A DNA stretch of 27,471 bases. Origin: Synechococcales cyanobacterium VAR_4_metabat_354. Its GTDB lineage: Bacteria > Cyanobacteriota > Cyanobacteriia > Cyanobacteriales > Chamaesiphonaceae. The notes under the pieces are model-generated. The model did no database searches and was not told the origin of the DNA. It saw only the letters and a list, made by a program, of their open reading frames with translations. Made by a program: the position numbers and the translations under genes. The stretch lies in NCBI GenBank assembly GCA_031414775.1, contig JANOQI010000030.1, forward strand, positions 1 to 27,471, in the 5' to 3' direction. Each line of letters opens with the position of its first letter. The stretch's first letter is position 1. Below, one piece after another: positions 1 through 27,471 of the stretch.

Positions 1-133
1 TCTCCCGCTTTTTTAATTAAAGCTTTTCTTCAACTGGTTTAGAATTATGGGTAAGGAGCGAACGATATGTTAGTAGACATGAATCTGTCGCCGCATGCAT
101 GGTCGTCTCCTCTGTCTTTCTAGTGGTCGTCTC

Positions 134-220
134 CCCATAAAGCGCCTGCATCGGAACGGAGGCTTACACGATGTTTTTCTCGCAAAATGCAACGCCGTCC
201 GGTGACGCTTGCCGTTAGGC
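134..220 (+). other. attC-like integron recombination site (degenerate left core)
   Basis: Left arm CCATAA-AGCGCCTGCATCGGAACGG pairs imperfectly, with bulged bases, with right arm CCGTCCGGTGACGCTT. Ends in a GTTRRRY core, GTTAGGC (214-220). The left core lacks the canonical AAC. Confidence 0.6.
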
Positions 221-328
221 AGCTCAATCCTTAATCCTGGGGGGAGATTCCGATAGTTTCTTAACCAGTTTTCCACGGTGCTTTGTTGCACGCTCGCATC
301 ATCTGTACACAACGTGTTGGTCAATGGC

Positions 329-1660
329 ATGAACCTAAAATATCTGATTTCCACCATCTTGGTGATCGCATTACTCGGTTTACTGGCTTGCGCACCCCCT
401 GCTTTCTCGGAATCAAATAGCATCAGTCAAGCTGAGTACCAGCAACGTAGCGAGCAGATCGCCAGCTTTTTAGAGGAGCGTAGAAAGCGATTGAACGTGG
501 TAAGAACCACACAAACCAAGTCTGGCCAGATACTTGACTGGATTAAGCCAGAGAGTCAACTTCCAGAGGGTATGAAAATAGAGCAGACTCCTCCTACTCA
601 AAAGCCTGATCTACTGCAACCTGAGAATGAAAACAGCAATGATTATCTGCAGAATAAACTGCCGCGAACTCTCATACGGCTTGGTCGTCGGGAGTTGACA
701 GCCAGGACTGAGTTGCAGAATGATGCTTCAGTAGTAGGTCCATCGGGTACCGTGCCTGTTGTGCGTTTTGATCTAGAAGGTTATCTGAAGGCTAATCCCA
801 CGTATCTGCCTCGAGATCCGCGCGAGTTGTTTTCTAAAGTACCTCCTCCTGCTCCTGCCTCGAATAATCGCTATTATGCCGTTTGGCAGCGCTTTAGCGA
901 TAACTTTGGTACTCTGGGACGCATAAATATTTGGGACACTGATGGCCCTGTCGGTAATGAGACTTCGATCGCTCAGACGGCTGTGATACGGGGAACTCCA
1001 ATGCAGGCGATCGAGGCAGGCAAAATAGAGACAACAGGCTTTGCACCCTCGAAACGCCCCACTTTTTTCACGTACTTCCGAACCAATGGATCTGCCAGTG
1101 GTGACTGGGTAGGCGGGTATAACGCCTTAGTAGATGGATGGATTCAAGTATCCCGTAGTGTGGCACCTGGCATGTCGCTGGTTCCCTGGGAGAGCCGAAT
1201 CGATGGCTCTCAGTACAGTCTCGATGTTGAGGTTCGCCTGTGGCAAGGGAACTGGTGGGTGAGAGCAGCGGGAGAGTGGGCTGGTTATTATCCCTTCTGC
1301 AAGGGTGGTGGCGCAGCTCCGTGTTCTGATGGTTCACTATTTTCTGAGGCAGGAATTCGCGATAAAGCTGATCGGCTGGATTGGTACGGCGAAATATTTG
1401 ACGCAAGCGCACCCGCAACTACTTCCACGGATATGGGTAGCGGACAATTTGCTGATCGACGTTGGGGTAATGCAGCCTACTTCCGAAATATACTTTATAT
1501 GTGGTCACCCACCAATGCCTGGTGGTGGTCATCAGGTTCGATCGGCACAACAGATAGTGCCTGCTATAGTGCTGATGGACCTTACTACAGTTCAGATGAT
1601 AACTGGCGAAATTGGTTTTATTATGGTGGCCCAGGTAAAGAGGCTAGTGGTTGTAAATAG
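329..1660 (+). CDS. Secreted neprosin-like (DUF239) glutamic peptidase with pro-domain
   Basis: Signal peptide MNLKYLISTILVIALLGLLACAPPAFS. Pro-domain motifs SGQILDWI and GPSGTVPVVR. Catalytic-type motifs IEAG and WYGE, plus GNWW, GYYP, TDMGSG and C-terminal FYYGGPG, as in neprosin domains. ATG 329 preferred over the track start at 278. Confidence 0.85.
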   Translation: MNLKYLISTILVIALLGLLACAPPAFSESNSISQAEYQQRSEQIASFLEERRKRLNVVRTTQTKSGQILDWIKPESQLPEGMKIEQTPPTQKPDLLQPENENSNDYLQNKLPRTLIRLGRRELTARTELQNDASVVGPSGTVPVVRFDLEGYLKANPTYLPRDPRELFSKVPPPAPASNNRYYAVWQRFSDNFGTLGRINIWDTDGPVGNETSIAQTAVIRGTPMQAIEAGKIETTGFAPSKRPTFFTYFRTNGSASGDWVGGYNALVDGWIQVSRSVAPGMSLVPWESRIDGSQYSLDVEVRLWQGNWWVRAAGEWAGYYPFCKGGGAAPCSDGSLFSEAGIRDKADRLDWYGEIFDASAPATTSTDMGSGQFADRRWGNAAYFRNILYMWSPTNAWWWSSGSIGTTDSACYSADGPYYSSDDNWRNWFYYGGPGKEASGCK

Positions 1661-2057
1661 AGTACTTACTGCTCTTCTAGCACTGTTAATATACATCTTT
1701 TTATTTTGCTTTGGCATCGTAAAGCCTGTTGAAGCAGTGCAACCCAGCTTGGTATTGATCTCCTGTCGAGGTGATCGCGAGTGCAGTTCTGGATTCTGCG
1801 ATCGCGGACAGTGTCGTCTACCTCAAGAACAGTTTGGTGCTTCATGTACTCCAGCACCTCGGACTAACGATGGAATACGGGACGGTAAGCTGAATTTCTG
1901 TGGTGCTTATGTCTGCATTAGTGGTCGTTGCCGATCTTGTACCAGTAATAAGCAGTGTCAGAGTGAATATGGAGCACCTCAATGTCTGCCACACCCCAGG
2001 CGTCCTGGGTTTCGTTGTGCCTCATCGACCCGTTCATCAAACACAGGCCGTCGATAG
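1623..2057 (+). CDS. Small secreted cysteine-rich protein (12 Cys in the mature part)
   Basis: 3' part of track ORF 1305..2057. Hydrophobic signal VLTALLALLIYIFLFCFGIVKPVEA followed by CRGDRECSSGFCDRGQC...CGAYVCISGRCRSCTSNKQC...C...C. Start is ATG 1623 or GTG 1647, overlapping the end of the neprosin gene. Confidence 0.7.
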   Translation: MVAQVKRLVVVNRVLTALLALLIYIFLFCFGIVKPVEAVQPSLVLISCRGDRECSSGFCDRGQCRLPQEQFGASCTPAPRTNDGIRDGKLNFCGAYVCISGRCRSCTSNKQCQSEYGAPQCLPHPRRPGFRCASSTRSSNTGRR

Positions 2058-2111
2058 TTTTCTGGAAATGCTAAGTGATGTAGTATCCCTCTAATGTCAT
2101 AAGCGATCGCC

Positions 2112-2198
2112 GCCTAACAAGTCCGCAGCAGCGGGCTGGCAAAGTTGATCTATCATAAGCAAAGCGTGGTTCACAGCCGCTGAGCGGAATCGTTATCG
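2112..2198 (+). other. attC-like integron recombination site
   Basis: GCCTAAC (RYYYAAC) AAG TCCGCAGCAGCGGGCTG ... CAGCCGCTGAGCGGA ATC GTTATCG. The arms pair with two extrahelical bases and one mismatch; 87 bp long. Confidence 0.75.
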
Positions 2199-2202
2199 GT
2201 TC

Positions 2203-2511
2203 GTGTTGACTGTGAAGTGTGAGGCCGATGAATTGATCTCTGATGAATTGCAAAAGGCCGAAGTAGCGCGGCAGATTCTGGGGAATGCCCATAGTGAAGA
2301 CGTGGAATTGTGGGCGGCGAAGATTCGACAAGCGATGGCTAACTGTGGCGAGATGAGGTTGCTGGAATTGCAGCGGCGCTCTGGGTTATCGTTGGTCGAT
2401 GTGTGGCTAGGGTTGCTCCTGGGCGACACTGGCTGCCTGGTGCGGCGGCGGTCTTGGGGGGTCGCGGATGGCGAGGATTTCTATGGGCGCGATGGGGTGT
2501 GGGTTAGGTGA
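2203..2511 (+). CDS. Hypothetical protein, possibly a 5'-truncated C-terminal fragment
   Basis: Visibly GC-rich ORF whose frame is open back into the attC right core; no clear RBS. Confidence 0.5.
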   Translation: MLTVKCEADELISDELQKAEVARQILGNAHSEDVELWAAKIRQAMANCGEMRLLELQRRSGLSLVDVWLGLLLGDTGCLVRRRSWGVADGEDFYGRDGVWVR

Positions 2512-2605
2512 GGGGGTAGAGAGCTGTTAATCCTTTGCAGAAAGAGATAGAAATGAGCTAATGTAGTAGTCGTGCCACAAAATAAACTTTACGAGGAGGT
2601 AGACG

Positions 2606-2716
2606 ATGACTATATTCTTAGCTGATCGAATCACTGAAGTGATTTTAACCTTTCAAAAGCAAGGTATAGAGGGTCGTACTCATTCCTGTAACACTTTACC
2701 TATTATTCAGGTTTGA
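2606..2716 (+). CDS. Putative 36-aa leader peptide upstream of the rsgA-like gene
   Basis: Strong SD GAGGAGG (2593-2599), ATG 2606, MTIFLADRITEVILTFQKQGIEGRTHSCNTLPIIQV, TGA 2714-2716. Confidence 0.4.
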   Translation: MTIFLADRITEVILTFQKQGIEGRTHSCNTLPIIQV

Positions 2717-2775
2717 CCATTCGGACTCCTCTTGTGAACCTTGCATTATGCAAATTATCACAATAAGGAAATCCA

Positions 2776-3840
2776 ATGAATTTAGAACAATTAGGCTGGA
2801 GCGATTTTCATGCTCACAGCTTTGCTTCTTATCGACAGTCAGGATTTACGGTCGGTCGAGTTGCTATCGAACATCGCAATAGTTATCTCGTCTATACTGA
2901 ACAAGAAGAACAATCTGCCGAAGTAACTGGCAAATTCAGGCATCAAGCTACTGGAAGCCAGGACTTTCCATCCGTCGGAGATTGGGTTGTGATTCAAAAA
3001 GTAAGTGAACAACTTGCTACCATTCACGCAATTTTACCGCGCATGAGTAAGTTTTCTCGTAAGGTCGCGGGAAGTTCGATCGAAGAACAAATTATTGCGA
3101 CAAATATTGATACTGCTTTTCTCGTTTCTGGTTTGGATGGTGACTTGAATTTAAGGCGGATTGAACGCTACTTGATTCTGGCCTGGGAAAGTGGTGTAAA
3201 TCCGGTCATTCTGTTAAACAAGGCAGATCTTTGTCTGAAACTTGAACAATGTTTGACGGAGGTAGAAAACATTGCGATGGGGGTTCCGATCGTGACGCTA
3301 AGTGCTATGCAGCAGCAGGGTATGGAATTACTTCAACCATATTTGCAACCGGGGAAAACAATTGTGTTGTTAGGATCATCTGGGGTTGGTAAATCCACGA
3401 TTACGAATCAACTGAAAGGTGAGTCGGTGCAAACTGTTCAAGCTGTCCGGTTAGGAGATGATCGGGGGAAACATACAACTACACATCGACAGTTGATTAT
3501 GCTGCCATCTGGAGCATTAATTATTGATACCCCAGGAATGCGCGAACTTCAAGTCTGGTCGGCTACAGAGGGATTGCCAGAAACATTTATGGATATTGAA
3601 AAGCTGGTGGAGCAGTGTCGTTTTCATGATTGTCAACATGACAGTGAACCTGGTTGTGCCATTCAAAAAGCATTAGCAGGTGGACAACTGGATTCCAAAC
3701 GATTACTAAACTATCAGAAGTTGCAAAAAGAAGCTCAACATCTTTCCAGGAAGCAAGATAAACGATCATACCTTGCAGAAAAAGAACAATGGAAAAAGAT
3801 TAGTAAAGCCTCCCGCAACCATCCTAAATACCAGCTGTGA
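2776..3840 (+). CDS. rsgA: Ribosome small subunit-dependent GTPase A (RsgA/YjeQ family, long form)
   Basis: Circularly permuted G motifs [22 protein letters not shown]. Zn motif [15 protein letters not shown]-terminal OB-fold region with VGDWV. Confidence 0.93.
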
Positions 3841-3889
3841 TCACTACCTCATAGAACACATCGGGTTAACTGTGGCGAAATGAGATCTT

Positions 3890-3918
3890 GATGAGGGGAG
3901 TGATCGACTCCCCTCATC
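3890..3918 (+). terminator. Perfect 12-bp stem-loop between rsgA and the ABC gene (terminator or processing hairpin)
   Basis: GATGAGGGGAGT-GATCG-ACTCCCCTCATC; no strong U-tract. Confidence 0.6.
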
Positions 3919-3978
3919 GTTAAATTGAGTAGAATTCTGGATGTTTTTCCAGTTAAGCCTTGGAGGCAGAATAAGACT

Positions 3979-5796
3979 ATGGCATCATATCGCAATATTG
4001 TTGGTTATTTTCGTGGCTACGGGAAGATCGCAGCACTAAGCATGGCGGGAGCCAGTCTATTTGAAGTACTGGATTTGGTAGTACCTTATGCGATCGGTCA
4101 AATTTTGAATGTGCTCTCACGGCAGCCGCTAGATGCTCCGCTAGTGGCTATGATGAAGGCAATCTCATCAACATTTAATATTCCGGCATCTGATAACTTA
4201 GAACTATGGCTGCTACTGGGGATAATTTTCGTCATATCCGTAGTGCGAGCACCGATTCAGCCCTGGATTGGCAGCTGGTTTCACTGGGCTATTCCACTAC
4301 GGGCTAGGCGAGACCATGCCGATCGAGTGCTACAAAAAATTCTCAGTTTACCCTTAGCTTTCTACGACGAGAATAACCCTGGTCGAATTGCTGGTCGCAT
4401 TGCCCGAGGGCTAGGTAATCACACTTGGTCTTACCCAGAAATTGCCGGACAGTTTATTCCCAAGCTAGTTAGAATTATGGGGATTTTTGGATTGATCTGT
4501 CTACTAGAATGGCGGATTGCACTCTTCTTCTTGATCTCTTTCATCGTTATTCTGGCTTTTAGTATTAAAGGATTACGCTCCATCATTCAACGGGAAGCTC
4601 TCCTCGATAGCTATATGGAGAATACGGAGAGTCGCACCTCTGAAATAATTACCAATATTAAGACTGTTAAAGCTTTTGCCGCTGAACCCCATGAACTGGA
4701 GCGGCAACGTCAGCGACTAGATCGGGAGTTAACCGTCGTGCTTCATCGTATCCATCGCAGTTATGTGAAATTGGGTACGTGGCAGCGAACAGTGGTGCAA
4801 AGCTGTATCTTTGGGGTGCTAATTATGACATTACTATCAACACTCCGGGGCGAACTGTCTTTAGGTCATTTTGTGACGCTGTTGACGATCTCCAGCATGG
4901 CCTATGCCGAACTAGAACCCTTGAGCGCTTTAGCAGAGGCGCTGGCTCGACGCTATGCTTCCATGGTGCGCTTCCATGAATTTATGGAGTATCCGATCAG
5001 TAGCGATGCCATGGATCTCACCTCGATCAATCAGAGTCCTGAAGAATATCACTTTACGGGCAAAGTGGAGTTCAATCATCTCAGTTTTGGCTATGACCCA
5101 GAACGTCTAATTTTGAAGGATATCAACTTGATAATTGAGCCATATCAAACTGTTGCTCTAGTAGGAAAATCGGGTTCGGGGAAATCTACACTAGTTAAAC
5201 TACTGTTTCGCTACTTTGAGCCAACTCAGGGAAAAGTCCTGATGGATGGAACCGATGTGCGATCGCTGAAGATTGGCCCTTACCGTTCTCGTCTAGCGAT
5301 TGTGCATCAAGAGGTCGATGTCTTTAACGGTACCATCATGGATAATCTGCGTTATGGCAACCCTACGGCGAATACTTCCACCGTAGATGAAGCTTGCAAA
5401 ATGGCGAGGGTTGATGAATTTATGCACGAGCTGCCGCAAGGGTATGCCACAGTTGTTGGAGAGCGTGGTGTTCGCCTCTCGGGAGGACAGCGGCAGCGTT
5501 TAGGCATTGCCCGTGCTTTGATCGTAAATCCGCATGTTTTAGTGTTTGATGAGGCTACTTCTAGTCTAGATTACGAGTCAGAACGAGCTATTCAGATGGC
5601 AATGCGCTCTATTCTGGGCACTAGAACTACTCTCATTATTGCTCACCGTCTGAGCACGGTAAGAGATGCTGACAAAATTGTGGTTTTAGACAAGGGTCGT
5701 ATTGTGGAGGTTGGCTCTCATGATGAACTATTAAAGCAACAGGGTTTTTATGCAAGGCTACATGAGCTGCAAGAATCTGGAGTATTGCCATCGTAA
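3979..5796 (+). CDS. ABC exporter, fused membrane and ATPase domains (MsbA/multidrug type)
   Basis: Multiple TM segments, Walker A GKSGSGKS, signature LSGGQ, Walker B VLVFDE, H-loop IAHRL. ATG 3979 with upstream GGAGG. Confidence 0.93.
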   Translation: MASYRNIVGYFRGYGKIAALSMAGASLFEVLDLVVPYAIGQILNVLSRQPLDAPLVAMMKAISSTFNIPASDNLELWLLLGIIFVISVVRAPIQPWIGSWFHWAIPLRARRDHADRVLQKILSLPLAFYDENNPGRIAGRIARGLGNHTWSYPEIAGQFIPKLVRIMGIFGLICLLEWRIALFFLISFIVILAFSIKGLRSIIQREALLDSYMENTESRTSEIITNIKTVKAFAAEPHELERQRQRLDRELTVVLHRIHRSYVKLGTWQRTVVQSCIFGVLIMTLLSTLRGELSLGHFVTLLTISSMAYAELEPLSALAEALARRYASMVRFHEFMEYPISSDAMDLTSINQSPEEYHFTGKVEFNHLSFGYDPERLILKDINLIIEPYQTVALVGKSGSGKSTLVKLLFRYFEPTQGKVLMDGTDVRSLKIGPYRSRLAIVHQEVDVFNGTIMDNLRYGNPTANTSTVDEACKMARVDEFMHELPQGYATVVGERGVRLSGGQRQRLGIARALIVNPHVLVFDEATSSLDYESERAIQMAMRSILGTRTTLIIAHRLSTVRDADKIVVLDKGRIVEVGSHDELLKQQGFYARLHELQESGVLPS

Positions 5797-5938
5797 ATCC
5801 TAGCAAAACTGCTTAGACCTACTGAAAAAGTGTGCAGGTTAGTTCAAACTGTGTTGACATGAGTTACTTTAGCTCCCAACCCCACCAAAATCTGTTACTT
5901 TGTGTAGCATCAAGATTTTATAACGCTCCACCCCTGAA

Positions 5939-8158
5939 GTGGCTAATTCTAACTCAAGCAATTCTTCAGCTTTACCCGCCGTTTCTCTGACTGGAGTCGT
6001 AGAACGGATAACTTTTCATGCCGAAGAAACTGGTTACACCGTTGCCCGGATGCAAGTTCCCCGCTGTCATGATCTAGTAACCATCACCGGTAACTTTGCT
6101 CAGATTCAAGCTGGTCAAACCCTACAAGTTCAAGGCAGTTGGCGAGAACATCTCCAGTATGGTCAACAATTCCAAGTCTCTCACTACAAAGAAACGAAAC
6201 CGGCGACGCTCACCGGGATTGAAAAGTATTTGGGCAGCGGTTTGATTAAAGGGGTTGGTCCCGTCACCGCCAAAAGGATCGTGACGCACTTCAGTTTGGA
6301 AACTTTAGAAATTATCGAGCACCATAGCCAACGATTGATTGAAGTACCGGGAATTGGTCAGAAACGAGTACGAATGATTCAAAAAGCTTGGGCAGCCCAG
6401 CTGGTGATCAAGGAAGTGATGCTATTTCTTCAGAGTCATGGTGTTTCTACAACCTATGCAGTGAAAATCTTCAAGCAGTATGGCGACCAAGCGATCGCTA
6501 CCGTCACCCACAATCCTTACCAACTTGCCGAAGACATCTATGGCATCGGATTTCTGACAGCTGATCTGATTGCTCGGCAGTTAGGAGTTTTACCATCTTC
6601 ACCTTTTCGATATCGTGCCGGGATTGTCCATGTGTTGAGCGAAGCCGCCGAGGATGGTCATTGTTTCTTGCCCCAGCCAGAATTATTAGAGCTATCGATC
6701 GCGAAGTTAACCATCGATGAGCATGTGGCCACATCAGAAGTGGTGTTAGAAATCTTGGGAGCTATGACCAAGGAGCAGGATTTAATTGTGGAGACAGTGG
6801 GCGAAATCCCACTGTACTTCCAGCCTAGCTTTTTTCACACTGAGAAGAACTTAGCGAGTTTGACACTGAAGCTACTGCTGCCAAAGCCAGTCGTGGATTT
6901 ACCACGTATTCGCAGTTGGATCGAAAGGTTTACCCAAAGTCGGGGCATCAGTCTGTCGATCGAACAGCAACAAGCAGTGGAAATGGCGGCGACTGAACGG
7001 GTGATGATTCTCACGGGTGGTCCTGGTTGCGGGAAGACTTTTTGTACGCGCACGATCGTGGCGATGTGGAAAGCGATGGGCAAGAAAATTGCTTTGGCTG
7101 CTCCCACCGGTCGAGCGGCGCAGCGACTGGCTCAAATGGCTGGTCTAGAGGCTAAAACTATTCACCGGCTGCTGGAATTTGAGCCAGCCACTAGGGGCTT
7201 TAAGCGCGGGATCGAAGAGCCGTTACCCCATGATGCAATCGTGGTTGATGAAGCTTCAATGCTGGATCTATTCCTGGCGAATTCTTTGCTGAAGGCAATT
7301 CCTCCCGATGCTCATTTACTGTTGGTGGGAGATATCGATCAATTGCCTTCGGTGGGGCCGGGGGATATATTGGCTGATTTGATCAAGTCTGACCAGATTC
7401 CGGTTGTTAGGCTCACCCAGGTATTCAGGCAAGTGCAAGCCAGTGGAATTATTCGGGCTGCTCACCAAATTAATCGTGGGCAATATCCCAGCTTTGAGCC
7501 AATTTCTGAGCAGCCTCGCTCGGATTGTCTATGGCATGGTGGTGGTCAAGAAGCAGAGCATGGAGTACAAACTATTCGCGAACTATTGCTAGACTTTATT
7601 CCCAGACAAGGGTTCAATCCGGTGACTGATGTCCAGGTGTTGTGTCCAATGACCAGAGGGGTAATTGGCACCCGTAACTTGAATCAGGTGTTGCAGGAGT
7701 TGTTGAATCCTCCTACTCCTGACAAACCCCAAGTGATTCGGGGTGGCGATGTGCTGCGGGTGGGCGATCGGGTGATTCAACTCAAGAATGACTACGAGCG
7801 CGAAGTCTTTAATGGGGATTTAGGCATGGTGGGATCGATCAACTCTACTGAGCAGGAGGTGGTGATTCGGTTTGAGGACAGAGAAGTGATCTACGATTAT
7901 GCGGATTTGAATGAGCTGGGTTTGGCTTGGTCGATTTCGATTCACAAGTCCCAAGGGTCGGAGTATCCGGTGGTAATTCTGCCAATTTATATGCAGCACT
8001 ATTTATTGTTGTCTCGGAATCTGATCTACACCGGTTTGACTAGAGCCAAGCAGTTAGCGATCGTTGTTGGTTCTAGTAAGGCGATCGGTTTAGCCGTCAG
8101 GCAACATCAGGTGGGTAAAAGGTATACGCGCTTGCCGGAGCGGTTGATGAGTCAATAG
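5939..8158 (+). CDS. recD2: ATP-dependent RecD2-like SF1B helicase
   Basis: HhH motifs (IKGVGP, VPGIG), Walker A GGPGCGKT, APTGRAA, VVDEASM, VGDIDQLPSVG, SIHKSQGSEY, YTGLTRAK. Confidence 0.92.
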   Translation: MANSNSSNSSALPAVSLTGVVERITFHAEETGYTVARMQVPRCHDLVTITGNFAQIQAGQTLQVQGSWREHLQYGQQFQVSHYKETKPATLTGIEKYLGSGLIKGVGPVTAKRIVTHFSLETLEIIEHHSQRLIEVPGIGQKRVRMIQKAWAAQLVIKEVMLFLQSHGVSTTYAVKIFKQYGDQAIATVTHNPYQLAEDIYGIGFLTADLIARQLGVLPSSPFRYRAGIVHVLSEAAEDGHCFLPQPELLELSIAKLTIDEHVATSEVVLEILGAMTKEQDLIVETVGEIPLYFQPSFFHTEKNLASLTLKLLLPKPVVDLPRIRSWIERFTQSRGISLSIEQQQAVEMAATERVMILTGGPGCGKTFCTRTIVAMWKAMGKKIALAAPTGRAAQRLAQMAGLEAKTIHRLLEFEPATRGFKRGIEEPLPHDAIVVDEASMLDLFLANSLLKAIPPDAHLLLVGDIDQLPSVGPGDILADLIKSDQIPVVRLTQVFRQVQASGIIRAAHQINRGQYPSFEPISEQPRSDCLWHGGGQEAEHGVQTIRELLLDFIPRQGFNPVTDVQVLCPMTRGVIGTRNLNQVLQELLNPPTPDKPQVIRGGDVLRVGDRVIQLKNDYEREVFNGDLGMVGSINSTEQEVVIRFEDREVIYDYADLNELGLAWSISIHKSQGSEYPVVILPIYMQHYLLLSRNLIYTGLTRAKQLAIVVGSSKAIGLAVRQHQVGKRYTRLPERLMSQ

Positions 8159-8203
8159 TAAAGTTGCAGCTCATAGATTTGGAAATGGTTATCAAAATTA
8201 TTT

Positions 8204-8962
8204 TTAGAGGTTTAACTTTTTATCAATTGCTCGTTCTAAACTCTCTATAATTTCGGGTAATTCTTTCAAGAGCTTACGCTCTTTTGGGCTAGCATGTTCT
8301 GTTTTTTGATACTGTAATAAAGCTGAGATCGCCTGTTTAAGGTACTTTTGGCTAAAGGGGACAGATGTCCCCTTTAGCTCTTCTGGTGATTCTGTTAGTT
8401 CAGCAGCCAAATAACGTTTGATTTGGCGTTCAGACTTACCTACAATTACTGCTAGCGAAGGGAGTAAAGCTTTTTGACCAGCTTTAGCACGACCAGGAGT
8501 GTGGTGATATCCCGCATCCTTTAAACGATCAGCTAAATCTCGAACTTCAGCGGCGGTATAGTCTCTACGCTTTTCATTTTCTGTGGCTTCGATCGCCAAA
8601 GCCAAATTTGGGTTATCAAAAGCATTGAAGTCATAGCGGCGTACTGGAATACCCACACTAAAATGTTCAGTATAGGCAGCAGGATTAGTTTCCTGGAGAT
8701 GGACAATCGCAGCTCGGCGATGACCCCCGGCTAATAAACGCCCTTGAGAATCTACAGCAATTGGTTGAATAAGTCCAAGTACAGCAATTGATTCTGCCAA
8801 AGATTCCACATGAGCTAGATTAAGCTGGCGGGTATCCAAAGGGCGATCAATGATCTCATCTAAGGCCAAGGGTAAAGACTGATTGTTATTAACGGCATTT
8901 ACATCGATGGTCAACAGGTTATCGACCCCACGCATTCTAGTTAGAACTGGGCGTTTAGACAT
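8204..8962 (-). CDS. parB: ParB-like partition protein
   Basis: ParB N-domain LAESIAVLGLIQPI, LLAGGHRRAA, ENEKRRD, then an HTH-like segment. TAATG stop/start overlap with parA. Confidence 0.85.
   Translation of the reverse strand: MSKRPVLTRMRGVDNLLTIDVNAVNNNQSLPLALDEIIDRPLDTRQLNLAHVESLAESIAVLGLIQPIAVDSQGRLLAGGHRRAAIVHLQETNPAAYTEHFSVGIPVRRYDFNAFDNPNLALAIEATENEKRRDYTAAEVRDLADRLKDAGYHHTPGRAKAGQKALLPSLAVIVGKSERQIKRYLAAELTESPEELKGTSVPFSQKYLKQAISALLQYQKTEHASPKERKLLKELPEIIESLERAIDKKLNL
8351..8378. repeat. Perfect 13-bp inverted repeat inside parB (candidate parS)
   Basis: GCTAAAGGGGACA-GA-TGTCCCCTTTAGC. The repeat is certain; the parS role is inferred. Confidence 0.6.
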
Positions 8963-9717
8963 TAAGTAAGATCCTCCAAACTACGAGCGATGGTTTCTAG
9001 AATAGCTACTGCTGGGTGGCGGGGCGCATATATCCCCAGAGGCTGGAGGCTCATGGCAGCATCAGCAAATGCAGTAGCCCTAGGGATGGGTGGAAAGACA
9101 GTGGCTAAGGAGGAAACTTGCTCTTGCAATGCCTCTAGAATTTGACGATCTTGGCCAGCGTTGGCATAAAGGGTAGGAACAAAACCAGCAATAGCCAAGG
9201 AAGGATTGATGCGCTTCTTGACTTTTGCGATCGTATCTAGAAGTAGCTCTACACCTTTAAACGCTTTGAAATGGGTCTGGACTGGTACTAATACATGGGT
9301 AGCAGCAGTGAGGGCTAAGATACTAAGGATTCCGAGGCTAGGGGGGCAGTCGATAAGAATGAAATCGTAGTTGTCTAACTCATCTGCGAGAGCCTGCTTT
9401 AGCCGAATTTCACGAGCCATAACCGATGATAACTGAATTTCTACAGCACTGAGATCAATATTAGCGGGGACTAAATCCATTCCATGCAGATCTCTATGAA
9501 TAGGTAGAGGAGCGTCTTCATCAAGTAAGCGGTCAGCGATAATATTTTCTAACTCATGGGATTGCAGCCCCATGAAAATAGTGAGGCTGGCTTGAGGGTC
9601 AATATCTACCAGAAGAACTCGCTGCTTCTGTTTAGATAGCTGGTAGCCAATGTTCATCGTGAGGGTAGTTTTAGCAACTCCACCAGCTTGATTGAAGACG
9701 GCAATAATTTTGGACAC
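8962..9717 (-). CDS. parA: ParA/Soj family ATPase
   Basis: Deviant Walker A NQAGGVAKTT, DIDPQASL, IDCPPSLG. Confidence 0.93.
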   Translation of the reverse strand: MSKIIAVFNQAGGVAKTTLTMNIGYQLSKQKQRVLLVDIDPQASLTIFMGLQSHELENIIADRLLDEDAPLPIHRDLHGMDLVPANIDLSAVEIQLSSVMAREIRLKQALADELDNYDFILIDCPPSLGILSILALTAATHVLVPVQTHFKAFKGVELLLDTIAKVKKRINPSLAIAGFVPTLYANAGQDRQILEALQEQVSSLATVFPPIPRATAFADAAMSLQPLGIYAPRHPAVAILETIARSLEDLT

Positions 9718-9860
9718 GGCAAGGATCGATAGATTACTGCTCAGTTTAGCTTAATGGCGAACCAGTTGATCGGGAGTTGAGTAGACTTAAAAAGCGAAAA
9801 GAATATCAGTTCCGGATATTTGCAAATTTCCTAGTGAATGCATGTCATCACAGCTAATTA

Positions 9861-12800
9861 TCACCATAAATCTTGGATAAGCTCTGCTCGAACATCTTCC
9901 CTAGAGGCTTCACTATTATATTTCTTTGCAAGCTCTCTTAAAATTGCGGCTGTTTGCGGCCATTGATTCCCAATTTGGCTAGCATCTTTCGCATACTTTT
10001 CTCCAAGAATACGCTCTTGTTCGCCTCCATCAGTTGACGATCGACAAGTAACACCGCGATTATTGTAGATTTGAGTACGCCAACTATCCTTAACTGTTGA
10101 ACTTGCCAATTCAATTAAATCTCGGACAATTCTGTGAGGCCATGCACCATCTGGATCGGTGGGAGAAAAAGAAAAGCAACGACCAATATAATGATCGGCG
10201 ATCTCACTTCGATCGCATTCAGCAGCAAGTTCGCAAACCTTGAAAACCCAAGTTCTCAAAGCGGTATCATCAACCGTTCCGTCTTCCAGTACTCCAGGCA
10301 ATTGCTTCCATTCTTCAAGTAAACGCCAGACTAACCGTGCTAAAAAGGGGTTGGGCTGTTTATCATTCTCATTAGCTTCGGTTTGATTTTCTGCATGGCA
10401 GGTGCATTGAAGGGTTTCTACAAAAAATTCAGGGTTCTTTGATAATCGATCGAATAGTATCCGAGGACTGCGAGAATGGGCATGAATTTGGAAATACGCT
10501 AACTCCAAATTTATAAGACGATCGCGTGAAAATTTAGTCTTCTCTAGATAGTTTAGCAACTCCGTTGAGTCATGAGGAAATAAATCAGAATCATAGTCTT
10601 TTCCAGGCTCAGTCTGAACAGATGCTTCAAGAACTTCGGCGATTCGATCGAGCGAAAAGAGTTCTGGATTTTTATCCAAGACCCAGGCAATTTTGGGAAC
10701 GGCAAGATGAGGTCTACCAACTTCGAGAAGTTTTGCTAGTACCCAATCAGTTCGATCGATTCCCAGAAATTCAACGCGCTCTACATGAATCCAAAAGTAG
10801 CCTTGAGTCTCTGAATTAGCATCATCCAGTCGATCTAATAAGCATAAGTTAAATGGCAGACAGAGCAAGAATTTTCCATACTCTTCTGCGCTCCAGAGCG
10901 GTAAATTATCTTTTAGGCAGGCATCAATCCACAATTCACCTCGCTCGTAAGCATTACAATGTATATAGCTGCTTGCTAATTCATGTCGCCATCGATCGAG
11001 AGAGCCAAGATGTTCTCGAAGAAATAGAGTTAAGTCGATTGGCAGTGATTGTGTTTGAGCTAAAGCCACACCCACAAGATTGGGTGCCCGCACTTGCTGT
11101 GCTAATTGGATAACTCCAGCCCATCCTTGGGAATTTATGATTTTTTGCAATGCCTCCGATCTCAATTCTTCAGCAATTTTGTCTCGTTCCTCTGATGAGA
11201 GATCAGGTTTTCCTGGAATTTCCACCCCATACTCGAAAAGTTCGCGGTAGCGGTATACCGGATCGTCCGGCTCAAGTTGTGTCAAGATTGCTTCGAGTCG
11301 TTGAATGTTTTCGATCGACATCGACCGCTGAGAGTCAAAAAATTTGTGATAGTCAGAAATCTCGCGACGTAGGCGGTCAGATATTTGAACTCGTTCTTCT
11401 GCGGAAAATTGCTGGCATGTGAGCGTTTCTAGTGCATTTACGATCGTATTCTTTTGATTAGGATGTATGAATCTTATCATGTCAATTAGCTCACACCAAC
11501 AAGCTATGTTCATACCAACAAGAGAAATTAGCTGCGCCAGAATTGCATCATTTGGGTCAGTAATATCTTGAAAAGGTCTTTTTGTCGGATTTTCTAGTAC
11601 CCAGTCGCGCCATCTCGTCCTTTGCTCAATATGATTAATACCTTGATAAAGTAGACGGAAAAGGTAAATCAGTAAGTTCCAAGCTATCTCTGGTTCCTGC
11701 TTATGAATTATGTTGATTATTTGTAGGCAACCGTGCCAAGAAATACCAGCATTGGGATGAAAGTAAATCCAATAAGTAAAAATCGCTTTCAAGCTGTCTG
11801 CTGGTCGAGGGCACAAATTCCCACCTGGATCTAAGCGCGTTAGACGTGCTAGCGATAATGCCACTCGACTCAAGTAGTCATGATTTAATGCCAACGTCCC
11901 TAGTGCCCGAAGCAGCCCAGGATGTGGCGATGATAAAGCTAACCTTGAAGTCGGCTCTTGAAATAAGCTGACCAGGATCGGGGTTTCTCCAGCTAAACCC
12001 GCCTCGATCGCGTCTAGCAAAATTTCTGGTGCAGCCTCAGCAATTAAAGGCAGTTTATCGGACAATGAAACCCACAATATCGGATTATCTTTCGCCTGTT
12101 CCATCAATCGCCGAACTATTTGGCTGGCAACATCTTCACCCGATCGATTCCCACTAAACGAAATTTCAGGACTAAGAGTTGCCATCAATGCCATCATTTC
12201 CAAAATGCTCTCTCGCAACCAATTCGATCGAGTGAAAACTTTCCCATAAAAAGGTGCCATCATTCTTTTTTCAGGCGGTAACTCAAATGCTGGGTCAAGT
12301 TCGCTCAACACCTCAAGGGCAACATTCTCAAAACGTTTCAGATCGTCATCGGTAAGATAACGTGCAATCAGTATCCAAGCATCTTCTTGAGAGGCGATCA
12401 TCCACACGTCTCCTACTCGGCGAATGGGAGCATCCGGTTCATTGGCCCAGCGTACCCATTGGGCTTGAATCGCATCATAAGATTGCTCTGATAGTTGCTC
12501 TAAAACCTGTCGATCGCCCTTACAAGAGTCACTCCAGGTACTGACAAGTAATGGCGCAAGCAACACCCGCGCCTCATCAGATTTTGCCCATGCTGGTTGC
12601 TGAATATTTCTGGCGATTGCCAGTTTTCGTCTCAGCGCAGATAGGCTACGTCGAGCAAGAGTTGTATAGCTGTATGATTTCCTTCTATTTAACCCCATGC
12701 CCTGCAAAGCTTTTTCTGCGGCATCATGCACTATGCGAGGCAAAAGATTTTCACGATCGGAACTCAATCGATCGCATGGTATGAAAACATGATGACCATT

Positions 12801-13274
12801 CTGAATTGCTGTTCCAATACCTTCTGGCTCTCCCAGTTCAACAATTAAAATCATTGGATCGGTTGACTCAGTTAGGTGTTGCCAAGATGTCTCACAATCG
12901 ATAACAACTGCACGATCTAAAACGTTAGCTCGTTCTTCCGGCTCCAGTCCCTGCACGACTGCTGCTAAAAAAGCACTCACCTCTTTTTGTGATTCACCTT
13001 GCAATGTGAGTACGGCAGGATTTCCCCGCAGCCATTCGATCGCGCGATCTCGATCTTTCTCCCGCCCACCGATTACCAGATCTGGACTGAATGATGGTTT
13101 TGTATCTTGCGACCAGCTTTTCCAGAATCGATCGAGGGTGCGGACTTTTGTCGGTAATATGTGAATGTTTTGGGTGAGATGCTCGACTTTAGCGATAGCA
13201 ACTCCACTATTTAGAGCAATATTTTGGCTTTCGTCGCCAAAACTAGATTGTGAAATACTCTTGGGATCGGTCAT
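9861..13274 (-). CDS. Large helical protein, putative degenerate STAND/NLR-like receptor with an N-terminal amyloid-like motif
   Basis: 1137-aa uninterrupted ORF. Low-complexity N-terminal ~40 aa, then LVIGGRE and a P-loop-position segment VLTLQGESQKE lacking GKT, followed by a long helical Leu/Trp-rich region. Confidence 0.6.
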   Translation of the reverse strand: MTDPKSISQSSFGDESQNIALNSGVAIAKVEHLTQNIHILPTKVRTLDRFWKSWSQDTKPSFSPDLVIGGREKDRDRAIEWLRGNPAVLTLQGESQKEVSAFLAAVVQGLEPEERANVLDRAVVIDCETSWQHLTESTDPMILIVELGEPEGIGTAIQNGHHVFIPCDRLSSDRENLLPRIVHDAAEKALQGMGLNRRKSYSYTTLARRSLSALRRKLAIARNIQQPAWAKSDEARVLLAPLLVSTWSDSCKGDRQVLEQLSEQSYDAIQAQWVRWANEPDAPIRRVGDVWMIASQEDAWILIARYLTDDDLKRFENVALEVLSELDPAFELPPEKRMMAPFYGKVFTRSNWLRESILEMMALMATLSPEISFSGNRSGEDVASQIVRRLMEQAKDNPILWVSLSDKLPLIAEAAPEILLDAIEAGLAGETPILVSLFQEPTSRLALSSPHPGLLRALGTLALNHDYLSRVALSLARLTRLDPGGNLCPRPADSLKAIFTYWIYFHPNAGISWHGCLQIINIIHKQEPEIAWNLLIYLFRLLYQGINHIEQRTRWRDWVLENPTKRPFQDITDPNDAILAQLISLVGMNIACWCELIDMIRFIHPNQKNTIVNALETLTCQQFSAEERVQISDRLRREISDYHKFFDSQRSMSIENIQRLEAILTQLEPDDPVYRYRELFEYGVEIPGKPDLSSEERDKIAEELRSEALQKIINSQGWAGVIQLAQQVRAPNLVGVALAQTQSLPIDLTLFLREHLGSLDRWRHELASSYIHCNAYERGELWIDACLKDNLPLWSAEEYGKFLLCLPFNLCLLDRLDDANSETQGYFWIHVERVEFLGIDRTDWVLAKLLEVGRPHLAVPKIAWVLDKNPELFSLDRIAEVLEASVQTEPGKDYDSDLFPHDSTELLNYLEKTKFSRDRLINLELAYFQIHAHSRSPRILFDRLSKNPEFFVETLQCTCHAENQTEANENDKQPNPFLARLVWRLLEEWKQLPGVLEDGTVDDTALRTWVFKVCELAAECDRSEIADHYIGRCFSFSPTDPDGAWPHRIVRDLIELASSTVKDSWRTQIYNNRGVTCRSSTDGGEQERILGEKYAKDASQIGNQWPQTAAILRELAKKYNSEASREDVRAELIQDLW

Positions 13275-13285
13275 TATTCTATTCC

Positions 13286-13708
13286 TTACTCATGAATAGT
13301 CAAATTACCAGCAACATTACCGAATACCTTGCCTTCTGAAACTTGACCGATCATCTGTACCCCATCACCTGTTGAAGTCTGGTTTATCTGAATTCCAATA
13401 TTGCTTTTTGCCAGGACTTGACTGATCTCTCTGGCCAAATCTGGATTCTCCTTCAGCAATATTTCTAATTCTTCCTGAAAGACAGCTCTACGAGGCTCAC
13501 TGTCCGGCTTTGCTACTAACTGTTCTGCTGCAATTCTGGCATCATCCTTTGCTTTTAGCACAGGTTCTATTTTTTTCCAGATTTCCTTGACCACTATTTC
13601 AACACTACTTTTACCAATTTGTGTAAAGGCACCATTCATTAGTAAAGGCAAGTAAGGAATAAGACAATCCTTTGCTGCTATGGCAATATCAGTAATATGA
13701 CTACTCAT
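13286..13708 (-). CDS. Small Bell-like helical protein with a C-terminal amyloid-like (BASS/RHIM-like) motif
   Basis: Hydrophobic N-terminal helix (LIPYLPLL), IWKKI and PDS...LEILLKENPDLAREI helical bundle, then the tail GIQINQTSTGDGVQMIGQVSEGKVFGNVAGNLTIHE. Ends 11 bp upstream of the 1137-aa gene. Confidence 0.7.
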   Translation of the reverse strand: MSSHITDIAIAAKDCLIPYLPLLMNGAFTQIGKSSVEIVVKEIWKKIEPVLKAKDDARIAAEQLVAKPDSEPRRAVFQEELEILLKENPDLAREISQVLAKSNIGIQINQTSTGDGVQMIGQVSEGKVFGNVAGNLTIHE

Positions 13709-14049
13709 ATTTTTTTACTTAATATCTGAAAATAAATTAATCTCTTCTATTATAGTGTAGTTCTTCTACTCTATAAAAAAAGCTACTGAATCGGCATCAA
13801 GCGAATTTGGCGAAGCAGCTTTGGCCAAAACTCAGACAATTTAGGATAGGTTAAATCCCAAGGTAAATGCGAAGAAAGTAGCGATCTCCTTAACAGTAAG
13901 CTTCGCGTTCGGGGAACCACTACAGGATAGATGGTATGGGGGGTGAATAATTAGCAACGTCTTTGGAGCAATTATGGAAGCCGAAGCAAGATGATTTCTG
14001 GGAGAATGTTAGGCTATTCTGAGCAAAACCTCAATACTATGTCTCATTA

Positions 14050-14077
14050 ATGCCAAATAAGGTATAATGTTTGGTAT
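14050..14077 (+). promoter_or_regulatory. TA promoter -10 box with overlapping operator-like inverted repeats
   Basis: TATAAT at 14063-14068. ATGCC-AAATAA-GGTAT and ATGCCAAA...TTTGGTAT are imperfect palindromes. Confidence 0.55.
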
Positions 14078-14435
14078 GGAAGACAAACCAATTAATTGGA
14101 TCGGCAGTTCTAGAGATGATGTCTGTTCCTTCCCCGAAGAAGCCCGACGCAAAGCTGGCTTCCAACTACGTACCGTCCAGCGAGGCGAAACTCCGACAGA
14201 CTTTAAACCGATGCCTACCATTGGGAAGGGAGTCCAAGAAATCCGCATTCGGACGGAAAACGCCTATCGAATATTCTATGTAGCGAGGTTTGAAGAAGCA
14301 GTCTACATTTTGCACGTATTTCAGAAGAAAACTCAAAAAACTGCCCAGCAAGATCTACAAATCGGCCACCAGCGTTATCAAGAAATGATGGAATATCGAA
14401 AACTTCAACTACAGGAGGATAATTCGCATGAGTAA
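14076..14435 (+). CDS. Type II TA toxin, RelE/ParE (HigB/Gp49-like)
   Basis: WIGSSRDD...AGFQLRTVQRG...KPMPTIGKGVQEIRI...YRIFYVA...LHVFQKKTQKT. Toxin-first order. Confidence 0.9.
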   Translation: MEDKPINWIGSSRDDVCSFPEEARRKAGFQLRTVQRGETPTDFKPMPTIGKGVQEIRIRTENAYRIFYVARFEEAVYILHVFQKKTQKTAQQDLQIGHQRYQEMMEYRKLQLQEDNSHE

Positions 14436-14718
14436 TATAAAAAAAGGCAGTGGCAATATTTTTGAAGATTTAGGATTTGATAAGGAGGAATCCACTAATC
14501 TAAAGATTAGAGCAGATTTGATGCTGGACTTGCGAAAATTTATTCAATCCCAAAATTGGACACAAGCAGAAGCCGCAGCATTTTTTGGAGAAACACAACC
14601 TCGGATTAGTAATTTGATGAATGGCGATATCGATCGATTTGGTATCGATAAATTAGTCCAAATGCTATCGTTTGCTGGCATGAATGTTCGAGTTCTGGTT
14701 ACGCCTAAAGGGGGCTAA
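14428..14718 (+). CDS. Type II TA antitoxin, XRE-type HTH (HigA-like)
   Basis: GSGNIFEDLGF, TQAEAA...TQPRISNLMNG...FGIDKL. Overlaps the 3' end of the toxin; RBS GGAGG. Confidence 0.9.
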   Translation: MSNIKKGSGNIFEDLGFDKEESTNLKIRADLMLDLRKFIQSQNWTQAEAAAFFGETQPRISNLMNGDIDRFGIDKLVQMLSFAGMNVRVLVTPKGG

Positions 14719-14787
14719 ACAGCTCCCAGCAGCCAAACGAAATCAATCTTCAATGCCTTGAAGACAAATAGATCAAAGCATTTACCC

Positions 14788-15181
14788 ATGCCCACCCCAA
14801 CATCCCGCTACCCCAAAGACTGGCCACAGATCGCCTTCGCCATCAAAGAGCGCGAGGACTGGCACTGCTTTCTCTGCGGTATCCGAGGTCTGCACCCTGA
14901 TGATCGACTGTTCTCAGCGAAGGACCGAGCCTTTCTCATCCAAGTTCATCATTGGGACTGCAACCCCGCCAACAACTGCCTAGAAAACTTGGTGGCACTA
15001 TGTCTGCCATCTCCATGCCCACCGTAAGCATCACGGGACGATCATGGTAGGCCAGGGAATATTAGCGCTGAACGTGGAGAGTCGGTTGCCGCTGCGGTCA
15101 GAGCGAAGGGTGCCAGTGGTGGTGCAGCTGAATCTATGGGAGCGGGGGCGGTGTTGGCAGCAGCTGGGGCTTTGGGATTGA
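14788..15181 (+). pseudogene. HNH endonuclease, frameshifted
   Basis: RYPKDW...CFLC...VHHWDCNPANN...NLVALC. The expected C-x-x-CH continues in another frame from 15005 (CHLHAHRKHHG...QLNLW...QLGLWD, TGA 15179-15181). Confidence 0.75.
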
Positions 15182-15226
15182 GGGAGCCAGCACGATAATA
15201 TAGAACGGAGCCACATAAAAGATAGT

Positions 15227-16348
15227 ATGCAGTCGATTACCACCGATACAACAACGGAACTGAACGAAGCCCTTGAAACGGAGCAAGTTAAACCTCGCTT
15301 TTACCAAGCCATTGGATTTGTCGAAGGTATCCTAGAAATTGATGATCAAAAAAGTACCCTGAAGATAGGAGAAGATTCTTATCCTGCTGTTGTCCAGAAA
15401 AGGTTAAAGGCAAAATGCAAAATAACTGAACCCCAGCTCCAGTGTTTCCAGGTTTATCCTGCTACCGTCAAAAGCCGTCTTGGCTTCATGGTCACAAAAA
15501 TAGGAATGTCTCCCCTATCATTTTTCACCTTGAATGGGTGTTGGGAAATCCACAATGAAGAGCCTCGGCTAATTATTTATCGAAACCAGGAATCTCAGAA
15601 CAATAGCCAGCAGAGATCGATCTTGTCTCTTACTTGGGCAGATGCGCCCCTTGCTGACGGAAGATTTTGGGAACTGGAAGCCAGACTGGAAGGGCGTAAA
15701 CTAGTTGTCATCAAAGCTAAAGGAAGCTTCGATCCCCCGCCACATGGATTCCAACACCAAAAGAAGACAACTCACCAAGAAATTCAGGTAACACAATCGC
15801 CTGAAATCTTAGCCCTTCTAGCCGCTCCACCCTTAACTACTCAAAGGATTCAATCAATGGCCGCTCCCACTAAAGCTCAAATAACTTTCCACCTGCATCA
15901 ATTACCCAACTACCAAGAACGCCCAGATAGCCGAGTTAAATTTTTCTTGAATGGTGGCAATGGGTGCATTTTCAGTGTGACCATGAAGCCAGAGAAATTT
16001 CAGCAACTTGTTGAACATGATTTTGAGCAGGGAGTTGCTACACTCACCGGCTATATGGGAGCACCCACCGCGACGGGCTTTTATTTAGTTGGTACTACCG
16101 TTAATTCAGTTGCCCCGACAGTTTTAGATGATAGTGCCTCGATCGAATCTTCTGTACCAGAGACAGTCAGTGGCAACCCACCGGAAACCGAAAGCATCGC
16201 TCCCAAGAAGCTAACCAGCTCCACTAAACAGCAATCAATTCAAAAGCCACTGACTGACGAGAAAATTCTAGCAGTTGTGGCTAAAGCTGATAGTTCGCAG
16301 GAGCATGAAGCAAAGGGGGCTAAATCTAAGAAGAAGGCCAAAAGGTAA
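15227..16348 (+). CDS. Hypothetical cyanobacterial plasmid protein
   Basis: 373-aa ORF with an FYQAIG N-terminal region, a second domain (KAQITFHLHQLP...MKPEKFQQL...GYMG...GFYL) and a disordered Lys-rich tail. Confidence 0.7.
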   Translation: MQSITTDTTTELNEALETEQVKPRFYQAIGFVEGILEIDDQKSTLKIGEDSYPAVVQKRLKAKCKITEPQLQCFQVYPATVKSRLGFMVTKIGMSPLSFFTLNGCWEIHNEEPRLIIYRNQESQNNSQQRSILSLTWADAPLADGRFWELEARLEGRKLVVIKAKGSFDPPPHGFQHQKKTTHQEIQVTQSPEILALLAAPPLTTQRIQSMAAPTKAQITFHLHQLPNYQERPDSRVKFFLNGGNGCIFSVTMKPEKFQQLVEHDFEQGVATLTGYMGAPTATGFYLVGTTVNSVAPTVLDDSASIESSVPETVSGNPPETESIAPKKLTSSTKQQSIQKPLTDEKILAVVAKADSSQEHEAKGAKSKKKAKR

Positions 16349-16389
16349 AGCTAGACAGCAGCAACACTTCCACTTTTTGATCGTTCAAC

Positions 16390-16596
16390 TTAAGGCATCA
16401 TCGATGTGATTACTGCGATCGTGTGCGAAAAGTCATAGGAAGGTAAAACGCCATGACGAGATAAATACTGAGTCAGTAGGACAGATGAGAATCCCAGCAT
16501 TGCAAGCCGACCATTCCAAATCTCAGCTTGAGGAGTAAAGCCCCAAGCCCAGCCGTTGCGATCGGTAAGGGTAATTACTTTTTCAGAACTTTCCAT
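16390..16596 (-). CDS. hli: High-light-inducible protein (HLIP/CAB-like)
   Basis: WGFTPQAEIWNGRLAMLGF chlorophyll-binding motif. ATG 16596 with GGAG RBS. Confidence 0.9.
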   Translation of the reverse strand: MESSEKVITLTDRNGWAWGFTPQAEIWNGRLAMLGFSSVLLTQYLSRHGVLPSYDFSHTIAVITSMMP

Positions 16597-16700
16597 GATG
16601 GCTACTCCAGATTTGTGGTTGTGAGGATTAGAGTAAAAGACTAACGAAGGCTTACTTCCCATTGAAGGGTTGGGGAAAGCTTTGATTGGCTAATCCACCA

Positions 16701-16752
16701 AGCTTAACAAACTTTATCAGTTGTTTACATATGTTAATGTTTTCTTAACAAC
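16701..16752 (-). promoter_or_regulatory. HLR1-like (RpaB) repeats upstream of hli
   Basis: Minus strand GTTAAGAAAAC ATTAACATAT GTAAACAACT GATAAAGTTT GTTAAG: AT-rich repeats with about 10-bp period, including TTTACATA on the + strand. Confidence 0.5.
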
Positions 16753-16831
16753 ATGACCTAACGACGCTGCGATATAACGATTTCAGCGCGTCAGCCTAAT
16801 GGGTGAGTCAACAGGTAGCTATGCCAAAATC

Positions 16832-17257
16832 TCAACTCCTACCTTCGCTAGCTACACCACAAGCAACCCCCTCCTCGCCCTCTGTTTGGGGTGCTGGGTC
16901 TGCTACTTTCAGCTGTGACCAGTCCGTGTCAGTGAACCTGAATATAGGTAATTTATATACCTTCTTTTTCGCTGCCAGCCGCTCCAACAAGCGACGACCA
17001 GCAGCTTCTAAACACTGGGTCGTCAGCGCATCATCCTCAACTGTCTGATAAAACAGCTCCCGCACCCCTTCAAGAATTGTGCGCCGTCCCTGTAACTGAA
17101 GCTTAATCCCCAACCGCTTAAAGACATCATGCAGAAATTCGATCGAGTTAGAGCGATCGTGAATAGTCCAACCAAAAGCCTCAAAGATTAACTCCTTCAC
17201 CCAGTCCTGCTTATACTTGCGATCCAGTGATTGAATCTGAGGGTGGGACCTGTGATA
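16832..17257 (-). pseudogene. C-terminal gene fragment cut by the transposon, possibly a plasmid replication protein tail
   Basis: Frame is open from the transposon end (YHRSHPQIQSLDRKYKQDWVKELIFEAFGWTI...FKRLGIKL) with no own start. Rep identity is a weak resemblance only. Confidence 0.45.
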
Positions 17258-17299
17258 GGGGGTTGAGTAGCAATGGAACGAAAAAGTAGGTTAAGGATT

Positions 17300-20200
17300 T
17301 CAAAAATCCTCGAAATCCTCTCCTGAAGAGGGTTCCCGTAACGAACGAAATTCTCCCTGCTGAATTAATTCAGGTAAAGCAAAGGAATACCGTCCCAGCA
17401 TATTTATATGCTTGTATCCCAAAGGTGAAAGCCGAGCCAGATCTTCCGGTTTTAGCTCCATACCAGTCGCCTTGAGTTTGGAGATGGCAGCATCCATGTA
17501 GAAAGTGTTCCACAGCACTATTATATTCACCACCAAGCCAAGTGCTCCTAATTGGTCTTCTTGACCCTCTCGATATTTTTTGTGAATCTCTCCACGTTTT
17601 CCATACAAAACAACTCTCGATAAACTGTGACGACCCTCACCACGATTAAGTTGAGTTAAAATACGGCGGCGATAAGTCTCATCATCCAAATAAGGCAGTA
17701 GATATAAGGTTTTAGCAATCCGTCCCAACTCCCCGATAGCTTTCGACAACGTAGTGGAACTACTCCCTCTTTGCAGAGAACGCACTAAATCCAACGCACT
17801 GACAATTCCTAATTTGAGGGAACCGGCTACTCGCAACATATCATCCCAGTTATTGTTAATCAGGGTCGTATTGACTTGATTTCTGGCAATACTATTGAAC
17901 GCCCCATAATCGGCAGTTGCATCAATTCGCCAATATCTTGTCTCTCCAATATCCGCCAGCCTCGGACTGAACTGATAACCCAACAACCAAAATAAACCAA
18001 ACACTACATCACTATAACCAGCAGTATCAGTCATGATTTCTTGTGGTTGCAAGCTAGTTTGCTGCTCCAATAATCCCGCTAGCAGAAACAGAGAGTCACG
18101 CAATGTCCCTGGAATCACAATCCCATGGAAACCAGTAAATTGGTCACTGGTAAAGTTGTAATAAGTAATGCCACGTCCCACCCCAAAGTATTTACTATTT
18201 GGTCCAGCATTGATCGTTCGCACCGGAACAGTAAAACGGATACCATCGGCTGAAGCAACCTCACCACCACCCCAAGTTTGTGCCAGTGAAATCTCTGATT
18301 GGGCAGCTACTAGCCTAGCATTGGCACGAATCAGCGTTTCCTGTCGGATATAATTTTGCTTCAACCAAGAGAGTCTGGCACGAGTCAATGCCGGAACATC
18401 TGGACAGACGAGTGGCTCCAGACCAATATTACAAGCTTCTGCCAATAAAACTGCACAGGTACTGATGTGTAAGTCTTCTATTCGAGCATTAGTTTGACTC
18501 AAGTGGGCAAATTCTGAGGCGAATCCAGTCCGGGCATTAATTTCTAGCAACACTTCTGGCAAATCAACACGGGGCAACATGGATGCAATTTGTTCCTTCA
18601 ATGCTTTGAGGGAATCAGATTCTGGTAATTTATCTAAGCCCGTCACAATCAGTGTGTCCTGGCCATTTTGTTGCTCGATGCGAACAGCAGCATTAGTGGG
18701 TAGATTCAATGCTGTTTGACGATAAGCCTTATCAAGTTGAGATCTTAATCCCACCAATTCAACGTCAAAAGTTGGTTCCAGCTCTAATGCCCGACATACA
18801 CCAGCTCTAGCTGCTTCCCAAGCTGCTCCTTGTAGAAGTTTGGCATGAGGGTCGCAGTAGCGGAGGCTGGGTTGTACGAAGGTGTCGCGGCGACGCAAGG
18901 CGGATCGGAGGCATTGCAAAACACAGAAAGTATACGCCTTTCGATCAATTTCTCCATCCGCGCCAATTACTAATTTCACCCAACTTTTATTGACCACAGC
19001 AATTGGAGCATCCTTCACTACTGGGTTCTTCTGCCCCTCAATCAAACGCAGAAATTGCCATGCTTCCAGAATCGGTTTAACAGCTTCTGTGCCCTTAAAT
19101 TCAATTGTATCCAGCAGTTTAGGTAAATATATTCGGATATGTCGCCAACGGGATAACATTTTTTCGTAGTACTTATCTTCAGGTGGGCGAACTAGCTCTT
19201 TGACCTTGGCTACAGCCGTTGTTAATTTTTCTGCGGAGACGATCTCAAACACTAATGAACGTACATCAACATCTTTGGTTGAAAGATCTAAGAGCACCTC
19301 ACTTGCTTCAGTAAGCCGTAATGCTGCTGCATCCAGGTCTTTCAGCGTCCGCAGTCGTTCCTTCTCCCCATCACTTTTAGACTTCGTCAATATTGAACCA
19401 ATCAGCAAATCAAACAAGTCTAAGACATCATCAGTCGCGGTAAATTCCAGCAGATAAACAAAAGCAAGCATTGTAGCTATTCTTCTACTTTCTGGCATTC
19501 GAGTAATGGATTGAGAACGAACAGCACCAGCAGAACGAGCTAAGACCTTCAAGCGATTGGGAGGGACTCGTGAAACATCTATTGTGCTAATCCCTAACGA
19601 ACGCACCTCTGCCAGACGATTTAGAGCTGCAACTAATACTGGCGCACTCACCCGATTTGGTGGATGTCGCAATCTATCCATGGGTGAGCTACGTTCTCCG
19701 TCCTTTACTACCAGCAACTCTTCCAGTTGTTTACGTTGAGTGGGATTAGGAAGTTGCGATAAAGCCTGAAATAACCGATGTGCAGCCCGTTCGCGAACGC
19801 TGGCAACCAATCTCACTAAGCTAGTCACACCAGGAAGCAGAATTTTCCTCTGTACCAACCTAGCAGTAGCAAGATCAAATAATAAACTGGGAGACTCCGT
19901 GCTTAGAGTTGCACGTTGATACAGCCAACGCACTAATCGCCAATGTTCTGGTTGAGAGTTAAAATCTTGGTAGCCATAACACTGCCGAATTAAAACAGTG
20001 TGCTCCCGTTTAGTCTTAGAGTTACGATATAGCGACAAATTTAACAACTTTCTAATCCCCAGTTGTTTTGCTAAGTAATTGATCACTACAGTTGGCACAT
20101 CGATTGGATTGCTTAAAAAAGTGCCTAGAAATCTTACTGTACATAGCTGAAGAGCTAAACCCAGTCGATTGTGATTGCCACGTCGTCCTCTAATTAACTG

Positions 20201-20311
20201 ATGGTCTGAATCATCTAAATGAAAGTACTTTTCCAGTTGTTCTAAGGATGGCTCTCCACCATAGCGTCCATAGCATTTTTCCTGTTCTGAAGTTAAAAAT
20301 TCAACTGGCAT
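17300..20311 (-). CDS. tnpA: Tn3-family transposase
   Basis: MPVEFLT start, NRLGLALQL, DDE motifs ASADG / MTDTAGY / LNRGE, ARLSPL; 1003 aa. Confidence 0.97.
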   Translation of the reverse strand: MPVEFLTSEQEKCYGRYGGEPSLEQLEKYFHLDDSDHQLIRGRRGNHNRLGLALQLCTVRFLGTFLSNPIDVPTVVINYLAKQLGIRKLLNLSLYRNSKTKREHTVLIRQCYGYQDFNSQPEHWRLVRWLYQRATLSTESPSLLFDLATARLVQRKILLPGVTSLVRLVASVRERAAHRLFQALSQLPNPTQRKQLEELLVVKDGERSSPMDRLRHPPNRVSAPVLVAALNRLAEVRSLGISTIDVSRVPPNRLKVLARSAGAVRSQSITRMPESRRIATMLAFVYLLEFTATDDVLDLFDLLIGSILTKSKSDGEKERLRTLKDLDAAALRLTEASEVLLDLSTKDVDVRSLVFEIVSAEKLTTAVAKVKELVRPPEDKYYEKMLSRWRHIRIYLPKLLDTIEFKGTEAVKPILEAWQFLRLIEGQKNPVVKDAPIAVVNKSWVKLVIGADGEIDRKAYTFCVLQCLRSALRRRDTFVQPSLRYCDPHAKLLQGAAWEAARAGVCRALELEPTFDVELVGLRSQLDKAYRQTALNLPTNAAVRIEQQNGQDTLIVTGLDKLPESDSLKALKEQIASMLPRVDLPEVLLEINARTGFASEFAHLSQTNARIEDLHISTCAVLLAEACNIGLEPLVCPDVPALTRARLSWLKQNYIRQETLIRANARLVAAQSEISLAQTWGGGEVASADGIRFTVPVRTINAGPNSKYFGVGRGITYYNFTSDQFTGFHGIVIPGTLRDSLFLLAGLLEQQTSLQPQEIMTDTAGYSDVVFGLFWLLGYQFSPRLADIGETRYWRIDATADYGAFNSIARNQVNTTLINNNWDDMLRVAGSLKLGIVSALDLVRSLQRGSSSTTLSKAIGELGRIAKTLYLLPYLDDETYRRRILTQLNRGEGRHSLSRVVLYGKRGEIHKKYREGQEDQLGALGLVVNIIVLWNTFYMDAAISKLKATGMELKPEDLARLSPLGYKHINMLGRYSFALPELIQQGEFRSLREPSSGEDFEDF

Positions 20312-20342
20312 GTTAGATATCCGGGGAGAAGATTTTTAGGAG

Positions 20343-20810
20343 TCAAACCTTTTCCCCTATTTGCTTATACGAAGTGCCACAGTATGGACAGAATTTAAAC
20401 TTCAGGGATAGAATCGTTTCTCGACAATCCACACAGCGATTACGAAGAGCCGTTGCACAAGCAAAGCAATACTTTGACCTCAGATCAGTCCACATCGGAT
20501 CTGGTGTTGTGCCTGGTGTCCAGCACTGGGGACAAAATTTGACGGCGCTCATGTTAGCGATCGGAATTTTTTTAACTACGGCATCCAAATAGTCTTGAGG
20601 TATCCCCAATGCTGCGGCTAGACCAGACTTAGCTTTTTGATTCAAGCGACTGGTCAGCCCGGTTTCAATCTTACGAATAGTTTGAATGTGTATTCCAGCT
20701 TTTAAACTCAGCTCTTTTTGAGTACTGGTGGATTCAGCCCGTAGTCTTTGAATATACTTAGCCAATGTCTCCTCAGCTTGGGGAGCCACATCTCGAATCG
20801 CACTTTGCAT
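20343..20810 (-). CDS. XRE-type HTH protein with a C-terminal double zinc ribbon
   Basis: TQKELSLKAGIHIQTIRKIETG HTH; CPQC, CFAC, CVDC and CPYC pairs. Confidence 0.85.
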   Translation of the reverse strand: MQSAIRDVAPQAEETLAKYIQRLRAESTSTQKELSLKAGIHIQTIRKIETGLTSRLNQKAKSGLAAALGIPQDYLDAVVKKIPIANMSAVKFCPQCWTPGTTPDPMWTDLRSKYCFACATALRNRCVDCRETILSLKFKFCPYCGTSYKQIGEKV

Positions 20811-20894
20811 AAAGTATATTCAAAAAGGTATGCTTTAATAATAAATTATTATTTGCTTCTTAAGTCAAGTAGTTTGAATCAGTGATACAAAATA

Positions 20895-21788
20895 ATGGTA
20901 ACGTTAGCTAGTTTGGCTACTGAATTTTTGGAACGTCCGGGACTAGCTGCAACCACGTTACGTTCCTATGAGTTCACCTTGATGCCTTTACTCAAAGAAT
21001 ATGGTCGCTGGTCAATAGATATTTTAGATCGACAATTGCTAGTTGAATATCTCAATCAAATAACAGATATTTCATATACCACTCATCATCGCCATCAAGC
21101 TATAGTTACTGCCTTATTTAACTTCGCTATTCAGCAGAATTATATCCAGTCTAATCCAATCTCTAATCTTAAACGCCGCAAGCCAAATCGTGTAGATGGG
21201 GAGCACGCTACCGATGAAAATGTTCGTTATCTTATCCCAGAGCAATTAAGGACTTTATATCAGGTTATCAAAAAAAATGCTCGAATGTCTGCTTTAGTGT
21301 ATTTGCTACATAGCAGTGGAGCAAGGATTTCTGAGATATTAGCTTTGGATTTATCAGAAATAAATATTGGTGTTCATAAATTCCAAGTCATTGGCAAAGG
21401 TAATAAAACTAGATGGTGTTTCTACAGTGAAGATGCCGCAGATAGTCTAAATTACTATATTAAACATATAAGGCATTCAGGTCATTCCGCACTGTTTACT
21501 GCTGAACAGCCATTTACTCAGTTACATTCTCGTCTTTCTTATAGAGCTGCCTATCAATCCTGGATTGAGCTTAAAAGTTCAGAAATTATATTGCAGGGAA
21601 TTCGCTTCCATGATTTACGACATACTTTTGCGACCGAAAGGGTTGGTCTGATGGGAATTGAAGAGCTAAGAGCATTAATGGGACATGAGAATATTCAAAC
21701 GACTTTAAAATACTCAAAAGTCACCTCACAACGTGCCGAACAAGTAGCACTGCTAGCTTTTGAACAGATGGCTGCTGATAAAGGATGA
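20895..21788 (+). CDS. Tyrosine recombinase (probable cointegrate resolvase)
   Basis: Catalytic set R (GARISE), K (GKGNK), HxxR (HDLRH), H (MGH), Y (LKYS). Confidence 0.93.
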   Translation: MVTLASLATEFLERPGLAATTLRSYEFTLMPLLKEYGRWSIDILDRQLLVEYLNQITDISYTTHHRHQAIVTALFNFAIQQNYIQSNPISNLKRRKPNRVDGEHATDENVRYLIPEQLRTLYQVIKKNARMSALVYLLHSSGARISEILALDLSEINIGVHKFQVIGKGNKTRWCFYSEDAADSLNYYIKHIRHSGHSALFTAEQPFTQLHSRLSYRAAYQSWIELKSSEIILQGIRFHDLRHTFATERVGLMGIEELRALMGHENIQTTLKYSKVTSQRAEQVALLAFEQMAADKG

Positions 21789-21969
21789 TTAGCTATTAAA
21801 ATATACTTTCAATTGCTAAAGGGTAAATATGTAGAGTATTGGTAGTACTATTTGTCAGCAAACTGCGGAATGGAAAATTGCTTGTCAGCTCAAGTTGTCT
21901 CTTGGAGAGGGTTTCAGGCGGTTCAAAAATCCTTAACCTACTTTTTCGTTCCATTGCTACTCAACCCCC

Positions 21970-22086
21970 AGTAGCGGCGGCGCTCCAAGCTCTGATTGTG
22001 TTTGGGTCGTGGAATTCTTTGCTTAGAGGGGTTGTAGTGATAGCTTTGTTCGTGCTGTTGAGACGCGGAAGTTTTGAGGTGATCAT
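21970..22086 (-). pseudogene. N-terminal fragment of a small gene interrupted by the transposon
   Basis: ATG 22086, MITSKLPRLNSTNKAITTTPLSKEFHDPNTIRAWSAAAT, runs into the IR. Starts 6 bp after the stop of the preceding gene. Confidence 0.4.
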
Positions 22087-22092
22087 ATTTGT

Positions 22093-22308
22093 TTATAGTT
22101 TGCAGTGGAAAGTAAAAATAGCTTCCGTGTATTCGGAGTGCAGAATGTATCTGTTGCTGCACAGAAACGTTAGCTCCTCGTCGGTGTAACCCCAGGCCAG
22201 CATCGTTTCTATGCTGTTGATAGGGCTTCGATTCGGGAGCTTTTCGAGCGCGAAGAATAGCTCTTTGATGCCTTCGGTCGTTAAGTCCAAAGATTTGCGA
22301 TTATTCAT
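22093..22308 (-). CDS. Hypothetical 71-aa protein
   Basis: AGGAG RBS, ATG 22308, MNNRKSLDL...FHCKL (3' part of track ORF 22093..22644). Confidence 0.6.
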   Translation of the reverse strand: MNNRKSLDLTTEGIKELFFALEKLPNRSPINSIETMLAWGYTDEELTFLCSNRYILHSEYTEAIFTFHCKL

Positions 22309-22439
22309 TGTTGGCTCCTGATTTTTTCTTCGTCGATGGTTAGACAGATGACCGCTACAAACAGCGTGATGATTATGATGATCGGCACTGCTACGATAAG
22401 GTCGGTGATTTCGTCGAGGGTTAATCGTTCTGATTTCAT
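22305..22439 (-). CDS. 44-aa single-TM membrane peptide
   Basis: AAGGA RBS; MKSERLTLDEITDLIVAVPIIIIITLFVAVICLTIDEEKIRSQQ; ATGA overlap with the next gene. Confidence 0.55.
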   Translation of the reverse strand: MKSERLTLDEITDLIVAVPIIIIITLFVAVICLTIDEEKIRSQQ

Positions 22440-22499
22440 TGGCTATTTCCTTGAAATGATTGGGCAAACGAAAACAGGGGCTGGGGTTTTCCGAGCCTT

Positions 22500-22829
22500 T
22501 CACTGTTCGATCGTGGATAGCTGGGCATGGAGTTCGGGGTTCGCCTCCGCCCAAGCCTTCAATTTCTTGCTGATAGCTAACTCGTGGGGAGTTGGTGGCT
22601 CCGGTTCCTTGTCGCCTTCTTGCTTGTACCAGCAGTCGTCGCAAAGCTCGAAGAAATCATCATCTTGGCCAAAGCAGTAAGCTCGTTTTTTCAAGCAGCC
22701 TTCGCAGGCAAAGGTTTGCTCCGGTTCACAATAATCACATTGACAGTCCATCGGGGGTTTGCCAATCTTGGCCAGGATAGATTGCCGGAAATTCCAAATC
22801 TGTGTGTTGAACATATTATCTTTGGCCAC
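22500..22829 (-). CDS. Small Cys-rich (Zn-finger-like) hypothetical protein, possibly 5'-truncated by the IS
   Basis: CQCDYC, CEGC and CDDC motifs; start lies 5 bp from the IS end. Confidence 0.55.
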   Translation of the reverse strand: MAKDNMFNTQIWNFRQSILAKIGKPPMDCQCDYCEPEQTFACEGCLKKRAYCFGQDDDFFELCDDCWYKQEGDKEPEPPTPHELAISKKLKAWAEANPELHAQLSTIEQ

Positions 22830-22834
22830 TTCTG

Positions 22835-24192
22835 CAATAGTCCGGACAGATTTATGGTGTCAAAGAACCGTACTGGAGAAGGCTGGCGTAGTTAGGATGG
22901 GATTTAATCCAAGTCAGGTCAAGGTCTAACATGGAAATAAATCGCTCAAGTAAATGATGATTGAGTGCTTGTCGCTTGTAGGTTGCCATGGAAAAAGACA
23001 ATGGTTCTGAATCATCCTCAGATTGTGCTGGTAGTTGGTCTAGCTTGGCGATGTTGAGCGCACAGAGGGATGTATTAAAATGAAAATCCAAGCTTGATTC
23101 TTGGCGTGATTGACAGTCGCACAGACCTGTAAACTGCTTGGCATCCCTGAAAATGAATTCTATCTGGAATCTTGCTTTGTAGTAGGAATACAAACTTTCA
23201 GGACTGATATTGATGTCTGTAGAAAAAAGTAACGCCACTCGTACTTTGTCTGAATTGCTAGTGTTGACTAGATAGACGATGCGGATTTGGCGTTTTAGCG
23301 AGATATGCCAAACAATTTGGCTGTAAAGGTAAACATCTTCATCGACTTCACCGATAAATTCCATCCGAGATAAATCATTCAAATATACCTTCCCATCGTA
23401 TTTTCGATGTGCTCCTCTAGGTTTTTGAATACCCATGTAGCAGTAACGCAGGTTAGCATCAATTCGTAGTTTACTGACCAACTGAAGTTCTAGTGCAACA
23501 ACGCCATCAACAACTGTTTTCTTACTATAGAAACTATCTGCTACCAAATATTTCACTGCATTGGAAAAGTATGGACGAGTCTTCTTAAGGTGCTCCAGAT
23601 AGCCCTGAACTCTTTTTGAGACCAGAGCTTCTGATTTAGTCTTTACCTGTTTTGAAGGCATCCTCTGAGTGAAAGCAGTCTGCTGTACTGATAGGGTGTA
23701 ACCTTGACAAGCATCTATATCTACCACTGAAATTACTGAAATCTCTAGTCCCTTTTCAGACTTGCCAGCACTACCATTATAAAAAGAATCTATTCCCCAA
23801 GTCGTCTTTCCACTCTTTTTCACAAAGGAGCAGTCAATGGCAGCGACTTGTTCTCGATTGGAGGGAATCGCCATGGCGATTGCTTCAGAGTTGAATTTGA
23901 TGAAATCAAAAGACTTCCGATACTGCCTCCCGTAGGTTCGCTCAGAATAATCACCATAACGACTAAGATTCGTGAAATTTGCTTTTCCACAGACCACGAA
24001 CAGCGTCACAAACAAGCTGGCTAAAAACTGTCGCTGGGGTTTGCTAAATGACCCGCTTTTGTAAGGAGGGTCTGTATAATATCGTTCATACGGCGATTCT
24101 TCTGGTACTTTGTTGATACTTGTACCTTACGCGATGAATCGCTTTTCGTCGATATTTGGTACTTTGTCGTTGTAAATCTGTCTGGACTATTG
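22835..24192 (-). mobile_element. Insertion sequence, DDE type (IS701/IS4-like), 1358 bp
   Basis: 20-bp terminal IRs CAATAGTCC(G/A)GACAGATTTA, 19/20 match, at 22835-22854 and 24173-24192. Confidence 0.9.
22852..24089 (-). pseudogene. DDE transposase with a -1 frameshift near codon 11
   Basis: IDCSFVKKSGK, VADSFY and YKARFQIEFIFRDAKQ motifs. N-terminus MNDIIQTLLTK (ATG 24089) joins SGSFSKPQRQFLASLFVTL only after a -1 shift at about 24057-24060. Confidence 0.8.
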
Positions 24193-24498
24193 GTTATACA
24201 AAGACTAAATAAACTGGTTGACGGACAAAAGTTTAGCAAGCCCAGTCTAAGTCATGAACAACAAACTGAATACGATAACTCAGATCTTGCATCATTATCG
24301 AAGCGGGTAGAGAATACCCTCTAGATAGAGAAGGTGCCCTCTTTTGCCCTGAAGGTTACGTTCGTGAGATGCAACCCCATCACAAAAGTCCAAATTGTTT
24401 TTATTACGACCTTTTTCATGTTTTTGTCTTTTTAGCAAGCCCTTTTGAGAATGGTGCAATATCTCAGATATCCCATGCTCATCAACATCAATCTTCTT

Positions 24499-25533
24499 TT
24501 ACTTCACCAAATTTTTGTAAGTCAAGGCGATCGCTTTAAACTTAGGCATATATCTTTCAGCTTGTTGATCACCAACCAAACCAGTCATCACTACATAGCC
24601 ACCCTGCTTCGAAAAAAGCATCACTTGGTAAATCTTGAGCGGAGTTTTAGTTTTTCGATCTAGAGCATCAGCCACTATTTCCCAACCCGATAAATTATCG
24701 ATTGTGATTGGTTGAGAAGATTTCATCGTGACGATATCAGCCTGGGGGTAGTTCGACAACCGCCGAGTAGCAAACATTTTTTCATCACCCACTGACACCT
24801 CACCCAACGATGGAGCAATCAGAAACAGCGGATCGGCAGGAGACCCGATCGGCATATTGCCATCCTTCGTAAAGACTGCTACTTTCCCAATACCAGTCAA
24901 TTTCTTCACTAGATTCATTCCCTTTACCGCTGTCACTGCAAAAGGTAGAGCCAAAACATTAGCAGAGATCGCCCGCTGGCTCGGGGTGACAGATAACACC
25001 ACTTTCTTCAGTGGCGCACTCAATTTAGCAGCATTTTCACTCAAGAACGTGGCCGTAACTATATTTGTTTTTTGATCATCACCAAACACCACAATCCATT
25101 TCAAAAATTTGCTACCAGCAGCAGACTGAGCAACATGTAAAAGAAATCCCGGCTGTTTTTGAATCTTAATCGTTTGCCGCGATAGTAAAGAGATCCCCCG
25201 GGTCGCCAAACCTTTTTGGTCAAAGCCCCTAGTAACCTCCTTAAATGATCCAGGAATTACAGTCATCATCACTGACGAGCTCGTCGAAGATTGCTGAAAT
25301 CCATGAAATGATGTGGCTTGCTCAAAACCAACCGGCTGCGGAAGGGCTAACTCTACCGCCGGGAAAACTACCAGCTGATCTTTTTTCGATAGCACCACCC
25401 GCGAACCAGATAGACCAGATCCAGACCGAACATTTCCAGACACAAGAGGCTTGGCCATACTCGGCGGAATATAATCAATGTATGCAGCACCCCACTGCAC
25501 CAATGTTATCAGTATAGCCAATTGATATTTCAT
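24499..25533 (-). CDS. Hypothetical exported protein
   Basis: 344-aa ORF with an N-terminal signal-like segment, 3 bp downstream of the SDR gene. Confidence 0.75.
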   Translation of the reverse strand: MKYQLAILITLVQWGAAYIDYIPPSMAKPLVSGNVRSGSGLSGSRVVLSKKDQLVVFPAVELALPQPVGFEQATSFHGFQQSSTSSSVMMTVIPGSFKEVTRGFDQKGLATRGISLLSRQTIKIQKQPGFLLHVAQSAAGSKFLKWIVVFGDDQKTNIVTATFLSENAAKLSAPLKKVVLSVTPSQRAISANVLALPFAVTAVKGMNLVKKLTGIGKVAVFTKDGNMPIGSPADPLFLIAPSLGEVSVGDEKMFATRRLSNYPQADIVTMKSSQPITIDNLSGWEIVADALDRKTKTPLKIYQVMLFSKQGGYVVMTGLVGDQQAERYMPKFKAIALTYKNLVK

Positions 25534-25536
25534 AAA

Positions 25537-26277
25537 TCACCAAGGTATTTTTTGACCATCCCAATTAAAAAATTCACCACTATCTGGTAGCGATAACTGA
25601 CCAATCACCGCTAACAATTGGCTAACCGTGCGTTGCACCGTAAACAACTTCTCCGGCGGCACATTCCGCTGAAAGGGCAATGACAGATTAGTATCGGTAG
25701 TGCCGGGGTGCAAAACCACCACAATCGTCTGCGGACAAGTCCGGCGGTATTCGATCGATACATTCTTCATCAGCATATTTAGAGCCGCCTTAGAAGCCCG
25801 ATAGCCATACCAGCCACCAAGTTGATTATCGCCAATACTCCCGACCTTGGCCGAAATACTGGCAAATATTGATCGATCGGATTGTTTAAACAAAGGCTGT
25901 AAATACTTTGCCCACAACACCGCACTGACACTATTCACCTGAAAATAGCGCAACACTTGCTCAGAATCAATTTGACGCAAACTCTTTTCCGGCTGCATCT
26001 CGCCATCATGCAGTAAGCCGACACAGTTAATTACATAAAGCAGATTATTAGCCTGAAGAACTTGCACCGCTTGGGCAATTTGTTCTTCGATTGTCACATC
26101 TACTGGCAAACAGCACAAACGAGCATCGTTAATTTTGAGCAATTCACAATCGGGGCGGCGGTAGGTAGCGTAGACTAAATCGGTGCGATTAGTAGCTAGC
26201 AACTGCCGCACAAACTCTAGACCAATACCTTGACCAGCCCCAATAATCAGCGTCGCGGTGGAAGTTGAAACCATCAA
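25537..26277 (-). CDS. Short-chain dehydrogenase/reductase (C-factor/CsgA-like subgroup)
   Basis: GAGQGIG, NCVG, SAKVGSIGDN, YRASK, LHPGTTDT. Confidence 0.92.
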   Translation of the reverse strand: MMVSTSTATLIIGAGQGIGLEFVRQLLATNRTDLVYATYRRPDCELLKINDARLCCLPVDVTIEEQIAQAVQVLQANNLLYVINCVGLLHDGEMQPEKSLRQIDSEQVLRYFQVNSVSAVLWAKYLQPLFKQSDRSIFASISAKVGSIGDNQLGGWYGYRASKAALNMLMKNVSIEYRRTCPQTIVVVLHPGTTDTNLSLPFQRNVPPEKLFTVQRTVSQLLAVIGQLSLPDSGEFFNWDGQKIPW

Positions 26278-26280
26278 ATC

Positions 26281-26943
26281 CTAACTTTTCACCGACGCAT
26301 CTGCCGGATAGCAAACCTTGGTACCGCCCAAACCGCAATAGCCACCAGGGTTTTTGGCTAAGTACTGTTGATGATAATCTTCAGCATAGTAAAAAATCGG
26401 CGCTGGTAGAACTTCGGTGGTGATGACACCCAATCCTGCTGCTGTTAGTTCTTGTTGGTAAATTTCTTTGCTTTTTTCAGCCGCTACTAACTGACCGTCA
26501 TAACAATAAACGCCCGATCGATATTGAGTACCAGCATCATTGCCTTGGCGCATTCCTTGAGTCGGATTATGGCTTTCCCAGAAGACTTTGAGTAGTTCTT
26601 GATAAGTAACCACTGCTGGATCGAAAACTACCAATACAACTTCGTTATGCCCTGTCGCACCACTGCAAACTTCTTGGTAGGTGGGATTTGGTGTACTGCC
26701 AGCAGCATAACCAACGGCAGTAATATAAACCCCTGCTGGTAACTGCCAGAACTTGCGCTCTGCACCCCAAAAGCAACCCAAGCCAAACATCGCTTGTTCC
26801 ATCTGCGCTGGATAGGGCGGTGCAAAGGAATTGCCATTGACGAAGTGCTTCGCGGGGAGAGCCATTTTGTCAGCTCTGCCGGATAGAGCATCGGCGGGTG
26901 AAGGGATGGTCAGTTTTTTACCACCAAAGATGTTAGATAGCAT
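26281..26943 (-). CDS. msrA: Peptide methionine sulfoxide reductase A
   Basis: [30 protein letters not shown] 26943 preferred over the track start at 27021. Confidence 0.97.
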
Positions 26944-27077
26944 GGTTTTAATTATGTCAAGTAAAATATTTATATCTTGATTAATTGTAACAGATCTGGC
27001 TGGTAGGGTTCGACCTGCCAAGGCAGCGTTTCGCTATCGGCAAAGTGGAGGCTTTTGCTCTTGTTTAAAAAACACGA

Positions 27078-27471
27078 TCACCAAATTTTACTCATGCTCA
27101 GCATGAACTCTGGCATGACTTCACTACAGTCGATTTCAGTGGGAGACTCTAGAATTTCGGGTTCTTGTCCTGGTCGATAGATTTCTACCTGTTTGTTTTT
27201 TGGATTCTCTTCCAGAGAGGCTCCGCCAACGATCAGTAAGCCTAGCCGCACACCATTTGCTCGGTACTCCACCATCTTTTCGCGCAGAGTTTTCAGGCTA
27301 TCGGTCTTAGATCTTAGCTCGACCACAAAATCGGGTATCACTTCAGGAAAAGCAATATCGGGGGAGATACCTGCCAATTTTGACTTTTCAATCCAGGTTA
27401 CATCGGGCGATCTGACTGCCCCATTTGGCAAGGTGAAGCCGCCTGACGAGTCGAATACTTCACCCAGCTCG
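27078..27471 (-). CDS. Uma2 (DUF820) family endonuclease-like protein, 5' end outside the window
   Basis: DSSGGFTLPNGAVRSPDVTW, PDFVVELRS, KMVEY..NGVRLG, VEIYRP. Confidence 0.9.
   Translation of the reverse strand, partial: ELGEVFDSSGGFTLPNGAVRSPDVTWIEKSKLAGISPDIAFPEVIPDFVVELRSKTDSLKTLREKMVEYRANGVRLGLLIVGGASLEENPKNKQVEIYRPGQEPEILESPTEIDCSEVMPEFMLSMSKIW
27206..27229 (-). repeat. 24-bp in-frame small dispersed repeat (SDR-like) inserted in the Uma2 gene
   Basis: TTGGCGGAGCCTCTCTGGAAGAGA, with mini-hairpins GGC-GGA-GCC and TCTCT-GGA-AGAGA. Its removal restores ATC GAT CCA (LLIDP). Confidence 0.75.

What the first reader, a model, noticed from the sequence alone, without database searches (positions are those of the whole stretch)
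9861..13708. Candidate amyloid-signalling defence module: Bell-like effector and large receptor share a matching motif
Seen: the C-terminus of the 140-aa protein (I108-H139, INQTSTGDGVQMIGQVSEGKVFGNVAGNLTIH, about 13292-13387) aligns with the N-terminus of the next gene (I7-H38, ISQSSFGDESQNIALNS-GVAIAKVEHLTQNIH, about 13161-13256). The shared pattern is I-x-Q-[TS]-S-x-G-D-x-x-Q-x-I...S..G...V...IH. The genes are co-oriented and 11 bp apart. Known: fungal HET-s/NWD2 and bacterial Bell-BASS/NLR pairs use this layout, in which the receptor templates amyloid folding of a membrane-targeting cell-death effector. Inference: this is a plasmid-borne abortive-infection system, possibly with an uncatalogued motif family and receptor type.
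Basis: partly seen in the sequence, partly recalled or inferred. Interest (0 to 1): 0.9.

Follow-up and report, generated by a model that had tools for sequence, protein, structure and literature searches.

The report
Avs8-like receptor paired with amyloid effector
A cyanobacterial gene pair links a small Bell-type cell-death protein to a large relative of a known phage-capsid sensor that has lost both its DNA-cutting domain and its ATP-binding motif and carries a short amyloid-type tag instead; relatives in gut bacteria appear to have made the same swap separately, which suggests a testable route from phage sensing to amyloid-triggered cell suicide.

Summary
The genes, spacing and motif coordinates are right. 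The two motifs alone are not significantly alike, but family profiles are (hhalign 93.5%, E 2e-7). The 140-aa protein is Bell/HetE-N-like. The 1,137-aa partner is not NB-ARC/NACHT: it is a remote, collinear relative of the capsid-sensing STAND Avs8/PD-lambda-4A (95%, 802 columns) with an eroded Walker A. Most relatives carry an N-terminal nuclease-like domain; the motif replaces it (0 of 189 nuclease forms, 46 of 67 others). A Bell gene flanks 8 of 13 motif loci and 0 of 63 nuclease loci. One operon puts one Bell gene before four motif-tagged receptors. Gammaproteobacterial relatives lack the NTPase domain and pair with Bab/GapS6a through a BASS11-like motif, apparently a separate origin. Best reading: anti-phage receptor that kills through amyloid templating (0.72). 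Amyloid, toxicity, ligand and plasmid location are untested. Motif-like sequences already sit in published BASS datasets. The scan had not noted this sequence; other non-NLR motif pairs were noted elsewhere. New variant of a known kind.

The parts
13286..13708 (-). Gene for 140-aa Bell/HetE-N-like effector (P0002)
   Evidence: 8 of 58 proteins carry PF20701 HetE-N; Atlas neighbour cluster 12% HetE-N; five helices, residues 2-101
13637..13705 (-). N-terminal helix of the effector (residues 2-24), candidate membrane-inserting helix
   Evidence: Helix H2-24 in model; best 19-residue Kyte-Doolittle mean 1.32; membrane role inferred from Bab/HET-S
13307..13399 (-). Effector-side motif (residues 104-134), G/I/Q/N/V-rich, disordered in the monomer model
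   Evidence: alignment; pLDDT under 50 for residues 107-140; conserved in alignment A2
13283..13287 (-). Shine-Dalgarno-like purine run overlapping the effector's stop codon, 8 bases before the receptor's start
   Evidence: Read directly from sequence; suggests translational coupling (inference)
9861..13274 (-). Gene for 1,137-aa Avs8-related receptor (P0001)
   Evidence: No Pfam, NCBIfam or PADLOC hit; 5,771 relatives at 50% clustering; hhalign to PD-lambda-4A family 95.1%
13179..13271 (-). Receptor-side motif (residues 2-32), in the place of the nuclease-like domain of most relatives
   Evidence: residues 1-23 low-confidence in model
12609..13154 (-). AAA+/STAND-type P-loop fold with eroded nucleotide-binding motifs (about residues 41-222)
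   Evidence: VIA-align matches of model residues 24-223 to ClpA/ClpB/ClpC NBD1 and RFC, Z 7.1-7.7, rmsd about 4 A; collinear with the Avs8-family NTPase
12975..12998 (-). Eroded Walker A (residues 93-100); the GK[ST] of the Avs8 family aligns to E98-V99-S100
12357..12581 (-). Winged-helix-like region (about residues 232-306); the gammaproteobacterial relatives begin here, right after their own motif
   Evidence: Secondary structure (assignment as winged helix is my inference); blastp start at residue 233
9864..12350 (-). Alpha-solenoid (HEAT/ARM/TPR-like) sensor region, about residues 309-1137
   Evidence: homology to Avs8-family sensor to about residue 914

Best explanation
A two-gene anti-phage cell-death module that signals by amyloid-type templating. 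Step 1 (inferred from homology): the large protein is a pattern-recognition receptor; its alpha-solenoid binds a phage protein, most likely the major capsid protein as for Avs8 (about 45% for that ligand). Step 2 (inferred): binding makes the receptor oligomerise without ATP turnover, since Walker A is lost, and brings the short N-terminal motifs together into a cross-beta nucleus. Step 3 (inferred from Bab/Agp and HET-S/NWD2): this nucleus converts the matching C-terminal tail of the Bell-like protein, which frees its N-terminal helix to damage the membrane and kill the infected cell. Shown here: the gene layout, the family-level motif match, the replacement of a nuclease-like effector by the motif, co-occurrence with Bell genes, and homology to Avs8. 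The motif works as a shared connector: the same Bell type serves NB-ARC-TPR, NACHT and nSTAND1-WD40 receptors at the same loci.
For: Motif match by profiles. Motif and nuclease-like domain never occur together: 0 of 189 against 46 of 67. Bell gene in 8 of 13 motif loci, 0 of 63 nuclease loci at fetched flanks, 10 of 13 after wider flanks for motif loci. One natural Bell-motif-receptor fusion, P0090, and PNP fused forms, the all-in-one pattern described for BASS systems. L122: one Bell then NB-ARC-TPR, NACHT, nSTAND1-WD40 and this receptor, all motif-tagged, near DISARM drmA/B/C; DISARM genes also at L126 and L012. A second Bell/nSTAND1 pair with this motif in the same genome tops all 1,029 adjacent pairs. 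Homology to Avs8 family. Gammaproteobacterial relatives pair with a GapS6a/Bab-family gene (136 bits, cut-off 90) through a shared motif, 0 of 5,000 shuffles reaching the score, at three loci read on DNA, one in a P2-like prophage; that small protein keeps D2, G11, Y14, D15 and the Q/D/N spacing named as needed in Bab.
Against: The window's own pair is weak: not significant pairwise, 9 bits against 20-33 for many relatives. No co-variation within clades (14,526 and 4,373 of 20,000 permutations). The window protein has no HetE-N or GapS6a hit, and the best relative scanned scores 17 bits against a cut-off of 25; its first helix lacks the acidic residue at position 2-3 and is shortened after the helix. 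The 0-of-63 contrast is partly taxonomic, as most nuclease loci are not cyanobacterial and the Bell profile is narrow. Receptor genes are broken at 3 of 10 Bell-linked loci (L127, L128, L017). Avs8 homology is remote (15% identity), so the ligand may differ.
Confidence: 0.72

Rival explanations
1. The shared motif is a non-amyloid homotypic adaptor: the two tails pair as a few beta-strands in a defined complex, like the effector-associated domains of Kaur et al., and recruit the effector to the receptor oligomer without self-propagating fibrils.
Against: Length, composition (G, I, Q, N, V, S, T dominant; 10 prolines in 34 segments) and disorder in monomer models fit BASS motifs; like sequences are in BASS data sets; the parallel gammaproteobacterial pair uses a BASS11-like motif, shown amyloid for Bab/Agp.
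Confidence: 0.11
2. The system type is real but this copy is decaying or rewired: its receptor motif has drifted and no longer templates the neighbouring effector, or it signals to the second Bell protein on contig C33.
For: Low pair score (36 against 58-78 for several other pairs); one-residue deletion in the receptor motif; broken receptors at 3 of 10 loci; second Bell gene in the genome.
Confidence: 0.1
3. The pair signals in a non-phage process (stress, plasmid conflict, cell-fate control) or acts without killing.
For: The function of Bell/NLR pairs in cyanobacteria is stated as unresolved; the window has no recognised defence system next to the pair, only a HigBA-like toxin-antitoxin pair and partition genes.
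Against: Avs8 homology, nuclease-like or PNP domains in relatives, DISARM neighbours at 3 of 13 motif loci, prophage location of the E. coli relative, patchy spread (3 of 39 genomes of the family).
Confidence: 0.07

Closest known systems
Bell-BASS / NLR gene pairs (Dyrka et al., bioRxiv 10.1101/2020.01.06.895854)
   Same: Adjacent collinear genes, short gap, about 140-aa five-helix effector with C-terminal motif, large receptor with N-terminal motif, cyanobacterial host, all-in-one fused forms.
   Different: Receptor is not NB-ARC or NACHT (that screen took only those) and has no intact Walker A; motif is not one of the ten consensus families as far as I could judge by eye, though like sequences occur as outliers and unassigned pairs in the data set.
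Avs8 / PD-lambda-4A, a STAND that senses major capsid protein (bioRxiv 10.1101/2025.07.02.662641; Lee et al. Nature 2026, PMC13581612)
   Same: Collinear homology from the nuclease linker through NTPase and sensor (802 columns); relatives of the window protein have a like length of about 1,260 aa with an N-terminal nuclease-like domain. Lee et al. mention an Avs8 member, KpAvs8, with degenerate Walker motifs.
   Different: Only about 15% identity; no nuclease; Walker A eroded; output is a separate Bell-like protein through a motif. 'Amyloid' does not occur in either version of Lee et al.. Whether KpAvs8 belongs to this family could not be checked.
Bab/Agp (GapS6-type) amyloid abortive-infection system (bioRxiv 10.1101/2024.11.07.622273)
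   Same: Bell-related effector plus non-NLR receptor joined by a shared amyloid motif; experimentally proven mechanism used as model here. Gammaproteobacterial relatives of the window receptor pair with a Bab/GapS6a-family gene.
   Different: Agp is TPR-GreA/B-C-PIN; the receptor here is unrelated in architecture. The window's motif is not BASS11 and its effector shows no profile match to the GapS6a-family protein (0.3%).
Fungal HET-S / NWD2 (as described)
   Same: Receptor N-terminal motif, effector C-terminal motif, adjacent genes.
   Different: NACHT-WD40 receptor, HeLo domain, two motif repeats in the effector; no fold match to HeLo found for the window effector.
Inactive STAND (iSTAND) modules (PMC8195603; PMC12839542)
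   Same: STAND-type fold with eroded Walker motifs, proposed sensory role.
   Different: Those lie in MoxR-vWA ternary or BREX systems; homology to them was not tested.

Membership tests
Bell-BASS / NLR pair | Adjacent collinear genes with a very short gap | tested here: met
   11 bp, same strand
Bell-BASS / NLR pair | Effector of about 120-140 aa with a five-helix domain and free C-terminal tail | tested here: met
   Helices 2-24, 35-53, 55-66, 71-87, 89-101; tail pLDDT under 50
Bell-BASS / NLR pair | Sequence membership of the Bell domain family | tested here: inconclusive
   No Bell model in the libraries; HetE-N on 8 of 58 relatives, below cut-off where rescanned; likeness to the Bell protein BAY13571.1 of the BASS data set by eye only
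Bell-BASS / NLR pair | Hydrophobic N-terminal helix with an acidic residue at position 2 or 3 | tested here: inconclusive
   Family consensus starts M-D; the window protein has its first Asp at 7 and moderate hydrophobicity
Bell-BASS / NLR pair | Shared motif of about 25 aa at effector C-terminus and receptor N-terminus, rich in G, N, Q, V, I | tested here: met
Bell-BASS / NLR pair | Receptor with NB-ARC or NACHT domain | tested here: not met
   No Pfam hit; Walker A eroded through the family. NB-ARC, NACHT and nSTAND1 receptors with this motif do occur beside it at other loci
Bell-BASS / NLR pair | Motif belongs to one of BASS1-10 | tested here: inconclusive
   By eye on 4 of 241 parts of the supplement plus term searches: one like sequence in set C01, a weaker one in C09, two in unassigned pairs. 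No profile scoring against the BASS sets was run
Bell-BASS / NLR pair | Motif forms amyloid and cross-seeds | not testable with these tools
   Needs fibril and seeding assays
Avs8 (PD-lambda-4A) | Homologous STAND NTPase plus helical sensor in the same order | tested here: met
   hhalign 95.1%, E 3.3e-8, 802 columns against six cyanobacterial matches of the PADLOC model; reversed control 0.1%
Avs8 (PD-lambda-4A) | Match to the PADLOC PD-Lambda-4_A model | tested here: not met
   None for the window protein; 15-22 bit partial hits for six nuclease-bearing relatives
Avs8 (PD-lambda-4A) | N-terminal Mrr-type nuclease | tested here: not met
   Absent from the window protein; a nuclease-like domain is present in 189 of 256 relatives and aligns weakly to the Avs8-family N-terminus
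Avs8 (PD-lambda-4A) | Intact Walker A and B | tested here: not met
   Lee et al. report degenerate motifs in KpAvs8 too
Avs8 (PD-lambda-4A) | Partner gene avs8B | not tested
   Neighbours are the Bell-like gene and parA; no direct comparison with Avs8B
Avs8 (PD-lambda-4A) | Binds and is activated by HK97-fold major capsid protein | not testable with these tools
   No host phage known; not modelled
Bab/Agp | TPR-GreA/B-C-PIN receptor | tested here: not met
   No such Pfam/NCBIfam hits; fold differs
Bab/Agp | GapS6a/Bab-family effector with BASS11 motif | tested here: not met
   Not for the window protein; met for the gammaproteobacterial relatives' partner

The most novel reading that the evidence does not exclude
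One large, unnamed sister family of Avs8 (thousands of clusters) has at least twice dropped its nuclease and coupled to a Bell-type killer through an amyloid motif: in cyanobacteria keeping an ATPase-dead STAND domain, in Gammaproteobacteria dropping the NTPase domain altogether and using BASS11 with a Bab homologue. Phage capsid protein would then nucleate a signalling amyloid with no nucleotide switch, and in cyanobacteria one motif would wire several unrelated receptors, across loci, to a single effector as an immune hub.
Probability: 0.35. Interest if true: 0.85.

Novelty: new variant of a known kind. Interest (0 to 1): 0.66.

Why it matters
Amyloid signalling in bacteria has, in the texts I could read, one proven anti-phage case (Bab/Agp), and the role and ligands of cyanobacterial Bell/NLR pairs are stated as open. 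This finding ties such a pair to a receptor family with a concrete ligand candidate (major capsid protein), shows a nuclease effector exchanged for an amyloid tag, and points to a compact E. coli prophage version with a Bab homologue that can be tested in laboratory strains with existing BASS11 reporters. It also asks how a receptor with no working ATPase, or no NTPase domain at all, keeps an amyloid nucleator silent.

Tried and rejected
Pairwise significance of the two window motifs: failed. Complex prediction of three effector tails with two receptor motifs: no verdict, score 0.02, controls not run; not evidence either way. Fold searches of the effector model: no match above Z 4.8 or E 0.8; no HeLo, MLKL or Bab entry listed, which does not exclude them. 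Foldseek of the receptor gave only generic alpha-solenoids. PDB sequence searches found nothing at E under 0.05. Profile match of the effector family to the E. coli GapS6a protein: none. Within-clade co-variation: none. Promoter and terminator counts equal chance. Plasmid test: no plasmid record matches the module DNA or the 373-aa neighbour, no terminal repeat. Readthrough or frameshift fusion of the two genes: the receptor frame has a stop six codons upstream of its start, so not favoured. The genome-contig scan with the single protein returned one locus only. KpAvs8 and EcAvs8 sequences could not be obtained. Profile scoring against the BASS1-10 sets was left out, so the motif's family assignment rests on reading. 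Rejected labels: 'HigA/HTH regulator', which plasmid records give to HTH-fused relatives; classical NLR.
Full report
Observation. The window is the whole contig C30 of a 3.56-Mb, 99.96% complete genome; the closest named relatives of both proteins are cyanobacterial, from Chamaesiphon. On its own the match is weak: score 28, reached by 316 of 5,000 shuffles and 33 of 1,029 adjacent ORF pairs of the genome. With relatives it is clear: hhalign of the two families gives 93.5%, E 2.3e-7 over 32 columns, and a profile made from the tails of 57 effector relatives ranks the receptor's N-terminus second of 3,306 ORF N-termini in the genome. First place goes to another gene, on contig C33, an nSTAND1 NTPase with an intact P-loop lying 25 bp behind a second Bell-like gene.

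The small protein. AlphaFold gives five helices (residues 2-101) and a low-confidence tail, the layout described for Bell domains (Dyrka 2020; I read parts 1-3 of 10 and passages, not the figures or Table S2). Eight of the 58 proteins carry Pfam HetE-N, but the window protein has no such hit and a rescanned relative stays under the cut-off. Fold searches gave nothing. Bell membership is therefore likely, not proven. Its first helix differs from the family's M-D start and is only moderately hydrophobic.

The large protein. It hits nothing in Pfam, NCBIfam or PADLOC yet has 5,771 relatives at 50% clustering. The model (pLDDT 87) has an AAA+-like domain at about residues 27-222 (Z 7.1-7.7 to ClpA/B/C and RFC, middling scores) and a long alpha-solenoid. 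Walker A is eroded through the family. Weak hits of nuclease-bearing relatives to PADLOC's PD-Lambda-4_A model at matching positions led me to fetch true matches of that model from cyanobacteria (6 of 301 genomes). Six such proteins, aligned and compared with the 98-sequence family alignment, give 95.1%, E 3.3e-8, 802 collinear columns at 15% identity; their intact Walker A falls on residues 93-100 of the window protein; the reversed alignment scores 0.1%. PD-lambda-4A is Avs8, a Mrr-nuclease STAND activated by HK97-fold major capsid proteins (10.1101/2025.07.02.662641, passages; Lee et al., preprint part 1 of 11 and passages; Nature version passages). Lee et al. note a member, KpAvs8, with degenerate Walker motifs; its sequence lies in supplements too large to read here, so it may already be a tested member of this family.

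Effector swap. Of 264 receptor-family proteins, 256 had 15 or more residues ahead of the core. In 189 that region is a roughly 165-aa nuclease-like domain (my label, from its motifs and its weak alignment to the Avs8 N-terminus) and none has the motif (best -0.8 bits); of the other 67, 46 have it at 8 bits or more, 50 at 5 bits or more. Others carry PNP, NB-ARC or HTH domains. P0090 fuses Bell domain, motif and core in one chain.

Gene neighbours. Of 120 loci with a core match I dropped 25 lacking the start of the core and 17 duplicates. A Bell gene lies in 8 of 13 motif loci (the window included), 0 of 63 nuclease loci and 0 of 2 others; 50 of the 63 had 1.2 kb or more upstream. The contrast is partly taxonomic. 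Wider flanks, fetched for motif loci only, raise it to 10 of 13; the other three are short contigs or a fragment. At L122 one Bell gene heads an operon of NB-ARC-TPR, NACHT, nSTAND1-WD40 and this receptor, each with the motif; L123, L126 and L128 also share one Bell among two or three motif-tagged genes. DISARM genes adjoin L122, L126 and L012. The receptor gene is broken at L127, L128 and L017.

Co-variation. Over 17 pairs (10 read on DNA, 7 inferred only from equal contig lengths) cognate pairs beat permutations (9 of 20,000), but the signal is one split: in the window's clade both partners have lost the asparagine of the N-Q core. Within either clade there is none. This is one event, not many.

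A second, apparently separate coupling. Relatives on a Buttiauxella plasmid, a Photobacterium plasmid and in an E. coli P2-like prophage (7 of 5,426 E. coli genomes at 80% cover) are about 930 aa, match residues 233-1123 of the window receptor (26%, E 1e-76) and so lack the NTPase-like domain. Each follows, 5 bp on, a 106-aa gene of the GapS6a family (136-139 bits for the two scanned; third by sequence). The two ends share a motif no shuffle of 5,000 matched; the small protein has D2, G11, Y14, D15 and the Q-x6-D-N spacing named for Bab and BASS11 (10.1101/2024.11.07.622273, part 1 of 8 and passages; its supplements are closed). Of 120 listed relatives 41 are of this length, 36 with the motif, against 0 of 74 longer, nuclease-type ones. 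In a FastTree tree of 106 sensor regions, midpoint-rooted, the gammaproteobacterial group (14, support 1.0) nests among those longer forms and a clade of 24 without the nuclease signature (support 1.0) nests among the 1,260-aa nuclease forms, far apart. Labels came from a pattern and nine scattered rows share the default label; no one-clade test or outgroup was used, so two origins are likely, not proven.

The motif in the literature. The Dyrka 2021 data file (PMC8086366; passages and 4 of 241 parts of supplement 1 plus term searches) holds a near-identical pattern as C01_s033, a set I infer to be BASS1 from its size, and in the unassigned pairs BAY13571/BAY13572 and EKU96908, the latter two receptors with the same basic, tryptophan-containing leader seen in 23 of 50 motif receptors here. 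So the motif was glimpsed but not, in what I saw, defined as a family. Pysz 2025 (PMC12261475, part 1 of 6) adds no family. Searches found no paper joining Avs8-like receptors with amyloid motifs, and none citing the four accessions searched; subscription journals and the journal versions of the two Saupe-group preprints are not covered.

Location. C30 carries parA/parB, a Tn3 transposase, an integrase, a toxin-antitoxin pair and second copies of recD2, rsgA and msrA, as expected of a plasmid or island, but no plasmid match or circularity was found. The receptor is patchy: 3 of 39 genomes of the family, 0 of 11 others of the genus.

Mechanism and verdict. Shown: layout, family-level motif match, motif-for-nuclease replacement, Bell linkage, Avs8 homology. 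Inferred: phage-protein binding (capsid about 45%), ATP-independent oligomerisation, cross-beta templating, membrane damage. It works like Bab/Agp and HET-S/NWD2 (0.72); it is not a member of the classical Bell/NLR pairs (no NB-ARC or NACHT), of Bab/Agp, or strictly of Avs8. New variant of a known kind; interest 0.66.

Noticed in passing
L107:6172-8662 (G000 contig C33): Second Bell-like gene (151 aa) with an nSTAND1 NTPase (669 aa, intact P-loop, predicted membrane segment) sharing the same motif family; a 181-aa ORF follows and may be a separated C-terminal part. Possible cross-talk with the window pair.
   Followed up: partly
L134:6121-9239, L130:2576-5670, L146:2065-3129: GapS6a/Bab-family gene paired with an NTPase-less 930-aa relative of the receptor through a BASS11-like motif; annotated hypothetical; not found in the papers searched.
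   Followed up: yes
Proteins P0357, P0360, P0361, P0362: Four of the 930-aa relatives carry a different N-terminal motif with a Q-[VFC]-G-D-N core that looks like the BASS3/RHIM type by eye: perhaps a third motif on the same sensor. Neighbours not seen.
   Followed up: no
L122:1-12376: One Bell gene followed by four motif-tagged receptors of four different classes, near DISARM drmA/B/C.
   Followed up: partly
Receptor relatives such as P0073, P0098, P0112; L123:12314-13636; L016:5134-5574: 23 of 50 motif-bearing receptors have a basic, tryptophan-rich, amphipathic-looking leader before the motif, possibly a membrane anchor; the window protein lacks it. The same leader plus motif heads unrelated proteins with no Pfam hit.
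   Followed up: partly
Proteins P0076, P0079, P0080, P0081, P0107; P0119-P0125: Two uncharacterised N-terminal domains fused to the same core: a 110-aa helical domain ahead of the motif, and 270-380-aa helical regions without it.
   Followed up: no
L004, L005, L007, L135, L136 and 74 proteins: A 1,185-aa subfamily joins a different nuclease-like N-terminus to the same sensor and matches the window protein only from about residue 205-230 on; no library names it.
   Followed up: partly
window 14067-14718: HigB/Gp49-like toxin with HTH antitoxin, divergent from the module.
   Followed up: no
window 278-1660 and 1305-2057: Neprosin-family peptidase ORF overlapped by a second long ORF in another frame.
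   Followed up: no
window 17300-21788: Tn3-family transposase with HTH-double-zinc-ribbon gene and tyrosine recombinase; IS701/IS4-like transposase at 22852-24015.
   Followed up: no
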